Assembly: GCF_058153355.1 (NCBI RefSeq)
Contig: NZ_CM177019.1
Reading direction: 5' to 3' (one strand)
Length of the DNA: 64,000 bases
Shown here: positions 1-64,000 of the stretch, in pieces
How positions within the stretch are numbered: the first letter of the stretch is position 1
Layout: the number at the start of each line of letters is the position of its first letter
Made by a program: the position numbers and the translations under genes
Notes under the pieces: model-generated
The model's input: only the letters and a program-made list of their open reading frames with translations
Told to the model about the DNA's origin: nothing
Database searches by the model: none

Positions 1-90
1 TGGATCTTCAAAATCAAAGCCAGCGATGAAAGCGAACTGGAATCACTGCTGGATGCGACCGCATACGAAGCATTGTTAGAAGACGAGTAA
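1..90 (+). CDS. gcvH: glycine cleavage system H protein, C-terminal fragment (gene begins upstream of window)
   Basis: Frame-1 translation ends ...[23 protein letters not shown] then TAA at 88-90, matching the GcvH C-terminus; gcvP follows as in the gcvTHP operon. Confidence 0.75.
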
Positions 91-208
91 CAGCTTTATT
101 CCTCTTCTGCGGAAGAGGATCAGGGTGAGGAACATTTACGCCTCACCCTCACTCTCTTCGCAAGGAGAGAGGTTCACAATTCACTGCACGTTTCAGGAAC
201 CATCGCTC

Positions 209-3082
209 ATGACACAGACGTTAAGCCAGCTTGAAAACAGCGGCGCTTTTATTGAACGCCATATCGGACCGGACGCCGCGCAACAGCAAGAAATGCTGAA
301 TGCCGTTGGCGCACAATCGTTAAACGCGCTGACCGGCCAGATTGTGCCGAAAGATATTCAGCTTGCGACCCCGCCGCAGGTTGGCGCACCGGCGACCGAA
401 TACGCCGCGCTGGCGGAGCTCAAGGCTATTGCCAGTCGCAATAAACGCTTCACGTCTTACATCGGCATGGGTTACACCGCCGTGCAGCTACCGCCGGTTA
501 TTCTGCGTAACATGCTGGAAAATCCGGGCTGGTATACCGCGTATACTCCGTATCAACCTGAAGTCTCCCAGGGCCGCCTTGAAGCACTGCTCAACTTCCA
601 GCAGGTAACGCTGGATTTGACCGGGCTGGATATGGCTTCGGCTTCTCTTCTTGACGAAGCCACTGCTGCTGCCGAAGCAATGGCGATGGCAAAACGCGTC
701 AGTAAACTGAAAAATGCCAACCGCTTCTTCGTTGCTTCTGACGTGCATCCGCAAACCTTAGATGTAGTACGTACACGCGCAGAAACCTTTGGTTTTGAAG
801 TGATTGTCGACGATGCGCAAAAAGTTCTCGATCACCAGGACGTCTTCGGCGTGCTGTTACAGCAGGTTGGCACTACCGGTGAAATTCACGACTACACTGC
901 GCTTATCAGCGAACTGAAATCACGCAAAATTGTGGTCAGCGTCGCCGCCGATATTATGGCGCTGGTGCTGTTAACCGCGCCGGGTAAACAGGGCGCGGAT
1001 ATTGTCTTTGGTTCGGCGCAACGCTTCGGCGTGCCGATGGGCTACGGTGGCCCACATGCGGCATTCTTTGCGGCGAAAGATGAATACAAACGCTCAATGC
1101 CGGGCCGTATTATTGGTGTATCGAAAGATGCTGCGGGCAATACCGCGCTGCGCATGGCGATGCAGACTCGCGAGCAACATATTCGCCGTGAGAAAGCGAA
1201 CTCCAACATTTGTACTTCCCAGGTACTGCTGGCAAACATCGCCAGCCTGTATGCCGTTTATCACGGCCCGGTTGGCCTGAAACGTATCGCTAATCGCATC
1301 CACCGTCTGACCGATATCCTGGCAGCGGGCCTGCAACAAAAAGGTCTGAAGCTGCGCCATGCGCACTATTTCGATACTTTGTGTGTGGAAGTGGCCGACA
1401 AAGCGGGCGTGCTGGCGCGTGCCGAAGCGGCTGAAATCAACCTGCGTAGCGATATTCTGAATGCGGTTGGGATCACCCTTGATGAAACCACCACGCGCGA
1501 AAACGTGATGCAGCTTTTCAGCGTACTGCTGGGCGATAATCACGGACTGGACATCGACACGCTGGACAAAGACGTGGCTCACGACAGCCGTTCTATTCAG
1601 CCTGCAATGCTGCGCGATGACGAAATTCTCACCCATCCGGTGTTTAATCGCTACCACAGCGAAACCGAAATGATGCGCTATATGCACTCGCTGGAGCGTA
1701 AAGATCTGGCGCTGAATCAGGCGATGATCCCGCTGGGTTCCTGCACCATGAAACTGAACGCCGCCGCCGAGATGATCCCAATCACCTGGCCGGAATTTGC
1801 CGAACTGCACCCGTTCTGCCCGCCGGAACAGGCCGAAGGTTATCAGCAGATGATCGCGCAACTGGCTGACTGGCTGGTGAAACTGACCGGTTACGACGCC
1901 GTCTGTATGCAGCCGAACTCTGGCGCTCAGGGCGAATACGCGGGGCTGCTGGCGATTCGTCATTATCATGAAAGCCGCAACGAAGGGCATCGCGATATCT
2001 GCCTGATCCCGGCTTCTGCGCATGGCACTAACCCGGCTTCCGCGCATATGGCAGGAATGCAGGTGGTGGTTGTGGCGTGTGATAAAAACGGCAACATCGA
2101 TCTGACTGACCTGCGCGCGAAAGCGGAGCAGGCGGGCGATAATCTCTCCTGCATTATGGTGACCTATCCTTCCACCCACGGCGTGTACGAAGAAACGATC
2201 CGTGAAGTGTGTGAAATCGTGCATCAGTTCGGCGGTCAGGTTTACCTTGATGGCGCGAACATGAACGCTCAGGTTGGCATCACTTCGCCGGGCTTTATTG
2301 GCGCGGACGTTTCGCACCTTAACCTGCATAAAACTTTCTGCATTCCGCACGGCGGTGGTGGTCCGGGTATGGGACCGATCGGTGTGAAAGCGCATTTGGC
2401 ACCGTTTGTTCCGGGTCATAGTGTGGTGCAAATCGAAGGCATGTTAACCCGTCAGGGCGCGGTTTCTGCGGCACCGTTCGGTAGCGCTTCTATTCTGCCA
2501 ATTAGCTGGATGTACATCCGCATGATGGGCGCAGAAGGGCTGAAAAAAGCAAGCCAGGTGGCAATTCTTAACGCCAACTATATTGCCAGCCGCCTGCAGG
2601 ATGCCTTCCCGGTGCTGTATACCGGTCGCGACGGTCGCGTGGCGCACGAATGTATTCTCGATATTCGCCCGCTGAAAGAAGAAACCGGCATCAGCGAGCT
2701 GGATATTGCCAAGCGCCTGATCGACTACGGTTTTCACGCGCCGACTATGTCGTTCCCGGTGGCGGGGACGCTGATGGTAGAACCGACTGAATCTGAAAGC
2801 AAAGTGGAACTGGATCGCTTTATCGATGCGATGCTGTCTATCCGCGCAGAAATCGACCAGGTGAAAGCCGGTGTTTGGCCGCTGGAAGATAACCCGCTAG
2901 TGAACGCGCCGCACATTCAGAGCGAACTGGTCGCCGAGTGGGCGCATCCGTACAGCCGTGAAGTTGCAGTATTCCCGGCAGGCGTGGCAGACAAATACTG
3001 GCCGACAGTGAAACGTCTGGATGATGTTTATGGCGACCGTAACCTGTTCTGCTCCTGCGTACCGATTAGCGAATACCAGTAA
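209..3082 (+). CDS. gcvP: glycine dehydrogenase (decarboxylating), glycine cleavage system P protein (957 aa)
   Basis: ORF 125..3082; the canonical start [21 protein letters not shown] is the internal Met at 209, giving 957 aa as in E. coli GcvP; PLP-dependent glycine decarboxylase sequence recognised. Confidence 0.95.
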
Positions 3083-3104
3083 TTTACTGATCCGACTATC
3101 TTCT

Positions 3105-3124
3105 AAAGGCGCTTCGGCGCCTTT
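3105..3124 (+). terminator. GC hairpin aaaggcgcttcggcgccttt immediately after gcvP stop (first copy; no T-tract)
   Basis: Perfect inverted repeat ggcgc-ttcg-gcgcc read directly; identical hairpin recurs at 3278..3305 with a T-run. Confidence 0.5.
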
Positions 3125-3159
3125 GACACTGATGTCAAACTCAACATTGCCTGATACAC

Positions 3160-3245
3160 CTCGTTTATCAGGCCTACATAGTCTGTGCAATGTATTGAAT
3201 TTGCACGATTTTGTAGGCTGGATAAGGCGTTCACGCCGCATCCGG
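3160..3245. repeat. REP/BIME element (gcctgat..atcaggcctac and gccggatgcggcgtgaacgccttatccagcctac palindromic units)
   Basis: Sequence matches the Enterobacterial repetitive extragenic palindrome consensus (Y and Z-type units in opposite orientation). Confidence 0.7.
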
Positions 3246-3277
3246 CATAATAAAAGCACTTTGTCATCAATAATTTG

Positions 3278-3305
3278 AAAGGCGCTTCGGCGCCTTTATT
3301 TTTTT
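3278..3305 (+). terminator. rho-independent terminator (aaaggcgcttcggcgccttt + tattttttt)
   Basis: GC hairpin followed by T8 run directly upstream of the ygfF RBS. Confidence 0.7.
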
Positions 3306-3315
3306 AGGAAAACAA

Positions 3316-4059
3316 ATGACTATAGCACTTGTGACCGGTGGCAGTCGCGGCATCGGGCGGGCAACTGCATTACTGTTGGCGCAAGAAGGATATACGGTGG
3401 CGGTTAATTATCAGCAAAACCGCCACGCAGCGCAGGAAGTTGTGAACTTAATAACTGAAGCAGGTGGCAAAGCGTTTGCGCTCCAGGCGGATATCAGTGA
3501 CGAAAATCAGGTCATCGCAATGTTTACAGCAATCGATCAGCACGATGAACCGCTAGCCGCGCTGGTCAATAACGCCGGGATCTTGTTTACCCAGTGCACC
3601 GTAGAAAACCTTACCGCAGAGCGAATCAACCGGGTACTTTCCACCAATGTGACGGGATATTTTCTCTGTTGCCGCGAGGCGGTAAAACGCATGGCGCTTA
3701 AAAATGGCGGTAATGGCGGTGCTATCGTCAATGTCTCTTCAGTGGCCTCACGGCTGGGATCTCCGGGGGAATACGTTGATTATGCGGCCTCGAAAGGGGC
3801 GATTGATACGTTAACCACCGGACTATCGCTGGAAGTCGCCGCGCAGGGGATCCGCGTTAACGGCGTGCGGCCAGGGTTTATTTATACCGAAATGCACGCC
3901 AGCGGTGGCGAGCCTGGACGCGTTGATCGCGTTAAGTCGAATATCCCCATGCAGCGTGGCGGACAGGCGGAAGAGGTCGCGCAGGCCATCGTCTGGCTGT
4001 TAAGTGATAAAGCCTCTTATGTCACGGGAAGTTTTATCGATTTGGCGGGTGGAAAATAA
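3316..4059 (+). CDS. ygfF: short-chain dehydrogenase/reductase family oxidoreductase (247 aa)
   Basis: N-terminal TGGSRGIGRA Rossmann motif and YAASK catalytic motif of SDRs; position between gcvP and bglA as in E. coli. Confidence 0.9.
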   Translation: MTIALVTGGSRGIGRATALLLAQEGYTVAVNYQQNRHAAQEVVNLITEAGGKAFALQADISDENQVIAMFTAIDQHDEPLAALVNNAGILFTQCTVENLTAERINRVLSTNVTGYFLCCREAVKRMALKNGGNGGAIVNVSSVASRLGSPGEYVDYAASKGAIDTLTTGLSLEVAAQGIRVNGVRPGFIYTEMHASGGEPGRVDRVKSNIPMQRGGQAEEVAQAIVWLLSDKASYVTGSFIDLAGGK

Positions 4060-4077
4060 AACAGGACAGTTGTCTGA

Positions 4078-4108
4078 CCGGATGCAACGCAACAAGTATT
4101 GCATCCGG
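4078..4108. terminator. bidirectional hairpin terminator between convergent ygfF and bglA (ccggatgcaa..ttgcatccgg)
   Basis: 10-bp perfect inverted repeat with 11-nt loop between two convergent stop codons. Confidence 0.6.
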
Positions 4109-4120
4109 TACTTCATCGAC

Positions 4121-5581
<1,461 letters not shown>

Positions 5582-5598
5582 TTACAGGAAATAGTACC

Positions 5599-5910
5599 AT
5601 GCAGCCAAACGACATCACTTTTTTTCAACGTTTCCAGGATGACATTCTGGCTGGGCGTAAAACCATCACCATCCGCGACGAGTCTGAATCGCACTTCAAA
5701 ACGGGTGATGTGCTTCGTGTCGGGCGCTTTGAAGATGACGGTTATTTTTGCACGATTGAAGTCACTGCAACCTCAACCGTAACGCTGGATACACTGACGG
5801 AAAAACATGCAGAGCAGGAAAATATGCCCCTGACTGATCTGAAAAAGGTCATTGCCGATATCTATCCCGGCCAGACACAGTTTTATGTGATTGAATTTAA
5901 ATGCCTTTAA
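5599..5910 (+). CDS. yqfB: ASCH-domain protein (103 aa)
   Basis: 103-aa ORF matching E. coli YqfB in size and position; RBS-spaced ATG. Confidence 0.85.
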
Positions 5911-6070
5911 ATTGAACTCACGCCTGTTAGTTGAAATTTCGCATTTAATTTCATGATTTTTCGGAGATTAGTCTCAAATCAGAATTTATTTTAGCTAACA
6001 GGTGTTCACTGGAACTATTCTCAGTTACGCTGGAGAAGTGTTCACGTGCGTGTACGTTTCTCCGGAGTAA

Positions 6071-6733
<663 letters not shown>

Positions 6734-6745
6734 TGAGTGTGCCTT

Positions 6746-6776
<31 letters not shown>

Positions 6777-6806
6777 TCTACCCCGGTTTCCCAGATTGCA
6801 GGCATG

Positions 6807-8200
<1,394 letters not shown>

Positions 8201-8207
8201 CAGAGAT

Positions 8208-9188
8208 TTACTCTTCGAGCGAATACGGCAGCGGCTCGATATGCAATGTATTCATATCGTCGCGTACGCGGAAGATGCTGTCCGGTTCCATATCGTTATT
8301 CATGACGACCTGTACCACGACCTGACCATCTTCCAGTTTTACCGCAGCCAGCACCGTACCGGTACGACGCCAGTTCTCGCCCATTTTCAGCTCTAAATCT
8401 TCACCCGCTTCCGGCAGTCGGCTGGCGCTACCTGCCAGCAGCCAGAGGGCACGTTTGTTGGCACCGCGGAATTTAGCTCGTGCCACCATCTCTTGTCCGG
8501 TATAACAGCCTTTTTTAAAGCTGATGCCGCCCAGCGCCTGGAGGTTGGTCGCCTGTGGGATAAACTGCCCGCTGTTGGCGGCATCAATCACCGGAAAACC
8601 CGCTTCAATGTTTAATGCCAGCCACTGTTGGCTATTGTTCAGTTCCGCTTCACCGCGCAGTTTATCGGTCAGCGTATTGGCGGTAGCTTCATCGGTTACG
8701 ATCAGGAAACGTTCTGCTGGGTGTTCAAACCATAGCAGGGTAGTCGCACCTTCTCTGATAACCTGCTTTTCCTTCGAAGGTAATTCACTAAAGAGGTTAG
8801 CCAGCGCAGCGCGTGCCTGAAAACCGGCAACACCAAGCAGCACACGTTCATCGTCTGGCGCGATGGTCACTTTAGAGAACACCGCATATTTTTTCAGTTC
8901 AGTCAGTTGCGACTCGCGCACGCTGCGCCGTTCAATCCACGCAAAGCCATCGCCGTCGCGGAACAGACGTAAATTGCTCCACATTTTACCTTTGGCGTCG
9001 CAATGGGCGGCGAGCAGGTGCTGATCTTCTGTCATCTGGCTGACATCTGCTGTCACCTGACCCTGCATATATTTTTCGCTGTCCGTGCCAGTAATGGTGG
9101 CAAGCGCCCAGTCATCAAGCGTCATCAGCGTCAGCGGTAAACGGGCAGAAGCCGTAGGCTGACGGGGAGGAAAAGGTGTAAAAGCCAT
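8208..9188 (-). CDS. ygfZ: folate-binding tRNA-modification / Fe-S cluster repair protein (326 aa)
   Basis: ORF 8208..9254; canonical start [27 protein letters not shown] (326 aa); GcvT-like fold protein at expected position. Confidence 0.9.
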
Positions 9189-9427
9189 AATGGAGTCCTG
9201 TTTTACAAACGGCGTATTTATGACTAATGGTAAAAGAGCTATGAGGCAATGCAAGTGCTTTCACTACGCGATCTGTGCCTTCTGATATGCTTTGCGAGGC
9301 GACTTCCAAAAAAATGAAGCCCTTGAAATATTGTGGGTTAATTTCGCGATCGCGATTGTGTTTACTGATATTCCCGCAAAAGAAGTCGAAAAACACGTTA
9401 CAATAGCCTGGTACTGGATTTTCGTGA

Positions 9428-10094
<667 letters not shown>

Positions 10095-10133
10095 AGATGA
10101 CGGCAAAGGCTGTGTGCTAAGCCGTCAGTGACA

Positions 10134-10655
10134 TCAGGCGTAATGCTCTGCCATTTCGTTGAGGATTTGCTCGCACCAGCTCTGAATACGCTCGTCGCTA
10201 AGGTCATACTGGTTAGTTTCGTCCAGTGCCAGACCCACGAACAGTTGCCCGTCAGCAATCACCGGTTTCGGGCTGGTAAACTCATATCCTTCCGTTGGCC
10301 AGTAGCCGACGAACTTCACGCCTTTGGTCGAGAGTTTGTCATGCAGCATGCCGAGCGCATCGAGGAACCACTCGCCGTACCCCAGTTGATCGCCAAGCCC
10401 ATACAGCGCAACAATTTTACCTTCGAGATTCAGGTCGTCGAGCTGATCCCAGACGGCTTCCCAGTCTTCCTGGATTTCGCCAAAATCCCAGGTCGGGATA
10501 CCCAGAATGAGCACATCGTACTGCTCCATTAATTTCGGGGAGTCGTCCTTGAGGTTATGTAAGGTCACCAGTTCTGGGCCGATAATATCGCGGATTTTTT
10601 CTGCCGCCATTTCGGTATAACAGGTGCTGGAACCATAAAAAAGACCCATATTCAT
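10134..10655 (-). CDS. fldB: flavodoxin 2 (173 aa)
   Basis: Long-chain flavodoxin with T(G)xT FMN-binding loop near N-terminus ([15 protein letters not shown]); 173 aa. Confidence 0.93.
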
Positions 10656-10766
10656 AACGTAAGCTTCTCGATTCTGCTGTGGCTTTTGCGGCTAGTGTAT
10701 CAGAATCGCTTTAGTCACGGCACAATAAGGCATAATGGATCAAATGAGTGACCATAAGGGGCGCAA

Positions 10767-11663
10767 GTGAAACAGGATCTGGCACGCATCGAGCAGTTTC
10801 TTGATGCTCTGTGGCTGGAAAAAAATCTGGCTGAAAATACGTTGAACGCATACCGTCGCGATCTGTCAATGATGGTGGAGTGGTTGCATCACCGCGGGTT
10901 GACGCTGGCGACGGCGCAAAGTGACGATTTGCAGGCATTACTGGCAGAACGGCTGGAGGGCGGGTATAAAGCCACCAGCTCAGCGCGTTTGCTGAGTGCA
11001 GTGCGACGATTGTTCCAGTATCTTTATCGCGAAAACTTTCGTGAAGACGATCCCAGCGCGCATCTGGCTTCGCCGAAATTGCCCCAGCGTTTGCCAAAAG
11101 ATTTAAGCGAAGCGCAGGTCGAACGATTATTACAGGCACCATTAATTGATCAGCCACTGGAGCTGCGCGATAAAGCCATGCTTGAAGTGTTGTATGCTAC
11201 CGGGCTGCGTGTCTCTGAACTGGTCGGGCTGACAATGAGTGATATCAGCCTGCGTCAGGGCGTAGTGCGGGTCATTGGTAAAGGCAACAAAGAACGCCTT
11301 GTGCCGTTAGGTGAAGAGGCGGTTTACTGGCTGGAAACTTATCTGGAACACGGGCGACCGTGGTTGCTAAACGGTGTGTCGATTGACGTGTTGTTTCCCA
11401 GCCAGCGCGCGCAGCAGATGACGAGACAAACCTTCTGGCACCGCATTAAACATTATGCTGTGCTGGCGGGGATCGACAGCGAAAAGCTGTCACCGCATGT
11501 GTTGCGTCACGCCTTTGCCACTCATTTATTAAATCATGGTGCGGATTTACGCGTGGTTCAGATGCTACTGGGCCACAGCGATCTTTCCACCACGCAAATT
11601 TATACGCATGTCGCTACCGAGCGTCTGCGGCAACTTCATCAACAGCATCACCCGCGGGCGTGA
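10767..11663 (+). CDS. xerD: site-specific tyrosine recombinase XerD (298 aa)
   Basis: 298 aa, C-terminal R..HxxR..Y catalytic motifs (HVLRHAFATHLL, LGHSDLSTTQIYTH). Confidence 0.95.
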   Translation: MKQDLARIEQFLDALWLEKNLAENTLNAYRRDLSMMVEWLHHRGLTLATAQSDDLQALLAERLEGGYKATSSARLLSAVRRLFQYLYRENFREDDPSAHLASPKLPQRLPKDLSEAQVERLLQAPLIDQPLELRDKAMLEVLYATGLRVSELVGLTMSDISLRQGVVRVIGKGNKERLVPLGEEAVYWLETYLEHGRPWLLNGVSIDVLFPSQRAQQMTRQTFWHRIKHYAVLAGIDSEKLSPHVLRHAFATHLLNHGADLRVVQMLLGHSDLSTTQIYTHVATERLRQLHQQHHPRA

Positions 11664-11687
11664 TGTCTGAAAAGAACGGGAAGATTT

Positions 11688-12398
11688 ATGAAGAAAGGTT
11701 TTATGTTATTTACGTTGTTGGCGGCGTTTTCTGGTTTTGCTCAGGCTGATGACGCGGCAATTCAACAAACGTTAGCCAAAATGGGCATCAAAAGCAGCGA
11801 TATTCAGCCTGCACCCGTGGCTGGCATGAAGACAGTTCTGACTAACAGCGGTGTGTTGTACATCACCGATGACGGTAAACATATCATTCAGGGGCCAATG
11901 TATGACGTTAGCGGAACGGCTCCGGTCAATGTCACCAATAAGATGCTGTTAAAGCAACTGAACGCGCTTGAAAACGAGATGATCGTTTATAAAGCGCCGC
12001 AGGAAAAACACGTCATTACCGTGTTTACTGATATTACCTGTGGTTACTGCCACAAACTGCATGAGCAAATGGCAGACTACAACGCGCTGGGGATCACCGT
12101 GCGTTATCTTGCTTTCCCTCGCCAGGGGCTGGAGAGCCAGGCTGAGCAACAAATGAAAGCCATCTGGTGTGCGAAAGATAAAAAGAAAGCGTTTGATGAT
12201 GTGATGGCGGGTAAAGCTGCCACTCCGGCAAGTTGCGATATCGATATTGCCGATCATTACGCACTTGGCGTCCAGCTTGGCGTTAGTGGCACTCCGGCAA
12301 TTGTGCTGAGCAATGGCACACTTGTTCCGGGTTACCAGCCGCCGAAAGAGATGAAAGAATTCCTCGACGAACACCAAAAAATGACCAGCGGTAAATAA
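11688..12398 (+). CDS. dsbC: periplasmic disulfide isomerase DsbC (236 aa)
   Basis: Signal peptide + CGYC thioredoxin active site (TDITCGYCHKL). Confidence 0.95.
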   Translation: MKKGFMLFTLLAAFSGFAQADDAAIQQTLAKMGIKSSDIQPAPVAGMKTVLTNSGVLYITDDGKHIIQGPMYDVSGTAPVNVTNKMLLKQLNALENEMIVYKAPQEKHVITVFTDITCGYCHKLHEQMADYNALGITVRYLAFPRQGLESQAEQQMKAIWCAKDKKKAFDDVMAGKAATPASCDIDIADHYALGVQLGVSGTPAIVLSNGTLVPGYQPPKEMKEFLDEHQKMTSGK

Positions 12399-12403
12399 TT
12401 CGC

Positions 12404-14137
12404 GTGAAACAACAGATACAACTTCGTCGCCGTGAAGTCGATGAAACGGCAGACTTGCCCGCTGAATTGCCTCCCTTGCTGCGCCGTTTATATGCCAGCC
12501 GGGGAGTACGCAGTGCGCAAGAACTGGAACGTAGTGTAAAAGGTATGCTGCCCTGGCAGCAACTGAGCGGCGTCGAAAAGGCCGTTGAGATCCTTTACAA
12601 CGCTTTTCGCGAAGGAACGCGGATTATGGTGGTCGGTGACTTCGACGCCGACGGTGCCACCAGCACGGCTCTAAGCGTGCTGGCGATGCGCTCGCTTGGT
12701 TGCAGCAATATCGACTACCTGGTACCAAACCGTTTCGAAGACGGTTACGGCTTAAGCCCGGAAGTGGTCGATCAGGCCCATGCCCGTGGCGCGCAGTTAA
12801 TTGTCACGGTGGATAACGGCATTTCCTCCCATGCGGGGGTTGAACATGCTCGATCGTTGGGCATTCCGGTTATTGTTACCGATCACCATTTGCCGGGCGA
12901 AACATTACCCGCGGCGGAAGCGATCATTAACCCTAACTTGCGCGACTGCAATTTCCCGTCGAAATCACTGGCAGGCGTGGGTGTGGCGTTTTATTTAATG
13001 CTGGCGCTGCGCACCTTTTTGCGTGATCAGGGCTGGTTTGATGAGCGCGGCATCGCAATTCCTAACCTGGCAGAACTGCTGGATCTGGTCGCGTTGGGGA
13101 CAGTGGCGGACGTCGTGCCGCTGGACGCTAATAATCGCATTCTGACCTGGCAGGGGATGAGTCGCATCCGTGCCGGAAAGTGCCGTCCAGGGATTAAAGC
13201 GTTGCTGGAAGTGGCCAACCGCGATGCGCAAAAACTCGCCGCCAGCGATTTAGGTTTTGCGCTGGGGCCACGTCTCAATGCAGCTGGGAGACTGGATGAT
13301 ATGTCCGTTGGTGTGGCGCTGTTGCTGTGCGACAACATCGGCGAAGCGCGAGTACTGGCAAATGAACTCGATGCGCTAAACCAGACGCGAAAAGAGATCG
13401 AACAGGGAATGCAGGTTGAAGCCCTGACCCTGTGCGAGAAACTGGAGCGCAGCCGCGACACGCTACCCGGCGGGCTGGCAATGTATCACCCGGAATGGCA
13501 TCAGGGCGTGGTTGGTATTCTGGCTTCGCGTATTAAAGAGCGTTTTCACCGTCCGGTTATCGCTTTTGCGCCTGCGGGTGACGGTACGCTGAAAGGTTCC
13601 GGTCGCTCCATTCAGGGGCTGCATATGCGTGATGCGCTGGAGCGGCTAGACACACTCTACCCCGGCATGATGCTGAAGTTTGGCGGTCATGCGATGGCGG
13701 CAGGCCTGTCGCTGGAAGAGGATAAATTCGAACTCTTTCAGCAACGGTTTGGCGAACTGGTTACTGAGTGGCTGGACCCTTCGCTATTGCAAGGCGAAGT
13801 GGTGTCAGACGGTCCGCTAAGCCCAGCCGAAATGACCATGGAAGTGGCGCAGCTGCTGCGCGATGCTGGCCCGTGGGGGCAGATGTTCCCGGAGCCGCTG
13901 TTTGACGGTCATTTCCGTCTGCTGCAACAGCGACTGGTGGGTGAACGTCATTTGAAAGTCATGGTCGAACCGGTCGGCGGCGGTCCGCTGCTGGACGGTA
14001 TTGCTTTTAATGTCGATACCGCCCTCTGGCCGGATAACGGCGTGCGCGAAGTGCAACTGGCTTACAAGCTGGATATCAACGAGTTTCGTGGCAACCGCAG
14101 CCTGCAAATTATCATCGACAATATCTGGCCAATTTAG
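12404..14137 (+). CDS. recJ: single-stranded-DNA-specific 5'-3' exonuclease RecJ (577 aa)
   Basis: DHH phosphoesterase motifs (VVGDFDADG, DHH) and DHHA1 domain. Confidence 0.95.
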   Translation: MKQQIQLRRREVDETADLPAELPPLLRRLYASRGVRSAQELERSVKGMLPWQQLSGVEKAVEILYNAFREGTRIMVVGDFDADGATSTALSVLAMRSLGCSNIDYLVPNRFEDGYGLSPEVVDQAHARGAQLIVTVDNGISSHAGVEHARSLGIPVIVTDHHLPGETLPAAEAIINPNLRDCNFPSKSLAGVGVAFYLMLALRTFLRDQGWFDERGIAIPNLAELLDLVALGTVADVVPLDANNRILTWQGMSRIRAGKCRPGIKALLEVANRDAQKLAASDLGFALGPRLNAAGRLDDMSVGVALLLCDNIGEARVLANELDALNQTRKEIEQGMQVEALTLCEKLERSRDTLPGGLAMYHPEWHQGVVGILASRIKERFHRPVIAFAPAGDGTLKGSGRSIQGLHMRDALERLDTLYPGMMLKFGGHAMAAGLSLEEDKFELFQQRFGELVTEWLDPSLLQGEVVSDGPLSPAEMTMEVAQLLRDAGPWGQMFPEPLFDGHFRLLQQRLVGERHLKVMVEPVGGGPLLDGIAFNVDTALWPDNGVREVQLAYKLDINEFRGNRSLQIIIDNIWPI

Positions 14138-14227
14138 CGTCATATTATCTATAAAAAAGAGCGTGGATTGGGTACAATCCCGCTCTTATCACCGCATTTT
14201 GACTAGCTCAATAAAAGAAATCAGACC

Positions 14228-15326
14228 ATGTTTGAAATTAATCCGGTAAATAATCGCATTCAGGACCTCACGGAACGCTCCGACGTTCTTAGGGGGTATC
14301 TTTGACTACGACGCCAAGAAAGAGCGTCTGGAAGAAGTAAACGCCGAGCTGGAACAGCCGGATGTCTGGAACGAACCCGAACGCGCACAGGCGCTGGGTA
14401 AAGAGCGTTCCTCCCTCGAAGCCGTTGTCGACACCCTCGACCAAATGAAACAGGGGCTGGAAGATGTTTCTGGTCTGCTGGAGCTGGCTGTAGAAGCTGA
14501 CGACGAAGAAACCTTTAACGAAGCCGTTGCTGAACTCGACGCCCTGGAAGAAAAACTGGCGCAGCTTGAGTTCCGTCGTATGTTCTCTGGCGAATATGAT
14601 AGCGCCGACTGCTACCTCGATATTCAGGCAGGTTCTGGCGGTACGGAAGCACAGGACTGGGCGAGCATGCTTGAGCGTATGTATCTGCGCTGGGCTGAAT
14701 CGCGTGGTTTCAAAACTGAAATCATCGAAGAGTCGGAAGGTGAAGTGGCGGGTATTAAATCCGTGACTATCAAAATCTCCGGCGATTACGCTTACGGCTG
14801 GCTGCGTACTGAAACCGGCGTTCACCGCCTGGTGCGCAAGAGCCCGTTTGACTCCGGCGGTCGTCGCCACACGTCGTTCAGCTCCGCGTTTGTTTACCCG
14901 GAAGTCGATGATGATATCGATATCGAAATCAATCCGGCGGATCTGCGCATCGACGTTTATCGCGCATCCGGCGCGGGTGGTCAGCACGTTAACCGTACCG
15001 AATCTGCGGTGCGTATTACTCACATCCCAACCGGGATTGTGACCCAATGCCAGAACGACCGTTCCCAGCACAAGAACAAAGACCAGGCCATGAAGCAGAT
15101 GAAAGCGAAGCTTTATGAACTGGAGATGCAGAAGAAAAATGCCGAGAAACAGGCGATGGAAGATAACAAATCTGACATCGGCTGGGGCAGCCAGATTCGT
15201 TCTTATGTCCTTGATGACTCCCGCATTAAAGATCTGCGTACCGGGGTAGAAACTCGTAACACGCAGGCAGTGCTGGACGGCAGCCTGGATCAATTTATCG
15301 AAGCAAGTTTGAAAGCAGGGTTATGA
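14228..15326 (+). CDS. prfB: peptide chain release factor 2, requires programmed +1 frameshift: join(14228..14302,14304..15326)
   Basis: ORF0 [25 protein letters not shown] then in-frame TGA at 14303-14305 within AGGGGGTATCTTTGAC (SD-like + CUU UGA C slippery site); +1 frame continues [11 protein letters not shown]...; GGQ motif present (SGAGGQHVN). Confidence 0.93.
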
Positions 15327-15335
15327 GGAACCAAC

Positions 15336-16853
15336 ATGTCTGAACAACACGCACAGGGCGCTGACGCGGTAGTCGATCTTAACAATGAACTGAAAACGCG
15401 TCGTGAGAAGCTGGCGAACCTGCGTGAGCAGGGGATTGCCTTCCCGAACGATTTCCGTCGCGATCATACCTCTGACCAATTGCACGCAGAATTCGACGGC
15501 AAAGAAAACGAAGAACTGGAAGCGCTGAACATCGAAGTTGCCGTTGCTGGCCGCATGATGACCCGCCGTATTATGGGTAAAGCGTCTTTCGTTACCCTGC
15601 AGGATGTGGGGGGCCGCATTCAGCTGTACGTTGCTCGTGACGATCTGCCGGAAGGCGTTTACAACGAGCAGTTCAAAAAATGGGACCTCGGCGATATCCT
15701 CGGCGCGAAAGGTAAACTGTTCAAAACCAAAACCGGCGAACTGTCTATCCACTGCACCGAGCTGCGTCTGCTGACCAAAGCACTGCGTCCGCTGCCGGAC
15801 AAATTCCACGGTTTGCAGGATCAGGAAGCGCGCTATCGTCAGCGTTATCTGGATCTCATTTCTAACGATGAATCCCGCAACACCTTTAAAGTGCGTTCGC
15901 AGATCCTCTCTGGCATTCGCCAGTTCATGGTGAATCGTGGCTTTATGGAAGTTGAAACGCCGATGATGCAGGTGATCCCAGGCGGCGCGGCGGCGCGTCC
16001 GTTTATCACCCATCACAATGCGCTGGATCTCGACATGTACTTGCGTATCGCGCCGGAACTGTACCTCAAGCGTCTGGTGGTTGGTGGCTTCGAGCGTGTA
16101 TTCGAAATCAACCGTAACTTCCGTAACGAAGGTATCTCCGTACGTCATAACCCAGAGTTCACCATGATGGAACTCTATATGGCTTACGCTGATTACAAAG
16201 ATCTGATCGAGCTGACCGAATCGCTGTTCCGTACTCTGGCACAGGATATTCTCGGTAAGACCGAAGTGACCTACGGCGACGTGACGCTGGACTTCGGTAA
16301 ACCGTTCGAAAAACTGACCATGCGTGAAGCGATCAAGAAATATCGCCCGGAAACCGACATGGCGGATCTGGACAACTTCGACTCTGCGAAAGCGATTGCT
16401 GAATCTATCGGCATCCACGTTGAGAAGAGCTGGGGTCTGGGCCGTATCGTTACCGAGATCTTCGAAGAAGTGGCAGAAGCACATCTGATCCAGCCGACCT
16501 TCATTACTGAATATCCGGCAGAAGTTTCTCCGCTGGCGCGTCGTAACGACGTTAACCCGGAAATCACTGACCGCTTTGAGTTCTTCATTGGTGGTCGTGA
16601 AATCGGTAACGGCTTTAGCGAGTTGAATGACGCGGAAGATCAGGCGCAGCGCTTCCTGGATCAGGTTGCCGCGAAAGACGCAGGCGACGACGAAGCGATG
16701 TTCTACGACGAAGATTACGTCACCGCACTGGAACACGGCTTACCGCCGACAGCAGGTCTGGGAATTGGTATCGACCGTATGGTAATGCTGTTCACCAACA
16801 GCCATACCATCCGCGACGTTATTCTGTTCCCGGCGATGCGTCCGGTGAAATAA
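15336..16853 (+). CDS. lysS: lysine--tRNA ligase (505 aa)
   Basis: Class II aaRS motifs; 505 aa; immediately downstream of prfB as in E. coli. Confidence 0.95.
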
Positions 16854-16888
16854 GCATTACGTTATGCTCACAACCCCGGCAAATGTCG

Positions 16889-18314
16889 TAATGCCAGTCA
16901 GTTAAGCAACTGACTGGCTCTTTTTCGGGGCTGTGGGGTATTTCCAGGGCCTCTCCTTTACCACTCTCGGGAAGGCCCTTTCCCTTCTTGTCGGTAATTT
17001 CACAAGTTGTCCCATACTTGCAAGATCGCGCATCAGCTCCGGTATACGTCCCGGTGAAGCGCCCTGCAATGTCATCAGCATTCTCATCACCATTCCGCAT
17101 GATTCTGAGAAACTCAGTTGATTCGGCCAGTAACCTTTCAGATGTTCCGCCATTTTAATCATCTGATATCTCACCAGATTATAAGCCAGTAAGACACCCC
17201 ACAGCTCTTGCTCCACAAGCTCCGGCTTTTTACTTCTCAGCGTCAGCCTGCTCAGTTGCATCGTCTGTTTTATCTCCCTGTATCCCAGTTCGATTTCCCA
17301 GCGATGACTGTACAGATCCGCCATTTCTCCTCCGGGGAAGCGCATGGCGTCCGTCATCGACGTCAGCAGATGGCAGACTTTTCCTTTGCGCGTCACGGTC
17401 AGCAGGCGGGCTGTCACTTCATTTCCCAGTCCCGGCCACTTTTTTCGTGCCTGCGGGCTGGTTTTCAGCTTCACCAGATGATCGCCTTTACCCAGTTTTC
17501 TGATCTCTTCATATTGCGCTCCCTTTCTGAGAGGTATCATCCAGTGGCGGTGTTCTCCCGCCAGGCTCCAGGCATTTAACAGTCCCAGTGAGTAATAACC
17601 TTTATCCATTAACGTCAGAGTGTTATCGCCGGTTTGTTCTATAAGTTGCTCAGCAAGCTCATTTTCGCTGTTCTTCATCGTGCCGAAGGCTGCAGCCGTC
17701 AGCAGATGGCTGGTCAGTTCCATCTGGCAGACCATTTTGACCTGCGGGTAGAGCGCCGGGTTCCCGGCATGTGTCTGGCGGGGGAAGGCTGCATCGTTCT
17801 CTGGTGTATCCGGTGTGCGCCAGAACACACCATCGATGGCCAGCAGGGTCAGGCCGCACCAGTGCGGATGCGGCGTGGCGTTATGCCAGAGCTGCGCTGT
17901 TTTCGTGAACACGCGGCGGACAGCCTCACTTCCCAGGCGCTGGCGGGCCTGAATAACGGCACTGGGGGCAACGAAGGGGCGATTGCCCGGCAGCATGATG
18001 TCCAGGCGATTCACAATCTGGTGAAGAGGTTCTTTACGCTCAAGCGCCATGCCAACAATACACCAGACCATCATTTCGAGGGGAAGACGGCGCTTGCGTA
18101 GCGTTACAGTACCTGATTCGGCAAGGCAACGAGAGATGAGTTCGGGGTCGAGGTAATCCCCCAGAGAAGTCAGTGGGTTACGCAGAGAATCGTAACGGGA
18201 TACCAGATCAAGAGCCTGTCCAATGTGCATAAAAAAATCCGGAAACAAGTGAGCGTTTCCGGATTCTTACACAGCCACTGGATCGGTCAACTGATCCTTA
18301 ACTGATCGGCATTA
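16889..18314 (-). mobile_element. IS4 insertion sequence (1426 bp) with 12-bp target-site duplication CGGCAAATGTCG
   Basis: Terminal inverted repeats TAATGCCAGTCAGTTAAGC.../...ATCCTTAACTGATCGGCATTA; identical 12-mer cggcaaatgtcg at 16877-16888 and 18315-18326; exact IS4 length. Confidence 0.9.
16902..18230 (-). CDS. insG: IS4 transposase (DDE, 442 aa)
   Basis: ORF 16902..18248; start at [16 protein letters not shown] gives the 442-aa IS4 InsG protein; DDE motif regions recognisable. Confidence 0.88.
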
Positions 18315-18333
18315 CGGCAAATGTCGGGGTTTT

Positions 18334-18877
18334 TTATTTAAGCTGGGTAAATGCAGATAATCGTTTTCTGGCTTCGCGATTTGTCGCCTGCATCACCATC
18401 CACGGACTGAACGCCCACGGCGTGGCATCAATACCGCGTAAAACCGCTGCTAAATCACACCATTGATAATCCATCACTTCATCATCGTTGATCTGTAACG
18501 CACTGGTCGTGCGTGCGGCAAATACCGGACATACTTCATTTCTACAATGCCATTCGGATCGGTGGCGCGATAGCGAAAGTCAGGATAGATTCAGGAGGTG
18601 TAATTTCCACGCCAAGCTCATAACGGCAACGGCGGATCACCGCGTCTTCGTTGCTTTCTCCCAGTTGTGGGTGCCCACAAACCGAGTTAGTCCACACGCC
18701 CGGCCATGCTTTTTTGCTAAGGGCGCGGCGGGTAACTAATAATTGCCCTTTGGCATTAAACAGCCAGCAGGAGAACGCGAGATGTAAGAGAGTGTCTGCC
18801 GTGTGTGCGGCATACTTTTCCAGCGTACCCGTGGGAACTCCCTGTGCATTCAATAAAATGACGTGTTCCGTTTGCAT
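18334..18877 (-). pseudogene. idi: isopentenyl-diphosphate delta-isomerase, frameshifted
   Basis: First 105 codons match Idi ([13 protein letters not shown]...[12 protein letters not shown]), then the frame yields [13 protein letters not shown] and a TAG at 18542-18544. The Idi C-terminus (..AFTQLK, stop 18334-18336) is present in another frame. The break sits at tct-atc|ctgac, consistent with loss of one TATC repeat unit. Confidence 0.7.
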
Positions 18878-19125
18878 AATTTCTCACATGTAATTCTAAT
18901 CACTCATCATTATAGATAATTGAAGAGTGAAATGATTAACCAAGTGAGCGTTTATCGACAACCGCCCGTTTTGAGCGGATGTCGACAGGTAAAACCATTT
19001 AAAAAAGCAGCATCATATATTTGAAGCGACTTTCAATGGCCATTGCAACACAGTCAGAAATGACAGGAATAGAGAGAGTAAAAAGCAACAACAGACTGAA
19101 TATAGCGCGCATTAAAAGATTCATA

Positions 19126-20574
19126 TTATTCTCCATGCTCATTTTTCTTCAGCTTGCGCATCAGAAGCCACATACGTACTGTCCTGACTTTTAAATCTTT
19201 ATCAGAGACGGATTCCTTCACCAGATCAGCATGATGCTGATAGCCATTAAAGAAGACGTTCAGCGCAACGGCGCTAAGGGTTGCGAGCATAATGCCGCTA
19301 TGCAGCAACGGTTGCAGTACGGCCGGTAACTTAGAAAAGAAATCGTGAGAGAGCGTCGGAGTCATGCCAACGCCGAGACTGATCGCCACAATATAGAGGT
19401 TGTAACGGTTAGTGGTGTAGTTACAGCGCGACAGAATTCGAATCCCCGTCGCCAGTACCATGCCGAACATCACCAGCCCTGCGCCGCCAAGCACAAATTG
19501 CGGAATCGAGGCTACCAGCACCGCCATTTTGGGCACCATGCCAAACATGATTAATATGATCCCCGAAGAAATACACACCCAGCGACTATGAACGCGAGTC
19601 ACGCTAACCAGGCCAACGTTTTGAGAAAATGACGTGTGGGGGAAGCTGTTAAACGTTCCGCCTATCATTGTCCCTACACCATCGACACGCAGCCCGCGAA
19701 TAATATCGTGCGAAGAGAGTTTACGACCGACTATTTCACCCAGTGCCAGGAACATCCCCATCGACTCGATAAACACGATGATTAACACAGCGGTCATGGT
19801 TAGAATAGAAACGGGGTCAAATACCGGCATACCAAACGACATTGGGGTGACAATCGCAAACCACGAAGCATCATGTAGCCCGGACAAATTGACTTCATTC
19901 ATCATCCACGAAAGTAAAAAGCCAAATACAATCCCCAGTAATACGGCGACGTTGGACATAAATCCTTTCGCATAGCGAGTAATGAGCAAGATAAAAATTA
20001 AGACGGCAAAGGAGATACCTAAATAAACGGGATTACCATATTGCGGATTCCCTTCACCTCCAGCGGCCCAGTCAATACCGACCTGAATAATGCTAAGCCC
20101 GATAGAAGTAATAACCACACCGGTAACCAGTGGCGGGAATAAAGGCATTAAGCGACCGATAAGTGGTGCTAATAATGTGGTGATAAATCCCGCGGCGATA
20201 GTGGCACCAAATATCCCCAGCAGGCCGATATCCGGGTTCATGCCAATGGCTATCATTGGTGTTACAGCAGCAAAGGTTACCGACATAATCACCGGCAGAC
20301 GGATCCCCATAAAGCGGCCGATACCGATACATTGTAATAATGTGACGATCCCGCAGCAAAAGAGATCCGAGCTAATGAGCATCGCAATAGCTTCTTTTGA
20401 GAGGCCCAGTCGGTCACCAATCATAAGAGGAACAGCGACTGCACCTGCGTACATTACAAGGACGTGTTGCAGACCGAGTATGATCAGCTTTCCTGGTGAT
20501 AATATGCGGTCAACCTCATCAGTTGGGCGGTCTTGCCCTGAAGATGAGGGAAGTTGGGAATCTATGGCGCTCAT
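19126..20574 (-). CDS. uacT: uric acid:H+ symporter (NCS2 family, 482 aa)
   Basis: ORF 19126..20703; canonical start MSAIDSQLPSSSGQDRPTDE gives 482 aa; NAT/NCS2 permease motifs. Confidence 0.9.
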   Translation of the reverse strand: MSAIDSQLPSSSGQDRPTDEVDRILSPGKLIILGLQHVLVMYAGAVAVPLMIGDRLGLSKEAIAMLISSDLFCCGIVTLLQCIGIGRFMGIRLPVIMSVTFAAVTPMIAIGMNPDIGLLGIFGATIAAGFITTLLAPLIGRLMPLFPPLVTGVVITSIGLSIIQVGIDWAAGGEGNPQYGNPVYLGISFAVLIFILLITRYAKGFMSNVAVLLGIVFGFLLSWMMNEVNLSGLHDASWFAIVTPMSFGMPVFDPVSILTMTAVLIIVFIESMGMFLALGEIVGRKLSSHDIIRGLRVDGVGTMIGGTFNSFPHTSFSQNVGLVSVTRVHSRWVCISSGIILIMFGMVPKMAVLVASIPQFVLGGAGLVMFGMVLATGIRILSRCNYTTNRYNLYIVAISLGVGMTPTLSHDFFSKLPAVLQPLLHSGIMLATLSAVALNVFFNGYQHHADLVKESVSDKDLKVRTVRMWLLMRKLKKNEHGE

Positions 20575-21009
20575 CAGTGTTTCTCCTTTCGCCCGCCAGA
20601 GTAAAAAGCAACCGTTTACGTTATTGAAACTGTCTAAACATATGCTCGTGGAGTGCCAGTTTTTGCGAGGAAGGGGAGTTAGAGACAGGAATTGCGGAGG
20701 CAATCACATAATCGTGGTTAAACCACGAAAATGAGAAGAGAACCTGACAATGGAATTATCTGTAATTTTCTCATATTGATATTTTATTAATCATTCTGGC
20801 ATGTCGCACTCTCGCATTTAATCGTTTTTATCTGGATAGCGCTCTTTTGGTCGGCAATGTTGAAATAATGAAAGCGGCACAGATTGAGGGGCAATAATTT
20901 GAACTCAGTCGCAAAATTATAATTAAAACGGTCATGCTACCTAATATATGCCCGTTTATTGCATCGCGAACTTTGAGAAGACATAACTCATTAAATGAAA
21001 GGGATGCAA

Positions 21010-22929
21010 ATGAATAAGTTTATCGCTGCTGAAGCTGCGGAATGTATAGGCTGTCATGCTTGTGAAATTGCCTGTGCGGTGGCACATAATCAAGAAAACT
21101 GGCCGCTGAGTCACAGTGACTTTCGACCGCGTATCCACGTTGTAGGGAAAGGCCAGGCTGCGAATCCGGTGGCCTGCCATCATTGCAACAATGCCCCTTG
21201 CGTTACGGCTTGTCCGGTTAATGCTCTGACTTTCCAGCCCGATAGCGTACAACTGGACGAGCAAAAATGTATTGGTTGTAAAAGATGCGCAATCGCTTGC
21301 CCCTTTGGCGTCGTTGAGATGGTCGATACGATTGCGCAGAAATGCGACCTTTGTAACCAGCGCAGTTCCGGCACGCAAGCCTGTATTGACGTATGCCCAA
21401 CACAGGCGTTACGGCTGATGGACGATAAAGGGTTGCAGCAGATAAAGGTGGCCCGCCAGCGCAAAACGGCAGCAGGAAAAGCGTCATCAGACGCTCAGCC
21501 ATCTCGCAGTGCAGCGTTGCTCCCCGTTAACTCGCGTAAAGGCGCAGATAAAATTTCAGCGAATGAACGGAAAACCCACTTTGGCGAAATTTATTGCGGG
21601 CTGGATCCACAACAAGCGACTTATGAGAGTGACCGCTGTGTTTATTGCGCCGAAAAAGCTAACTGCAACTGGCATTGCCCGCTGCATAACGCTATTCCGG
21701 ATTACATCCGTCTGGTGCAGGAAGGAAAGATTATTGAAGCGGCAGAACTTTGCCACCAGACCAGTTCCTTACCAGAAATCTGCGGCAGGGTATGTCCACA
21801 GGACCGTCTTTGTGAAGGCGCATGTACTTTGAAAGATCACTCTGGCGCAGTCTCTATCGGGAATCTGGAACGCTACATCACCGATACCGCGCTGGCGATG
21901 GGCTGGCGTCCTGATGTCAGCCATGTTGTTCCCCGTATCGAAAAAGTGGCGGTGATTGGCGCAGGGCCTGCAGGGTTAGGGTGTGCTGATATTCTGGCGC
22001 GCGCAGGAGTTCAGGTTGATGTCTTTGATCGCCATCCAGAAATTGGCGGTATGCTGACTTTTGGCATACCTCCTTTCAAACTCGATAAAACGGTATTAAG
22101 CCAGCGGCGAGAGATATTCACCGCAATGGGAATCGACTTTCATCTTAACTGTGAAATTGGCCGCGATATTACCTTTAGCGATTTAACTTCTGAATATGAT
22201 GCAGTTTTCATCGGCGTGGGGACTTACGGGATGATGCGAGCAGATCTGCCGCATGAAGATGCGCCCGGTGTCATTCAGGCTCTACCGTTCCTGACTGCCC
22301 ATACCCGCCAGCTCATGGGGTTGCCGGAGTCTGAAGAGTATCCGCTGACGGATGTGGAAGGTAAGCGAGTTGTGGTATTGGGCGGTGGCGATACGACCAT
22401 GGATTGTTTGCGGACTTCCATCCGCCTCAATGCCGCCAGCGTGACCTGCGCCTATCGTCGTGATGAAGTCAGTATGCCGGGCTCGCGCAAAGAGGTGGTC
22501 AATGCGCGCGAGGAAGGTGTCGAGTTTCAGTTCAATGTTCAGCCGCAATATATCGCTTGTGACGAAGATGGGCGTTTAACTGCGGTGGGCCTGATTCGTA
22601 CCGCTATGGGGGAGCCGGGGCCGGATGGTCGCCGTCGTCCTCGTCCGGTAGCGGGTTCAGAGTTTGAGCTGCCCGCCGATGTTCTGATTATGGCCTTTGG
22701 TTTCCAGGCGCATGCCATGCCGTGGTTGCAAGGCAGCGGAATTAAGCTCGATAAATGGGGCCTGATTCAAACCGGGGACGTCGGGTATTTACCCACCCAG
22801 ACGCATCTGAAAAAAGTCTTTGCTGGTGGTGATGCAGTTCATGGCGCGGATCTGGTCGTCACTGCAATGGCTGCAGGAAGGCAAGCGGCGCGCGATATGT
22901 TAACTCTGTTTGATTCGAAGGCATTGTGA
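21010..22929 (+). CDS. ygfT: fused Fe-S ferredoxin / NAD(P)H-dependent glutamate-synthase-small-subunit-like oxidoreductase (639 aa)
   Basis: N-terminal multiple CxxCxxCxxxCP 4Fe-4S motifs followed by a GltD-like FAD/NAD(P) domain ([24 protein letters not shown]); start set at [12 protein letters not shown] to give 639 aa. Confidence 0.85.
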
Positions 22930-23417
22930 TGAAATCGTTAATTGTCGTTAATCCGGCTGATTGTATTGGCTGCCGTACTTGTGAAGTAGCCTGTGTGGTC
23001 GCTCATCCTTCAGAACAGGCGTTGAATGCCGATGTCTTTTTACCCCGGCTGAAGGTACAGCGACTGGACTGCATCAGTGCGCCGGTGATGTGCCATCAGT
23101 GTGAAAACGCCCCTTGTGTTGGCGCTTGCCCCGTGGGAGCGCTGACGATGGGCGAGCAGGTGGTGCAGGCCAATTCTGCCCGTTGTATTGGCTGTCAGAG
23201 TTGCGTCAGTGCGTGCCCGTTTGGGATGATAACCATTCAGTCGTTGCCGGGGGATACCCGGCAACAAATTGTGAAATGCGATCTCTGTGAACAGCGGGAA
23301 GAGGGGCCTGCCTGCGTTGAATCTTGCCCGACACAGGCACTGCAGTTGCTTACTGAAAGAGAACTCAGGCGAGTCCGCCAGCAGCGTATTGTTGCCAGCG
23401 GTGAGAATCCTCTCTGA
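22926..23417 (+). CDS. ygfS: 4Fe-4S ferredoxin-type protein (163 aa)
   Basis: Four CxxCxxCxxxCP clusters; start codon overlaps ygfT stop (ATGA). Confidence 0.88.
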
Positions 23418-23452
23418 AAGAATTCTCCGCGCTGAAAGGCGCGGAGAATCTA

Positions 23453-24820
23453 TTAGATAGCCCATCCACCCGCGTAAAATGCGACCAGTGCGGCAGTAAT
23501 GATTACCGTACCAATATTCAGCTTTTGCCATTCGCGTGCAAAGACGCGGCCTACGACCAGTGTCACAAAGCCCAGCATAATACCGGTAACGATATTACAA
23601 GTCAGAACGATAAACACGGCACACACCAGGCCAGCCATTGCGTCAATAAAATCGTTGAAATCCAGCTTCGAGACGTTACTTAACATCAGCAAACCTACGT
23701 ACATCAGAGCGGGTGCAGTGGCGTAACCAGGGATCAAAAATGACAGTGGTGATAAAAACAGAATCAACAGGAATAACGCCCCCACTACGGTTGCGGTCAA
23801 CCCTGTTTTACCCCCGGCGGCGGTTCCTGCCGCTGATTCGATATAAACCGCTGCGGGCGCAGCACCCACCAGGCCGGAGAATATTGAACTTACTGAGTCA
23901 CTGGTCAGGGCTTTACCGCCGTTGATGATCTGGTTGTCTTTATCTAACAAATTCGCCTGACCGGCGACGGCACGGATGGTACCGGTGGCGTCGAACACTG
24001 CGGTCATCACCAATGCCAGTACACTCGGAAGTACAGTTGGCTGGAGTGCCCCCATAATATCGAGGCTGAAAATCAGAGACTTACCATCTTCGCCAGTCAG
24101 ACTGGGCATCGCCACCAGACCGTGGTACTTCACCGCTGGATCAAAGATTAAGCCGATGATCGAAATTGCAATAATCACCAACAAGATCCCGCCAGGTACG
24201 CGGCACTTTTCCAGACCGAAGATGACCGCCAGACCCAGTAAGCTCATCATCACCGGGAAGGAGGTAAACGCGCCGAGCGCCACCGGCAAGCCTTCAATCG
24301 GGTTTTTGATAACCATTCCCACACCGTTAGCAGCAATCAGCAGCAGAAACAGGCCGATACCGATACCTGTGCCGTGAGCGATACCCATCGGTAAATTACG
24401 TAATATCCAGGTTCGCACACCGGTTACAGAAATGGCGGTGAAGATGACGCCCATCAGAAAGACCGCGCCCAGTGCGACAGGAACGCTAATTTGTTGCCCG
24501 AGTACCAGACTGAATGCGGTAAATGCCGTTAAGGAAATAGCGCAACCAATCGCCATTGGCAAGTTGGCCCACAAGCCCATCAGCAACGAGCCGAAGCCCG
24601 CGACCAGACAGGTGGCAACAAACACAGCTGCGGGAGGAAAACCTGCTTTGCCCAGCATTCCCGGAACGACGATAACGGAATAAACCATGGCCAGAAAGGT
24701 CGTTAAGCCAGCCAGTACTTCCTGACGAACGGTACTGCCACGAGCGGTAATTTTAAAATAATTATCCAGCGCGCCTTGTGGCTTTGGTGCGTCCGGTGTT
24801 TGTAGGATGTCTCCAGACAT
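23453..24820 (-). CDS. ghxQ: guanine/hypoxanthine permease (AzgA/NCS2 family, 455 aa)
   Basis: 455-aa polytopic membrane protein matching GhxQ (YgfQ). Confidence 0.9.
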
Positions 24821-24855
24821 AATGATGTCCTCACGAGGATGTTAAAGTTTTATTA

Positions 24856-26175
24856 TTAGTTGCGTTCGTACACCAGACGACCATCAACGTAGGTGCGGTA
24901 GATCGAACGGTCATCGCCCAACGTCATCATCACGAACAATTTGTCGACTAAAGAAACAGAGTTGTCATAGCGCAGCTGCTGTAGCGGGGTGGCGGTGGGT
25001 TCCATCACCACGAAATCAGCCTCTTTGCCAGGTAAAAAGTTGCCAATCAAATCGTCAAGGCCCAGAGATTTCGCCCCGCCGAGCGTGGCAAGGTAAAACG
25101 CTTCATATGCCGAGAGGCGATAGCCTTGTAATTGCAACACTTTGTAGGCTTCGTTCAGCGTTTGCAGCATGTTGAAAGTTGTTCCTGCGCCAATGTCAGT
25201 CCCCATGCCCACTTTGACTTTCTTCTGCCATGCTTTTTTCAAGTTGAATAAGCCACTGCCGAGGTAAAGGTTGGAGGTAGGACAGAAAGCAATGCTGGAT
25301 TTGGTTTCGCTGAGACGATCCCACTCTTTCTCTTCGAGATGGACGCAGTGAGCAAAGACACAATTTTTACCTGTCAGACCGTACTGATGGTAAACATCCA
25401 AATAACCATCATGGTCAGGATAAAGCGATTTGACCCAGGCAATTTCATCTTTATTTTCACAAAGATGGGTATGTACCCATGTGTCGGGATACTCTTCTTT
25501 CAGGCGTTGCGCCATCGCCATCTGTTCAGGAGATGAGGTTGGGGCGAAGCGTGGCGTAATCGCATACAACAGACGACCATTTTTGTGCCAGCGTTCGATC
25601 AGTTCTTTGCTTTGGTGATAGCTGCTTTCGGCAGTGTCGAGCAGATAATCCGGTGCGTTGCGGTCCATCATCACCTTACCGGCAATCATACGCATATTGA
25701 TATGACTGGCGGCTTCAAACAGCGCATCAACGGATTGCGGATGAACGGTACCAAACACCAACGCTGTGGTGGTTCCGTTACGTAAAAGCTGCTTGATGAA
25801 GAACGCCGACATTTCGCGGGCGTACTCTAAATCCTCATAACGACGTTCAGTAGGGAAGGTGTGTTTATTCAACCACTCCAACAATTGTTCACCATAGGCC
25901 CCAACCATTTCACTTTGCGGATAATGGATATGTGTATCGACAAAGCCCGGTACTACCAGTTTGCCGCGATAGTCGCGCACGCGAATGGTGTCAGGAATTT
26001 GATGCTTTCCGTCTTCCCATTCGCCAAACCATTCCACTTTTCCCTGTTTAATGAGTAATAAACCATCCTCAATAAACCGCAGCGCAGAGGCAATCTCTTC
26101 CGGGTTATCGACCGTACGGGTGACATCAATAAAACTGCCTCGTACCGCTTTTAACGTGTGTTCTCCTGACATCAT
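24856..26175 (-). CDS. guaD: guanine deaminase (439 aa)
   Basis: ORF 24856..26295; start at MMSGEHTLKAVRGSF preceded by AGGAG gives 439 aa; amidohydrolase HxH metal motif (FVDTHIHYPQ). Confidence 0.92.
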   Translation of the reverse strand: MMSGEHTLKAVRGSFIDVTRTVDNPEEIASALRFIEDGLLLIKQGKVEWFGEWEDGKHQIPDTIRVRDYRGKLVVPGFVDTHIHYPQSEMVGAYGEQLLEWLNKHTFPTERRYEDLEYAREMSAFFIKQLLRNGTTTALVFGTVHPQSVDALFEAASHINMRMIAGKVMMDRNAPDYLLDTAESSYHQSKELIERWHKNGRLLYAITPRFAPTSSPEQMAMAQRLKEEYPDTWVHTHLCENKDEIAWVKSLYPDHDGYLDVYHQYGLTGKNCVFAHCVHLEEKEWDRLSETKSSIAFCPTSNLYLGSGLFNLKKAWQKKVKVGMGTDIGAGTTFNMLQTLNEAYKVLQLQGYRLSAYEAFYLATLGGAKSLGLDDLIGNFLPGKEADFVVMEPTATPLQQLRYDNSVSLVDKLFVMMTLGDDRSIYRTYVDGRLVYERN

Positions 26176-26189
26176 TGACTCCTTTACTG

Positions 26190-27590
26190 TTAATCCATCT
26201 CTTCCGCTGAGGTAATACCAGGCAGAACGTTTTCCTGTCGGTAGCCACCAGGGAGGATAATATTTAATAAAATCGCAGTTAATCCACCAGCACAAATAGG
26301 GTTTTCAACTAATACATAAATAGAGGCTGGCAATATTTTAAAAATTTCCGGGTCGTAGGAGACGCCAAGCCCTAAACCTAAAGAAGTGGCGACAATAAGT
26401 GTTTCACGGCGCTTTAATCCGTTGGTGATGATGATGCGAATCCCAGCGATGGCAATCATGGAAAACATCAACGTCATTGCGCCTCCCAGAACAGCCGAGG
26501 GAATGGTCGTGAAGAAGCCGCCAATCATCGGAAACAAGCCGAGAATAACCAACATGACCGCGATGGTTCGCCCGACATAACGTGAAGCGACACCGGTCAT
26601 CTGAATAACCCCATTATTTTGCGCAAACGTGGTTAACGGTAATGAACCGACAGCGGAAGCGATAACCGAAACCAGGCCATCTGCCAGTACGCCGCCTTTC
26701 AGACGCGACTGATACTCTTCTCCCTGGATGGGGCGGCGGGAAACCATTGCCGTGGCGGTGATATCACCGACAGCTTCCAGCACGCTAAGCAAATAAATCG
26801 TGCCGACCACCAGGAACTGATGGAAGCTGAAACTAAACCCGTATTTGAACGGATGCGGGATGGTGATTAACGGCAAATTGCGCATACTGCTGAAATCCAC
26901 CATGCCCAGGCATAACGACGCGATATAACCGACACATAGCCCAATGGCAATCCCTCCCATGCGTAGTAACGGACTGCGGCAGCAGTTAAAGCCGATCACC
27001 ACAATCAAAACCAATAAACCAACGCCGAGATGTTCGTAATTGCCGAACGTACCGCTGCTTTTGGCAGCAAATCCTCCACCAAAATCGATAATGCCGACTT
27101 TAATCAGGCTTAAGCCGATCATCAGCACCACAATGCCGCTAACGGTAGGTGTAATAACCCGACGTAAATAGGGCAGGATAAAAGAAGAGCCGACAACCAG
27201 AAATGCGCCAACGAAGGAGACGCCGAGAAGCGACGACATGATTAACTCTTCGTGAAAACCATCGCTTTTCATGCTGCTGCCCAGCGCAATCATGACTGTA
27301 ACAAATGAAAAATTGACTGACTGAATTGAGAGTAGGCCAGAACCGACGATGCCATAGCGGTTTACCTGTAACCAGGTACCAATACCAGAGGCGATCATCG
27401 CCATAGAAACAAGATAGGCGGTTGTTTCAGCGGAAAGCTGTAAGGCCGCACCCACGATTAACGCAGGGGTTACCATCGGAACGAAAATTGCCAACAGATG
27501 GGTAATGGCACCAACGAGAGCCTGATGAAAGGGAGGGCGATCCTCCAGTTCAAATATAAGGTCAGAACCTGCATGGTTTATATCAGACAT
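26190..27590 (-). CDS. xanQ: xanthine permease (NCS2, 466 aa)
   Basis: ORF 26190..27647; start MSDINHAGSDLIFELEDRPP gives 466 aa. Confidence 0.9.
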   Translation of the reverse strand: MSDINHAGSDLIFELEDRPPFHQALVGAITHLLAIFVPMVTPALIVGAALQLSAETTAYLVSMAMIASGIGTWLQVNRYGIVGSGLLSIQSVNFSFVTVMIALGSSMKSDGFHEELIMSSLLGVSFVGAFLVVGSSFILPYLRRVITPTVSGIVVLMIGLSLIKVGIIDFGGGFAAKSSGTFGNYEHLGVGLLVLIVVIGFNCCRSPLLRMGGIAIGLCVGYIASLCLGMVDFSSMRNLPLITIPHPFKYGFSFSFHQFLVVGTIYLLSVLEAVGDITATAMVSRRPIQGEEYQSRLKGGVLADGLVSVIASAVGSLPLTTFAQNNGVIQMTGVASRYVGRTIAVMLVILGLFPMIGGFFTTIPSAVLGGAMTLMFSMIAIAGIRIIITNGLKRRETLIVATSLGLGLGVSYDPEIFKILPASIYVLVENPICAGGLTAILLNIILPGGYRQENVLPGITSAEEMD

Positions 27591-27755
27591 CCCTTCACTC
27601 CTTTTAAAGTAAATTTGATCATCTGAATCAGTAAAATAAATTCCCACGAATTTGGGGCGCAGGACGCCTTGAGAACGGCTTATCTCATTTTCGCAGTCAA
27701 CTATTTAGTCATCGTTCAAACAGAGAAACAGGCCGCCGAAGCGGCCATTTATTAT

Positions 27756-30626
27756 TTATATTTTTTCCAGCGCGGTGAGTATTTTCTCCGGTGTGAAATG
27801 CCATTCGCGTAACCAGATGCCGCAGGCATCGTGAATTGCGGTAGCAATCGCCGGAGCTGCGCCATTTACACCGATTTCTGAGATTGATTTCGCCCCGAAT
27901 GGGCCGACTTTATCGTCGCTCGGCACCAGCACAGCGCGGAAATCACGCGGAATGTCACCAATTTTCGGTGCGCCGTAACTGCGTAAATCACGCGTTAACG
28001 GGTGGCCTTCGGCGTCATAAATGATTTCTTCGCTCATACTGTGCCCGATAGCACGCAGGGTGGCTCCGTAGATTTGTCCCAACGCTAACTCTGGATTGAC
28101 CGGTGTACCACAGTCCAGCAAGGCGTAGAATTTATCCAGGCGGATTTCACCCGTACGTGTGTTGACGGCAACTTCAGCAAAGTTTGCGCCATACGGGAAG
28201 GCGAAATCAGGCGTGATATAACTGGCAGTTCCCACCAGTGAACCAAAACCGGTGCCGGTTTCGCCTTTATGGGCAATATCCCCGAAACTAACTTCGCCTT
28301 TCTTGCCGCGCACGACGCCCGGCGTTGCTAGTTGAACATCTGCCACTGGCTCACCCAACATTTGCGCGCCGTGGAACAGAATTTTATCCCGCAGATTTTC
28401 CGCTGCCAAACGCGCCGCGTTACCCGAGAAGCAAGTACCGGACGAGGCATATGCGCCTTTATCAAACAACGCATGATCGGTATCACCGGAGATAACATGC
28501 ACGTCCTGCGGTGGGCAGTGCAGCACTTCTGCTGCCAGTTTCGTCACCACGGTATCCAGACCAGTACCAATATCCGCACCGCCAGAATGAACAATAAAGG
28601 TACCGTCCGATTCCAGTTTAATCATGCAGTTAGCCTGATCGATATCCGGGATCCCCGATTTCTGCATGATAATGGCGACGCCGCGACCGATGTGCCAGTC
28701 ACCATTTTGCGGTTTTGGTGAAGACCATTGGATCATCTCGCGACCCTGACGCAGGATCTCTTCCAGCGCGCAGCTGGCGGCGGAAGGAACGGAGGTCGGC
28801 GCTTTACCTTCACCAATCGCACCGAGAATTTTCAGCTCTTGCCCTTCGTGTACCCGGTTACGTTCGATAATTTCCAGTTGGTCGATCTGTAACTGTTCAG
28901 CCAGTTCCGCTAATGCCATGGTGATAGCGAAGTTACCTTTCGGTGCGCCATAACCCTGATAAGCACCATTTGGGCAAATGTTGCTGTAGTAGGTGGTGAC
29001 CTGGAAATCGACGTTATCGCACGGATATAACGGCAGCGACAGCGCCGGTCCGTTACACGGTACGGTGAGTGAGTGGTTGCCGTAAGGGCCTGTGTTGGCG
29101 CGGAAATCCATCTTCACAGCCGTCAGGCGACCATCTTTCTTTGCCCCCAGTTTGACGGTGACTTTCGCGACGTGACGAGAGGTGTTAGCAATAAACTCTT
29201 CTTCACGGGTGTAGCGGAACAGTACCGGACGCCCGGTCACGCGGGTTGCCCAGGCGCACACTTCTTCCAGCAGGATGTCCTGTTTGGAACCAAAACCACC
29301 GCCTACGCGTTCTTTAATGACATGAACTTTATGTTGTTTCATGCCCACGAGGCGCGCAACCTGGCGGCGCAAGTGCCATGGTACCTGGGTGGAGGCGTGG
29401 ATCACCAGACGGTCGCCATCCATACGGGTAAAGCAGATATGTGTTTCAGTCGGGCATTGCTGCGCCTGAGTTGAGTTATAGGTTCGTTCAATGATCACAT
29501 CGGCATCGGCAAAGCCTTTATCCATATCGCCAATATGACCATGAATACTGGCGGCGATATTTTTACGAGGGCGAGAACCGATAGGGAAGTTGATGATCAT
29601 ATGCTCGCCGCGCTGGGCTGCATGGCTGTTATCGTCTTCCAGAGTGTCTGGCGCACCCGCCACATACACCACCGGTTCATCGTGTACGACAGGCGCATCT
29701 TCCGCCATTGCCTCGTCAATCGACATTACCGGCTTAAGCACTTCATATTCAACGTCGATGAGCTTCAGTGCTTCGAGCGCAATTTCTTCACTTTCAGCGA
29801 CTACCGCAGCAACGCGATCGCCGACGTGACGCATTTTCTTGCCGAACATACGGCGGTCAAGCGGTGACGGTTCCGGTGCGCTCTGACCACCCGGGGTATA
29901 GTAGATATCCGGGCAATTCAGGTGAGTAATAACGTGAACGACGCCCGGTAAGGCTTCAGCTTTGCTGACATCCAGATGAGTAATCAGTGCGTGAGCGTGT
30001 GGGCTACGTAACATTTTAATGACGCAGGCGTCAGCCGTTACGCGGTCTTCAACATAGCAGGGTTTCGCCTGCACCATTTTTGCGGCATCAGTTTTAGGAT
30101 AATGCTTACCAATGACTTCAAGGTCATCGCGGAAAGTCGGAGCGATATCAATGGTGGCCTGCGGGTTATTTTTACGTGCAATTGCCAGTTCAACGACCTG
30201 ATAGTATTGTTGCCAGCCTGCATCGCGACTGAACAAACCAGAAAGCGCGTCGTCGATCTCTTCGCGGGTCGGTGCGGCGATACGCTCGAGCAGATCAGTG
30301 ATAATCAGAGCAGCAGCAGGATCGTTATAACCAGACTGCACCACGCCAACATCAACCATTGCCTGTTGAACCAGACTTAACTCGTTCCATTTTCCCAGAG
30401 ACTCTGCCGTACGAATATCAGCCTTCTCTATCTGTGCGGCAATAAGTAAGGACGCGTTAACGATATTACCGTTAAAGATAATTGCGTCAGAACCGGCAAA
30501 CCCGAATCCATCATCGCTGTTGCGTACAGAGTGCATTCCCATGTTAAACAACAGCTTTTGCACGTTTTCGCCTGGATTAACGGTTAGCTCCTGAGGCGCG
30601 CCATTTAAAGTAAAGTGGATGATCAT
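27756..30626 (-). CDS. xdhD: molybdopterin-dependent hydroxylase, xanthine-dehydrogenase-like large subunit (956 aa)
   Basis: N-terminal 2Fe-2S ferredoxin-like + Mo-pterin (aldehyde oxidase/xanthine DH a/b hammerhead) domains; 956 aa. Confidence 0.92.
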   Translation of the reverse strand: MIIHFTLNGAPQELTVNPGENVQKLLFNMGMHSVRNSDDGFGFAGSDAIIFNGNIVNASLLIAAQIEKADIRTAESLGKWNELSLVQQAMVDVGVVQSGYNDPAAALIITDLLERIAAPTREEIDDALSGLFSRDAGWQQYYQVVELAIARKNNPQATIDIAPTFRDDLEVIGKHYPKTDAAKMVQAKPCYVEDRVTADACVIKMLRSPHAHALITHLDVSKAEALPGVVHVITHLNCPDIYYTPGGQSAPEPSPLDRRMFGKKMRHVGDRVAAVVAESEEIALEALKLIDVEYEVLKPVMSIDEAMAEDAPVVHDEPVVYVAGAPDTLEDDNSHAAQRGEHMIINFPIGSRPRKNIAASIHGHIGDMDKGFADADVIIERTYNSTQAQQCPTETHICFTRMDGDRLVIHASTQVPWHLRRQVARLVGMKQHKVHVIKERVGGGFGSKQDILLEEVCAWATRVTGRPVLFRYTREEEFIANTSRHVAKVTVKLGAKKDGRLTAVKMDFRANTGPYGNHSLTVPCNGPALSLPLYPCDNVDFQVTTYYSNICPNGAYQGYGAPKGNFAITMALAELAEQLQIDQLEIIERNRVHEGQELKILGAIGEGKAPTSVPSAASCALEEILRQGREMIQWSSPKPQNGDWHIGRGVAIIMQKSGIPDIDQANCMIKLESDGTFIVHSGGADIGTGLDTVVTKLAAEVLHCPPQDVHVISGDTDHALFDKGAYASSGTCFSGNAARLAAENLRDKILFHGAQMLGEPVADVQLATPGVVRGKKGEVSFGDIAHKGETGTGFGSLVGTASYITPDFAFPYGANFAEVAVNTRTGEIRLDKFYALLDCGTPVNPELALGQIYGATLRAIGHSMSEEIIYDAEGHPLTRDLRSYGAPKIGDIPRDFRAVLVPSDDKVGPFGAKSISEIGVNGAAPAIATAIHDACGIWLREWHFTPEKILTALEKI

Positions 30627-31402
30627 ACGGCTTCCTCCCCAGCCTGTTGGCAGTCGGCATAAAGGTCGGCTACCAGAACTCCCGTGATATAGCGTTTATA
30701 GGCCACGCTGCCCCGCAAATCTTCCTGCGGGAAAATGGCGTTGGCGACAGCCTGTTCAAGGGCATCGCCTTCCAGGTTTTGTTTTTCAACATCGTGCAGA
30801 CGCAGTGCTTTACTGGCCACGCCATCCAACGCAATTCGCATACCGTCGTGATCGGTTAACGCAACGGCTGCCGTTACTACCGTTAACCCAGCCTGAGAAC
30901 GGCTAATTTTGCGAGTCGCACAGGTGCGATACGGATCTTTAATGATGATTTCGGTTAGCAGGCGATCGCATGGGCAGGCCAGGTACTCCTCAATTGACAG
31001 AGTTTCACCGTTGCCAAAAACCAGTTCGGCATCCAGTGCCAGCAGGACGGGAAGCAGCACCGACTCTTCCTGCCGGGCGGCGATTTCACCACCAATGGTC
31101 GACTGATTACGAATATGGCGAGAGTAGACAAAGCCGAGAGCCTCACGCAGTGCTGCAGGAATAAACCGTGCATCACGCAGTGTTTGCAAGCGAGACATCG
31201 CGCCAATCCGCAATGCACCGTTATCCCAGTCAACCCAGTCCAGTTCCAGATCCTGTAAGGATATGGCAATCTTTTTATCGGTACGGGTTGGTGTGGCGTT
31301 GAGTTTACTGCCTCCGGCAAACCAGACAGCTTCATCCTGATAGCGGCGCTTCAGTTCCAGCGCCTGTTCGACAGAGTCGGGTCTGAAAAATTGTTCAATC
31401 AT
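30623..31402 (-). CDS. ygfM: FAD-binding subunit (CO dehydrogenase flavoprotein-like, 259 aa)
   Basis: 259 aa; stop overlaps xdhD start by 4 nt. Confidence 0.88.
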   Translation of the reverse strand: MIEQFFRPDSVEQALELKRRYQDEAVWFAGGSKLNATPTRTDKKIAISLQDLELDWVDWDNGALRIGAMSRLQTLRDARFIPAALREALGFVYSRHIRNQSTIGGEIAARQEESVLLPVLLALDAELVFGNGETLSIEEYLACPCDRLLTEIIIKDPYRTCATRKISRSQAGLTVVTAAVALTDHDGMRIALDGVASKALRLHDVEKQNLEGDALEQAVANAIFPQEDLRGSVAYKRYITGVLVADLYADCQQAGEEAV

Positions 31403-31452
31403 CTTCTTTCCTTATTTAACCCTCTTCCTTTAAGGAAGAGGGTATCTGTCAT

Positions 31453-32781
31453 TTATGCCAGCGCATCCATCCGACGCCACATAGCAGCGGCGGCTTTTTG
31501 GGCTTGCGCATAAATGGAATCGCAATCGAAGTTAAACTGACGGTCTTCATAGACCATAACGCCGTTGACCATCACGCTGTGGACGCTGCCTGAACCCATG
31601 CCGAAAGCGATATGTCCAGCGATATTGTCTGCCAGCAGTGGCGTCGGCGAGTTGTAATCGCAAATGGTTAAATCGGCTTTATAACCGGTTTCCAGCAGGC
31701 CAAATTTCGCGCCAAAGTTGCGGCTCATCAGTTCGTTGCCGTTAGCCAGAGCTTTGGCAAAGCTGTCAGGCCACAGCGGACCACCCGCATCGCGATGTTT
31801 AAAGAAGGCAAATTTCATCTCTTCAAACATATCTGAACCAATACCGTCCGTACCCAACGCCAGATTGCGGATGTCGCAAAGATGATGGTTGTAGCCGACA
31901 TGGTTGTTCATGTTTGAACGGGCGTTATGCACCAGGAATGCATCACGCTGATTGAGCAACGCGATGTCGTCTTTAGACAGATAAAGCCCATGAGCGACCA
32001 GCGTTTTGCTGTCGATGAGATCGAATTGCGCTAATCGTGCCAGCAGATCTTTGCCGTACCAGTGATGACTATGGGAAACATCGTAAAGGTCTTCCGCAGC
32101 GTGAATATGTAAACCACGGCCTGTGGCTTTCACGGCCTCACGCAGCATTTCCAGACCGGCATCCGGCACAGTAAACGGCGCGTGAGCACCAATATGAGCC
32201 TCTACCAGATACGGTTCAGTTGCCGCTTTCTTCGCATCGTCAATCTGACGGGCGAAGCGGATATTTTCCTCTACTCCTTCCTGTAGTTCTTTAATGCCGT
32301 TGTTACGGTCAGTGGTTTCAAAACAGGTCATCGCACGCAGGCCAACTTTTAAAAATGCGTTGCGCAATGTGGAGAGCGACCCGCTGATATACGCCGGAGA
32401 GGCATGGTGATCGATAACAGATGTACAGCCGCTCTTAATCGCTTCCAGTGAACAAATCAGCCCGCTGTAATAGAGCGACTCTTCATCAAGGGCGCGATCG
32501 AGCCGCCACCAGAGATTTTTCAGCGTTGAAATGAAATCCGGGCAGGGGGCGATGTTTGCCATAATTCCACGGGAAAGCCCCGAGTAAAAATGGTTGTGCG
32601 AGCAGACAATTCCCGGCATCACAATCCGACCATGCATCTCTTTGTAGTTGGCATCGGGGTAGCGTTGCGTCAGCGCATCGCCGATAGCGACAATCACATC
32701 ATTTTCGATGGCGATATCAACGCCTTCCTGCACTTTCGCCGGGTGTAACTGCACTGCGGTGACATTCTTCAGAATCAACAT
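31453..32781 (-). CDS. ssnA: amidohydrolase-family putative aminohydrolase SsnA (442 aa)
   Basis: Metal-dependent hydrolase HNH(F) motif (VCSHNHFYSG); 442 aa. Confidence 0.9.
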   Translation of the reverse strand: MLILKNVTAVQLHPAKVQEGVDIAIENDVIVAIGDALTQRYPDANYKEMHGRIVMPGIVCSHNHFYSGLSRGIMANIAPCPDFISTLKNLWWRLDRALDEESLYYSGLICSLEAIKSGCTSVIDHHASPAYISGSLSTLRNAFLKVGLRAMTCFETTDRNNGIKELQEGVEENIRFARQIDDAKKAATEPYLVEAHIGAHAPFTVPDAGLEMLREAVKATGRGLHIHAAEDLYDVSHSHHWYGKDLLARLAQFDLIDSKTLVAHGLYLSKDDIALLNQRDAFLVHNARSNMNNHVGYNHHLCDIRNLALGTDGIGSDMFEEMKFAFFKHRDAGGPLWPDSFAKALANGNELMSRNFGAKFGLLETGYKADLTICDYNSPTPLLADNIAGHIAFGMGSGSVHSVMVNGVMVYEDRQFNFDCDSIYAQAQKAAAAMWRRMDALA

Positions 32782-32783
32782 GA

Positions 32784-35700
32784 TTACACCTCCACGCGGC
32801 CCAGCAGATAATGATGATGCTGGTGGACATGGCTAATGATGCGGCACATATCGTTCAGCTCCGGTGGTACGTTGTTGAACTGACCTTCGCTGTCGATGTT
32901 TAACACCCAGCTTTGGTTATTCAGACGTATGCGTACCTGGCAATCTTCCACAAGGAAGCCAGGGTTGCTGCTGTTATCAAAGTCTTGCGACAGGCTGAAT
33001 ACGGTGATTTTGTCTTTATATGGTTTACCGTTCCACGGGCAGAACTGGGCGCAGTTGCCGCATTCGTTACAGTAAGCGTCGAGGTGCAGCGTCTGGAAAC
33101 GGTTCTGGAATCCAGGGACCGCAATTGAGACATTGGCGCGGTTAGGGCAGACATCCACACACTTGCTGCAAACGTAGTTACATTCAAGACAGCGAGAAGC
33201 TTCCTGAGCGACAAACGCATCACGATCGTCGCTGTTCACCAGGGTGACTGAGATATCGCCTTTACGTTGGTAGATTTCCGCCGGATTGACGTTGTTCCAG
33301 TATTTATCGTTCTGGTGGGAACGGATATTTTCCCGACTCAGGATGGCATCGGTAGCCCGACGCGCAGTTCCGACAGCTGCAACGATAGAGGACGGTCCGC
33401 GCTGTACGTCGCCGATCATAAAGACGTCAGTCAGACGAGTTTCGCCATTATGGTCGACGTCTGGCCAGCCATTTTTGTCCAGCGGCACGCCCATCGCATT
33501 CAGGGCTTCAGTATCCTGCTGTTCGCCAATGGCGGTGATCAGGCTGTCTACATGCAGTGTTACTGTTTCGTTGGTTTCAACCGGACGGCGACGACCTTTC
33601 TCATCAGGTTCGCCAAGCGACATAACGCGCAAGGTTAAGGTGCCATCAGCATCGAAACGTTCCGGATTATTCAGGAAACGGAACTCCACGCCGTCGTGCA
33701 ACGCTTCTTCATACTCTTCGCGCCATGCTGGCATCTCTTGCAGTGAACGACGATAAACGACCGTTGCTTTTTCTACGCCTGGAACGCGTAACGCCGCACG
33801 AGCGCAGTCCATTGCGGTGTTACCCGCCCCGACAACGACCACATGCTTGCCCAGCTTGAGCGTAGTGCCTTTGTTGTATTCACGCAGGAAGGGGAGTGAT
33901 TTCCACACATTTTGGTTGTCGCCCGCCAATTTCACACCGCTATTTTTATCAGTGCCGGTGGCAATCAGAACATAGTGGAAGCCCTGATTTTTTAACTGTT
34001 CAACGGTCAGATCGGGTGAGCAGCCATACTCAAATTTCACGCCGTGAGCGGCAACAAAATCGATATCGTGCTGAATTAACTCTGCAGGAATACGGAACTG
34101 AGGAATGATATTTTTCACCACGCCGCCCGCATTGGCTTCGCGTTCAAACAGCGTAACCGGATGGCCCGCTCTGGCAAGGAAGTAACCTGCTGCCAGACCC
34201 GCCGGACCTGCACCAATCACGGCAACCGGATGGCGTGAACCAGAACCGGCTGGTTTGTGCCAGCGTTGCTTATATTCATCCCAACCTTTTTCCAGCGCGA
34301 CTTTTTTCAGTTCGCGGATATTCAGCGCACTGTCGTAATCCAGGCGGGTACAGTTGTATTGGCACTGGTGATCGCAAATATGACCGGTAATGGCGGGCAG
34401 GGCGTTGCGTTGGTAGATGAGTTCCAGTGCGTCGGCATAGCGGTGTTCGCCAAGCAGACGGATGTATTCCGGAATATCCTGTTTAATGGCGCAAGCAGTA
34501 ACGCACGGTGCAACGTAGCAGTCGGTCAGCGGCAGGTCTTCTGCCACTTCAATACGCTCTTCTGGCTTCCAGTGTTTCTGCGTGTATTCCATGGTTAACG
34601 CGTCTGCTGCCAGTTTGTTCAGTCGTTCGACGTCAACATGGTCAAGCCCCCAGGCGTCGGAGCCTTCCAGCTCGCGCATGCAGGCACTTAAGCGCAGATA
34701 GCCGCCAGGTTTCAGCAGGTCGGTTGCCATAGTAATAGGGCGAATACCAGTATCAAAAATATCGCGGATAGTCAGCTGACTGGCACCACCGGAATAAGAA
34801 ATGGGCAGTTTGCCGTCAAAGGCGCGAGAGAGAACTGCTGCAACATTGATGGAGAGCGGGAACAGCGCACGGCCTGACATATACATCTCTTCACCAGGCA
34901 GTGCGCCTTTATTGTTGATGGTGCCGAGAGTGTTAGTCAGTTTTACGCCAAAGCCGAGTGATTTTTCTTTTGCCAGTACCATCAGGCGTTCCAGCATTTC
35001 CAGCGCTTGCGTCAGCTTGAGGTCGTGATCAAATGACTCTTCTTTTAAGCCTATGTAACCGAAACCGCAGACATCGAGGATCTCACGAACACGCGCGTAC
35101 CCCAGTAAGGTCGGGTTGAGTTTCACAAAGGTATTGAGCCCTTTTTCTTCCAGCATGTAGCGGCAAATGGCTTCGATTTCATGCGGAGGACAGCCGTGCA
35201 TCGTGGAGAGGGTGACGCCCTGCACCATGCTGGTGGGGATGCGAGCGGGTAAGGCCTGCAAGCATTCGCGTTTTTCCTGTAAGCCGTGGCGGGCTAAAAA
35301 TGCGTCATCCTGGAGTAATTTATTCAGCGTATCGCGATATTGAGCGAATTTCGGATGGTCAGATGCGTCCATCATATTGTCGATGAACTGTTGCATTGGC
35401 GGTTGCTTAATACCTTCGAGGTTGTAACCGACGCTCATATTAAAGATGAACGATTTACCGGAATCAGAAGGCTGGAACATCGCTTCGAGAAGGTGCAGGG
35501 CAAACCAGGCTTTGAGGTATTCATCCCAGGCTTTAAGCAGGGTAAATTCGGTAGACCATTCGGTGTTAAAGCACTCGTCTTCAGCGTCGATACAGGGCTT
35601 TTCCAGTTCCAGGCGGTCAAGAATTTGGACAGTTTTTAGTTCGATGAAGCGTCCGCCAGTCAGCCAGGATGTGACAATATTTTGCGCGAGCTGCGTGTGC

Positions 35701-35882
35701 GGACCAGCGGCAGGGCCGACGGGAGTGGCACAGGTTTCACCGAAGACGCTAACAGTTTTACCTTTTACGGGTGAGTAAAACTGTTGCTCGGGAATACCAA
35801 AGATTGAGCGTTGTTGTTGGTATTCATCAAATATGCGCGTCAAAAGTTCCTCAAACGGAATGGGACGCATAATATCCCCCAT
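32784..35882 (-). CDS. ygfK: putative Fe-S/FAD oxidoreductase subunit (glutamate-synthase/DPD-like, 1032 aa)
   Basis: 1032 aa; internal GAGPAG dinucleotide-binding motifs and C-terminal 4Fe-4S cysteine clusters. Confidence 0.9.
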   Translation of the reverse strand: MGDIMRPIPFEELLTRIFDEYQQQRSIFGIPEQQFYSPVKGKTVSVFGETCATPVGPAAGPHTQLAQNIVTSWLTGGRFIELKTVQILDRLELEKPCIDAEDECFNTEWSTEFTLLKAWDEYLKAWFALHLLEAMFQPSDSGKSFIFNMSVGYNLEGIKQPPMQQFIDNMMDASDHPKFAQYRDTLNKLLQDDAFLARHGLQEKRECLQALPARIPTSMVQGVTLSTMHGCPPHEIEAICRYMLEEKGLNTFVKLNPTLLGYARVREILDVCGFGYIGLKEESFDHDLKLTQALEMLERLMVLAKEKSLGFGVKLTNTLGTINNKGALPGEEMYMSGRALFPLSINVAAVLSRAFDGKLPISYSGGASQLTIRDIFDTGIRPITMATDLLKPGGYLRLSACMRELEGSDAWGLDHVDVERLNKLAADALTMEYTQKHWKPEERIEVAEDLPLTDCYVAPCVTACAIKQDIPEYIRLLGEHRYADALELIYQRNALPAITGHICDHQCQYNCTRLDYDSALNIRELKKVALEKGWDEYKQRWHKPAGSGSRHPVAVIGAGPAGLAAGYFLARAGHPVTLFEREANAGGVVKNIIPQFRIPAELIQHDIDFVAAHGVKFEYGCSPDLTVEQLKNQGFHYVLIATGTDKNSGVKLAGDNQNVWKSLPFLREYNKGTTLKLGKHVVVVGAGNTAMDCARAALRVPGVEKATVVYRRSLQEMPAWREEYEEALHDGVEFRFLNNPERFDADGTLTLRVMSLGEPDEKGRRRPVETNETVTLHVDSLITAIGEQQDTEALNAMGVPLDKNGWPDVDHNGETRLTDVFMIGDVQRGPSSIVAAVGTARRATDAILSRENIRSHQNDKYWNNVNPAEIYQRKGDISVTLVNSDDRDAFVAQEASRCLECNYVCSKCVDVCPNRANVSIAVPGFQNRFQTLHLDAYCNECGNCAQFCPWNGKPYKDKITVFSLSQDFDNSSNPGFLVEDCQVRIRLNNQSWVLNIDSEGQFNNVPPELNDMCRIISHVHQHHHYLLGRVEV

Positions 35883-36203
35883 AACCCTCTCCTTAGCTTA
35901 TACAGATATCATTGAGTGACCGGTGTTGAGAAATCCGGTGGTTTAGGGGGATAAAGCAACAATCGCACCACTCTTGCCAGGTTTGGCGGGAAATATAAAA
36001 AAATGTGAGGCGGCTCGAAACTTAAGGGCTTTTTGTGAATGAACTCACAGGTGCCAAATGAGAATTAAAATCACTCCTGGAAATTATTATTACCAGCCCA
36101 TTTATCACTTTTTCTCTTTTCTCAAAATCAGTGATTCCTTATCATAATGATAAAGCAGGCTGGATGGTTTAGATATTTGAACGCAAACGTTTAACTACGT
36201 TTT

Positions 36204-36782
36204 CTAAATTTTAGTATACCTTTTTTGCGCTGTAATAAAGTCGTCCGGAGTATCAATATCTAAAATTATTTCTGCATTTTCTATTTCGACGGAATAATGT
36301 TCTCCCATAAGAAGTGCCTGACGCATATTGGTGACATTGGGTCGCTGGGTTGCCTGCATCAGGCATGGCTTTGACACTAAAATCGGATGGCCGGGGATAC
36401 CTTTATGGAGTGGCAGTATTGCGCCATCATTACGTAACGGCCAGATTTTTCTAAAAATATCGATGGTGAGGGTTGGCATGTCACCGTGGGTGAGAAAACA
36501 ATGTTCGGTTTGCACCGCGGGTACTGCGGCCTTTACTGATGTCAGTAAACCCTGCGCATAATATGGGTTGTGGATAATAGTGATATTACTCTGGTTCGCA
36601 TAACGTTCGTGCAGTTCATTACCACGATAGCCGGTGACTAAAATAATTCGGCTACAAAACTGCAACGCATTTTTGATACTTGCATCAAGAATTGTTCCCT
36701 GTTGCCAGGGTAACATCATTTTCCATTGCCCCATTCTTGATGATAATCCGGCAGCGGTAATTATACAGTCGATGGCTGACAT
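36204..36782 (-). CDS. mocA: molybdenum cofactor cytidylyltransferase (192 aa)
   Basis: MobA-like NTP-transferase N-terminus (IITAAGLSSRMG); 192 aa (YgfJ). Confidence 0.88.
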   Translation of the reverse strand: MSAIDCIITAAGLSSRMGQWKMMLPWQQGTILDASIKNALQFCSRIILVTGYRGNELHERYANQSNITIIHNPYYAQGLLTSVKAAVPAVQTEHCFLTHGDMPTLTIDIFRKIWPLRNDGAILPLHKGIPGHPILVSKPCLMQATQRPNVTNMRQALLMGEHYSVEIENAEIILDIDTPDDFITAQKRYTKI

Positions 36783-36884
36783 AGTGGTTCCATTATTAAT
36801 AGGGGCTAATAACGCCTGTTAATTGCGTTACTCCCTGATGGATTAAGTTGGGGATAATTTATCCCAGAGAGGTCATAAAGACTC

Positions 36885-37655
36885 GTGAAAAGTATAGTTG
36901 ACCCATCGGCATTATTCATTGATTTAGGCGCGCAGAAACGTTCCACTGTGATTTCTGTTGTTGGGGCTGGGGGGAAAACCAGCTTGCTTTTTTGGCTGGC
37001 AGAGCTGCTCCAGTCTAGCGGCAGGCGTGTGTTAATCACTACGACGACACATATGTTTATGCCAACGTCTCACTGGCCCGTGGTTTTCTGTCGTGATCCC
37101 GCCATGCTTCCTCATGCGTCTCTTACATCCCCCATTTCATTTTGTTTTCACAGCTGGAAAGCGAACCAGGGAAAAGTGCAGGGATTTATGCCAGAAGCGA
37201 TTGATGCACTGGTGCAACGACCAGAGTGTGACGTAATTCTCATTGAGGCAGATGGCTCGCGTGGAATGCCGTTAAAAGCGCCTGATGAGCACGAACCTTG
37301 CATACCCAAAAGCAGTTGCTGCGTGATTGCTGTGATGGGAGGACATATTTTGGGTGCGAAAGTGAGCACAGAAAATGTCCATCGCTGGTCGCAGTTTGCT
37401 GATATTACCGGGTTAACACCTGATGCAACCTTGCAACTGAGCGATCTCGTTGCGCTGGTTCGCCACCCTCAGGGCGCATTTAAAAACGTACCGCAAGGTT
37501 GTCGGCGAGTCTGGTTCATTAACCGTTTTTCTCAATGTGAGAATGCGATTGCGCAAAGCGAGCTCCTTCAACCGCTGCAACAACACGACGTAGAGGCAAT
37601 CTGGCTGGGCGATATACAAGAACATCCTGCAATCGCGCGCAGATTTGTGAATTAG
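36885..37655 (+). CDS. yqeC: putative selenium-dependent hydroxylase accessory protein YqeC (P-loop, 256 aa)
   Basis: Walker A GAGGKTS near N-terminus; 256 aa at expected locus. Confidence 0.85.
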   Translation: MKSIVDPSALFIDLGAQKRSTVISVVGAGGKTSLLFWLAELLQSSGRRVLITTTTHMFMPTSHWPVVFCRDPAMLPHASLTSPISFCFHSWKANQGKVQGFMPEAIDALVQRPECDVILIEADGSRGMPLKAPDEHEPCIPKSSCCVIAVMGGHILGAKVSTENVHRWSQFADITGLTPDATLQLSDLVALVRHPQGAFKNVPQGCRRVWFINRFSQCENAIAQSELLQPLQQHDVEAIWLGDIQEHPAIARRFVN

Positions 37656-37702
37656 CGGCCCGGGTATTCCGGGTTACTGAAAGGATATCCATTGAGGTTG
37701 GT

Positions 37703-39328
37703 ATGAATATTTTCACAGAGGCTGCAAAACTTGAAGAGCAAAATTGTCCGTTTGCGATGGCGCAAATTGTTGATAGCCGAGGCTCGACTCCCCGCCATTC
37801 TGCACAAATGTTAGTGCGCGCCGATGGTTCTATCGTCGGTACAATTGGTGGTGGAATGGTTGAGCGGAAGGTGATTGAAGAGTCGCTTCAGGCATTGCAG
37901 GAACGTAAGCCGCGATTATTCCATGGACGTATGGCTCGTAACGGTGTGGATGCTGTCGGGTCAGATTGTGGAGGTGCAATGTCCGTGTTTATCAGCGTCC
38001 ATGGTATGCGTCCTCGTCTGGTGTTGATTGGCGCGGGGCATGTCAACCGGGCGATAGCCCAGAGTGCGGCGCTATTAGGATTTGATATTGCCGTTGCCGA
38101 TATTTATCGCGAAAGCCTTAATCCTGAATTATTCCCACCATCAACCACGCTTCTCCATGCTGAGTCGTTTGGTGCGGCAGTGGAAGCACTGGATATTCGC
38201 CCTGATAATTTTGTCCTGATTGCCACGAATAATCAGGATCGTGAAGCCCTCGACAAACTCATTGAACAGCCCATTGCATGGCTGGGGTTGCTGGCAAGTC
38301 GCCGCAAGGTTCAGCTTTTCCTACGTCAATTGCGTGAGAAAGGCGTGGCTGAAGAACATATTGCCCGTTTACATGCGCCCGTTGGTTACAACATAGGTGC
38401 GGAAACGCCGCAGGAGATCGCCATCAGCGTGCTGGCAGAAATATTACAGGTGAAAAATAACGCGCCGGGTGGGCTGATGATGAAACCTTCTCATCCTTCC
38501 GGACACCAGCTGGTGGTGATTCGCGGTGCGGGGGATATCGCCAGTGGTGTGGCGCTACGTCTGTATCATGCGGGTTTTAAAGTGATCATGCTGGAAGTGG
38601 AAAAACCGACAGTGATTCGTTGTACCGTGGCGTTTGCCCAGGCCGTGTTCGATGGCGAAATGACGGTCGAAGGCGTCACTGCCCGCCTGGCAACCAGCTC
38701 TGCGGAAGCGATGAAACTTACCGAACGCGGATTCATCACTGTGATGGTAGATCCCGCCTGTTCATTGCTTGATGAACTGAAACCGCTTTGCGTGGTGGAC
38801 GCTATTCTGGCGAAACAGAATTTGGGTACGCGGGCAGATATGGCACCAGTAACAATCGCGCTTGGGCCGGGCTTTACTGCTGGAAAGGATTGCCATGCGG
38901 TAATTGAAACAAATCGCGGGCACTGGCTCGGTCAGGTGATTTACTCTGGTTGTGCGCAGGAGAATACCGGTGTTCCCGGCAATATTATGGGGCATACCAC
39001 CCGACGGGTGATCCGTGCTCCTGCTGCAGGCATTATGCGATCCAACGTGAAATTAGGCGATCTGGTGAAAGAGGGCGATGTGATTGCCTGGATTGGTGAG
39101 CATGAAATTAAAGCACCGTTGACGGGGATGGTGCGTGGCTTGTTGAACGACGGACTGGCGGTGGTCGGTGGTTTTAAAATTGGTGATATCGATCCACGTG
39201 GTGAAACGGCTGATTTCACCAGCGTTTCTGATAAAGCCCGGGCAATTGGCGGCGGCGTACTTGAGGCGTTAATGATGTTGATGCATCAGGGCGTTAAAGC
39301 GACAAAAGAAGTGCTGGAAGTGGCTTAA
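37703..39328 (+). CDS. yqeB: XdhC/CoxI-family Mo-hydroxylase maturation protein YqeB (541 aa)
   Basis: 541 aa; XdhC-like Rossmann region (LVLIGAGHV). Confidence 0.85.
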   Translation: MNIFTEAAKLEEQNCPFAMAQIVDSRGSTPRHSAQMLVRADGSIVGTIGGGMVERKVIEESLQALQERKPRLFHGRMARNGVDAVGSDCGGAMSVFISVHGMRPRLVLIGAGHVNRAIAQSAALLGFDIAVADIYRESLNPELFPPSTTLLHAESFGAAVEALDIRPDNFVLIATNNQDREALDKLIEQPIAWLGLLASRRKVQLFLRQLREKGVAEEHIARLHAPVGYNIGAETPQEIAISVLAEILQVKNNAPGGLMMKPSHPSGHQLVVIRGAGDIASGVALRLYHAGFKVIMLEVEKPTVIRCTVAFAQAVFDGEMTVEGVTARLATSSAEAMKLTERGFITVMVDPACSLLDELKPLCVVDAILAKQNLGTRADMAPVTIALGPGFTAGKDCHAVIETNRGHWLGQVIYSGCAQENTGVPGNIMGHTTRRVIRAPAAGIMRSNVKLGDLVKEGDVIAWIGEHEIKAPLTGMVRGLLNDGLAVVGGFKIGDIDPRGETADFTSVSDKARAIGGGVLEALMMLMHQGVKATKEVLEVA

Positions 39329-39368
39329 ATGAAAATGGCCGGATGGTATTACCCACCCGGCCTTTAAA

Positions 39369-40301
39369 TTACTGACAAATCACCGTTCCGGTTTTGCCTT
39401 CAATCCCTTCTTTCGCTTTGCTCAATACGGTAATCAGTGCTTCGCGTCCAGCGCGAGAGCGAGCAAACGAGGCGGCTGCTTCCACTTTAGGCAGCATAGA
39501 ACCTTTCGCAAAATGACCTTCTTCGATAAAGCGTTCAGCATCACTTAATGACAGGCGATCGAGCCACTGTTCGTTCTCTTTACCGAAGTTAATGGCCACT
39601 TTTTCTACCGCAGTCAGAATGATCAGCATATCGGCATCAATCATTTCTGCTAAACGGGCGCTGGCCCAGTCTTTATCAATAACCGCGCTGGCACCACGCA
39701 GATGGTTACCTTCACGAATAACAGGAATACCACCACCGCCAACGGTGATCACCACCTGGCCTGCTTCTACCAGCGCTTTTACCGTCTCTTTTTCAATGAT
39801 ATCAACCGGTTTTGGTGAAGCAACAACACGACGATAGCCGCGACCAGCATCTTCTTTCAGGGTGTAGCCCTGTTTTGTCAGAAGTTCAGCTTCCTGCTCG
39901 GTAAAGAACGAACCGATCGGTTTGGTCGGGTTGAGGAATGCCGGATCGTTAGCGTCGACTTCGACCTGGGTCACCAGAGTGACAACGGGTTTATGAATGC
40001 CACGGGAGAGCAACTCTTCCCTTAAGGCGTTTTGTAGATCGTAACCAATATAACCCTGGCTTAAGGCAACACAGACGGACATCGGCAGCATTGGCGAGTG
40101 CGCTTCAGTTTTTGCCGCGGCTTCAAAGGCCTGGTTAATCATGCCTACCTGCGGCCCGTTACCATGAGTGACGATGACCTCATGTCCCTGGGCAATTAAA
40201 TCAACAATTGCCTGAGACGTAATTTTTACCGCTTTCATTTGTCCGGCTAGATCGTCGCCCAGCGCATTCCCGCCCAGGGCGAGAACAATTTTCTTACTCA
40301 T
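39369..40301 (-). CDS. yqeA: carbamate kinase-like protein (310 aa)
   Basis: Amino-acid-kinase fold (KKIVLALGGNAL); 310 aa. Confidence 0.9.
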   Translation of the reverse strand: MSKKIVLALGGNALGDDLAGQMKAVKITSQAIVDLIAQGHEVIVTHGNGPQVGMINQAFEAAAKTEAHSPMLPMSVCVALSQGYIGYDLQNALREELLSRGIHKPVVTLVTQVEVDANDPAFLNPTKPIGSFFTEQEAELLTKQGYTLKEDAGRGYRRVVASPKPVDIIEKETVKALVEAGQVVITVGGGGIPVIREGNHLRGASAVIDKDWASARLAEMIDADMLIILTAVEKVAINFGKENEQWLDRLSLSDAERFIEEGHFAKGSMLPKVEAAASFARSRAGREALITVLSKAKEGIEGKTGTVICQ

Positions 40302-40348
40302 TTTTCCTCACTCATCATTCTTGATTGTGTATAGATCCCTGGCAGTGG

Positions 40349-41734
40349 TTAGAGCACGGGAGGGACAAACGGTTTGCGTCGCAGGAAACGACCTCGCCCG
40401 GCTTTGCCTGTAAAGGTGCCGTCACAGAAAATCGTTTCACCACGGGATAATGTTCTGACAATCGCGCCCTGACAGGTAAACCCCTCCCAGGGCGAGTAGT
40501 CGGCGTTGTCGTGGAGATGGCGATGCTGAATTTGTTGGCTCTGACGTGGGTCGATAATCACCACGTCACCATCGGAACCGGGTGCTAATATCCCTTTTTG
40601 CGGCCACAGGCCAAACAGCCTGGCGGGCATTGCGCTGGTTAGTTCAACAAAACGCTCCGGTGTGATACGTCCCGTCATCACGCCACTGGAAAACAGTAAC
40701 TGCATGCGGTTTTCCACACCGGGTAAGCCATTTGGGCAGCGACTGAAATCGCCTTTAGAAATTTGCAGGCGTTGAGCCATCGAGAAGGTGCAGTGATCGG
40801 TCGCCACCACGTCAATCGCACCATCGCTGATGCCACACCACAGTTTGTCCTGCTCGCGTACGTTACGCAGCGGTGGGCTAAGAATGAACTTCATGCCATC
40901 TTCTGTATCGTAACTGCGTTCGTCCAACAGGAGATATTGTGGGCAGGTTTCAACCCAGACTGGCTGGTGATTCGCACGGGCAAGACGCAGATAATCCAGA
41001 CCTAAGCCGTTAGAGAGGTGGACGATATAGAGCGGGGCGTTACCGGCAATTTGTGCCAGGTTAATCATGCGTGCGATGGCTTCCGCTTCGCATTCCAGAG
41101 GGCGACTCAAGGCGTGATAGCGCGGCGCGGTTAACCCTGCGGCAATAAACTCCGCCCGCTTGCTGGCGATAGCCGCGTCATTTTCCGGGTGCACGGTGGT
41201 CAGTGCGCCAGACTCATGCAAGCGGCGTAATGCCTGCAACACTTCATCATCGTTGAGTTTATATTGATAGGTTAAATAGAGTTTAAAACTGCTCAGCCCT
41301 TCTTCGACCATCATCGGAATTTCGTCGAGGATGGCGTGATTAATGTGCTGGATAACACCGTGAAAGCTGTAGTCAATAACCGCTTTATGGGCGGCATAGC
41401 CACGATAAACTTCCAGTTGATGGCGTAACCGGCAGCCATTTGGTCCAAATCCCATATGGTCAATAATGGTTGTTGTACCGCCACACGCAGCTGCGCGGGT
41501 ACCGGTAAAAAAATCATCACAACTGCGCGCGATGCCGACATCAATATTGAAGTGTGTATGGACATCTACGCCGCCAGGGAAAACGTAACAGCCAGTAGCA
41601 TCAATTTCTTCATAAGGGAGCTGCGGCGAAATATCGGTGCCCAACTGGCGAACAATCCCGCTTTCAATCAGCAAATCCTGTTTGGCTTGTCCATCTGCGT
41701 TAACGATAGTGCCGTTTTTGATCAATACGCGCAT
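40349..41734 (-). CDS. hyuA: D-phenylhydantoinase / dihydropyrimidinase-like amidohydrolase (461 aa)
   Basis: ORF 40349..41746; start MRVLIKNGTIV; HxH metal motif (VDVHTHFN). Confidence 0.9.
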   Translation of the reverse strand: MRVLIKNGTIVNADGQAKQDLLIESGIVRQLGTDISPQLPYEEIDATGCYVFPGGVDVHTHFNIDVGIARSCDDFFTGTRAAACGGTTTIIDHMGFGPNGCRLRHQLEVYRGYAAHKAVIDYSFHGVIQHINHAILDEIPMMVEEGLSSFKLYLTYQYKLNDDEVLQALRRLHESGALTTVHPENDAAIASKRAEFIAAGLTAPRYHALSRPLECEAEAIARMINLAQIAGNAPLYIVHLSNGLGLDYLRLARANHQPVWVETCPQYLLLDERSYDTEDGMKFILSPPLRNVREQDKLWCGISDGAIDVVATDHCTFSMAQRLQISKGDFSRCPNGLPGVENRMQLLFSSGVMTGRITPERFVELTSAMPARLFGLWPQKGILAPGSDGDVVIIDPRQSQQIQHRHLHDNADYSPWEGFTCQGAIVRTLSRGETIFCDGTFTGKAGRGRFLRRKPFVPPVL

Positions 41735-41786
41735 AGCAAACTCCAAAAACCCTCCGGCGAACCGGAGGGGAATAAGTGAAGAATAA

Positions 41787-42998
41787 TTATTCGGTTGCCA
41801 GCCAGCTTAACGGGATTGCAGCGTACATAGCGGCACAGGTCACCAGGTGAGATTTCCAGGTTTTTTCGTTAGGTGCGTGCGCTTCAGGTTCTTTACCAGG
41901 GCCAAAACCGATCACCGGAATGCCGTGACGACCCATGATGGAGACGCCGTTAGTTGAGAAGGTCCACTTATCAACAACCGGCGCTTTGCCAAACAGCCCT
42001 TCGTAGGCGTTTACCAGGGCTTTAACAGTGAAGTGATCTTCTTCCACTTTCCAGGTCGGGAAGTAGCATTCGGTTGGGTAAACCAGGCCAGTCCAGGAAG
42101 GACGGTCGTAGTTGTACATAGAAACAACCGCGTTAGCTTTCTGTACCGCAGGCAGGGCGCGGATTTCGTCCAGCGCGCCTTCCCAGGTTTCGCCCCAGGT
42201 CAGACGACGGTCAATTGAAACTGCGCAGCTGTCTGCTACAGCGCAACGGCTTGGAGATGTGAAGAAGATTTCAGAAACGGTGAGGGTGCCTTTGCCGAGG
42301 AATTCGTCATAGCCCAGGCGCTGGGAGAGTTCCTGCAATTCGCCAAGAATCGGACCCATTTTGAAAATGGCGTTATCACCGCGTTCTGGCGCAGAGCCGT
42401 GGCAGCTAACGCCCTGAACATCAATGCGAATTTCCATACGACCGCGTTGACCACGATATACCTGGCAGTCGGTTGGTTCGGTACTGACCACAAATTCCGG
42501 GCGAATGCCAGATTGTTCAATAATGTACTGCCAGCACAGACCGTCGCAGTCTTCTTCCTGCACAGTGCCGGTGACCAGCAGGGTGTATTCATCTTCCAGA
42601 CCGAGGTCTTTAATGATTTTACCGGCATAAACCATAGATGCCATGCCGCCTTCCTGGTCGGAAGTACCACGGCCGCCGATCAGCTCATCAGTTTCCATGC
42701 CTTCGTACGGATCGAAGTCCCAGTTTTTGATGTTGCCAATGCCGACGGTGTCGATATGCGCGTCCATCGCCACCAGACGCGGGCCGTGACCGATATAACC
42801 GAGCACGTTGCCCATCGGGTCGATTTCAACTTTATCGAAGCCGACTTTTTCCATCTCTTCTTTAATACGATGCACTACGCGTTTTTCGTCGCAGCTTTCG
42901 CTGGGGATCGCAACCATGTCGCGCAGGAAGCGAGTCATGTCTGCCTGGTAATCTTTTGCTTTTTCAAGAATCAGTTTGAATGGAATATTCTTAGCCAT
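41787..42998 (-). CDS. ygeY: M20-family peptidase / deacylase (403 aa)
   Basis: ArgE/DapE/CPG2 family signatures; 403 aa. Confidence 0.9.
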
Positions 42999-43055
42999 TA
43001 TTTTTCTCCAGATTTTTTACTCCCCGTTTGGCGGGGAGCAGTTCCAATAGGGTGA

Positions 43056-44252
43056 TTAAGGTGCTACAGAGTGTTTGCCTTCCCAGACAACTTCGCGGTA
43101 GTGCTTCACGTCGGTGTCGCCTTCAGTGCTGATAACCAGCACCACTGCATCTTTGTTCAGCGCCAGTTTTTCCATCAGGCTTTGACGTTGCGGGTGATAA
43201 TGAACCGCCGCGAGAACGCCTAAACCGACAGCGCCGGATTCACCGGAGATGATGCGCGGGTCGTTGCCGTACGGATTACCCAGCACGCGCATACCTAATG
43301 CGGCAACGCTGTCCTGGCAGGAGATGAATTGGGTGGCGCAGTTACGTAGGATTTCCCAGCCCAGTGGGTTAGGTTCGCCGCAAGCCAGGCCCGCCATGAT
43401 AGTGGCCATATCGCCGCCAACGTTGACGATGTCGCCTTTGACACCAGAACGATAGATACAGTCAGCTTTGTCAGGTTCAACAATAATGCTGTGCAGATTT
43501 TGCGGGCTGTAGACGTCGACCAGATAACCCAGCACACCACCGGCCATAGCACCGACACCGGCTTGCAGCAGAACGTGCGTCGGGGTTACGCCCATTTCAC
43601 GCATTTGCTCTACGGCTTCATCTGCCAGGGTGGCGTAACCTTGCATGATCCAGGTTGGGATTTTGGTGTAGCCTTCCCTGGCGGTATCTTGCACCACTTC
43701 CCAGCCGTGTTGCTGCGCGTGTTGCATGGTCAGACGAACGGTATCGTCATAGTTCATATCAGTGACGATGCACTCGGCTCCGAGGTTCAGAATGGCGTCA
43801 ACGCGTTCCTGAGCGGAACCTTTCGGCATGTAAATTACCGCGTTCTGACCGAGTTGCTGTGCTGCCCAGGCAACACCGCGCCCGTGGTTGCCGTCGGTCG
43901 TTGTAGCAAATGTCATTTTTTCGCCGATGGCATTTTTCAGATGCTCGAATGACAGTGTTTCGATATCAAGATGATATTTTTCGCACAACAACTGAGCGAT
44001 GGCATATGCGCCGCCGAGCATTTTGAATGCGTTCAGACCGAATCGTTTTGATTCGTCCTTAACGAGAATTTTTTTTACCCCAAAAAGGTTTGCGAGATCG
44101 TCCAGCGCGCAAAGTGGTGTTGGGCGATAGCCAGCAATTTTCTGGTGGAACTGGCGCGCCAGTTTTGCCTGGCTTTGCGAAAAGAGCGGTGATGTTTCGC
44201 CGTTGAAAAATTTGTTATCGGCGATATCAATCTTCAATGAGAAAACGGACAT
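43056..44252 (-). CDS. dpaL: 2,3-diaminopropionate ammonia-lyase (PLP, 398 aa)
   Basis: PLP fold-type II enzyme; 398 aa (YgeX). Confidence 0.9.
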   Translation of the reverse strand: MSVFSLKIDIADNKFFNGETSPLFSQSQAKLARQFHQKIAGYRPTPLCALDDLANLFGVKKILVKDESKRFGLNAFKMLGGAYAIAQLLCEKYHLDIETLSFEHLKNAIGEKMTFATTTDGNHGRGVAWAAQQLGQNAVIYMPKGSAQERVDAILNLGAECIVTDMNYDDTVRLTMQHAQQHGWEVVQDTAREGYTKIPTWIMQGYATLADEAVEQMREMGVTPTHVLLQAGVGAMAGGVLGYLVDVYSPQNLHSIIVEPDKADCIYRSGVKGDIVNVGGDMATIMAGLACGEPNPLGWEILRNCATQFISCQDSVAALGMRVLGNPYGNDPRIISGESGAVGLGVLAAVHYHPQRQSLMEKLALNKDAVVLVISTEGDTDVKHYREVVWEGKHSVAP

Positions 44253-44310
44253 ATCCTATCCTTTTGGCCTCTGGAAATAGAGAGCCGACCTGTCGATCGG
44301 CCCGAGGGGG

Positions 44311-45501
44311 TTATTTCACGCGTTCTTGCGCTTCTTTCAGCAGTTGTTCGAGCAGTGCGCCTGGTTTGGAATATTTACGGGAAAGGATCATTGCTGCGAT
44401 GATGTATGGCTTCCAGCTGGCTTCTTTGTAGGTCGCGATACGGTATTTTTCGAATACGCCTTCAGTGACTTCACCTTCTTTGCAGGATACGCCGCTGATA
44501 TCTGCTGGCAGGCAGTGCATGTACAGGGCTTCGCCATCACGGGTCAGTTCCATCATCTCTTCAGTGCAATGCCAGTCTTTGTGTTGCGCGTTCTGTGCCA
44601 GACACTGTTTTTCCAGTGCTTTTAAGCCTTCGTGATCGTTCGCACGCAGCAGTTCAGTACGCTCTTCCATCACTTTGTAAGGTGCCCATGACTTCGGATA
44701 AACGATGTCTGCGTCTTTGAAGGCTTCTTCCATGCTGGTGACCTGACGGAAGCTACCGCCAGAGGCTTTAGCATTATTTTTCGCTACTTCAACTACATCC
44801 GGGATCAAATCGTAGCCTTCCGGATGGGCCAGGGTGACGTCCATACCGAAGCGGGTCATCAGGCCGATAATGCCTTGCGGTACAGAGAGCGGTTTGCCGT
44901 AGCTTGGGGAGTATGCCCAGGTCATGGCGATTTTTTTACCTTTCAGGTTTTCGAGCGAACCAAAGTGTTCACGCAACCATGCCAGGTCAGCCATTGACTG
45001 AGTCGGATGGTCGATATCGCATTGCAGGTTCACTAAAGCCGGACGCTGTGGAAGCACGCCCTGCTTGTAGCCGTCATCAAGCGCAGCGCCAACTTCACGC
45101 ATATAGGCGTTACCTGCGCCCAGATACATATCGTCACGAATACCAATAGCGTCGGCGCAGAAGGAGATCATATTGGCGGTTTCACGTACGGTTTCGCCGT
45201 GAGCGATTTGTGATTTGCCTTCGTCGAGATCTTGCTGTGCAAGGCCGAGCAGGTTAAGCGCGGAAGCATAAGAGAAGCGGGTACGGGTGGAGTTGTCGCG
45301 GAATACGGAAATACCTAATCCACTATTAAAGACTTTGGTTGAGATGTTTTCAGCACGCAGTGCTTTTAATGCTGCGGCAACGTCCAGTACTTGTTTCAGT
45401 TCATCAGGCGTCTGTTCCCACGTTAACAAAAAATCTTTCTCGTGAAGGTGAGAGGTCAGCGAATTGATATCCTTAATCAGCTCATTAACAGTTTTCATCA
45501 T
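44311..45501 (-). CDS. ygeW: putative carbamoyltransferase (OTC/ATC family, 396 aa)
   Basis: STRTR carbamoyl-phosphate-binding motif (NSTRTRFS); 396 aa. Confidence 0.9.
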   Translation of the reverse strand: MMKTVNELIKDINSLTSHLHEKDFLLTWEQTPDELKQVLDVAAALKALRAENISTKVFNSGLGISVFRDNSTRTRFSYASALNLLGLAQQDLDEGKSQIAHGETVRETANMISFCADAIGIRDDMYLGAGNAYMREVGAALDDGYKQGVLPQRPALVNLQCDIDHPTQSMADLAWLREHFGSLENLKGKKIAMTWAYSPSYGKPLSVPQGIIGLMTRFGMDVTLAHPEGYDLIPDVVEVAKNNAKASGGSFRQVTSMEEAFKDADIVYPKSWAPYKVMEERTELLRANDHEGLKALEKQCLAQNAQHKDWHCTEEMMELTRDGEALYMHCLPADISGVSCKEGEVTEGVFEKYRIATYKEASWKPYIIAAMILSRKYSKPGALLEQLLKEAQERVK

Positions 45502-45976
45502 AAAGTCCCGGTAGTGGAATGACAGGCAAAGTGGTTTATTTCACTGTGACTTGCCAAAGTGATTGGTGTTTTCACAGCTATACCAGGGACTAACAATAAG
45601 TGTGCCAGAATTATCCACGCGGCTATAAAAGACTAATTTGACGGGTAATGTGTGGTGTAGATCACAAATTGATGCCAGCTTCCGGTTGTGTGTAAAATAC
45701 GAAAACGTTTGGCTTTTTTTATTGCGTTGTTTATTTGCTGCTAAGTATCAGAAATAAGATAAAGGGGCAGGCTATCCCTCGTCAGTTTGATAAACTCACC
45801 GCTGTAATTCTCATATTGATATAGAAATGTGATATCTCTTCCATAATTTCATTAGAAAGTGATAAAAACCTTATGTTTTTATCAAAGCCAATTTCGCCTG
45901 AGTTAATATCATGATGATCTGTGAACCATCAACGTCTTCAATGATCGACTTTTAAGTAAGTCTGGAAGGTAAAGCT

Positions 45977-47755
45977 ATGGAGCTTGCTACTACGCAGTCA
46001 GTATTGATGCAAATTCAACCGACAATTCAGCGTTTTGCCAGAATGCTTGCCAGCGTTTTGCAGCTTGAGGTTGAGATCGTTGATGAAAACTTGTGTCGCG
46101 TCGCCGGAACGGGCGCGTATGGGAAGTTTCTTGGCCGCCAGTTGAGCGGCAACTCACGCCTGCTCCGCCACGTCCTGGAAACGAAAACTGAAAAAGTTGT
46201 GACACAGTCTCGCTTCGATCCCCTTTGCGAAGGTTGCGATAATAAAGATAATTGTCGCGAAAAAGCATTTCTGGGTACGCCTGTCATTTTACAGGATCGT
46301 TGTGTTGGGGTGATAAGTTTGATTGCAGTTACCCACGAGCAACAAGAACATATCAGTGATAATTTACGCGAGTTTTCTGATTACGTTCGCCATATATCCA
46401 CCATTTTTGTTTCGAAACTTCTGGAAGATCAGGGACCAGGAGATAACATCAGTAAAATATTTGCGACCATGATCGATAATATGGATCAGGGCGTTTTAGT
46501 TGTTGATGACGAAAATCGGGTTCAGTTTGTTAATCAGACTGCCTTAAAAACACTCGGTGTTGTGCAAAATAATATTATTGGGAAACCTATTCGTTTCAGA
46601 CCATTAACATTTGAGAGTAATTTTACCCATGGACATATGCAGCATATTGTTTCGTGGGACGATAAAAGTGAATTAATCATTGGTCAATTACATAACATTC
46701 AGGGCCGACAATTATTTTTAATGGCGTTTCACCAATCGCATACCAGTTTTTCTGTAGCAAATGCACCTGATGAACCGCATATTGAACAATTGGTTGGCGA
46801 GTGCCGTGTTATGCGGCAATTAAAACGACTCATTAGCCGTATTGCACCCAGCCCATCCAGCGTTATGGTGGTTGGTGAAAGCGGCACGGGTAAAGAAGTC
46901 GTCGCGCGTGCAATCCATAAGTTGAGTGGAAGACGAAATAAACCCTTTATTGCTATCAACTGTGCCGCGATTCCTGAACAACTTCTGGAGAGCGAACTAT
47001 TCGGTTATGTTAAAGGCGCATTTACTGGCGCTTCAGCCAACGGTAAAACAGGGTTGATTCAGGCGGCGAATACGGGCACGCTGTTTCTCGATGAAATTGG
47101 TGATATGCCATTAATGTTGCAGGCTAAATTACTGCGCGCTATTGAGGCGCGTGAAATACTGCCGATTGGTGCCAGTAGCCCAATTCAGGTCGACATCCGT
47201 ATCATTTCTGCAACTAACCAGAATTTGGCCCAGTTCATCGCCGAAGGTAAATTCCGCGAAGATCTCTTCTACCGACTTAATGTTATCCCGATCACTCTTC
47301 CACCGCTGCGTGAACGTCAGGAAGATATTGAACTGCTGGTACATTACTTTTTACATCTGCATACCCGTCGTCTGGGATCGGTTTATCCGGGTATTGCTCC
47401 CGATGTCGTCGAGATATTGCGTAAGCATCGTTGGCCCGGAAACCTGCGCGAGTTAAGCAATTTAATGGAATATCTGGTTAACGTTGTTCCTTCAGGTGAA
47501 GTTATCGACAGCACGCTATTGCCGCCAAATTTGCTGAATAATGGCACAACAGAGCAAAGTGATGTAACAGAGGTCAGCGAGGCGCACTTGACACTCGATG
47601 ATGCGGGCGGCACGGCGCTGGAGGAGATGGAAAAGCAAATGATCCGCGAGGCACTTTCACGTCATAACAGCAAGAAGCAAGTTGCTGATGAACTGGGTAT
47701 CGGCATTGCTACGCTCTATCGCAAGATAAAGAAATATGAGTTGTTAAACGCATAA
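45977..47755 (+). CDS. ygeV: sigma54-dependent transcriptional activator (592 aa)
   Basis: AAA+ central domain with GESGTGKE Walker A and GAFTGA sigma54-contact motif; C-terminal Fis-type HTH. Confidence 0.92.
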   Translation: MELATTQSVLMQIQPTIQRFARMLASVLQLEVEIVDENLCRVAGTGAYGKFLGRQLSGNSRLLRHVLETKTEKVVTQSRFDPLCEGCDNKDNCREKAFLGTPVILQDRCVGVISLIAVTHEQQEHISDNLREFSDYVRHISTIFVSKLLEDQGPGDNISKIFATMIDNMDQGVLVVDDENRVQFVNQTALKTLGVVQNNIIGKPIRFRPLTFESNFTHGHMQHIVSWDDKSELIIGQLHNIQGRQLFLMAFHQSHTSFSVANAPDEPHIEQLVGECRVMRQLKRLISRIAPSPSSVMVVGESGTGKEVVARAIHKLSGRRNKPFIAINCAAIPEQLLESELFGYVKGAFTGASANGKTGLIQAANTGTLFLDEIGDMPLMLQAKLLRAIEAREILPIGASSPIQVDIRIISATNQNLAQFIAEGKFREDLFYRLNVIPITLPPLRERQEDIELLVHYFLHLHTRRLGSVYPGIAPDVVEILRKHRWPGNLRELSNLMEYLVNVVPSGEVIDSTLLPPNLLNNGTTEQSDVTEVSEAHLTLDDAGGTALEEMEKQMIREALSRHNSKKQVADELGIGIATLYRKIKKYELLNA

Positions 47756-47794
47756 CCTCAGTAAATCCGGCCTGAGTTCAGGCCGGATATCCTT

Positions 47795-48274
47795 TTACTT
47801 CGTTTTCTCGCAATCCAGAACTGTATTTACAATCATCTGATACCCCGTGCAGCGACAAAGATTTCCCGCCAGGCCGCGACGAATCTCCGTAATAGTTAAT
47901 GGCTTCTCGCGTGGTTTCGCCAGCATTGCCGTGGTAGCCATAATCAGGCCAGGCGTACAAAACCCGCACTGCACCGCGCCGGATTTCGCATAAGCTTGCT
48001 GGACATGAGAAAGTTTTCCGCCTTTCGCTTCACCTTCCAGCGTGCGGATTTCTTTGCCTTCAGCCCAGGCGGCAAGGTATAAGCAACTGTCTATCGCAGT
48101 ACCGTCGACCAGCACCGTACAGGCACCACATTCACCCACGCAGCAACCTTGCTTGACGCTTAGCAGTCCTTGTTCGCGGAGTAATTCCGAGAGCGGCGTG
48201 CCTGGCGCGGCGTGAAGCTGAAAAGGTATCTCGTTAATGGTGCATTCGATGGTAATTGTTTCGCTGTGATTCAT
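47795..48274 (-). CDS. xdhC: xanthine dehydrogenase 2Fe-2S subunit (159 aa)
   Basis: Two [2Fe-2S] cysteine motifs ([16 protein letters not shown]...CRCTGY). Confidence 0.92.
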
Positions 48275-49149
48275 TGCAATTTTCCCCCCGCCGCGGCGAC
48301 GGCTTCACTAATCACTTTTTTGGTCATCGTCTGGATGAGATGCAGACGAAACTCTTTGCTGGCCCGCCATGATGAACGCGGGGCGACATCCTGCAGGACT
48401 GATTCGCTGATGGCTTCCAGCGTTTGCAGGTTTAATGGCGCATTTTGTGCAGTTTGTTCGGCATGTTGGCAGCGAATCGGCGTTGGCGCGGCAACGCCAA
48501 ATGCCAGGCGTAATTCGCTGAAATTGCCGTTATCCAGTCGGCAATGTGCGGCACAGCCAATCGTTGAAATATCCATCGCATCGCGCATGGCATATTTGAA
48601 ATGCGCGCTGCCTGCGTGTTCTTTCGGCTGGGGCGGAAAATGAAAGGCGACAAGGATTTCGTCATGCTCAAGGGACACTTTGCCCGGTCCGGTGTGGAAG
48701 CCATTAATCGGGACGAAATGAACACCGCGCGGGGAGTGGATCTCCAGCTTCGCATCATAAATTAGCGTTGGCGTGGCAGAATCCGCGCTGGTGGCTCCGT
48801 TGCAAATATTTCCTCCGTAGGTAGCGACGTTACGGATCTGCGGCCCGGCAATGGATGATGCCGCAGCACATAATGCCGGGAGATGACGTTGAGTTACAGG
48901 ATCTTCAATGAGCTGGGTAAATGTCGTTGCTGAGCCGATGCGTAGCGAGTCATCTTCCGCTAGCGTAATTCCACGAAGCTCCGTCAGATTGTGGATATCA
49001 ACAATATGGCGATAACGGTCATTGTGATGGTGGAGCTGAATCAGTACGTCAGTGCCACCGGCGAGCAGTTTGGCCTGCGGGTTGTCAGCCAGCAGGTTGA
49101 TGGCATCGGCAAGGGTTGCTGCGCGATGGTAAGAAGCAAAATCAAACAT
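48271..49149 (-). CDS. xdhB: xanthine dehydrogenase FAD-binding subunit (292 aa)
   Basis: 292 aa; 4-nt overlap with xdhC start. Confidence 0.92.
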
Positions 49150-49159
49150 GATGTTATCC

Positions 49160-51418
49160 TCAAATCAATCCTGCCAGATGGAACTCTTCATATAACCGTT
49201 TTGGCGTCAGCGGCAGTGTATTGATTGCAACACCGGTAGCCATCTTCACTGCGTTACGAATAGCAGCGGCAACAGGAATTATGGGTGGCTCACCCAGTGA
49301 CTTATGTCCGTATGCGGATTGCGGCTCATTGATTTCGACGAACGCGCTTTCCAGTTGTGGCAGATCCGGCATGGTAGGCATTTTGTAATCCAGCAGATTG
49401 GGGTTACGGACCACGCCGCTTTTCGCATCGATGATCATTTCTTCAAATAGCGCCCAGCCAATGCCCATTCCCATTCCGCCGTGTACCTGACCTTCTGCCA
49501 GCAACGGATTAAGAATATGGCCCGAATCATGAACGTTGAGGATGCGGTTGATGGTGACTTTGCACAGCGCAATATCGACAGTCAGATCAACAAAGGTACA
49601 GCCAAACGCCGGTGGGTTAGTGGTGGTTTTGATGGAGCTTTCGGCAGAGAGCTGCCCGCCGCGTTCAGGGTGGTAGAAAGCGTCCATCGCCACATCTTTT
49701 AACGACATTAACGGCTCTTCCGGTCGTTCAACCAGCACGATATGGCCTTTTATCAGGGTAAGATTCATCGCTGACTGATGTAGCATGACAGCGGCGTGAG
49801 CGATGATTTTCTCCTTTAATAACAGTGCCGCACTGCGCAGCGCAGGCGCGGCAACATAGCTCTGGCGTGAGGCAAATGCACCGGGATCGAACGGCGTAAT
49901 GTCGGTATCTTGGGTTGAAATAACGCGAACGTCGCTGACCTGAACCCCCACGGTTTCTGCTACCATTTGCGAGAAGACAGTGTCGGCCCCCTGACCGATT
50001 TCCGTCGCGCCGCTTTGCACATTGATGGTTCCATCCTGATTCATCAGAAGGCGCGCGCCTGCTATTTCTACGCCGACAGGCCAGGTGTTAGAGGTGTAGC
50101 TAAAACAGGCGACGCCAACGCCGCGGCGTAAATTGCCTTGCTGGTTCTGGCATTCTGCACGGCGTTTTTCCCATTCAAATATTTTCCGGCCTTTTTCAAG
50201 ACACTCCGGTAACCCTGCGCTGTAAATACGTTTGCCCGTGAGCGGATTAGCATCTCCTTCGCGGGCGGCGTTGCGTAAACGAATTTCAATAGGATCAATA
50301 TTTAACGCTGTCGCGGCGTCATCAAGCATTGACTCAACGGCAAATACGACTTGTGGCGCGCCATAACCGCGCATCGCTCCAGCCGAGGGGAGGTTGGTAT
50401 AAAAGGTCTTTGAACTGTAAGCGTAGGCACAACGAGGATAAAGGTAAGCGACTTTATTCCCGCCCGCAGAAGCGATGGAGTGCCCGTGAGATGCATAAGC
50501 GCCGGTGTTAGACAGAACATCCAGACTATAACCTTTCAATGTTCCGTCGCGGTTCACGCCCATTTGCCCGTCAATAGTAAAAGCGTGGCGGGTACGGGTT
50601 GCGAGGAAACACTCTTCACGGCTAAGGGAAACTTTCACCGGAATGCCGCCGAGCTTGCTGGTCAGAAATGCCGCCATTGGCTCTTCCAGTACATCCTGTT
50701 TATTACCAAAACCGCCACCGACAAACGGTTTGATGACTCGTACGCATGACCAGGGAATATCCAGCGCCTGACCAACTACGCGGCGAACAATGTGCGGGAT
50801 CTGGGTGCTGGAAACGATGGTAATTCGAGAGTCATCCTCCATCCATGCCAGCGATGTCACGCTTTCCATATGACAATGTTGAATAACGGGAGTCTGATAG
50901 TGCCCCTGCACCTGGTAATCGGCGGCATCGATTGTTTGTTGGACATTACCCGTCGACATCGAGCTTTGTTTTAGTAAATTGCCGCCGTTATGGATTGGTG
51001 CAGCATCTTCTGCCAACGCCGCTTCTGGCGTGGTGATAACGGGTAATTCTTGCCACTCAATGCTGACCAATTGCGCCGCTTTTTCTGCCGTGAGTTCATC
51101 ACGGGCCACGACGATGGCAACGGCGTCACCATGATGACGAACATGGCGAGTTAGCAGTGCGCGATCGGCGGTATCGCGCTTGTTTTCGTCAAGTGTCCAG
51201 GCATGCCCAGCTGTAGCGAATGGGATATCAGGTACATCTTCCCAGGTAAAAATTGCCAGTACGCCTGGTAAACTTCTGGCTTGTTCATCATTAATACTTA
51301 CGGCATAACCATGTGCGATAGGGCTACGTACATATTTCGCGTAACACATGCCCGCCATAACATAATCGTCAGTATATCGTGCCCGCCCAGTGACCTTAGC
51401 AATGGCATCGACGCGCAT
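49160..51418 (-). CDS. xdhA: xanthine dehydrogenase molybdenum-binding subunit (752 aa)
   Basis: ORF 49160..51457; start MRVDAIAKVTGRARYTDDY gives 752 aa. Confidence 0.92.
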   Translation of the reverse strand: MRVDAIAKVTGRARYTDDYVMAGMCYAKYVRSPIAHGYAVSINDEQARSLPGVLAIFTWEDVPDIPFATAGHAWTLDENKRDTADRALLTRHVRHHGDAVAIVVARDELTAEKAAQLVSIEWQELPVITTPEAALAEDAAPIHNGGNLLKQSSMSTGNVQQTIDAADYQVQGHYQTPVIQHCHMESVTSLAWMEDDSRITIVSSTQIPHIVRRVVGQALDIPWSCVRVIKPFVGGGFGNKQDVLEEPMAAFLTSKLGGIPVKVSLSREECFLATRTRHAFTIDGQMGVNRDGTLKGYSLDVLSNTGAYASHGHSIASAGGNKVAYLYPRCAYAYSSKTFYTNLPSAGAMRGYGAPQVVFAVESMLDDAATALNIDPIEIRLRNAAREGDANPLTGKRIYSAGLPECLEKGRKIFEWEKRRAECQNQQGNLRRGVGVACFSYTSNTWPVGVEIAGARLLMNQDGTINVQSGATEIGQGADTVFSQMVAETVGVQVSDVRVISTQDTDITPFDPGAFASRQSYVAAPALRSAALLLKEKIIAHAAVMLHQSAMNLTLIKGHIVLVERPEEPLMSLKDVAMDAFYHPERGGQLSAESSIKTTTNPPAFGCTFVDLTVDIALCKVTINRILNVHDSGHILNPLLAEGQVHGGMGMGIGWALFEEMIIDAKSGVVRNPNLLDYKMPTMPDLPQLESAFVEINEPQSAYGHKSLGEPPIIPVAAAIRNAVKMATGVAINTLPLTPKRLYEEFHLAGLI

Positions 51419-51872
51419 GCATGATTCACCCGTAGCGGTTGCTTCCCGCGCTTCCATAGAAATCCCCTCGATTTGAACATTTGGTTCTTATGGCAAAGAT
51501 TTAGTCTAAGCAGGCAAGATTTACGCCAGAAACGACGATAAACGTTAGGGGAGGAAGGAAGTGTGATGACGTTAAAAAAATACAGATACGATACGAAACA
51601 GGACTTTGAATAGGGACAGTGATACGTATCAATATGAGTGGCGATAAAATCAATGTGATAAATTAGGATTATTACGCATCAGGATGGGAAATAGGGTAAA
51701 AGAGTCAGGAACTTCGATACCACCACAGCAAATATTTTGCTTATGATACTTCCCTTTGCCAAATGAAATTAATCTCTTTCTCAATTACCTCGTTTTTCCA
51801 GAAGCGAGAGATTGGGTATCAAGAGGCTGGCTGCTATGATATGGCGTCTTGTTTTTTAAGCGAGGAAAGATT

Positions 51873-52628
51873 TTGAGTGCGGGACGCCTGAATAAAAAAT
51901 CTCTGGGTATCGTGATGTTGTTATCGATTGGACTGCTTTTGGCGGGCTGTTCGGGTTGCAAATCATCCGATACAGGAACGTATTCCGGCTCCGTTTACAC
52001 CGTGAAACGGGGGGATACGCTATATCGTATTTCGCGCACCACGGGAACCAGCGTAAAAGAACTTGCGCGACTGAACGGCATTTCACCCCCTTACACCATT
52101 GAAGTTGGTCAGAAACTAAAACTGGGTGGGGCGAAAAATAGCAGTAGTACACGTAAAGCAACCGCCAAATCAACGACCAAAACCGCATCGGTTACACCGT
52201 CATCAGCGGTACCGAAATCTTCCTGGCCGCCAGTAGGGCAACGTTGTTGGTTATGGCCAACGACAGGGAAAGTTATCATGCCGTATTCGACAGCTGATGG
52301 CGGCAATAAAGGGATTGATATCTCTGCTCCACGGGGTACACCTATTTACGCCGCGGGTGCAGGAAAGGTGGTGTATGTGGGCAACCAGCTGCGTGGCTAC
52401 GGTAATCTCATCATGATTAAACACAGTGAAGATTACATTACGGCTTACGCCCATAATGACACGATGCTGGTAAATAATGGGCAAAGCGTGAAGGCTGGGC
52501 AAAAAATCGCCACTATGGGGAGCACTGATGCGGCATCGGTTCGCCTGCATTTCCAGATTCGTTACCGTGCAACGGCAATTGATCCGCTACGTTACTTGCC
52601 GCCTCAGGGCAGCAAGCCAAAATGCTGA
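51873..52628 (+). CDS. ygeR: LysM + M23-peptidase-domain lipoprotein (251 aa, TTG start)
   Basis: Lipobox LLLAGC-SG; LysM (YTVKRGDTLYRISRTTG); M23 HxxxD/HxH region; TTG at 51873 preceded by GAGGAAAG gives the 251-aa length. Confidence 0.85.
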   Translation: MSAGRLNKKSLGIVMLLSIGLLLAGCSGCKSSDTGTYSGSVYTVKRGDTLYRISRTTGTSVKELARLNGISPPYTIEVGQKLKLGGAKNSSSTRKATAKSTTKTASVTPSSAVPKSSWPPVGQRCWLWPTTGKVIMPYSTADGGNKGIDISAPRGTPIYAAGAGKVVYVGNQLRGYGNLIMIKHSEDYITAYAHNDTMLVNNGQSVKAGQKIATMGSTDAASVRLHFQIRYRATAIDPLRYLPPQGSKPKC

Positions 52629-52706
52629 TGGCGAATTAATCAGCAGTCAGCAGCGCGGCACTTGCTAAGGAGAGCGTAAGGTTTATAATGCCTTACGCAT
52701 CTCGAA

Positions 52707-52780
52707 GCGGGCGTAGTTCAATGGTAGAACGAGAGCTTCCCAAGCTCTATACGAGGGTTCGATTCCCTTCGTCCGCTCCA
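52707..52780 (+). tRNA. glyU: tRNA-Gly (anticodon CCC)
   Basis: GCGGGCGTAGTTCAATGGTAGAACGAGAGCTTCCCAAGCTCTATACGAGGGTTCGATTCCCTTCGTCCGCTCCA: cloverleaf, anticodon loop cuuCCCaag, T-loop GGTTCGATTCC, encoded CCA. Confidence 0.95.
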
Positions 52781-52944
52781 AACAAACATTTCTCAACGTC
52801 TACTAAAGTCCATCAAACCCACGAGTATCAAGCCTTCCAGCCATTTTCATAGTTTATTAACGTCTACTCACAACTACCAGAATCTACACACAGAAGTGTA
52901 TAGTAATGCGTATAGGACAAAATTTATTTTTTGGAGCTATACAC

Positions 52945-54309
52945 ATGCTGCTTTCAGACCTTGCCATCAGGCGCGCGAAGCCGAAAGAAAAGGCTTATAC
53001 ACTCAATGACGGTAACGGGCTTTCGTTGCTCATTGAGCCGAACGGTTCGAAAGGGTGGCGACTGCGCTACAGGTTTGCAGGAAAGCCCAAAATGTTGTCG
53101 TTGGGTGTGTACCCTGATGTGTCTCTGTCTGATGCCAGGGCGGCAAGGGATGAGGCTAAAAGGCTTCTTGCTGGTGGTATAAATCCAAGTGAGGCCAGAA
53201 AAGCCCAAAAGCGAGAACAGGCGAGCAAATTTGGCAATACTTTTGAGGGTATCGCTCGCGAATGGTACGAAAAGCGGATCGACAGGTGGTCATCGTCATA
53301 CGCCGAGGAAATGATCGAGACGTTTGAAAAAGACGTTTTTCCGTACATTGGCGGTAGGCCGATCGCAGAAATTAAGCCGATGGAATTGCTGGCGGTTCTT
53401 TCCCGTCTTAATGACCGTGGTGCGACTGAAAAATTGCGTAAGGTTCGCCAGCGATGTGGCGAGGTGTTCCGGTACGCAATCATCACCGGACGCGCCGAAT
53501 ATAATCCAGCCCCTGACCTGGTGAGCGCATTTGCTCCACATAAAAAAGAGCATTACGCCTGTTTGAAGGCCGATGAACTGCCGGAATTTTTCCGCGTTTT
53601 TAATACGTACACCGGAAGCCAGATCGTCAAACTGGCAATGCGGCTATTAATTCTGACAGGTGTCAGACCCGGGGAATTACGGCAGGCAGAATGGCGGGAG
53701 ATCGATTTTGATAATCGTTTGTGGGAAGTGCCTAAAGAACGAATGAAGATGCGCCGTCCGCATTGCGTGCCATTACCAGAACAGGCGATAAAAATACTGG
53801 AGCAGTTAAAAAACATGACAGGTCAGTATCAGTTTATTTTCCCCGGTCGTATTCACCACAGTAAACCAATGAGTGAAATGGCAATGAATGTGCTCATTCG
53901 TCGTATTGGCTACGCCGGGCGCGTTACTGGTCATGGATTCCGGCACACCATGAGCACCATTTTGCATGAGCAGGGCTATAACACCGCGTGGATAGAGACA
54001 CAGCTTGCGCACGCCGATAAAAACTCAATTCGTGGCACATACAACCATGCGCAATATCTGGATGGCAGACGCGAAATGCTCCAGTGGTATGCCGACTATA
54101 TGGATTCGCTCGAGCATGGCGGAAATGTGGTGCATGGTGAGTTCGGAAAATGCGGGGGACTGGTTGAGTATACAGTAGTAGACTTTGAGCGACTAAAAAC
54201 GGCTGTGTCTAGGGTCGCTCCTGAAAACCCGTACACCTCTGCGGGCTGGCACAGCCACTATGGTAGAGGGCGCGAGGTGACGCGTGATCGATATTGCCGA
54301 ATTACTTAA
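52945..54309 (+). CDS. P4-family (tRNA-targeting) tyrosine integrase, about 454 aa
   Basis: Start MLLSDLAIRRAKPKEKAYTLNDGNGLSLLIEPNGSKGWRLRYRFAGKPKML is the classic P4-type Int N-terminus (arm-binding domain). Catalytic R..HxxR..Y region present (GHGFRHTMSTILHEQG; RGTYNHAQY). Lies 165 bp after the tRNA 3' end. Confidence 0.9.
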   Translation: MLLSDLAIRRAKPKEKAYTLNDGNGLSLLIEPNGSKGWRLRYRFAGKPKMLSLGVYPDVSLSDARAARDEAKRLLAGGINPSEARKAQKREQASKFGNTFEGIAREWYEKRIDRWSSSYAEEMIETFEKDVFPYIGGRPIAEIKPMELLAVLSRLNDRGATEKLRKVRQRCGEVFRYAIITGRAEYNPAPDLVSAFAPHKKEHYACLKADELPEFFRVFNTYTGSQIVKLAMRLLILTGVRPGELRQAEWREIDFDNRLWEVPKERMKMRRPHCVPLPEQAIKILEQLKNMTGQYQFIFPGRIHHSKPMSEMAMNVLIRRIGYAGRVTGHGFRHTMSTILHEQGYNTAWIETQLAHADKNSIRGTYNHAQYLDGRREMLQWYADYMDSLEHGGNVVHGEFGKCGGLVEYTVVDFERLKTAVSRVAPENPYTSAGWHSHYGRGREVTRDRYCRIT

Positions 54310-54604
54310 CGCAGAAAAGAATAATTTCATTAGCCTGAGAGAGTTAATAGAGCGTATTAAATTATCTCAACCGAAAGCTACTACATCCCAGATAGTAAGT
54401 TTTCTTTATCAGACGCGGCAGAAATTACCCGAATGGGTTAAGTGGGATGAAATGATGGGCATTGAGCAAACATCGGAGAATCCTTTTGATGGGGATTGGT
54501 CTTTATCAGAGGTTCTTGAAGGCATTTTAAGACTAGGCTTTGTGCCAGAGGTTGAAGATTCTGTACCCCTCGCTATCGATGATAGCGACGATATTCCGTA
54601 TTGA
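54284..54604 (+). CDS. hypothetical protein (106 aa) with SSB-like acidic C-terminal tail ...DDSDDIPY; AT-rich cargo
   Basis: GTG start at 54284 six nt after GAGGTG, overlapping the int 3' end; about 40% GC versus about 52% backbone; C-terminus LAIDDSDDIPY resembles the SSB DDDIPF tip. Confidence 0.55.
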   Translation: MIDIAELLNAEKNNFISLRELIERIKLSQPKATTSQIVSFLYQTRQKLPEWVKWDEMMGIEQTSENPFDGDWSLSEVLEGILRLGFVPEVEDSVPLAIDDSDDIPY

Positions 54605-54623
54605 TGAAGACTTAAGGTGAATT

Positions 54624-55067
54624 ATGGCAGATGAAGTTTATTTGGCTCGTGCTTGTGATAAGTATGGTTTTCGTCGAGCAGAGCTTAAAGAATTTGCTGA
54701 AAAACTAGGGGTTAATTTATTTTCCCCAATGGATGAAATAACCCAGTCCATTCCTGAGGTTGCTGCTAGTGATTCTTTGAATAATGGGCCGACTGTTGAT
54801 GAATTACGTGCGGAAATTGCTTTACTTAAAGCGCGAATTGAAGAACTTGAAAGCGAACGACCAATTCTCTTAAATAAATACAGGGATAATGATCCGCTAT
54901 ATCTGGCTATCGAGATTAGAAACAGAGAGTGGGCCAATTACGACCCGGAGAATGATCGCGCCACCAGGGGAAACCAGGGCGCGATTACTACTGAGCTTGA
55001 AAAACGAGGTTTTACCTCCCGACAGGCCGCATCTATTGAGCTTGTCGCCTGTCCTATCAAACGATGA
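54624..55067 (+). CDS. hypothetical protein (147 aa), predicted coiled-coil centre; AT-rich cargo
   Basis: ATG at 54624 with AAGGTGA RBS 6 nt upstream, 19 nt after previous stop; LRAEIALLKARIEELESER heptad-like segment. Confidence 0.55.
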   Translation: MADEVYLARACDKYGFRRAELKEFAEKLGVNLFSPMDEITQSIPEVAASDSLNNGPTVDELRAEIALLKARIEELESERPILLNKYRDNDPLYLAIEIRNREWANYDPENDRATRGNQGAITTELEKRGFTSRQAASIELVACPIKR

Positions 55068-55080
55068 AGCCTTACCCTAG

Positions 55081-55230
55081 AGGTATCTCATGTTTTGTTC
55101 GCGTCTCACCCTAAGGGTAATCAGACCTCACCCTTAGGGTATTTTTGTATGCTTTCCCATCAATTTTACTATTACCCTTAGGGTAAAAATATTCCCGATT
55201 ACCATTAGGCCTGAGGGTATGAAAATATTC
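55081..55230. promoter_or_regulatory. array of near-palindromic ACCCT(A/T)AGGGT motifs upstream of alpA (putative operator array)
   Basis: taccctagaggta (55081), caccctaagggtaat (55115), cacccttagggtat (55137), tacccttagggtaaaa (55181), cctgagggtatg (55218); spacings about 23, 43 and 36 bp. Confidence 0.55.
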
Positions 55231-55287
55231 GTTATTTCTGTGCCATGATTACCTCGTCAAATTGAGTAGACGTTATGAGGTAAATAT

Positions 55288-55485
55288 ATGTCAAATACGC
55301 TTATTCGTTTAACGGAAGTTCAGCGTAGAACTGGATATAGCAAGGCATGGATTTATCGCCTTATGGGGCAAGGTAAATTTCCTGCATCAGTTAAAATTGG
55401 CTCGCGAGCTATTGCTTTCGTTGAGAGTGAAATTGACGAGTGGATTAATCAGCGTATTGCTGAATCACGCGGAACAGCTACCTGA
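55288..55485 (+). CDS. alpA: AlpA-family phage/island transcriptional regulator (MerR-like HTH, 65 aa)
   Basis: MSNTLIRLTEVQRRTGYSKAWIYRLMGQGKFPASVKIGSRAIAFVESEIDEWI is the canonical AlpA/prophage CP4-57 regulatory protein pattern. Confidence 0.88.
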   Translation: MSNTLIRLTEVQRRTGYSKAWIYRLMGQGKFPASVKIGSRAIAFVESEIDEWINQRIAESRGTAT

Positions 55486-55563
55486 TTAAATGGCTACGGG
55501 GCCAGAAGCCCCAGCTATCCACCAGCAAATAAAAAGTAACTTAATTCGATAGCAGGAGTTTTT

Positions 55564-56364
55564 ATGAAATTTCCAAAAACGCCCATACAGGGGCAGGGCT
55601 TCGTTCGGCTTGAAAACCAGAATCTGCAAAATTTTGGCAAAATTATCCCGGTTATTTCCGGCGTTATTGGCGGGCGTGAAACCAATATTGTTAGCGCCAG
55701 AGCGTTGCATAAGGCGCTCGGGGTAGGCCGTGATTTCACAACCTGGATTAAAGTACGCATTGATGAGTACGGATTTAAAAAGGGCGTGGATTTTGAATTC
55801 GTAGAAAATTTGACCTCCCCCAATCCGGTGAGCGCAAAATCTCGCCAACGTATAGAGCACGACTACCTGAGCACTATCAACATGGCGAAAGAACTGGCGA
55901 TGGTCGAACGCACCGAACAGGGCCGCGCCGTTCGTCAGTATTTCATCAAATGCGAGGAGGAGCTACACAAGGTAGCGCCTGTGCGTTCCGCAGCGTTACG
56001 CCGGGAACTGAAAGCCCGTATCACTGTTGCCAGCTACTTTAAGCCAATGTGCGCCGCGCTGGAGGCGTACCGGGCAGAACTGGGTAAAAACACTCTACAG
56101 CACCACTACACCACGGAAGCTAATATGCTGGCGCGTATCGTGCTGGGTGGCATGACTGCAAAACAGTGGGCACTGGCGAACGGCATCACAAGCGAACCAC
56201 GCGACCACATGAGCACGTTGCAGCTTGAGCACCTTTCTTACCTTGAGCAGAGCAATATCACGCTGATTGAGTTAGGCCAGGACTACCACCAGCGGAAAGC
56301 TGAATTAATTCGTCTTTCGCAGCGCTGGTTAGCCCGTCGCATGGAGGAAAACAACCATGTGTAA
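55564..56364 (+). CDS. AntA/AntB-type antirepressor-like protein (266 aa)
   Basis: N-terminal segment SARALHKALGVGRDFTTWIKVRIDEYGFKKGVDFEF fits the AntA domain consensus (..L...L.....F..WIK.RI.EYGF..G.DF). Confidence 0.7.
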   Translation: MKFPKTPIQGQGFVRLENQNLQNFGKIIPVISGVIGGRETNIVSARALHKALGVGRDFTTWIKVRIDEYGFKKGVDFEFVENLTSPNPVSAKSRQRIEHDYLSTINMAKELAMVERTEQGRAVRQYFIKCEEELHKVAPVRSAALRRELKARITVASYFKPMCAALEAYRAELGKNTLQHHYTTEANMLARIVLGGMTAKQWALANGITSEPRDHMSTLQLEHLSYLEQSNITLIELGQDYHQRKAELIRLSQRWLARRMEENNHV

Positions 56365-57018
56365 CGCTCTGACCGTTACAAAAAGAGAAAGCGCCCCGTT
56401 GCCGGAGCGCCTTTGTGAACGAATAGCCTACTGCGCCATATTGCTTACTGTCTACGAGGCAGATTATAGCGTTGTGGTCGCACAGAGTGAAGGCACTGAT
56501 CACCGTTACTACAGCACGCCAGAAATGCAGAATATTTTGCTGCAAAATGCCGCTGGCCACGCTGTCCGGAAAGCAAAAAATTTTGCTGGTGGCGCGACTG
56601 ATACGATTTTTTCTGGTCGCCAGGTGCTGATCAATCTGATGTCTGATTTCGTTCTGGATAAAACAAAGGCGACCGCAGAGGGCCACCAGTGGGAAAGCTA
56701 CACACTTGAACACATCGCCAACAATGCCAGATTTGCGGCTGGTGGGCAATGTGATCAGTGTGTTGGCTTGCTGGTGGGCTGTTCGTCTGGTTCAGTCCGT
56801 TGCCATGCATGGAGTGAACGCATTTTCCAGGAATACTCTTTGAGGTACTTCTCAAGAGCAAACGCACACGGGGCGAATCTCTCCGGTTCATGTTCGTTTA
56901 CCGCATTTTTGCGTTGTTTTTTCCTGGATGAGGATAATTTCTTTAATGATTTGTCAGTCATCGTATATACCTGTAACCCTGTGCGCCACAGTTCACTGCA
57001 CCACGGCGCTGATGGTGA

Positions 57019-57198
57019 TTACTCTGATTCTTTGGCCTTGCGGCGCTGGCGGCGTTTGATCTCACCTTCAAGTGCCGAAACGATAAATTGTCCAGTGCTT
57101 TCGCCTTCTTCCTTTAAACTTTCTACAGCGTCAGCTATTGCATGGGGTACTCGTGCCTCAAGTTTTTTTGATTTTCCATTAACTGCTTTCGTTGCCAT
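57019..57198 (-). CDS. ribbon-helix-helix (Arc/MetJ/CopG-like) small DNA-binding protein, 59 aa
   Basis: MATKAVNGKSKKLEARVPHAIADAVESLKEEGESTGQFIVSALEGEIKRRQRRKAKESE: beta-strand K-L-E-A-R-V followed by two helices, classic RHH layout; AAGGGA RBS; divergent from the rightward operon. Confidence 0.65.
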   Translation of the reverse strand: MATKAVNGKSKKLEARVPHAIADAVESLKEEGESTGQFIVSALEGEIKRRQRRKAKESE

Positions 57199-57218
57199 AT
57201 CTGATTCCCTTGTTATTA

Positions 57219-57299
57219 GGTGGCTGACAGTATACACACAAGAAAATGGAAAAACACTATTGACGTGGCTGACACCTGTTACTAGTATAGTGGCTGACA
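57219..57299. promoter_or_regulatory. divergent control region: three direct repeats GTGGCTGACA (57220, 57265, 57290) overlapping a sigma70-like promoter TTGACG-17-TAGTAT reading rightward
   Basis: Motifs read directly; repeat 2 abuts the -35 hexamer (57260-57265) and repeat 3 lies 2 nt after the -10 (57283-57288). Confidence 0.55.
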
Positions 57300-57787
57300 C
57301 CTTTATTAAGGTAATCGATGAAAAGACAAAGCCCGCAGGCGCTACCAACACCAACGGGCTTCTAACCACCAACGATAGAAAGCGTATCGAGGTAGCTATG
57401 TTAAATCATACCACACACCCGCAAGGGCGGGACTCGCACAACCTGAATAAAGCGGGGGTAAAAAACCAGTTGATCGCCACTGCCAGCCAGGGCTATGATT
57501 TATCTGCACCAGCAAAATCTGGTGCCCGGATTGGCGTCCTGAAAATTCTGAAGGCGACATATGACGCGCCGAGCGTCTTTTTTTATGTCGTAGGTCTGAC
57601 TCACCCATTTTTTGGGCGTTGGTGTATAATCCAGCGCCTTTGTCAATCAATGGTGGCTCAGGCGGGGGCTTCTTCGGAAGCGCCGGTATCCTTCAGAGCC
57701 GGTTACGCCAACCCTGTCTGGGCTACCACCAGCGAAATTGGCGTTTCCGGTGGTAGCGTAACCTGCTATCTGAAGGAGGCTGCCGAC

Positions 57788-64000: not shown

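Follow-up and report, generated by a model that had tools for sequence, protein, structure and literature searches.

A decaying PICI-like phage satellite at the 3' end of glyU in a rare lineage of the Escherichia coli group, beside a lineage-private C-to-T change at tRNA position 68

The window, that is, the whole 64-kb stretch of DNA analysed here, holds a single tRNA gene according to ARAGORN, the tRNA-Gly(CCC) gene glyU. The gene order upstream of it is that of E. coli, with actS (ygeR), xdhABC, ygeV and their neighbours, and the sequence downstream belongs to an integrated element. The features of this junction are the following:

51873-52628, plus strand: actS (ygeR), the last chromosomal gene ahead of glyU, present as a rare allele, with LysM and Peptidase_M23 domains
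52707-52780, plus strand: tRNA-Gly(CCC), glyU (ARAGORN; Rfam tRNA, 69.6 bits; cloverleaf fold), complete with CCA, the bacterial side of attL
52763-52781, plus strand: att core, a 19-bp block TTCCCTTCG(T)CCGCTCCAA common to attL and attR of 17 related islands
52772, plus strand: the variant T, tRNA position 68, forming a G5-U68 wobble; the other base is found in 5409 of 5410 complete E. coli genomes
52782-52944, plus strand: P' arm of attL, holding three repeats of the arm type: GTGTATAG (52896), GCGTATAG (52908) and, in inverted orientation, CTATACAC (52937)
52945-54309, plus strand: P4-family tyrosine integrase of 454 aa (Pfam domains), its ATG being the 165th base after the tRNA end, with 164 nt between

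The preliminary description of this DNA had placed an island with an integrase gene at the 3' end of glyU, and the junction bears this out: element sequence, AACAAACATT, stands directly after the CCA in the window, where island-free genomes have ATTTATCTTC. The tRNA gene is intact and lies at the integrase-proximal end, with element DNA starting immediately after its 3' end, a feature of Campbell-type integration. Of the six occurrences of the arm-type motif GTGTATAG in the 64 kb, three fall within the 164-bp P' arm, and two copies of the motif are found in the P arm adjoining attR in the related islands of strains SA31-1 and F9792. The start of the integrase gene 165 bp past the tRNA had also been described correctly. 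With 2-3 mismatches allowed, the terminal 16-25 nt of the tRNA were not found again within the window, which ends inside the island. Exact-protein look-ups were carried out with the primase fragment, the ISSso6 transposase, the integrase, ActS and AntA, and the matches from the same lineage were short-read contigs that break at IS elements.

The integrase contains the three domains Arm-DNA-bind_3 (PF13356, 2.5e-26), Phage_int_M (PF22022, 1.1e-32) and Phage_integrase (PF00589, 6.4e-28) and is 39% identical to the P4 integrase over 405 residues (E = 2e-96), in agreement with the family assignment made earlier. Its HGFRHT and RGTYNH segments align with HGFRTM and RAAYIH of P4 Int, which correspond to the HxxR motif and the region of the catalytic tyrosine. 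By these sequence features the protein belongs to the P4-family (heterobivalent) tyrosine integrases. It is identical to the integrase of SA31-1 at 401 of 404 positions, and three substitutions are private to the lineage of the window: Y206C, a change of residue 251 to R, and V357A. At the nucleotide level, a divergence of about 2% separates the integrase region from its nearest relatives, which corresponds to 24 differences expected in 1215 bp. It should also be noted that the normal stop codon of the gene (54157-54159) is mutated from TGA to GGA in the window, adding 50 residues to the protein; over 9.3 kb, this is the sole base difference between the window and a sister assembly (L021). Beyond the normal end of the integrase, the island carries the following features:

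54202-54269, plus strand: int-alpA RNA motif (RF02996, 45.5 bits against a gathering score of 35.8), inside the extended integrase frame
55288-55485, plus strand: AlpA-like helix-turn-helix regulator of 65 aa (the identical gene of assemblies L021 and L040 has the domains Phage_AlpA and HTH_17)
55564-56364, plus strand: AntA/AntB antirepressor-family protein (Pfam AntA, 1.7e-22), its exact allele limited to this lineage
56357-57976, plus strand: long open reading frame with a C-terminal Ash-family domain (Pfam Phage_ASH, 4e-35)
57506-57583: isrK RNA motif within the Ash-domain reading frame (Rfam, 68.8 bits)
57646-57733: C4 antisense RNA motif within the Ash-domain reading frame (Rfam, 79.9 bits)
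58001-60468, plus strand: IS66-family insertion with tnpA, tnpB and tnpC (Pfam), missing in the sister assembly L021
60853-61152, plus strand: DUF4222 protein gene (gene call with PF13973 in L021)
61149-62189, plus strand: primase gene fragment with a D5_N domain (Pfam, 2e-15), interrupted by ISSso6 from 62166
62166-63692, plus strand: ISSso6-like element of the IS110 family (Pfam), with the transposase at 62248-63423
63484-64000, plus strand: terminal 205 bp of ISSso6, repeated in tandem in at least 2.5 identical copies (TRF period 205, 100%; BLAST against other ISSso6 copies)

In complete relatives the gene order is int, alpA, antA, an icd-like gene, the DUF4222 gene and the primase gene, after which come ProQ/FinO, PerC and accessory genes; genes for superinfection exclusion or Abi are found distally in some of these relatives, and beyond the far end lie the normal glyU flank and ETT2. 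Seventeen such islands measure 7.8-19 kb and lie between the tRNA on one side and, on the other, a partial repeat of its 3' end, after which the normal glyU flank resumes. The copy in the window has been damaged. The primase, 590-710 aa in intact relatives, is split by the ISSso6 element, whose 1527-bp matches at 99.9-100% include copies in E. coli 53638 and Shigella boydii CDC 3083-94. The tandem repeat of this element reaches the end of the window at 64000, and the island extends past it. The IS66 insertion is present in some isolates; the sister assembly is 99.99% identical on either side of the site and is devoid of the 2468 bp, the two sides overlapping by 9 nt where they meet. The split primase, the IS66 insertion and the loss of the integrase stop codon in the window are all signs of decay, and this satellite copy, disrupted by two IS elements, is probably immobile. 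Taken together, these results show that the island is a PICI-like phage satellite with a P4-type integrase, inserted at the last 18-19 bp of glyU and now decaying.

The resemblance to P4 itself is partial. Shared with P4 are the domain architecture of the integrase and the 39% identity over 405 aa already mentioned, an att core formed by the terminal ~20 bp of a tRNA gene, from the T-loop to the CCA (GAGTCCGGCCTTCGGCACCA in P4 and TTCCCTTCGCCCGCTCCA here), arm-type repeats to either side of this core, which int adjoins, and a C4/CI-type antisense RNA motif. By contrast, P4 targets leuX and not glyU, its psu, sid, delta and epsilon-type genes have no counterpart among the Pfam matches of the window or the annotations of ten complete glyU-island relatives, and the primase of the glyU islands, of which the window retains a fragment, is of the D5_N or DUF927 type. 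A second system for comparison is provided by the enterobacterial PICIs of the EcCICFT073 type, reportedly described by Fillol-Salom et al. in 2018. The succession of int, alpA, antirepressor or other regulators, primase/replication genes and accessory genes, the size of 8-19 kb, the att repeats and the int-alpA RNA motif are common to these PICIs and to the glyU islands; the window copy differs in being broken by two IS elements. Judged by gene content, the island carries a PICI-type gene set, with int, an alpA-type regulator and a primase module, devoid of lysis genes or a full set of virion genes and contained within 8-19 kb in complete relatives, and the enterobacterial PICI layout fits it better than P4 proper. 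Other tRNA-borne islands with P4-type integrases include the Yersinia HPI at asn tDNA and SHI-2/LEE at selC. Like these, the glyU islands show a 17-20 bp direct repeat corresponding to the tRNA 3' end, an integrase gene adjoining the undamaged tRNA and, at the far end, which for the island studied here lies beyond the window, a displaced 3' fragment; unlike them, they carry satellite-like cargo and not virulence genes. The island is of a well-known kind, and members of its family occur in dozens of sequenced genomes.

The same integrase is found beside actS and glyU in 79 complete E. coli genomes, whereas a family with a 544-aa integrase accounts for up to 394; altogether about 9% of complete genomes have an integrase island at glyU. 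This locus is a busy hotspot in E. coli, used by at least three integrase families and at times by tandem insertions.

The tRNA gene itself differs from that of K-12 by one base. The 3' strand of glyU (52767-52780) reads CTTCGTCCGCTCCA, the counterpart in K-12 MG1655 being CTTCGCCCGCTCCA, and its last 16 bases (52765-52780) read CCCTTCGTCCGCTCCA instead of CCCTTCGCCCGCTCCA. The C-to-T change at position 68 turns a G-C pair of the acceptor stem into a G-U pair. Both the departure from the E. coli sequence and the resulting wobble had been pointed out in the preliminary description, and both hold: K-12 MG1655 has C, and the 74-nt tRNA query matched 5410 complete E. coli genomes, of which 5409 show one mismatch and a single one is identical over its whole length. 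The cloverleaf computed by folding is the same for the two alleles; its energy is -30.2 kcal/mol with C and -27.5 kcal/mol with T, which thus costs 2.7 kcal/mol. T68 is structurally mild.

Recognition by GlyRS relies on U73, the pairs G1-C72, C2-G71 and G3-C70, and C35 and C36, and the 5:68 pair is not among its known identity elements. A C-to-T change in the 3' strand that keeps pairing and spares both the GlyRS identity pairs and the G3-U70 alanine determinant can occur only at C66, C68 and C69. With so few tolerated sites, two independent T68 events are less odd than they appear. In Salmonella, glyU can be deleted without loss of viability (bioRxiv 10.1101/2024.04.04.588050). Since G-U pairing is kept, the site lies outside the identity elements and the tRNA is dispensable in Salmonella, a T at this position could persist.

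The T allele is rare. It was read in all five independent assemblies of the lineage in which glyU could be inspected (SRR8656992, SRR31441161, GCA_015332025.1, GCA_043012465.1 and the window). A sequencing or assembly error, which would make the variant an artefact of one data set, was ruled out and has a negligible probability, the same T being present in five independent assemblies made from different read sets. A T-type 25-mer had no match in any enterobacterial genome among 185,579 GTDB species representatives, its matches lying in unrelated taxa only. Two scans of the JGI metagenomes returned no match for the T junction and none for a T-type enterobacterial glyU, and in scans of IMG/VR the T turned up solely in unrelated tRNA-Gly genes of phages, which have an A5-U68 pair. 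Among the genomes searched, none carried T68 at a glyU free of an island.

The chromosome around the island is also unusual. The upstream flank is at best 98.7% identical to that of any of 5426 complete E. coli genomes, most of them being near 96.5%, so that the window represents an uncommon lineage within the E. coli group. The two nearest complete genomes by this measure (2013C-4282 and WL297, 98.7%) have C68 and no island at glyU. The exact ActS protein was found on only five contigs, all of which carry the island, with T68 in each of the four that were read. More generally, the exact ActS and AntA alleles of the window are confined to the same 5-6 assemblies, and T is present in each one read at glyU. 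These results show that T68 is private to the lineage; the joint restriction of T68, this variant of the element and the chromosomal allele to one small clade means that the order in which they appeared cannot be read from their distribution.

According to the preliminary description, the T had been brought in by the incoming element, and it marked the crossover-proximal part of attL. Neither proposal is supported by the related islands. The attL junctions of eleven complete genomes (SA31-1, F9792, OkiPb01676, E1, STEC388, ETEC1747, TUM9812, cq9, 52F4, GF43 and ETEC4077) and of one IMG/VR contig, the only match in an IMG/VR scan for the P' junction, were read, and all twelve have C. Among them is SA31-1, whose P' arm differs from that of the window at 1 of 164 bases. 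Judging from the mismatch counts of the tRNA query, T68 is possible in none of the 79 complete genomes that carry the same integrase beside actS and glyU. With C at 12 of the 12 family attL sites read and T in 0 of 79 integrase-bearing genomes, the T cannot be a trait of the element family.

Whether position 68 of attL derives from the element or from the chromosome hinges on the point of exchange within the shared block TTCCCTTCGCCCGCTCCAA. The overlap is limited to positions 61-77 of the tRNA, as the identity blocks in IMG/VR relatives begin at T54, A58, T59 or C61, the shortest extending from C61 to A77. Natural markers in 17 of the about 66 attR sites of the family were surveyed, with the linkage between markers weakened by the co-inheritance of island and flank. 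One such marker is a deletion that reduces CCC at positions 68-70 to CC, present in 11 of the 17 attR sites and associated with six P-arm types and three flank types. In 52F4 the P arm and the CC deletion are those of OkiPb01676, TUM9812, 08-00022 and ECamp52, but the flank is of the K-12 type; this pattern implies that the marker moves with the element, that the crossover lies 3' of it and that position 68 of attL is chromosomal. On the other side, ETEC1747 and ETEC4077 share an identical 45-nt P arm and have CC and CCC, respectively, and the CC deletion accompanies a-type flanks regardless of the P-arm type, from which the marker would stay with the flank, the crossover would lie 5' of it and position 68 of attL would be on the element side. 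The attR markers are therefore in conflict, each of the two placements requiring one extra event, and the T cannot be taken as a mark of the crossover-proximal part of attL when the 17 attR sites disagree on the side of position 68 at which strands are exchanged. A crossover 3' of position 68 had been deduced from the CC deletion in the attR of SA31-1; it was dropped once the 17 attR sites had been read, as ETEC4077 contradicts it. An acceptor-stem mismatch in relatives from other species was also considered as a proof that the element supplies the 3' end, and the two islands concerned (L077 and L103) turned out to be uninformative, their change being compensated in a T6-A67 pair.

Free attP and tandem junctions were sought as well. 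BLAST of the core together with the integrase gene against phage and plasmid collections gave no match, and a synthetic attP made of P arm, core and P' arm found no full-length junction in complete E. coli genomes. Likewise, no tandem junction of the family with T or with the CC deletion was found. For the crossover position of P4-type integrases, Islander gives only three coarse subsites (PMC4383910).

The only T68 genome among the 5410 complete E. coli genomes is LR-64-1, which has an island directly after glyU. This island encodes the unrelated 544-aa integrase; its attL carries T, whereas C is found in the next att core, which lies 6.1 kb downstream. In 21AR0133, which carries the nearest relative of the LR-64-1 element, C is found at both cores. 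Shared ancestry of T68 in LR-64-1 and in the window was rejected, the flanks of the two genomes being only 96.3-97.1% identical. Given that about 9% of genomes have an island at glyU, the chance that the second T68 genome would bear one by coincidence is about 0.09 under independence. The presence of T68 in two island-bearing lineages is accordingly a weak hint of a link between the T and the island.

The reading that we favour, by a narrow lean, combines a satellite at glyU with T68 as a tolerated, lineage-private transition and not an allele of the element family. T68 would then be an ordinary C-to-T point mutation that arose within this lineage or its immediate ancestor, and not a standing attP variant. 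The uniform C of the family speaks for it. Counted against it are the lack of an island-free T genome among those searched, together with the island of LR-64-1, and the ETEC1747/ETEC4077 pattern, which fits a crossover 5' of position 68; moreover, with an integrase about 2% diverged, an extra change in the 18-bp core before integration is not unlikely. In the alternative, the element would have supplied the T, the exchange taking place 5' of position 68 and the chromosomal C being displaced to attR. This alternative, which we regard as possible but doubtful, agrees with the general behaviour of tRNA-borne islands, whose sequence restores the split tRNA gene while the displaced fragment marks the far end (PMC4383910). 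T68 is known only from island-bearing genomes of two independent lineages, LR-64-1 shows the predicted combination of a T-type attL followed by a C-type core, though with another integrase family, and the a-type flanks that accompany CC fit a crossover 5' of position 68 as ETEC1747 and ETEC4077 do. It is opposed by the C at attL of the remaining family members, including the one whose P' arm is nearly identical, by the lack of an attP or tandem junction with T among those searched, by the absence of this element variant from any other host in the look-up of the exact AntA allele, by 52F4, according to which the crossover would lie 3' of position 68, and by 21AR0133 with its two C cores.

Alternatively, positions 68-70 could themselves be the point of exchange, and faulty exchange or heteroduplex repair there could leave the deletion at attR and the C-to-T change at attL as recombination scars. 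The CC deletion in 11 of 17 attR sites, which neither an element-linked nor a flank-linked history explains without an extra event, is compatible with such scars, as is the occurrence of both T68 lineages with islands; the shortest identity block, C61-A77, places the overlap in a region that includes positions 68-70. If scars of this kind were real, natural polymorphism of the att core would map the crossover and would show integrase-linked mutagenesis of a tRNA gene. We nevertheless consider this explanation improbable. The CC pattern can for the most part be accounted for by co-inheritance of island and flank, and a hotspot would call for more than two T events. For integrases of the lambda type, in addition, a 1-nt length difference within the overlap normally blocks recombination.

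The att catalogue assembled here (12 attL sites, 17 attR sites and tandem junctions) indicates that a single difference within a core can be read as element-derived only together with the crossover point and with other members of the family. As for the locus itself, it is a textbook case of a tRNA-borne satellite island in decay, and the base change beside it would be a tolerated wobble in a dispensable tRNA.

The glyU gene, which encodes tRNA-Gly(CCC), is a site of tandem island arrays, and at least three integrase families target one common 18-bp core at its 3' end. In strain ETEC4077 (L066 1283-30350), the tRNA is followed by a P4-family island, a second island and the chromosomal flank, the second island carrying at its far end a 406-aa integrase in reverse orientation. 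Strain 08-00022 (L151 1380-1700) also contains these two islands, whose order is reversed compared to ETEC4077.

Junctions near related integrases in IMG/VR contigs may point to further arrangements. In two of these contigs (L083 9785-9836 and L124 ~6769-6820), only the 3' 52 nt of tRNA-Gly(CCC), starting at the anticodon stem, are found upstream of the integrase, and unrelated DNA lies directly 5' of this piece, which suggests the presence of a second, upstream element crossing over in the anticodon loop. In a third, metagenomic contig (L090 9819-9836), the junction is composed of a P-arm-like sequence, the core CCCTTCACCCGCTCCA, the P' arm and the integrase. This core is of the A67 type, like glyU of two relatives from other species (L077 and L103), and no tRNA was found in the 9.8 kb upstream of it. 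The junction may be an attP, belonging to a satellite in packaged or circular form, or it may have formed between elements in tandem.

The far-end cores of related islands are themselves variable, as 11 of 17 attR cores have been shortened by a single C in the CCC run at tRNA positions 68-70. Examples are the following:

L002 34133-34149, attR core of a related island
L047 34902-34918, attR core of a related island
L055 28802-28818, attR core of a related island

The P arms that accompany this deletion fall into six types and the flanks into three. Linkage to the element leaves some cases unexplained, and so does linkage to the flank.

Within the window island, the integrase stop codon (54157-54159) reads GGA whereas the sister assembly L021 has TGA, the sole base difference between the two across 9.3 kb. 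The integrase ORF of the window thereby gains 50 codons and reads through the int-alpA RNA motif (54202-54269). Two other RNA motifs were detected with Rfam, both located within a 539-aa ORF (56357-57976):

57506-57583, isrK motif, 68.8 bits
57646-57733, C4 antisense RNA motif, 79.9 bits

Because relatives have separate small Icd-like or Ash genes annotated in the matching stretch, this ORF may have arisen by fusion or have been overcalled. Rfam matches unrelated to the glyU island were also obtained in the chromosomal part, to naRNA4 (REP-type; 8030-8107, both strands scoring) and to the ES036 sRNA (3170-3212).

The island further carries the IS110-family element ISSso6, the last 205 bp of which are repeated in tandem at 63484-64000 (at least 2.5 copies, 100% identity) in an array that continues past the window end. 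In another ISSso6 copy (L034), 525 bp of the 3' part are duplicated. The array may be a genuine amplification of the ISSso6 end or an assembly artefact. In E. coli 53638 (L031), a related satellite at a different locus also has ISSso6 in its primase gene, and the 265 bp located 5' of the ISSso6 start (window 62166) are 99.3% identical to this strain. These observations fit sequence-specific targeting by this IS110-family element.

The island encoding a 544-aa integrase, found at glyU in LR-64-1 (L001) and in its nearest relative in 21AR0133 (L045), is 6-7 kb in size. The 23-nt T7 class III promoter consensus TAATACGACTCACTATAGGGAGA occurs in it twice without a mismatch, followed by dense short tandem repeats:

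L001 21973-21995 and 22092-22114, + strand, promoter copies in LR-64-1
L045 13912-13934 and 14031-14053, + strand, promoter copies in 21AR0133
L001 22300-22930, tandem repeats, 3' of the promoter copies

After the repeats come Rha, DUF6971 and unknown genes, none of which was matched by PADLOC, and our literature search found no paper on this island. Among complete E. coli genomes, as many as 394 have a match to part of the element. This island could be a satellite or a defence island triggered by T7.

Follow-up and report, generated by a model that had tools for sequence, protein, structure and literature searches.

The C-terminal tip of SSB is a docking peptide that organizes more than 12 bacterial replication, repair and recombination enzymes, and it is also a drug target. 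In phage T7, the gp4 helicase-primase and gp2.5 both carry acidic tails ending in Phe, and these tails have a common binding site on the T7 DNA polymerase.

In the available parts of two accounts, Gram-negative PICIs are described as consisting of an integration zone (Int, AlpA), a Bro zone (C4/isrK RNAs) and a replication zone (primase, SSB) (PMC10111431, PMC6092414). AlpA is their master activator according to the accessible portions of PMC6092414 and PMC11773190, and the former gives the mechanism by which helper phages induce alpA as not known. As far as the available text of PMC10111431 and PMC6092414 goes, the integration zone is Int plus AlpA, with no gene family between them. Here, a pair of genes (ORF1 and ORF2) lies between the two.

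We analyzed this pair in a stretch of 64,000 nucleotides of contig NZ_CM177019.1 (RefSeq assembly GCF_058153355.1), hereafter the window, and in related loci. The pair is conserved in Gram-negative PICIs and has so far been overlooked as a part of their int-alpA zone. The literature that we searched contained nothing relevant on SSB-tail mimics, on such tails in satellites or on the int-alpA interval.

The int-alpA interval and its island

The gene order in the window is int, int-alpA RNA leader, ORF1, ORF2 and alpA (Table 1). A preliminary description, made from the letters alone, had placed two coupled ORFs of 106 and 147 aa with about 40% GC between int and alpA. The coordinates, the neighbors and the GC content were all confirmed, the latter being 0.40-0.42 across 54350-54950 versus ~0.50 in int.

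Table 1. Features of the int-alpA interval, in window coordinates
Feature	Position	Strand	Evidence and remarks
tRNA-Gly(CCC)	52707..52780	+	Island integration site; ARAGORN, Rfam tRNA
Tyrosine integrase int	52945..54309	+	Pfam Arm-DNA-bind_3, Phage_int_M, Phage_integrase
int-alpA RNA motif (Rfam RF02996)	54202..54269	+	cmscan 45.5 bits; gathering score 35.8
ORF1	54284-54604	+	106 aa; GTG start; C-terminus LAIDDSDDIPY
ORF1 N-terminal helical domain, aa 1-84	54284..54535	+	
ORF1 disordered linker, aa 85-98	54536..54577	+	Low pLDDT and indel-rich alignment columns
ORF1 SSB-Ct-like tip DDSDDIPY, aa 99-106, and stop	54578..54604	+	Sequence, homolog tails, alignment with E. coli SSB C-terminus
ORF2	54624-55067	+	147 aa; ATG 4 nt after AAGGTG (54614-19)
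ORF2 N-terminal helical hairpin, aa 1-28, YGFRRxEL motif	54624..54707	+	AF2 helices 2-14, 18-28
ORF2 long helix, aa 58-78	54795..54857	+	AF2; weak TSC22/bZIP-type matches
ORF2 C-terminal three-helix domain, aa 87-147, and stop	54882..55067	+	DPLYLAIEIRNxEW...TRGNQ...IELVACPIKR
Palindromic-site array, four to five copies, consensus TACCCTnAGGGTA	55071..55219	.	Repeat search; ORF2-alpA intergenic
alpA	55288..55485	+	Pfam Phage_AlpA 2.4e-19; downstream of ORF2

E. coli genomes have the same order xdhA-actS-tRNA-Gly-int around the tRNA-Gly. The island of the window carries int and alpA, co-oriented at this tRNA, together with a primase-helicase and no virion genes, as in a Gram-negative PICI or P4-like satellite. 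Its order (int, alpA, AntA, Ash, C4 and isrK RNAs, DUF4222, D5_N primase) is PICI-like, and an intact copy of the island, locus L037 at glyU in GCA_002461615.1, additionally carries DUF5906, SSB, ProQ and PerC. The SSB of the intact copy is a 115-aa Pfam SSB protein (L037:16162-16509) with the C-terminus GDNIPF, and its primase is encoded at L037:13794-15548. Islands of this type are replicating satellites that encode a primase-helicase and a mini-SSB of their own. The window's own copy shows decay, with the int stop codon lost, insertions of IS66 and IS110 and a truncated primase, and it may be inactive. In a three-way DNA alignment the int stop codon TGA of the relatives (54157-54159) reads GGA in the window, so the int frame continues for ~50 more codons, across the RNA leader and into the start of ORF1. 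An equally extended int of 454 aa occurs in the related locus L033.

The int-alpA RNA motif ends 14 nt upstream of the ORF1 start codon. We compared its position in 15 related loci, defined as those with an RF02996 match at the gathering score. In 14 of them the 3' end of the RNA lies 12-20 nt ahead of the first gene of the module, which suggests a cis-acting 5' leader. Rfam classifies RF02996 as an sRNA gene, whereas its position here points to a leader, probably that of the ORF1-ORF2 message. An orphan Rfam motif thereby gains a coding context. Across 53900-55600 a promoter scan found no sigma-70-like promoter, and terminator-like sites in this range were on the opposite strand only. The palindromic array between ORF2 and alpA is kept in the related loci L001 and L002 (three-way DNA alignment), and its sites are candidate operators at the alpA promoter.

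The SSB-like tail of ORF1

ORF1 has a strong ribosome-binding site, GAGGTG (54274-79), located 4 nt ahead of its GTG. The start is backed by homology, the relatives reading ATG ATT GAT ATT at the same position. ORF1 and ORF2 were modelled separately with AF2, and the ORF1 model is all-helical and of low confidence (pLDDT 57). Its N-terminal domain is possibly winged-helix-like. The pLDDT falls below 50 over aa 91-102, and in the homologs the linker is proline-rich and of variable length. The stop codon directly follows the terminal Tyr, which places the tip at the extreme C-terminus with a free alpha-carboxylate and with Pro as the penultimate residue.

This tail had been proposed to mimic that of SSB, and we examined whether homologs conserve it. 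They do. In a profile search, 70 of the 77 ORF1 homolog clusters end in -IPF and 62 of the 77 in DIPF. Most of these tails read EPPMDFDDDIPF, an exact match to the final 12 residues of E. coli SSB, and the family HMM aligns the tail to residues 161-178 of E. coli SSB (1eqq_A, PAAPSNEPPMDFDDDIPF). The final I, P and F columns belong to the 17 that are invariant, or nearly so, across the family, and the linker that precedes them is rich in indels. Conservation extends over lineages that have just 30-49% identity to ORF1. It reaches further, to complete distant relatives, either short or with an N-terminal extension, retrieved from 1.84 billion representatives: for 16 of these 17 proteins an acidic run ends in PF (for instance DDEIPF, DDEVPF, HELPF or NEPPF), and the remaining one ends in QF. 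A Salmonella-type subfamily has only WPGD in place of the acidic run. Based on these alignments, the SSB-like tail is a defining conserved feature of the ORF1 family and not a chance resemblance.

The tail in the window is itself the most degenerate allele of the family in this comparison. The acidic run before IPY is DDSDD, whereas most homologs have DFDDD, and the PPMDF segment is missing. The cluster of the window is alone among the 77 in ending with Tyr; the nearest relative (L035) keeps this residue and ends in DDSDIPY. In another relative (L009), matches of the tail-coding DNA are confined to the 3' ends of ssb genes, with 81-92% identity over 25-46 nt. Such identity does not exceed what the common peptide would give, and ssb is thus no more than a candidate source from which the tail may have been acquired recently.

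We also considered whether ORF1 could be an SSB, and this was ruled out. Neither the Pfam scan nor the all-helical AF2 model showed an OB fold or SSB domain (PF00436), and in a search of the PDB with the ORF1 HMM, SSB and SSB-tagged constructs were matched by the tail alone (last 18 residues). Because ORF1 is helical and lacks an OB fold, it is not expected to bind ssDNA. In four profile libraries and the literature searched, there was no description of a natural non-OB-fold protein with an exact copy of the SSB tip.

The preliminary description had recognized neither protein as a member of a known family, and the database searches agree. ORF1, ORF2 and their fused homologs gave only noise or coiled-coil matches against Pfam, PHROGs and NCBIfam, and PADLOC had no match for ORF1, ORF2 or two fused homologs. 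Neither ORF1 nor ORF2 matched the phage collections, and the plasmid collections had no ORF2 match. ORF1 is most likely an adaptor that would dock its tail into the SSB-tip pockets of host enzymes.

ORF2 and the split and fused forms of the module

ORF2 begins with a helical hairpin, modelled at low confidence, in which F16 is invariant and G15 and R18 are nearly invariant. In all split loci, distant ones included, the partner starts with the corresponding motif GF(R/K)(R/K)x(D/E)(I/L), even where its C-terminal domain differs, and a YGFRR-type motif is retained in the fused forms too. A disordered stretch (aa 29-57) separates the hairpin from the long helix, which in the model is a probable coiled-coil or dimerization segment. 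ORF2 had been described as rich in coiled coil; this one long predicted helix, with weak bZIP/TSC22-type matches, agrees with that view only in part. The majority of the 22 invariant columns of ORF2 fall within its C-terminal domain, for which the block-mean pLDDT is 72-90 with a peak of ~90 at aa 121-140. This domain is encoded immediately upstream of alpA in every locus that we inspected downstream, from Enterobacterales to Pasteurellaceae. The fold of ORF2 gave no informative structural match: Foldseek against viral structures had no match below E 0.6, and the PDB sequence search returned coiled-coil matches only.

In all split loci ORF1 and ORF2 are 11-27 nt apart or overlap at the stop and start codons. 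Many relatives encode a single fused protein of ~250 aa (253-255 aa in complete E. coli genomes), and ORF1 aa 1-83 and ORF2 aa 4-147 map onto this one chain. The existence of fusions indicates that ORF1 and ORF2 probably work together, and the several types of fusion suggest more than one origin. The SSB tip is missing from all fused alleles and present in almost every intact short form. The tail is thus dispensable once the two proteins are joined, which fits a role as a tether or switch better than the essential recruitment of host enzymes.

The fusions also bear on the possibility, raised in the preliminary description, that the two ORFs are fragments of a larger known gene. A larger gene does exist in many relatives, but it is uncharacterized and the split form is intact. 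One could nevertheless consider the ORFs as the halves of a broken ~250-aa int-alpA gene, with the tail as an accident of the new frame. This would agree with the single ORF that complete E. coli genomes carry there, with the absence of a split allele (at least 80% of the query) from all 5,426 complete genomes, and with the decay of the island in the window. However, each split ORF has its own ribosome-binding site and start codon, the exact ORF1 of the window is present in 17 contigs, and the split form comprises 77 ORF1 and 76 ORF2 clusters from many genera. In addition, the tail is conserved across the divergent lineages described above and beyond, and the central part of the E. coli fusion cannot be aligned with the end of ORF1 or the start of ORF2. 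The conserved tail and the broad distribution of intact split pairs already speak against this reading, and we consider it extremely improbable. Intact, equipped with ribosome-binding sites of its own and roughly as common as the fused form, the split form is better seen as an alternative architecture than as a broken gene.

It had likewise been proposed that the interval holds variable accessory or defense genes that are swapped between islands. Satellites are known carriers of defense genes, the GC content of the pair is low, and the middle region is allelically diverse between islands, all of which would suit anti-phage or other cargo in a satellite hot spot. The survey of related loci speaks against both parts of the proposal. 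From Enterobacterales to Pasteurellaceae, all related loci examined have the same family in the int-alpA slot, split or fused, and no unrelated genes swapped into it. A conserved RNA leader precedes the module, and PADLOC does not recognize it. The comparison of loci therefore identifies ORF1-ORF2 as a conserved module, located in the zone that serves PICIs for integration and regulation, rather than as cargo, and a cargo function is very improbable.

The loss of the tail in the fused alleles would be expected if a covalent link replaces it, and this raises the alternative that the ligand of the tail is within the module. The tail of ORF1 would then bind ORF2 (the YGFRR hairpin or the C-domain) as a tether or an autoinhibitory pseudo-ligand. 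DNA-bound host SSB tails, or a helper-phage SSB-binding protein, would displace it and thereby signal phage replication to the nearby alpA promoter. The GF(R/K)(R/K) hairpin, with an aromatic and two basic residues, accompanies ORF1 everywhere. The module also lies immediately upstream of alpA and beside the palindromic sites, and the mechanism of alpA induction is not known according to the available part of PMC6092414. However, a private tether has no need of a 12-residue identity to host SSB, and the hairpin, a putative binding site for the tail, is modelled with low confidence. We also looked for covariation between the tail and the N-terminus of the partner. There was no usable signal: canonical tails pair with several quite different N-termini. 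Overall, we regard an internal ligand as unlikely.

Possible function and comparison with known systems

The explanation that we favor is docking into host enzymes, and we give it an about even chance in the following form. The two proteins of this conserved PICI module would form a complex, with the ORF1 tip in SSB-Ct pockets. The N-terminal domain of ORF1 would bind ORF2, leaving the free C-terminal tip to be offered to the pockets in which SSB-interacting enzymes (such as Pol III chi, DnaG, PriA, RecQ, ExoI, RecO and RecJ) normally bind host SSB. This would tie the complex to host replication and repair while the satellite is being induced or replicated. Gene structure, conservation, synteny, the identity of the tail to that of SSB, the lack of an OB fold and the fusions are direct observations; the complex, the docking of the tail and, most of all, an effect by recruiting and not by competing are inferred.

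Some observations count against this explanation. The module is located in the int-alpA zone, away from the primase and the origin. The tail has Tyr for Phe in the window, the fused alleles are tailless, the ORF1 model is of low confidence and the island is decayed.

The same pockets could be the target of competition instead. Excess ORF1 tips would fill the SSB-Ct pockets of scarce enzymes and uncouple them from SSB, for instance shielding the satellite DNA from ExoI, RecJ and RecQ or disturbing helper or host replication, and ORF2 would merely stabilize or regulate ORF1. A competitor needs identity to the tip, which is present over up to 12 residues. ORF1 is small, with a strong ribosome-binding site, and other host-manipulating genes (Icd-like, AntA/Bro, PerC, ProQ) are found on the same islands. 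However, SSB tails are very abundant in the cell, so titration by ORF1 would require high expression. Moreover, the tail is dispensed with in the fused alleles, and neither the conserved pairing with ORF2 nor the GFRR hairpin is explained. We find competition of this kind unlikely.

If the tail functions as its conservation suggests, phage satellites own a dedicated means to plug into or jam the SSB hub, and nature would offer, in the ORF1 family, a ready-made tool for probing or inhibiting SSB interactions. ORF1-ORF2 is also a concrete candidate for the way in which alpA is turned on by helper phages. In the most far-reaching interpretation, the module would be the missing link from helper-phage infection to PICI induction, with ORF2, or its YGFRR hairpin, as a receptor for the SSB tip and the ORF1 tail as its pseudo-ligand. 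SSB tails on replicating phage DNA, or a captured phage SSB-binding protein, would displace ORF1; the freed complex would act on the palindromes at the alpA promoter, and how much of the sensor is present would be governed by the int-alpA RNA. Satellites would then have a new way of sensing their helper, via the mimic of a hub tail, and we consider this interpretation decidedly unlikely.

Compared with the E. coli SSB-Ct (...PPMDFDDDIPF), the consensus tail of the ORF1 family is identical over the last 12 residues. The layout is also the same: in both, a disordered proline-rich linker leads to a tip that ends the protein. The tip is borne by a small helical domain in ORF1 and by an OB fold in SSB. 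Mobile-element SSBs, such as plasmid SSBs and the mini-SSB of the island, resemble ORF1 in having a mobile carrier and an IPF tip. However, these are true OB-fold proteins of the replication zone, whereas ORF1 has another fold, belongs to the int-alpA zone and has ORF2 as its partner. The gp4 protein of T7 is similar to ORF1 in that it is not an SSB but has an acidic, SSB-like tail ending in an aromatic residue, and the tail of this replication protein docks where the SSB of T7 also docks. The T7 system is internal to the phage and has its own tail sequence, whereas the ORF1 family copies the tip of the host SSB on a protein without a known enzymatic domain.

The gene pair and the state of the island

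The preliminary description had placed two coupled ORFs of about 40% GC between the integrase gene and alpA, the first ending in LAIDDSDDIPY. The coordinates (see table), the ribosome-binding sites and the GC content of the two genes (0.40-0.42) show that this observation was correct. ORF1 starts with GTG, 4 bases downstream of GAGGTG, and ORF2 with ATG, 4 bases downstream of AAGGTG; both predicted ribosome-binding sites look good. The chromosome is E. coli-like, with xdhA and actS preceding tRNA-Gly(CCC) and the island. After alpA follow an AntA-family gene, an Ash-family ORF, the isrK and C4 RNAs, IS66, DUF4222 and a D5_N primase gene.

Features of the window island and predicted parts of ORF2 (window positions in nucleotides; aa, ORF2 residues)
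Feature	Position	Remark
tRNA-Gly(CCC)	52707-52780	
Tyrosine integrase	ends 54309	
Integrase extension	54157-54309	TGA of relatives reads GGA at 54157
int-alpA RNA motif (Rfam RF02996)	54202-54269	14 nt 5' of ORF1 start
ORF1	54284-54604	106 aa
ORF2	54624-55067	147 aa
ORF2 N-terminal helical hairpin	aa 2-28	conserved YGFRRxEL motif
ORF2 disordered stretch		between hairpin and long helix
ORF2 long helix	aa 58-78	
ORF2 three-helix C-terminal domain		partly well predicted (block-mean pLDDT 72-90)
TACCCTnAGGGTA palindromes	55071-55219	four to five copies, ORF2-alpA spacer
alpA	55288-55485	
ORF with Ash match	56357-57976	539 aa
isrK	57506-57583	
C4 antisense RNA	57646-57733	
IS66 element	58075-60438	three ORFs, 3' of Ash/C4 region
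IS110-family transposase	62248-63423	after D5_N primase gene
Identical 78-aa ORFs	63558-63794, 63763-63999	starts 205 nt apart

This copy of the island is decayed and broken by IS66 and IS110. The primase gene is cut by the IS110 element and its product ends at 346 aa instead of 584. Because the integrase stop codon is lost, translation continues across the RNA motif into the start of ORF1, lengthening the integrase by about 50 codons and giving a 26-nt overlap with ORF1. The integrase of a related locus (L033) has lost the same stop and is likewise 454 aa long. Its two-gene (split) allele was absent from all 5,426 complete E. coli genomes (match over at least 80% of the query) but present on 17 other contigs.

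The isrK and C4 matches (a P4-type immunity RNA and its target) fall within the region of the Ash-family ORF, which agrees with the published Bro zone of Gram-negative PICIs. In the 539-aa ORF the Ash match is confined to the last ~110 residues, and the first ~380, of low-complexity character, have no match. Gene calling in the related locus L032 divides this stretch into several small ORFs on both strands, and part of the long ORF may therefore be spurious. The identical 78-aa ORFs imply a tandem direct repeat at the window end.

The C-terminal tail of ORF1

ORF1 is not itself an SSB: it has no match to a Pfam SSB domain, and AF2 predicts a helical fold (helices at residues 4-10, 18-28, 34-43 and 74-84). 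The C-terminal 20 residues are modeled as disordered. Assignment to the winged-helix fold is accordingly a lead rather than a result.

A single-sequence search with ORF1 retrieved only an identical protein and one relative of 46% identity, ending DFDDLNIPF. Further members were collected from genes upstream of ORF2 homologues, in Salmonella, Kluyvera, Pantoea, Raoultella, Symbiopectobacterium and an Orbaceae bacterium, and all end in IPF. A profile built from nine such sequences gave 77 clusters. The resemblance to the SSB tip, noted earlier for the window protein, extends to these homologues: 70 of the 77 clusters end in -IPF (62 in DIPF), most of them in EPPMDFDDDIPF. The other seven comprise one ILF, one VPF and five apparently truncated or frameshifted sequences. 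In a profile search of PDB sequences, the family tail aligned with residues 161-178 of E. coli SSB, PAAPSNEPPMDFDDDIPF; the common tail therefore reproduces the final 12 residues of host SSB exactly. The last three alignment columns are invariant or nearly so, and the preceding linker is proline-rich and variable in length. HMMER, run exhaustively against 1.84 billion representatives, returned 41 hits. Of the 17 complete members that are short or N-terminally extended, 16 have an acidic tail ending in PF (for example DDEIPF, DDEVPF, EEIPF, HELPF or NEPPF) and one ends in QF. These members include a Steroidobacteraceae sequence and a distant cluster with the tail DEEDDHELPF (P0164). In the Yersinia pseudotuberculosis complex, to which Y. 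pestis belongs, this cluster occurs on >1,000 contigs, and in Y. enterocolitica on ~900, which makes the family common in important pathogens.

Judged by this conservation, the tail is the defining feature of the ORF1 family, and the window tail is its most degenerate allele, the sole one of the 77 clusters with a terminal Tyr. The nearest relative, on another contig, likewise ends in Tyr (DDSDIPY), so the variant is stable.

As the preliminary description supposed, neither protein belongs to a known family. Four profile libraries and the searchable literature yielded no prior description of this family, nor of a natural protein without an OB fold bearing an SSB tip. The database name of P0094, 'DNA primase, SSB, DnaG', is a hint that automated annotation had picked up the tail.

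Split and fused forms of a core module

The AF2 model of ORF2 (mean pLDDT 72) has four parts (see table). Most of its 22 invariant columns fall in the C-terminal domain (DPLxLAIxIRNxxW...TRGNQ...IELVACPIKR). ORF2 homologues form 76 clusters spread over Enterobacterales, and scans with back-translated patterns detected the C-terminal domain out to Pasteurellaceae. Wherever inspected, the gene 3' of the homologues is alpA.

In every split locus ORF1 lies immediately 5' of ORF2, with a gap of 11-27 nt or overlapping stop and start codons. Many relatives have a single protein of about 250 aa instead, as had been envisaged if the ORFs were fragments of a larger gene; the distribution data contradict a broken gene. 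Two 248-aa proteins (P0004 and P0006) match ORF1 residues 1-83 at 48% identity and ORF2 residues 4-147 at 76%. Complete E. coli genomes have an annotated 253-257-aa protein at the int-alpA place, whose first 90 residues match the ORF1 profile (hhalign probability 81%) and whose C-terminal part matches ORF2. Further fusion types occur in Photorhabdus, Cedecea, Atlantibacter and metagenomic sequences, and none of the fused forms found has an SSB tip. At two distant split loci the C-terminal domain of the partner differs or the partner is cut by the contig end, yet the partner start keeps the GF(R/K)(R/K)S(D/E)I motif. The two elements always found together are thus the ORF1 domain and the N-terminal hairpin of the partner. 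ORF1 and ORF2 belong together.

The int-alpA slot had been thought to hold variable accessory or defence cargo. The distribution data contradict this, and the module had no match in PADLOC. It was not found in 50,697 phage records, nor was ORF2 in 72,556 plasmid records. The pair is a core module of the island, not cargo.

Of the 15 related loci with a match, 14 have the end of the RNA motif 12-20 nt upstream of the first module gene, split or fused; in the fifteenth (L019) an inserted ORF parts the two. Rfam lists RF02996 as an sRNA, whereas here it adjoins the module start. Its position therefore resembles that of a 5' leader, which suggests part of the module message rather than a free-standing sRNA. 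The palindromes are kept in related islands and are candidate operator sites for AlpA or the ORF1-ORF2 module.

Possible function and relation to known satellites

Most likely, the tail would be read by proteins that evolved to bind the host SSB tip, because it matches that tip exactly for up to 12 residues in many genera, sits at a free C-terminus, follows a flexible linker and is lost only where C-terminal fusion makes it impossible. ORF1 would then serve as the adaptor subunit in a complex with ORF2, coupling this complex to SSB-interacting enzymes; we regard mimicry with this adaptor role as about evenly balanced. The tail could recruit these enzymes or titrate them competitively. We give real weight to a third variant, in which the tail acts as a switch, bound to the YGFRR hairpin of the partner and displaced by SSB or a phage protein: the tail is lost in all fusions, and the module adjoins alpA. 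That the tail copies host SSB exactly points to a genuine SSB-tip binder as at least one of its readers.

SSB-tip docking itself is known; its use by a satellite as mimicry would be new. As a side benefit, the int-alpA RNA motif gains a coding context. The available parts of the satellite papers place Int and AlpA in this zone and are silent on genes between them (PMC10111431, PMC6092414); how helper phages switch on alpA is reported there as unknown (PMC6092414). Intact copies of this island carry, in order, int, ORF1, ORF2, alpA, AntA, Ash, DUF4222, primase D5_N/DUF5906, mini-SSB, ProQ and PerC. The mini-SSB (L037:16162-16509, 115 aa, Pfam SSB; truncated to 74 aa in L036) ends in GDNIPF, and an intact island therefore has two proteins with SSB-type tips. 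These intact copies match the published layout of Gram-negative PICIs (PMC10111431).

Follow-up and report, generated by a model that had tools for sequence, protein, structure and literature searches.

A conserved, helically phased palindrome array upstream of alpA in a degraded phage satellite and its co-occurrence with the island-encoded protein HypC

Organization of the Island and Its Uncharacterized Genes

The window considered here, a 64-kb stretch of DNA, carries a degraded Gram-negative PICI/P4-like phage satellite located at a tRNA-Gly(CCC) gene (Table 1). Its components follow the order int, hypN, hypC, palindrome array, alpA and antA, after which come the P4-type isrK and C4 RNAs. 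The integrase gene adjoins the tRNA attachment site and points into the island, with alpA co-oriented downstream, and its open reading frame is about 50 codons longer, extending to 54309, because the stop codon has been lost (TGA to GGA, 54157-54159). The gene called alpA in the first-pass annotation does encode a true AlpA (PF05930, E = 2.4e-19). Within the slot formed by the int-alpA interval, the Rfam int-alpA RNA motif keeps the same position in front of slot genes of several classes. An IS66 element (approximately 58075-60438) lies beyond isrK/C4, and further along are a D5_N primase fragment and an IS110 transposase, so that the island is classed as degraded. All that the window retains of the primase module is the D5_N fragment (61149-62186), flanked by IS66 and IS110; intact DUF927/primase genes are found in relatives. 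Such intact relatives are approximately 15 kb in length and occupy glyU or thrW in other E. coli. The integration and Bro zones of Gram-negative PICI/P4-like satellites have been described previously (PMC10111431).

The two genes between int and the array, hypN and hypC, occur in other genera as a separate gene pair with a 4-nt overlap. HypC homologues are mostly stand-alone proteins of approximately 145-155 aa distributed across Enterobacterales, and many E. coli encode a form of 250-265 aa with an N-terminal fusion. The idea that hypN and hypC represent a single frameshifted gene was rejected, considering that the two-gene form is the usual one in other genera and that the N-terminal parts encoded in the window are unrelated to the fused E. 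coli type. Based on AF2 models and homologue comparison, HypC begins with a short helical segment, which is followed by a disordered linker, by a coiled coil and, at the C-terminus, by a four-helix domain (approximately 70 aa) that is highly conserved and ends in ...VACPIKR. This domain is nearly always situated at the extreme C-terminus, preceded by N-terminal parts of 0 to approximately 400 aa. The codons of the ...VACPI.R stretch vary synonymously, which points to selection on the protein and not on the DNA of that stretch.

Profile searches of Pfam, PHROGs and PDB returned no match for either HypC or HypN, and weak similarities to C3 ADP-ribosyltransferases and coiled coils were dismissed as noise. 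HypC displays no recognisable DNA-binding fold and no helix-turn-helix (HTH) domain, and a tblastn search of 50,697 phage genomes detected no HypC homologue. An exhaustive HMM search among 1.84 billion proteins showed that the family sharing the HypC domain is small, with only 86 clusters at 50% identity. One LacI-type fusion (P0098) was considered as a natural swap of DNA-binding domains and set aside, as the HypC domain is only partly covered and the fusion probably reflects a deletion or an assembly artefact. No description of the HypC family, the palindromic motif or the slot genes was found in the searchable literature, and the searchable PICI literature mentions no slot gene and no operator array in front of alpA.

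Table 1. Coordinates of the annotated features in the window (site centres are given relative to the conserved -10 of the alpA promoter)
Feature	Position	Strand	Basis or remark
tRNA-Gly (CCC), integration site and left boundary of the island	52707..52780	+	ARAGORN, Rfam tRNA
int, P4-type tyrosine integrase	52945..54309	+	Pfam Arm-DNA-bind_3, Phage_int_M, Phage_integrase; alignment with L294
Rfam int-alpA RNA motif (RF02996)	54202..54269	+	45.5 bits against a gathering score of 35.8; directly 5' of the slot gene
hypN, 106 aa, variable first gene of the int-alpA slot	54284..54604	+	ORF list; no known domain
hypC, 147 aa, proposed palindrome binder	54624..55067	+	Homologues in Enterobacterales, AF2 models, motif co-occurrence
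Site S0, degenerate ACCCTAGAGGT	55074..55084	.	Centre ~-177; matches the conserved site of relatives at ~-175
Site S1, ACCCTAAGGGT	55108..55118	.	Centre ~-143
Site S2, ACCCTTAGGGT	55130..55140	.	Centre ~-121
Site S3, ACCCTTAGGGT	55174..55184	.	Centre -77; the site whose position varies least in the family
Promoter-proximal composite inverted repeat CCATTAGG/CCTGAGGG, 16 bp	55202..55217	.	Strongly conserved; 1.4 bits/column against 0.3-0.4 in spacers
Predicted extended -10 of PalpA, TGcCATGAT	55241..55249	+	TGnNANNNT at the same place in 39/39 distinct class-A regions
Leader hairpin, 3' arm burying the Shine-Dalgarno sequence (GAGG, 55277-55280)	55249..55283	+	RNAfold, 49 distinct leaders
alpA, 65 aa, master activator/excisionase-type regulator of Gram-negative satellites	55288..55485	+	PF05930; 81% identical to EcCIMP1 AlpA
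Gene of the AntA/AntB antirepressor family, opening the Bro zone	55564..56364	+	PF08346
isrK and C4 RNAs (P4 CI-type immunity RNA system)	57506..57733	+	Rfam: C4 79.9 bits, isrK 68.8 bits

Copies, Conservation and Phasing of the Palindromes

The first-pass annotation had proposed that at least three strong and two degenerate copies of ACCCTWAGGGT, separated by about two and four helical turns, occupy the 220-bp interval before alpA. Exact copies are indeed present at S1, S2 and S3, with start-to-start distances of 22 and 44 bp. They are the only three exact copies in the window, where shuffled sequences would contain 0.02 on average and none of 100 shuffles reached three, so that a background frequency does not account for them. 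The degenerate copies, S0 and GGCCTGAGGGT at 55208-55218, carry two mismatches each. Since copies with two mismatches occur at background across the whole window (22 found versus 15 expected), these two were judged by conservation instead of by number, and both fall at positions that are conserved in relatives. The left end had been set at 55081; the array spans 55074-55218 and begins slightly further to the left. What had been described as the fifth copy (centre approximately -43) constitutes the right half of the promoter-proximal inverted repeat, which a repeat finder placed at approximately 55200-55219. With this adjustment, all five elements named in the first-pass annotation agree with the family pattern, consisting of a decayed site at -177, sites at -143, -121 and -77, and the proximal repeat at -46.5.

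Of 5,426 complete E. coli genomes, 147 contain a related intergenic region, and a blastn search of phage genomes with the intergenic region gave no match. In five E. coli versions, the palindromes are kept while the central base is free, and the copy number varies from 3 to 5 through 33-bp duplications. Examination of whole related islands revealed the motif only in the array before alpA, with no second cluster in intact islands. A scan of IMG/VR for two motif copies within 5-35 nt yielded 63 loci, 37 of which have the arrangement hypC-[array]-alpA, including some whose AlpA is only 74-85% and whose HypC is only 45-62% identical. In the diverged islands of this set, the intergenic background is no longer alignable and the palindromes are still there, contrary to what would be expected of a motif that related islands do not conserve. 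Except for locus L172, the remaining 26 matches come from unrelated contigs and represent hairpin terminators or tandem repeats; no comparable array was found in true phage contigs. The exceptional locus led to a group of beta-proteobacterial relatives. A motif-pair scan of genome contigs returned, among the matches listed, unrelated repeats with 7-8-nt gaps from Chloroflexota, Desulfobacterales and Bacteroidota, and none of the loci fetched from these listed matches encodes relatives of AlpA, HypC, Int or AntA.

Across 39 distinct upstream regions, the motif is maintained in 2-5 copies while the spacers diverge and AlpA identity falls to as little as 74%. In these regions, site centres lie at approximately -77, -120, -143 and -175 relative to the conserved -10, and in thrW-type islands the upstream sites are displaced by the 33-bp duplication. 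When 17 representatives were stacked and anchored on the conserved TGnNANNNT, information content peaked at the -77 site, the proximal inverted repeat (-54 to -38), the extended -10 and the leader, with spacers at 0.3-0.4 bits/column. Distances between neighbouring sites cluster at 22, 32-33 and 42-44 bp, corresponding to whole helical turns (Rayleigh R 0.88 at a period of 10.5-10.7 bp). The palindromes are a real, evolutionarily conserved and helically phased array before the satellite master-switch gene alpA. The sequence features expected of an operator array are present, namely a motif conserved on a diverged background, spacing by helical turns and a fixed distance to the promoter; the palindromes are presumably protein-binding sites, and the original reading of a cooperative dimer operator array, by which a regulator from a helper phage or from the island would control alpA, gains support from conservation, helical spacing and the fixed -10 distance.

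The alpA Promoter and Its Leader

A consensus sigma-70 scan of the interval recovered no promoter, and PalpA shows no recognisable -35; its predicted core consists of the extended -10 listed in Table 1, with similar elements visible by eye in other slot classes. The proximal repeat invariably lies exactly 22 nt 5' of the TG of this element. In Enterobacterales, the sites leave the -10, the -35 position and the predicted transcription start site (TSS) uncovered, their nearest edge lying at approximately -38. Downstream, the leader hairpin is preserved by at least seven different stem sequences.

Previous studies of related islands provide a functional frame for this promoter. In EcCICFT073, expression from PalpA needed AlpA, which activates its own promoter (PMC6092414), and in EcCIMP1 AlpA contributes to the activation of its own promoter (PMC6092414, PMC11773190). 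In the absence of AlpA or a helper, PalpA of related islands is off, and helper phages induce it (PMC6092414, PMC11773190). Packaging by a helper phage, as well as induction, has been demonstrated in other islands only (PMC6092414, PMC11773190).

Co-occurrence of the Motif with HypC

In order to relate the motif to the neighbouring genes, 80 loci were fetched by AlpA similarity alone, 79 of which had sufficient upstream sequence, and the 450 bp upstream of alpA were scored. Every locus with a HypC homologue just upstream has at least two motif copies at no more than one mismatch (40/40), whereas loci without HypC lack any copy, even at one mismatch (0/39). This 40-versus-0 table has to be read with the relatedness of the loci in mind, as they are not 79 independent trials and the end of hypC is contiguous with the array, a linkage that inflates the association. 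The motif-free loci include islands whose AlpA is 97% identical (L214-L218), whose Int is 98.8% identical (L218, L248) and whose AntA is 83-89% identical. Moreover, identical AlpA proteins are encoded with and without the motif (L255 versus L254, L266 versus L262), and no AlpA position separates the two groups. On comparative sequence grounds, these comparisons rule out AlpA and the integrase as specificity determinants of the motif.

Several naturally rearranged loci narrow the association to one part of HypC. The window and its nearest relative (L294) have only the HypC C-terminal domain and the array in common, the N-terminal remainder being unrelated. Three natural chimeras (L220, L251 and L256) combine a class-D N-terminal domain with a HypC-type C-terminal domain, and they carry ACCCTNAGGGT and not the class-D repeat. 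In distant HypC-like proteins from Herbaspirillum frisingense and similar contigs of 51-56% GC, only the C-terminal domain is kept (approximately 30% identity); the array there begins approximately 10 nt past the stop codon, and in two of these loci (L172, L335) the next gene is not alpA. HypC homologues from Morganella, Yersinia, Enterobacter and a metagenome are likewise associated with the motif. The perfect co-occurrence of the motif with hypC, together with its independence from the alleles of AlpA, Int and AntA, makes it most probable that the binder is encoded by the island, and we consider it reasonably probable that HypC itself reads the array.

Diversity of the int-alpA Slot

The interval between int and alpA behaves as a slot: the flanking int and alpA genes are nearly identical, and what they enclose belongs to at least seven gene classes that are unannotated and unrelated to one another. 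Each class examined has its own repeated motif at the same place, with no cross-occurrence between classes. Besides the class-A palindromes of the window, class B is accompanied by inverted repeats of the ATGGTGGG/TACCCACC type, class C by two perfect TACCGCAATTGCGGTA palindromes centred near -40 and -63, and class D by CTTCCAAA direct repeats. The class-B slot protein and HypC have homologous C-termini (hhalign probability 82%, E 1e-5), and the class-B half-site TACCCACC resembles the class-A half-site. Such class-specific motifs represent the behaviour that would be expected of co-evolving regulator/operator pairs.

A broader generalization is that the slot might house a swappable sensor-regulator: in each of many unrelated slot proteins, a variable N-terminal module would recognise one particular helper phage, and the C-terminal part would be a DNA-binding domain with a new fold that reads its own phased array, with HypC and ACCCTNAGGGT as the first such pair. 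This is possible, albeit doubtful at present; if true, the swappable slot would provide the long-missing link between helper infection and alpA induction and would be a Gram-negative counterpart of Stl. The slot module is one solution among several, as slot-less islands are functional.

A Possible Regulatory Mechanism and Alternative Explanations

In its full form, the proposed mechanism regards the array as a HypC operator that gates PalpA, with HypC acting as an activator at a predicted TSS and with presumed sensing of the helper. This full statement is tentative, and its chances are put at somewhat below even. The coiled coil would let HypC dimerise or assemble into higher oligomers, and the C-terminal helical domain would recognise the abutting half-sites ACCCT and AGGGT, with R87, R99, N100, T114, R115, N117 and Q118 as candidate residues at the interface between a HypC dimer and a TACCCTNAGGGTA duplex. 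The compact 5-N1-5 geometry of the palindrome suggests that the coiled coil would end in two closely apposed reading heads. The strong sites at -77, -121 and -143, together with the decayed one at -177, lie on the same helix face and may nucleate a cooperative complex, which would fill the weak promoter-proximal site near -43 to -47. From there HypC could act as a class-II-like activator and fire the AlpA positive-feedback loop, and the variable N-terminal part together with HypN might serve as the helper-phage sensing module. The activator role is favoured because PalpA lacks a -35 and its sole core element, the extended -10, is imperfect, and because strong distal sites on one helix face, a weak site abutting the -35 position and a weak core promoter form a layout typical of activator-dependent promoters.

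The closest competitor assigns HypC the opposite sign. As an island master repressor analogous to Stl, it would coat the array and silence the PalpA/AlpA loop until a helper-phage protein inactivated it via its N-terminal part or HypN. The presence of at least seven unrelated slot classes between near-identical int and alpA genes resembles the diversity of Stl; hypC is co-directional with int and plausibly expressed in the quiescent state; the homologue in a Herbaspirillum-type element is co-oriented with an XRE (CI-like) gene; and the proximal sites of one locus (L337) extend to approximately -30 from the putative TSS. In addition, a switch built on positive feedback gains from a repressor. 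However, the sites of Enterobacterales stay clear of the -10, the TSS and the -35 position, as described above, the core promoter looks intrinsically weak, PalpA of EcCICFT073 needed AlpA (PMC6092414), and no autoregulatory site is found 5' of hypN. Taken by itself, repression is an unlikely reading; HypC is more likely an activator than a Stl-like repressor, with the repressor role nearly as plausible.

A rather less probable explanation is that an unlinked trans factor, be it an activator or repressor from a helper phage or a regulator of the host, reads the palindromes, and that hypC is an accessory gene (e.g., for anti-phage defence) inherited together with its 3' flank. Helper phages induce PalpA of related islands by a factor given as unknown (PMC6092414, PMC11773190), and this reading also fits the HypC protein, which is devoid of a recognisable DNA-binding fold, as well as an association that could stem from physical linkage. 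Nevertheless, the association outlasts HypC divergence (34-71% identical), swaps of the N-terminal part and transfer to beta-proteobacterial elements in which alpA is missing downstream. The 50,697 phage genomes contain no HypC homologue and true phage contigs no comparable array, and the class-specific motifs would demand a matching set of unlinked factors.

More improbable still is a HypC-tied cis site of another kind, such as a recombination or integrase arm-type site, or a site for replication, packaging or partition. The arrays of L172 and L335, which are not directly before alpA, are compatible with this idea, and phased arrays beside the gene of their binding protein are known in par and pac systems. 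But site positions are locked to the alpA -10, and the array lies 2.3 kb from the att core, with no second cluster in intact islands, including at their far end. Integrase arm-type sites in particular were rejected, owing to this 2.3-kb distance from the tRNA and the lack of co-variation with Int, a 98.8%-identical Int occurring without the motif (L218, L248).

A role at the RNA level, in which a hairpin formed by S1 and S2 and a following T-run would terminate read-through from hypC, was likewise rejected and has very little probability. The two sites are complementary at 11 of 11 positions across an 11-nt loop, with ATTTTTGT next to them, and the T-run of thrW-type islands comprises 7 T. Yet only 16 of 53 distinct pairs of neighbouring sites have complementary central bases, a proportion near chance that reveals no compensatory pairing; loops range from 10 to 44 nt, and diverged relatives have no T-run. 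A terminator scan of the + strand found none, no Rfam family matched the array, and the fixed -10 distances and helical phasing would be left unexplained.

The least probable reading, that the palindromes are autoregulatory sites of AlpA, draws on the autoactivation by AlpA in EcCICFT073 and its contribution in EcCIMP1, but was rejected given that the sites do not accompany the AlpA allele, as the identical and 97%-identical pairs above demonstrate, and that the 81%-identical AlpA of EcCIMP1 has an identical stretch, RRTGYSKAWIYRL, across the presumed helix-turn-helix and a motif-free upstream region.

Significance and Comparison with Known Systems

How helpers switch on alpA in Gram-negative PICIs was stated to be unknown in 2018, and no resolution has been found in the literature since (PMC6092414, PMC11773190). 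The locus offers a testable handle on this question, comprising an 11-bp putative operator, its architecture relative to PalpA and a candidate protein family of approximately 86 clusters at 50% identity, in which the predicted DNA-proximal domain is conserved, the other half being exchanged from one island to another. Should HypC-type slot proteins be sensors, the helper specificity of satellites could become predictable from sequence, and the operator/regulator pairs could serve as orthogonal parts for PICI-based delivery vehicles. If HypC proved not to be a sensor, the array would still stand as a clear example of a conserved nucleoprotein architecture in search of its factor.

Among described elements, the PICIs EcCICFT073 and EcCIMP1 are the nearest, having a tRNA-adjacent int, a co-oriented alpA, a Bro/AntA zone, C4/isrK RNAs and a primase (PMC6092414, PMC11773190, PMC10111431). 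In these PICIs, induction by helpers and autoactivation by AlpA meet at PalpA. EcCIMP1 differs in having no hypN/hypC slot genes and no copy of ACCCTNAGGGT. The Rfam motif RF02996 occupies the same int-to-alpA interval in the same islands, but it lies 5' of hypN and does not overlap the palindromes. Similar to Stl of SaPIs, HypC is island-encoded, hypervariable, located next to int and a candidate controller of the operon that starts the cycle, with a diversity that is plausibly driven by helpers. However, Stl itself is a proven repressor with a classical HTH, divergent from its target, whereas hypC runs in the same direction as alpA, its product shows no known DNA-binding fold and the predicted sites lie upstream of the core promoter.

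Other parallels concern promoter architecture. As in the lambda CI OR/PRM, MelR and AraC systems, the array combines dyads at whole-turn spacing, strong distal sites, a weak site abutting the -35 position and a promoter without a -35. The array palindromes are more compact (5-N1-5, half-site centres 6 bp apart), however, and come nearer to the abutting half-sites of bZIP-type proteins than to HTH operators, and the protein family is unrelated. The promoters controlled by P4 Vis and by P2 Ogr/P4 delta are likewise satellite promoters under small activators of satellite or helper origin, Vis being an AlpA homologue. The sites of Ogr and delta have the form TGT-N12-ACA and are centred near -55; the array motif is another sequence and does not track AlpA. 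The Pseudomonas aeruginosa AlpA antiterminator with its ABE (GGGACG) was set aside as a different and larger protein that has only the name in common. Operator arrays at the master switches of mobile elements are a familiar kind of element; what is unfamiliar is the protein family, together with the compact phased architecture and the modular slot.

Gene diversity in the int-alpA interval

Among IMG/VR loci L191-L270, the slot between int and alpA is occupied by at least seven unrelated, uncharacterised gene classes, each accompanied by its own repeat motif before alpA. For example, class C slots are followed by two perfect TACCGCAATTGCGGTA palindromes before alpA, while class D slots are followed there by CTTCCAAA direct repeats. 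A mosaic breakpoint lies inside hypC when the window (54284-54950) is aligned with its nearest relative, L294 (8261-8900). The two loci are near-identical in the HypC C-terminal domain and the palindrome array, but their sequences are unrelated throughout hypN and over the part of hypC that encodes the N-terminal two thirds of the protein.

In a separate observation, P0098, a protein of 344 aa recovered by an HMM search for the C-terminal domain of HypC (the proposed array binder), joins part of the HypC coiled-coil and of this domain to a LacI-type ligand-binding domain, with the HypC part located where LacI proteins have their HTH. This protein probably arose artefactually, through a deletion or an error in assembly; if real, the fusion would be informative.

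In many relatives, an additional half-site, (T)TACCCT, adjoins the upstream side of the array palindrome at -77 (e.g., ttacccttACCCTAAGGGT), thereby creating three consecutive half-sites; in the window, at about 55165-55173, this extra half-site is degenerate (ttactatt). Pairs of the ACCCTWAGGGT 11-mer spaced 7-8 nt apart were also observed in many Chloroflexota, Desulfobacterales and Cytophagales MAGs, often with several pairs on one contig, among the genome_contigs matches listed (L007-L126). Presumably these belong to some unrelated element, either a dispersed repeat or a hairpin.

RNA elements and state of the island

Features of the window island are listed in the table below.

Features in and beyond the int-alpA interval of the window
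Feature	Position	Remarks
int-alpA RNA motif (Rfam RF02996)	54202-54269	immediately 5' of the slot gene
alpA leader hairpin	55249-55283	5' arm TTACCTCGT, 55249-55257; 3' arm ATGAGGTAA, 55275-55283
isrK and C4 RNAs, P4-type	57506-57733	
IS66	58075-60438	beyond isrK/C4
Truncated D5_N primase, then IS110 transposase	61149-63420	after IS66

RF02996 was found at the equivalent place ahead of slot genes from several classes (comparison loci L248, L233, L002, L340 and L337), and none was detected in L214 or in EcCIMP1, a published related island in which the slot genes are absent. The motif may be a leader of the slot gene, not of alpA. In the window, GGA replaces the integrase stop codon TGA at 54157-54159, so that the int ORF extends to 54309, crossing the motif and entering the start of hypN. 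The island is probably unable to move, although it retains an intact alpA control region.

Within this region, the Shine-Dalgarno sequence of alpA is sequestered in the 3' arm of the leader hairpin, which is preserved by at least seven differing stem sequences among 49 distinct leaders. Since the predicted TSS falls within the 5' arm, the full hairpin would form only on int/hyp read-through transcripts, where it would shield alpA from int/hyp transcription. Such insulation would resemble the fold-back inhibition described for IS10.

What the first reader, a model, noticed from the sequence alone, without database searches (positions are those of the whole stretch)
57019..57300. Divergent switch: RHH-like gene versus rightward promoter covered by three GTGGCTGACA direct repeats
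A 59-aa ribbon-helix-helix candidate is transcribed leftward. Within 100 bp, three copies of GTGGCTGACA sit over a TTGACG-17-TAGTAT promoter pointing into the replication operon, one abutting the -35 and one just after the -10. Direct, not inverted, repeats fit RHH-family or phage-C-type repressors that bind tandem half-sites. This looks like the immunity or autoregulatory switch of the element.
Basis: partly seen in the sequence, partly recalled or inferred. Interest (0 to 1): 0.55.

Follow-up and report, generated by a model that had tools for sequence, protein, structure and literature searches.

The report
Candidate repressor switch of a phage satellite
A tiny, previously uncharacterised DNA-binding protein and three matching 11-bp sites form what looks like the on/off switch that keeps the replication genes of a phage-parasitising island (a Gram-negative PICI-type satellite) silent. 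The same switch, unstudied, is present in the model island EcCICFT073, for which no repressor has been reported.

Summary
There are three exact GTGGCTGACA copies (57220, 57265, 57290), a TTGACG-17-TAGTAT promoter (57260-57288) and a leftward 59-aa gene (57019-57198). The protein is a YlcI/YnfO-family member whose model is a ribbon-helix-helix (RHH) fold.

Comparison with about 140 related loci makes this a well-supported operator/repressor module. Each box is GTG-N5-CAC. The arms are invariant. The N5 core differs between elements but is the same, or nearly so, in all three boxes of one element. The core tracks the protein's beta-strand residues 12-14 across 23 strand variants. It does not track AlpA, integrase, Icd or primase.

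- Boxes 2 and 3 occupy the spacer and start site of the rightward promoter.
- Box 1 overlaps the conserved -10 (TATACT) of the RHH gene's own promoter.

The most likely mechanism is repression of the early/replication operon plus negative autoregulation. No binding has been shown.

- Only two boxes lie on the rightward promoter.
- Direct orientation is not essential, because box 3 is inverted in many relatives.
- Here the promoter first drives a structured leader, an isrK/C4 antisense-RNA cassette and an icd-like gene. The operon is broken by IS66- and IS110-family insertions.

The module is present in EcCICFT073. The papers I could search report no repressor for Gram-negative PICIs.

The parts
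57019..57198 (-). 59-aa YlcI/YnfO-family protein with a predicted ribbon-helix-helix fold; the candidate repressor. Predicted beta-strand is residues 10-17 (SKKLEARV), the G-E-S-T turn is residues 32-35, and the basic helix end EIKRRQR (residues 46-52) is invariant or nearly so.
57206..57211 (-). Shine-Dalgarno sequence (AAGGGA) of the RHH gene.
   Evidence: Read from the sequence. A purine-rich element sits at the same place in relatives.
57220..57230 (+). Box 1 (O1), GTGGCTGACAG. It overlaps the -10 of the leftward promoter by 2 nt and covers the predicted start site. Proposed autoregulatory operator.
57229..57234 (-). Predicted -10 of the leftward RHH promoter (TATACT on the - strand). The -35 is weak here (GTGTTT, 57252-57257).
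   Evidence: TATACT is present in 44 of 59 distinct related regions, always next to box 1. The tool's promoter scan did not call it, because the -35 is poor.
57260..57288 (+). Rightward promoter P_R: TTGACG, 17 nt, TAGTAT.
   Evidence: position conserved in 59 of 59 related regions.
57265..57275 (+). Box 2 (O2), GTGGCTGACAC, in the P_R spacer and sharing its first G with the -35.
57290..57300 (+). Box 3 (O3), GTGGCTGACAC, starting 1 nt after the P_R -10 and covering the predicted start site.
57329..57389 (+). Structured 5' leader of the P_R transcript: hairpin HP1 (57329-57361), conserved UCUAACCAC, and hairpin HP2 (57373-57389) next to the Shine-Dalgarno sequence.
   Evidence: On alignment A2, 87.7% of cells are paired against 40% or less in slid controls, 13 of 18 pairs show compensatory changes, and 0 of 500 shuffles reach the observed score. 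No Rfam family matches at E<=1.
57470..57499 (+). Second promoter-like site (TTGATC-18-TATGAT), ending 7 nt before the isrK-like RNA start. A possible promoter of the RNA cassette that is independent of the RHH protein.
   Evidence: Consensus match only.
57506..57583 (+). isrK-like RNA carrying the upstream C4 target copies (b1 ATTGGCGT 57530-57537; a1 TCTGAAGG 57547-57554), ending in an intrinsic terminator (57563-57584).
   Evidence: Rfam RF01394, 68.8 bits against a gathering score of 50. RF03163 c4-a1b1 reaches 32 bits, below its gathering score of 46.7. Terminator. Coordinates.
57646..57733 (+). C4-type antisense immunity RNA. Its loop UCCUUCAGA (57689-57697) and its ACGCCAA segment (57705-57711) are complementary to the targets.
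   Evidence: Rfam RF01695, 79.9 bits against a gathering score of 45, E 6e-16. Complementarity checked.
57737..57777 (+). Downstream C4 targets: b2 (ATTGGCGT, 57737-57744) and a2 (TCTGAAGGA, 57769-57777). a2 overlaps the Shine-Dalgarno sequence of icd.
57788..57976 (+). icd-like ORF (62 aa); in this window the first complete protein gene downstream of P_R.
   Evidence: NCBIfam NF033153, 69.3 bits against a cutoff of 25.
58000..60468 (+). IS66-family insertion with an 8-bp target duplication CCTTAACC (57992-57999 and 60469-60476). It splits the gene after icd. Not part of the switch, but it breaks the operon the switch controls.
60853..62189 (+). Downstream cargo of the operon: DUF4222 protein (60853-61152) and a D5_N primase (61149-62189). 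The primase is truncated by an IS110-family element (transposase 62248-63423).
   Evidence: Pfam PF13973 and PF08706; ORFs.

Best explanation
The 59-aa protein is most likely a ribbon-helix-helix repressor. It would bind, probably one dimer per site, to three 11-bp operators of the form GTG-N5-CAC.

- O2 (in the spacer, abutting the -35) and O3 (start site) would exclude RNA polymerase from P_R. P_R is the promoter of the satellite's early operon: leader, then in this window isrK/C4 RNA, then icd-like gene, small genes, DUF4222 and primase. Occupancy would keep replication functions silent while the island is integrated.
- O1 overlaps the -10 and start site of the protein's own promoter, giving negative autoregulation. 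In many relatives O1 deviates by one or two bases from O2 and O3. It would then be the weaker site, filled last.
- Specificity would be read by beta-strand residues 12-14, which contact the variable N5 core. Invariant residues such as R16 would pair with the invariant GTG/CAC arms.
- The family has diversified into at least 23 strand/operator types. Co-resident satellites would therefore not cross-regulate.

In this window a P1-immI-like C4 antisense RNA adds a second, post-transcriptional lock on icd. How repression is lifted is unknown. The candidates are AlpA-driven rightward read-through across the convergent RHH gene, or a helper-encoded anti-repressor.

Shown: the sequence architecture, the fold prediction, conservation and covariation. 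Inferred: DNA binding, repression, autoregulation and the induction route.
For: 1. The repeats are far beyond chance: 3 exact copies within 81 bp, against 0.11 expected in the whole window.

2. The architecture is conserved in 60 of 64 analysable GTDB and E. coli loci across Enterobacterales, and again in IMG/VR. Box 1 lies 24 nt from the ATG. The box 1 to box 2 spacing is fixed at 44-46 bp in all but one type. Box 2 abuts the -35. Box 3 lies 22-26 or 35-37 bp further on.

3. Concerted variation. GTG and CAC are invariant in 23 of 23 types. The central N5 varies between loci but is the same or nearly the same within a locus.

4. The protein beta-strand maps onto the operator core:
- SKKLEARV pairs with GGCTGA.
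- SKRFDVRV pairs with TCCGA or TCGGA.
- SQ(A/S)LK(A/S)RV pairs with GGCCA.
- SQMTTVRI pairs with TATTT.
- SQQLNARF pairs with CGATT.
- SLQVSVRL pairs with GTGTT.
An independent IMG/VR set reproduces the map, with single-residue steps matching single-base steps: K12/E14 GGCTGA, K12/D14 GTCTGA, R12/D14 GTCCGA.

5. Protein column 14 carries the highest mutual information with the core (0.75 of the core's entropy); columns 12 and 13 come next. The partial Mantel r of box against strand, given the rest of the protein, is 0.44 (p = 2e-4).

6. Box type does not follow any other gene. Window-type boxes occur with AlpA that is only 29-33% identical and with integrase that is 24-34% identical. Elements with 78-87% identical AlpA, 93% identical primase (EcCICFT073) or 88% identical Icd carry other boxes.

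8. The box positions are classic repression positions: promoter spacer and start site.

9. In intact relatives P_R precedes icd-like, DUF4222 and primase/helicase genes, including in EcCICFT073.

10. No further operator copies occur elsewhere in the elements beyond chance.

11. Co-resident elements always differ in type: 0 of 16 pairs match.
Against: - No experiment shows binding or repression.
- The gene and its operators are physically adjacent, so shared descent alone produces some covariation. The rest of the protein also correlates with box type (partial r 0.45).
- Sequence-profile methods do not place the protein in any RHH family. Pfam gives no hit for the window protein, and RHH_1 matches only 1 of 41 homologs at E 0.009. 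A PDB profile search found nothing, and Foldseek against PDB found nothing significant.
- The leftward promoter has a poor -35 in this window.
- One strand type, SQKTSVRI, shares a core (TCCGA) with the different strand SKRFDVRV, and its three boxes are less uniform.
- The co-residence test is only suggestive (P about 0.10).
- Box spacings of 25 and 45 bp are not integral helical turns, so cooperative binding is unclear.
Confidence: 0.7

Rival explanations
1. The boxes are bound by another regulator of the island or the host (AlpA, the AntA/Bro-N protein, the Icd-like protein or a host factor), and the RHH protein does something else.
For: AlpA is the only experimentally known regulator of Gram-negative PICIs and activates island genes (PMC6092414). 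The RHH gene's adjacency to the boxes would produce covariation by linkage alone.
Against: Box type is uncoupled from AlpA, integrase, AntA, Icd and primase sequence type by recombination. A host factor cannot explain 23 element-specific cores within single host genera, or 2-4 different types within one genome. The most box-informative protein columns are exactly the predicted DNA-reading strand.
Confidence: 0.07
2. The RHH protein binds the boxes but acts mainly as an activator or a dual regulator. It could, for example, stimulate its own weak promoter from O2, as lambda CI does at OR2/PRM or Mnt at Pmnt, rather than act as the maintenance repressor of P_R.
For: The leftward promoter has a weak -35 in most loci. 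O2 is centred about 47 bp upstream of the predicted leftward start site, and the 45-bp O1-O2 spacing is strictly conserved.
Against: O2 and O3 lie within the spacer and on the start site of P_R, and O1 lies on the leftward start site. These positions are typical of steric repression. The fixed 45 bp is also explained by the back-to-back promoter geometry.
Confidence: 0.08
3. The RHH protein is the antitoxin or autoregulator of a small toxin-antitoxin-like operon with the 68-aa downstream ORF (56755-56961). The boxes would serve only that operon.
Against: No conserved downstream partner exists across 69 loci; most have none. orf68 has no family hit and occurs with different box types. Two of the three boxes sit on the opposite, rightward promoter.
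Confidence: 0.04
4. The repeats are replication iterons (an origin) or centromere-like sites rather than transcriptional operators.
For: Short direct repeats near replication genes are typical of iterons. RHH proteins such as omega and ParG also bind centromere repeats (omega appears).
Against: Identical boxes occur with unrelated replication proteins: a D5_N primase here, a DUF927 protein in L001, a RepA helicase in L002 and 760-810-aa proteins in Xenorhabdus. EcCICFT073 has a 93% identical primase but different boxes. The PICI origin maps downstream of pri-rep (PMC6092414). No ParA partner is present. The boxes are locked to promoter hexamers.
Confidence: 0.02

Closest known systems
Phage P22 immI region: Mnt and Arc (RHH repressors) at Pant/Pmnt
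   Different: There is no sequence-level relationship. Three separate 11-bp GTG-N5-CAC boxes replace one 17-21-bp operator. The controlled operon encodes icd-like and replication genes rather than an antirepressor. The element is a satellite, not a phage (no tblastn match in 50,697 phage records).
Omega repressor of plasmid pSM19035 (RHH binding arrays of heptad repeats)
   Different: Omega's heptads are contiguous, in 7-bp register, and also serve plasmid partition. Here the boxes are 11 bp, lie 22-45 bp apart and are locked to promoter elements.
Stl/Rpr master repressors of Gram-positive PICIs (SaPIs)
   Same: The position and presumed role in the element are the same: the regulator transcribed leftward, divergent from the excision/replication operon, keeping the island quiescent (PMC6092414).
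   Different: Stl proteins are much larger and, to my knowledge, are helix-turn-helix proteins, and they are removed by helper-phage proteins. Here the protein is a 59-aa RHH with no known inducer. In Gram-negative PICIs int and alpA are transcribed rightward, not with the repressor.
P1/P7 immI (c4 antisense RNA, icd, ant) and P4 CI RNA immunity
   Same: The window carries a full C4-type cassette: an upstream target copy (isrK/a1b1), the C4 RNA, downstream targets over the icd ribosome-binding site, and an icd-like ORF. C4 and isrK hits in Gram-negative PICIs have been noted before (PMC10111431).
   Different: The cassette is optional. It is absent at the Rfam gathering threshold from 18 diverse RHH-bearing loci, and L001's annotation and sequence show no room for it. 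No ant gene follows. The upstream promoter appears to be controlled by the RHH protein rather than by a C1-type repressor.
YlcI (DLP12) and YnfO (Qin), the name-giving proteins of NF041551/DUF3950
   Same: The window protein scores above the family's model cutoff. K-12 YlcI shows the same strand/helix/G-x-S/helix pattern when read directly.
   Different: Both are uncharacterised. ylcI lies next to cos/nohD at the late end of a lambdoid prophage, with no three-box architecture upstream. Only 93 representative clusters at 50% identity, out of 1.84 billion, match the satellite profile.

Membership tests
Ribbon-helix-helix (Arc/MetJ/CopG) superfamily | N-terminal strand followed by two helices (beta-alpha-alpha fold) | tested here: met
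Ribbon-helix-helix (Arc/MetJ/CopG) superfamily | Conserved G-x-S/T/N turn at the start of helix 2 | tested here: met
   G32-E33-S34-T35. E33 is invariant; G32, S34 and T35 are at least 90% conserved in 41 homologs. That this motif defines the superfamily is from my own knowledge.
Ribbon-helix-helix (Arc/MetJ/CopG) superfamily | Match to a curated RHH sequence profile | tested here: not met
   No Pfam hit at E<=0.1 for the window protein. Among 41 homologs, RHH_1 matches one (E 0.009), and the families CB_ParB_C and PSK_trans_fac (both RHH-type, to my knowledge) match 7 and 3 members weakly. A PDB profile search found nothing.
Ribbon-helix-helix (Arc/MetJ/CopG) superfamily | Dimer with an antiparallel beta-sheet that reads DNA bases in repeated sites | tested here: inconclusive
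   Dimer and DNA complexes could not be modelled with these tools. Indirect support: strand residues 12-14 are the columns most informative about the operator core, and the strand-to-core map is reproduced in a second data set.
YlcI/YnfO family (NCBIfam NF041551) | Score above the curated cutoff of the family model | tested here: met
   64.4 bits against a cutoff of 30, residues 9-50. PGAP names the homologs accordingly.
YlcI/YnfO family (NCBIfam NF041551) | Genomic context of the name-giving genes (lambdoid prophage, beside cos/terminase) | tested here: not met
   K-12 ylcI is divergent from nohD, with cos between them and no three-box array. The window gene sits between alpA/antA and the early operon of a satellite.
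C4-type antisense RNA immunity (P1/P7 immI; P4 CI relatives) | C4 RNA matching the covariance model above its gathering score | tested here: met
   RF01695, 79.9 bits against 45, full length.
C4-type antisense RNA immunity (P1/P7 immI; P4 CI relatives) | Target sequences complementary to C4 loops, upstream (a1/b1) and over the ribosome-binding site of the next gene (a2/b2) | tested here: met
   UCCUUCAGA and ACGCCAA in C4 are complementary to TCTGAAGG(A) and TTGGCGT at 57547/57530 and at 57769/57737. The 57769 site overlaps the icd Shine-Dalgarno sequence. isrK reaches 68.8 bits against 50; the c4-a1b1 model reaches only 32 bits against 46.7.
C4-type antisense RNA immunity (P1/P7 immI; P4 CI relatives) | icd followed by an antirepressor gene (ant) as regulated cargo | tested here: not met
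   An icd-like ORF is present (NF033153, 69.3 bits). It is followed by small phrog_340 genes, DUF4222 and a primase, not by ant.
Gram-negative phage-inducible chromosomal island (PICI) | Integrase at the left end next to an attachment site, alpA, and a primase/rep module transcribed rightward | tested here: met
   tRNA-Gly(CCC) 52707-52780, integrase 52906-54309, AlpA PF05930 at 69 bits and D5_N primase. The order matches EcCICFT073.
Gram-negative phage-inducible chromosomal island (PICI) | Size of roughly 10-17 kb, right-end packaging or hijacking genes, attR, and induction by a helper phage | not testable with these tools
   The window ends at 64000 inside the island. IS66 and IS110 insertions interrupt it. 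Induction needs experiments.

The most novel reading that the evidence does not exclude
The YlcI/YnfO-type RHH protein could be the missing master repressor, and the immunity determinant, of Gram-negative PICIs and capsid-forming PICIs, including the model island EcCICFT073. It would define more than 20 hetero-immune specificity classes through a simple two- or three-residue recognition code. Induction by the helper phage would work by overriding it: AlpA-loaded polymerase reading rightward through the convergent RHH gene and its operators, or a helper protein titrating it. A more speculative extension: the invariant arginine-rich helix end (EIKRRQRRK) might also contact the conserved leader hairpin of the early transcript.
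Probability: 0.35. Interest if true: 0.75.

Novelty: new member of a known kind. Interest (0 to 1): 0.6.

Why it matters
[quoted passage not shown] My searches of the held library found no later paper that assigns a function to the YlcI/YnfO gene. It is listed only as a 'prophage-associated protein'.

This analysis gives a concrete, directly testable candidate for the missing repressor.
- It is present in EcCICFT073, where the gene carries a high-numbered locus tag (C_RS30120) that looks like a later addition to the annotation.
- A match to the gene-plus-operator query occurs in at least 493 of 5,426 complete E. coli genomes.
- It occurs across Enterobacterales.

The strand-to-operator table also offers a natural set of orthogonal repressor/operator pairs for synthetic biology. 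It could serve as a marker for classifying satellites into immunity groups.

Tried and rejected
- PHROGs gave families of unknown function only.
- Iteron/origin hypothesis: rejected, because identical boxes accompany unrelated replication proteins.
- AlpA, Icd, AntA or integrase as the box binder: rejected on recombination evidence.
- Toxin-antitoxin pair: no conserved partner, and orf68 has no family hit.
- A wider regulon: no extra operator copies within about 4 kb on either side in 60 loci beyond chance.
- C4/isrK as an obligatory partner of the RHH module: rejected. 18 diverse loci have none at the gathering threshold, and L001 shows none in its annotation or sequence.
- Presence in true phages: no tblastn match in 50,697 phage records. 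Only 8 plasmid records match.
- The K-12 ylcI context was checked for the same architecture, and none was found.
- The co-residence ('hetero-immunity') test is only suggestive: 0 of 16 pairs, P about 0.10.
- The promoter scan does not call the leftward promoter. It rests on conservation of TATACT only.
- I could not see the figure that defines 'ORF3' in the EcCICFT073 reporter constructs. Those data therefore cannot be mapped onto P_R.
Full report
**1. What is at the coordinates**

The three GTGGCTGACA copies are real and exact, at 57220, 57265 and 57290 on the + strand. Shuffles of the window give 0.11 exact matches on average, and none of 100 shuffles gives three. There is no other copy with one mismatch or fewer inside the island. 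Copies 2 and 3 are embedded in a 22-nt direct repeat 25 bp apart.

The consensus scan finds TTGACG-17-TAGTAT at 57260-57288 on the + strand. By itself this is no better than chance: 2 sites were found against 1.5 expected.

The leftward ORF 57019-57198 encodes MATKAVNGKSKKLEARVPHAIADAVESLKEEGESTGQFIVSALEGEIKRRQRRKAKESE. An AAGGGA Shine-Dalgarno sequence lies 7 nt upstream of the ATG.

**2. The setting**

The region lies in an island inserted next to tRNA-Gly(CCC) (52707-52780). From left to right the island holds:
- a tyrosine integrase (52906-54309) and an int-alpA RNA motif;
- AlpA (55288-55485) and an AntA-type protein (55564-56364);
- the leftward RHH gene;
- rightward: an icd-like gene, small phrog_340 genes, a DUF4222 protein and a D5_N primase.

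This is the gene order of Gram-negative PICIs. Annotated E. coli relatives show the same module in several elements:
- a helper-embedded PICI (L001);
- a PICI at tRNA-Pro in a Shiga-toxin-type strain (L002);
- the model island EcCICFT073 (L069 7931-18655).

In EcCICFT073 a 'YlcI/YnfO family protein' (C_RS30120) is divergent from an 'Icd-like protein', followed by DUF4222 and a DNA primase.

The island in the window is damaged. An IS66-family element (58000-60468, 8-bp duplication CCTTAACC) splits the gene after icd, and an IS110-family element truncates the primase.

**3. The protein**

- It has no Pfam match.
- It scores 64 bits against NCBIfam NF041551 'YlcI/YnfO' (cutoff 30). It also matches phrog_949, a family of unknown function.
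- An AlphaFold2 model built on 41 homologs has pLDDT 88. It shows an extended N-terminal segment (residues 11-18), helix 19-28 and helix 35-58.
- The G-E-S-T turn before helix 2 is conserved.
- Foldseek and sequence-profile searches of PDB gave nothing.

The RHH assignment therefore rests on the predicted fold and is of moderate strength.

The family is narrow. Only 93 clusters at 50% identity match, out of 1.84 billion representatives. There is no tblastn match in 50,697 phage records, and only 8 plasmid records match. A match to the gene-plus-operator query occurs in at least 493 of 5,426 complete E. coli genomes, always on the chromosome.

**4. The decisive evidence: comparative anatomy**

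I fetched 66 loci from one-genome-per-species GTDB contigs and 80 from IMG/VR. I read the region upstream of each homolog.

In 60 of 64 analysable regions the same architecture recurs:
- Box 1 starts 24 nt from the ATG.
- A conserved TATACT on the gene's strand overlaps box 1 by 2 nt (44 of 59 distinct regions).
- An A/T-rich tract follows.
- A TTGA(C/A/G)(G/A) hexamer is present in 59 of 59.
- Box 2 starts at the last base of that hexamer.
- A -10-like hexamer lies 17 nt from the -35 (46 of 59).
- Box 3 follows. The box 1 to box 2 distance is 44-46 bp in every type but one. The box 2 to box 3 distance is 22-26 or 35-37 bp.

Each box is GTG-N5-CAC. The arms are invariant in all 23 types. The central five bases differ between elements but are the same, or nearly so, in the three boxes of one element. 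In several types box 3 is inverted, for example TATTT, GCATT and CTATG. Direct orientation is therefore not a requirement.

**5. Who binds the boxes?**

The central core tracks the predicted beta-strand of the adjacent protein (residues 10-17):

| Beta-strand (residues 10-17) | Box |
|---|---|
| SKKLEARV (window, E. coli, Xenorhabdus, Pectobacterium) | GTGGCTGACAC |
| SKRFDVRV | GTGTC(C/G)GACAC |
| SQ(A/S)LK(A/S)RV (including EcCICFT073) | GTGGGCCACAC |
| SQKMSARV | TGGGTGCCAG |
| SQK(L/I)QARA | GGA(G/A)TCC |
| SQT(I/V)AARV | GTGTTCAACAC |
| SQMTTVRI | GTGTATTTCAC |
| SQQLNARF | GTGCGATTCAC |
| SQQIVSRV | GTGGCAT(T/G)CAC |
| SLQVSVRL | GTGGTGTTCAC |

The IMG/VR set reproduces the map. It adds intermediates in which one residue step equals one base step: K12/E14 GGCTGA, K12/D14 GTCTGA, R12/D14 GTCCGA.

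Column 14 of the protein has the highest mutual information with the core (0.75 of the core's entropy), followed by columns 12 and 13. R16, S10 and N7 are invariant, like the GTG/CAC arms.

A partial Mantel test gives r = 0.44 for box against strand with the rest of the protein held constant (p = 2e-4). The rest of the protein also correlates (r = 0.45), as expected from linkage. This test supports the idea but does not prove it.

The stronger argument comes from recombination:
- Window-type boxes occur in elements whose AlpA is only 29-33% identical and whose integrase is 24-34% identical to the window's. Their replication proteins belong to different families.
- Elements with 78-87% identical AlpA, 88% identical Icd or a 93% identical primase (EcCICFT073) carry other boxes.

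Only the RHH gene travels with the boxes.

Two further observations fit. No extra operator copies occur elsewhere in the elements beyond chance. Genomes with two to four such elements always carry different types, 0 of 16 pairs the same, though this is only suggestive (P about 0.10).

**6. Mechanism inferred**

- Boxes 2 and 3 occupy the spacer and the start site of P_R.
- Box 1 overlaps the -10 and start site of the leftward promoter.
- The two -35 regions are back to back, which explains the fixed 45-bp spacing.

This is the geometry of steric repression of the early operon plus negative autoregulation. Box 1 ends in CAG rather than CAC because it shares bases with TATACT. In many relatives it deviates by one or two core bases, which suggests a weaker autoregulatory site.

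The leftward -35 is poor in this window (GTGTTT). Activation from O2 therefore remains a minority alternative.

**7. What P_R drives here**

The transcript begins with a conserved structured leader: HP1 57329-57361, UCUAACCAC, then HP2 57373-57389 beside the Shine-Dalgarno sequence. It is supported by covariation in 26 diverse sequences. 87.7% of cells are paired against 40% or less in slid controls, 13 of 18 pairs show compensatory changes, and 0 of 500 shuffles reach the score. No Rfam family matches it.

In this window, and in L002, a P1-immI-type cassette then follows:
- an isrK-like RNA (57506-57583, 68.8 bits) carrying target copies and an intrinsic terminator;
- a C4 antisense RNA (57646-57733, 79.9 bits);
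- a second set of targets, one of which (TCTGAAGGA, 57769-57777) overlaps the Shine-Dalgarno sequence of the icd-like ORF (57788-57976).

A promoter-like site at 57470-57499 could drive this cassette independently of P_R.

The cassette is optional. L001 shows none in its annotation or sequence, and 18 diverse loci have none at the gathering threshold. The conserved core of the switch is therefore the RHH gene, its three operators and P_R. The RNA lock is an add-on. C4 and isrK hits in Gram-negative PICIs have been noted before (PMC10111431).

**8. How repression might be lifted (inference only)**

The RHH gene is the only gene that runs against the rightward flow of the island. No convincing + strand terminator separates alpA/antA from it, whereas the terminators found there belong to the leftward strand.

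AlpA activates EcCICFT073 genes and is switched on by the helper phage (PMC6092414). The Pseudomonas AlpA is a processive antiterminator (PMC7969949, PMC9371919).

Read-through from the alpA promoter would be antisense to the RHH mRNA. It would also bypass P_R altogether. A helper-encoded anti-repressor, as in SaPIs, is the other obvious possibility.

**9. Comparison with known systems, and novelty**

- In how it works, the module is closest to P22 Mnt/Arc at Pant/Pmnt.
- Its use of direct or inverted short repeats resembles the omega repressor.
- In its role within the element, it resembles Stl/Rpr of Gram-positive PICIs.
- The RNA layer belongs to the C4/CI kind.

RHH repressors at divergent promoters are textbook, so this is a new member of a known kind.

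The interest lies in the context. [quoted passage not shown] It mentions YlcI/YnfO only as an accessory 'prophage-associated protein' (PMC13612085). Searches for YlcI, YnfO, DUF3950, and RHH together with PICI found nothing else. The library lacks most subscription-journal papers, so prior description elsewhere cannot be excluded.

**10. Verdict**

- Mechanism: RHH repressor with three operators, confidence about 0.7. DNA binding and repression remain to be shown.

Noticed in passing
window 57398-57784: The translation of this stretch matches Pfam PF10554 'Ash protein family' at 115 bits. The matched residues 34-129 coincide with the isrK-like and C4 RNA genes (57506-57733). PGAP calls the same stretch a partial 'ash family protein' pseudogene in relatives. 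The protein-family annotation here probably reads through RNA genes.
   Followed up: partly
window 57329-57389 (and about 58 related loci; alignment A2): The early transcript has a conserved two-hairpin 5' leader, HP1 - UCUAACCAC - HP2, next to the ribosome-binding site of the icd-like gene. Compensatory base changes strongly support it. No Rfam family matches at E<=1. It may be an undescribed cis-regulatory RNA motif of PICI-type satellites.
   Followed up: partly
window 57992-60476: An IS66-family element (58000-60468) with imperfect terminal inverted repeats starting GTAAGCG and an 8-bp target duplication CCTTAACC. It is inserted in the gene immediately after icd. The two halves rejoin into a 69-aa phrog_340-type ORF.
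   Followed up: yes
window 61149-63423: The D5_N primase ORF stops at 62189, just before an IS110-family transposase gene (62248-63423). The replication gene appears truncated, so the island is probably defective.
   Followed up: partly
window 54202-54269: An int-alpA RNA motif (Rfam RF02996, 45.5 bits against a gathering score of 35.8) lies at the 3' end of the integrase gene. The same motif is found in six related loci.
   Followed up: no
window 63558-63999: Two identical 78-aa ORFs (63558-63794 and 63763-63999) indicate a tandem duplication of about 205 bp at the end of the window.
   Followed up: no
window 56357-57976 (+): A 539-aa open frame runs antisense through orf68 and the RHH gene, across the operators and RNA genes, and into icd. 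It is almost certainly not a gene. Similar long frames may explain why the small leftward RHH gene went unannotated in earlier annotations. In EcCICFT073 it carries a high-numbered locus tag, C_RS30120.
   Followed up: partly
window 57301-57312 and 57441-57452: A 12-nt inverted repeat, 92% complementary, could pair the extreme 5' end of the P_R transcript with a site 128 nt downstream, closing the leader in a long-range stem (pair I2). Many relatives instead carry a local palindrome, CACCTTGA-N5-TCAAGGTG, directly after box 3.
   Followed up: no
window 56755-56961 (-): A 68-aa ORF lies directly downstream of the RHH gene. It is conserved (67% identity) in L001, L002 and EcCICFT073, has no family match, and is followed by leftward terminator-like hairpins at 56687-56668 and 56413-56388. 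It is absent from the other genera.
   Followed up: partly
L014, L024, L026, L060 (Xenorhabdus innexi) and eight other genomes: Single genomes carry two to four of these satellite modules, each with a different strand/operator type. No same-type pair was seen in 16 co-resident pairs. This fits hetero-immunity but is not significant (P about 0.10).
   Followed up: partly

Follow-up and report, generated by a model that had tools for sequence, protein, structure and literature searches.

The interval 57300-57787 of the 64,000-nt stretch of DNA analysed here (the window) is the RNA immunity region of a P4-like satellite that is integrated at tRNA-Gly(CCC). With a probability that we put at roughly 0.85, it carries an antisense immunity RNA of the C4/CI type, accompanied by an isrK/seqA partner and controlling the ribosome-binding site of the icd/kil gene. 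In P1, P7 and P4, and in many prophages and satellites besides, it is antisense RNAs of this type that determine superinfection immunity. The feature is already known in this sense, being an ordinary member of a well-described family with Rfam models for both RNAs. Both motifs were listed by Weinberg et al. 2010 (PMC2864571), and PMC4825925 and PMC10111431 already equate isrK with P4 seqA and C4 with P4 CI; the latter, a 2023 survey with C4 and isrK matches in PICI-type satellites, also summarises the CI/seqA/eta/kil logic. The additional value of our analysis for annotation is modest and concerns a protein family (Phage_ASH) that lies over the RNA module, putative operator repeats that co-vary, and the recognition segments a' and b', which appear to reassort.

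C4/CI-type antisense RNA

A scan with the Rfam covariance models matched the C4 antisense RNA family (RF01695) on the + strand only, with 79.9 bits against a gathering score of 45 (E = 1e-14), and the match spans the full-length model (1-87). The RNA and its parts are given below.

57646-57733, + strand: C4/CI-type antisense RNA (RF01695 match, fold, covariation in 59 sequences)
57651-57667 with 57712-57728, + strand: outer stem of 17 bp, GGUGGCUCAGGCGGGG pairing with CCCUGUCUGGGCUACCA
57668-57681, + strand: hairpin 1, GCUUC-UUCG-GAAGC
57682-57703, + strand: hairpin 2, with the loop b' UCCUUCAGA at 57689-57697
57705-57711, + strand: a' ACGCCAA in the single-stranded junction (whole junction 8 nt)
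57729-57731, + strand: 3' CCA, unpaired, directly after the outer stem

The long outer stem thus encloses the UUCG hairpin and a second hairpin, followed by the single-stranded junction. It was the UUCG-tetraloop hairpin that the initial annotation had singled out as part of a candidate P4 CI-like small RNA, with structure prediction as one of its proposed checks. The hairpin is present as hairpin 1 of C4, and the 88-nt segment 57646-57733 folds with -46.4 kcal/mol (z = -4.79), a value that none of 200 shuffles reached; its minimum-free-energy fold is the structure of the Rfam model. Both the fold and the Rfam score are far beyond chance. The resemblance to P4 is also borne out, as the C4 model gives 74.9 bits over P4 CI, the isrK model gives 68.8 bits here and 60.8 over P4 seqA, and the next gene is a Kil homologue. 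The pairing that had been proposed for the flanks of the hairpin, ggtggctcaggcgg with ccggttacgcc, has to be replaced by the 17-bp outer stem, where the true partner of GGUGGCUCAGGCGGGG is CCCUGUCUGGGCUACCA; ccggttacgcc is made up of the 3' arm of the second hairpin and the single-stranded recognition junction.

On aligning 59 sequences, compensatory changes were found in 10 of the 19 C4 pairs, the invariant columns of this alignment being uninformative as they were fixed by the search pattern. Such changes speak for both hairpin 1 and the outer stem, with 26-35 double changes per pair in hairpin 1. In the minimum-free-energy fold of the entire 505-nt leader the C4 fold is broken up, and this global structure was set aside. 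A reading of the segment as a riboswitch or attenuator was rejected since C4 is without a U-tract, matches a family of antisense RNAs that act in trans, and finds exact targets on either side. The mature RNA of the P1/P4 type is about 77-79 nt long and is freed from a longer transcript by RNase P; the sole hint of such processing at C4 is the unpaired CCA at 57729-57731.

isrK/seqA-type RNA with its own promoter and terminator

The isrK family (RF01394) is matched on the + strand upstream of C4, at the score given above against a gathering score of 50. A sub-threshold match of 32 bits to c4-a1b1 (RF03163) overlaps it on the same strand.

57470-57499, + strand: PLE-like promoter TTGATC-18-TATGAT, ending 6 nt ahead of the isrK start
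57506-57583, + strand: isrK/P4-seqA-type RNA (RF01394), with promoter and terminator
57563-57584, + strand: intrinsic terminator of isrK
57625-57630, + strand: TATAAT within the 62-nt isrK-C4 spacer, without a good -35

The -35/-10 pair stands at the identical position upstream of isrK in 48 distinct relatives, even where the surroundings differ, and P4 is among them with TTGCCT-18-TATAGT. This bears on the initial annotation, which had described a leader of about 490 nt running from a promoter with its -10 at 57288 to the first operon gene at an AAGGAGG-ATG. Both ends of the description stand: a promoter-like TTGACG-17-TAGTAT is present at 57260-57288, and AAGGAGG at 57773-57779 precedes the ATG at 57788. 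The single uninterrupted unit does not, because the conserved promoter at 57470-57499 and the terminator at 57563-57584 bound an isrK-type RNA, so that 57300-57787 has a separate small-RNA gene inside it. The immunity transcript is most likely driven from 57470-57499 and not from the promoter at 57288. The TATAAT that had been placed at about 57615 lies in fact at 57625-57630. This hexamer is retained in many enteric spacer variants despite varying flanks and is missing from the wider family; possibly it serves C4 as a second promoter.

Complementary target sites and their covariation

A search for seq-like complementary targets, also among the checks proposed at first, returned exact sites on both sides of C4.

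57531-57537, + strand: a1 TTGGCGT, in the loop of isrK hairpin 2
57547-57554, + strand: b1 TCTGAAGG, in the linker of isrK
57738-57744, + strand: a2 TTGGCGT, downstream target
57769-57777, + strand: b2 TCTGAAGGA, overlapping the Shine-Dalgarno AAGGAGG at 57773-57779
57788-57976, + strand: Icd/Kil-like gene, 62 aa, first regulated cistron

The b' loop and the a' junction are exactly complementary over 7-9 nt to both site pairs (57531-57554 and 57738-57777). The pattern TTGGCGT-N-CTGAAGG occurs exactly 3 times in the 64 kb (a1b1, a2b2 and the complement in C4) as against 0.02 expected. The downstream pair leads directly into the start region of icd, AAGGAGG-N8-ATG at 57773-57790. The immunity specificity of the element would be defined by a' and b', that is ACGCCAA and UCCUUCAGA.

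A pattern scan of public viral contigs gave 120 loci, which were reduced to 66 distinct loop/junction combinations (specificity types). In nearly all of the 66, the loop and the junction have perfect complements of 7-11 nt at fixed offsets both upstream and downstream. The upstream complements lie about 16 nt apart, while the downstream ones, counted from a reference point near the C4 3' end, are at about 13-20 nt (a2) and about 40-55 nt (b2). Duplexes between the loop and the downstream site have a mean of -12.2 kcal/mol for cognate pairs vs -7.3 for non-cognate pairs across the 66 types; the cognate partner has a median rank of 0 of 66 and is typically the best flank. In 49 of 60 types b2 lies over a Shine-Dalgarno, and the start codon of an ORF of at least 35 aa comes no more than about 14 nt later; this ORF is Icd/Kil-like in the enteric types and of another kind in the remaining ones. 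At the level of sequence, such pairing and covariation are the signatures of an antisense RNA that pairs in trans or in cis and whose specificity co-evolves with its targets. Also, (nearly) identical C4 loops are found with different junctions and the reverse (L003 vs L016, L004 vs L052). Because the same loops occur with different junctions and vice versa, b' and a' appear to reassort independently, each with its targets.

Proposed mode of action

By analogy with P4, P1 and Gifsy-1, from which the processing, the termination or the translation block, and the override are all carried over, the region may work as follows. Transcription would start at about 57506 from the promoter at 57470-57499, and most transcripts would halt at the isrK terminator to give the isrK/seqA RNA of about 78 nt. 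Those that read through would carry C4/CI (57646-57733), which is expected to be trimmed to a stable RNA of about 80 nt as in P1 and P4. Its b' loop and a' junction could then pair with a2/b2 on longer transcripts, whereby the icd/kil Shine-Dalgarno would be covered and icd translation blocked; the downstream replication operon would in turn be switched off through lost translational coupling and premature termination. The identical pair a1/b1 in isrK may serve as an upstream target or as a competitor for the C4 RNA.

The alternative that survives best is positive control of the Gifsy-1 IsrK type, in which a1/b1 pair in cis with a'/b' of C4 in a silent form and isrK, acting in trans, opens this form and activates the downstream gene, C4 not being a trans repressor. 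The same two Rfam elements are found here in the same order, and isrK has its own promoter and terminator. In Gifsy-1, pairing of IsrK G28/G31 with C162/C159 of the downstream C4-like RNA, corresponding to a1:a', was verified by compensatory mutations, and IsrK activates in trans rather than being a passive target, a downstream translation fusion going up more than 100-fold (PMC4825925). The positions of G28/G31 fall in a1 here. Hfq binding and trans activity of isrK are reported only for the Salmonella homologue (PMC4825925). On the other side, the family-wide position of a2/b2 over a Shine-Dalgarno is a hallmark of occlusion by C4, in trans or in cis, as in P1 and P4, and the gene context (kil/icd, primase) is P4-like and not Gifsy-like. 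We therefore regard IsrK-type control as rather doubtful for this locus, though the two models are not mutually exclusive. Because the Gifsy-1 isrK RNA is a trans activator, the sign of the isrK effect here is uncertain: by these analogies isrK could be a decoy or activator as in Gifsy-1, or a co-target, and the repression could be mainly translational, as in P1, or act mainly through termination, as in P4.

Satellite context and the IS insertions

The element reads, in order, tRNA-Gly, a P4-type integrase, AlpA, an AntA-domain protein, three minus-strand ORFs including YlcI/YnfO, and the RNA module with icd. Downstream of icd are two small ORFs, of 69 aa (interrupted by IS66) and 66 aa, and then the genes for a DUF4222 protein and a D5_N primase.

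52707-52780: tRNA-Gly(CCC), integration site of the P4-like satellite
55564-56364: AntA-domain gene, upstream of and outside the module
58000-60468, + strand: IS66-family insertion, with the 8-bp target duplication CCTTAACC at 57992-57999 and 60469-60476
61149-62189: D5_N primase gene, truncated, followed by an IS110-family transposase gene at 62248-63423

The 62-aa product of icd matches NCBIfam NF033153 (phage_ICD_like) with 69.3 bits and is 33% identical to P4 Kil (E = 4e-7), which itself matches NF033153 at 76 bits. A tblastn search of Icd against a phage collection gave a single match and was uninformative. The chromosomal genes to either side match E. coli at 95-99%, and related segments are found in about 2000 of 5426 complete E. 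coli genomes. Rfam also placed the int-alpA RNA (RF02996) at 54202-54269 on the + strand, at the 3' end of the integrase gene (45.5 bits vs a gathering score of 35.8), a motif seen also in L016; in the chromosomal part it placed naRNA4 at 8030-8107 (81.3 bits, both strands) and ES036 at 3170-3212 (43.2 bits).

The ends of the IS66-family insertion were located through the GTAAGCG terminal motif, as the inverted-repeat search missed them. It begins 25 nt after icd, splits the ORF starting at 57969 and lies between the module and the genes for DUF4222 and the D5_N primase. The insertion is recent because its target duplication is perfect. IS66 after icd and IS110 within the primase gene have broken the regulated operon and disabled the satellite. 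For this element the module may be a relic. In the stronger form of this alternative, the module is an inactive remnant with an intact sequence that controls nothing. Loss of the whole module has occurred in a relative at the same tRNA-Gly site, E. coli OkiPb01676 (L122, 18126-19058), where an in-frame deletion takes the isrK promoter, isrK, C4, the targets and the icd N-terminus. C4 and isrK were absent from an Rfam scan of that locus even at E = 1, and a divergent version of the module there was rejected, as the module is deleted. The PGAP call in L122 is a 310-aa 'Icd-like protein' that is largely an antisense shadow of the YlcI region. In the window, however, the promoter, the terminator, the stems and the three exact complementary sites are all intact, the C4 segment is 100% identical to that of 4 other public contigs (L002, L058, L078, L112), the insertion is young, and a co-resident element that shares the specificity could still be a trans target of the RNAs. 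An inactive relic is thus an unlikely description of the module.

An open reading frame across the module

The first reading of this DNA had found no convincing ORF before icd. This does not hold, as the icd frame is free of stops back to 56357 and has an ATG with a GAGG at 57398.

57398-57976, + strand: eta-like open frame of 192 codons, ATG at 57398, GAGG at 57390-57393
57650, + strand: nested in-frame ATG at the C4 5' end, the position of the P4 'cI ORF' and of the Gifsy-1 orf45 start

The eta-like frame crosses isrK, C4 and the targets and terminates as icd. Its translation is matched by Phage_ASH (Pfam PF10554) with 115.3 and 123.9 bits, over residues 34-140. These correspond to 57497-57817, which is exactly the stretch of isrK, spacer, C4 and targets. 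In P4 Eta (L123, 869-1465, minus strand), Phage_ASH likewise coincides with the RNA stretch. Frame 0 is without a stop over 240 nt or more upstream in almost all enteric relatives, as against an average of 4.2 and 7.2 stops in frames 1 and 2, these counts being taken from sequences pre-selected for an open frame 0. RefSeq/PGAP records of the relatives annotate such ORFs as 'ash family protein' or as over-long 'Icd-like' ORFs and do not list the ncRNA. For annotation this means that the RNAs are missed and ash or Icd-like ORFs are called in their place.

We examined the diversity at the three codon positions in 17 relatives. It is 0.20/0.22/0.20 upstream, 0.08/0.09/0.08 in isrK and 0.17/0.16/0.18 in C4, in contrast to the strongly periodic 0.10/0.225/0.08 of the icd region. 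Amino-acid selection on the Phage_ASH frame was therefore not seen in these 17 relatives, where the leader is without the three-base periodicity of diversity that icd has, and the eta-like frame is not under such selection because codon periodicity is lacking in the leader. This fits a case in which the act of translation rather than its product would be selected, in agreement with the account of P4 eta in PMC10111431 (citing Forti 1999). For the part upstream of 57207, the open frame is probably a shadow ORF in codon alignment with the YlcI gene on the minus strand and with the ORF at 56755-56961, because its third codon positions coincide with those of the two; a real 539-aa gene from 56357 coupled to antA was rejected for this upstream part.

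That the region is simply protein-coding, an Ash family/Eta-like protein fused in frame to Icd with incidental RNA features, is very improbable in spite of the frame open over 56357-57976, its start site, its conservation in the pre-selected relatives, the Phage_ASH scores and the PGAP calls, since codon-position diversity is flat over the leader and periodic in icd, Phage_ASH coincides with the RNA module, the compensatory pair changes and the co-variation of the targets are RNA signatures, and the frame upstream of 57207 is a shadow of minus-strand genes. Translation as in P4 eta may well occur without replacing the RNA function. The initial annotation had held that translation of the region would speak against an RNA, and this does not follow: in P4, one and the same DNA yields the CI/seqA RNA and belongs to the eta ORF, which is translated (PMC10111431, citing Forti 1999).

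Upstream promoter and the divergent YlcI/YnfO gene

Upstream of the eta-like start lie a second promoter-like site, repeats and a divergent gene.

57019-57207, - strand: YlcI/YnfO-family (ribbon-helix-helix-like) gene, divergent
57220-57229, 57265-57274 and 57290-57299, + strand: three direct repeats GTGGCTGACA, bracketing the -35 and -10
57260-57288, + strand: promoter-like site TTGACG-17-TAGTAT

The divergent gene matches NCBIfam NF041551 with 64.2 bits vs a cut-off of 30 and is annotated likewise in E. coli relatives. The repeats keep their positions in relatives and change their sequence, reading GTGGGCCACA in L030 and GTGCGATTCA in L069. Because the positions are kept yet the repeat sequence varies, they are candidate operators; judged from sequence, the pattern suggests that they serve the divergent repressor and that repressor/operator pairs of differing specificity exist. 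The YlcI/YnfO product is accordingly a candidate repressor of the upstream promoter. A 15-codon ORF, MKRQSPQALPTPTGF, is present at 57318-57365 just past this promoter, with AAGG 6 nt upstream, out of the eta-like frame.

We propose that 57260-57288 plays the role of the regulated upstream promoter of P4. In the account of P4, translation of eta from that promoter prevents CI-dependent premature termination (PMC10111431, citing Forti 1999). Transcripts from the operator-flanked promoter here would include the eta-like start at 57398, and ribosomes crossing isrK, C4 and the targets could prevent the pairings and so override immunity. A satellite subfamily with two immunity layers, namely the C4/isrK RNAs and a YlcI/YnfO-type repressor gating an eta-like translation that erases the RNA immunity, is a tentative extension, which we hold to be possible but clearly short of even odds. 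If it is true, 'Phage_ASH' would be a translated spacer and not a functional protein domain.

Comparison with known systems

The closest system is P4. The C4 model lies over CI and the isrK model over seqA in the same order as here, with a promoter directly before the isrK/seqA element, and two-part sites complementary to the loop and the junction are present on both sides, the downstream copy lying over the kil Shine-Dalgarno; a2/b2 is thus the counterpart of P4 seqC, as it is of a2/b2 in P1. In the P4 sequence the eta start overlaps the orf88 stop, and eta crosses seqA, CI and seqC and terminates as kil. Kil is therefore nested in frame inside a long Phage_ASH-matching ORF, the Eta/Kil layout being the same. 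Also shared are an AlpA homologue, a primase of the P4/D5 type downstream and, at a tRNA gene, a P4-like integrase. The two differ in that nucleotide identity is only about 72%, over C4 and the targets, and in the a'/b' specificity, P4 using GTGAGAA and TTCACAGG. Also, the isrK-C4 spacer is 62 nt here vs about 107 nt in P4, and the place of orf88/vis, which in P4 reads into eta, is taken by the divergent YlcI/YnfO gene with three operator-like repeats. An AntA-like gene upstream and an operon interrupted by IS elements are further differences of the present element.

The immI operon of P1/P7 (c4-icd-ant) gave the Rfam C4 family its name through the P1/P7 c4 RNA. There too, a'/b' are matched by a1/b1 on the upstream side and by a2/b2 at the ribosome-binding site of icd (for the roles in P1 see PMC8201110), and the first cistron is Icd-like. 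Here, however, icd is not followed by an antirepressor gene; replication genes lie downstream and the AntA-domain gene lies upstream.

In Gifsy-1 (isrK-orf45/STnc1160-anrP), isrK likewise has a promoter and terminator of its own, and downstream of it comes a processed C4-like RNA with shared complementary sequences; the in-frame AUG at the C4 5' end corresponds to 57650 here. The spacer in Gifsy-1 is apparently shorter by about 40 nt, and the frame there ends after 45 codons, with coupling to an antirepressor gene, whereas here it continues into icd.
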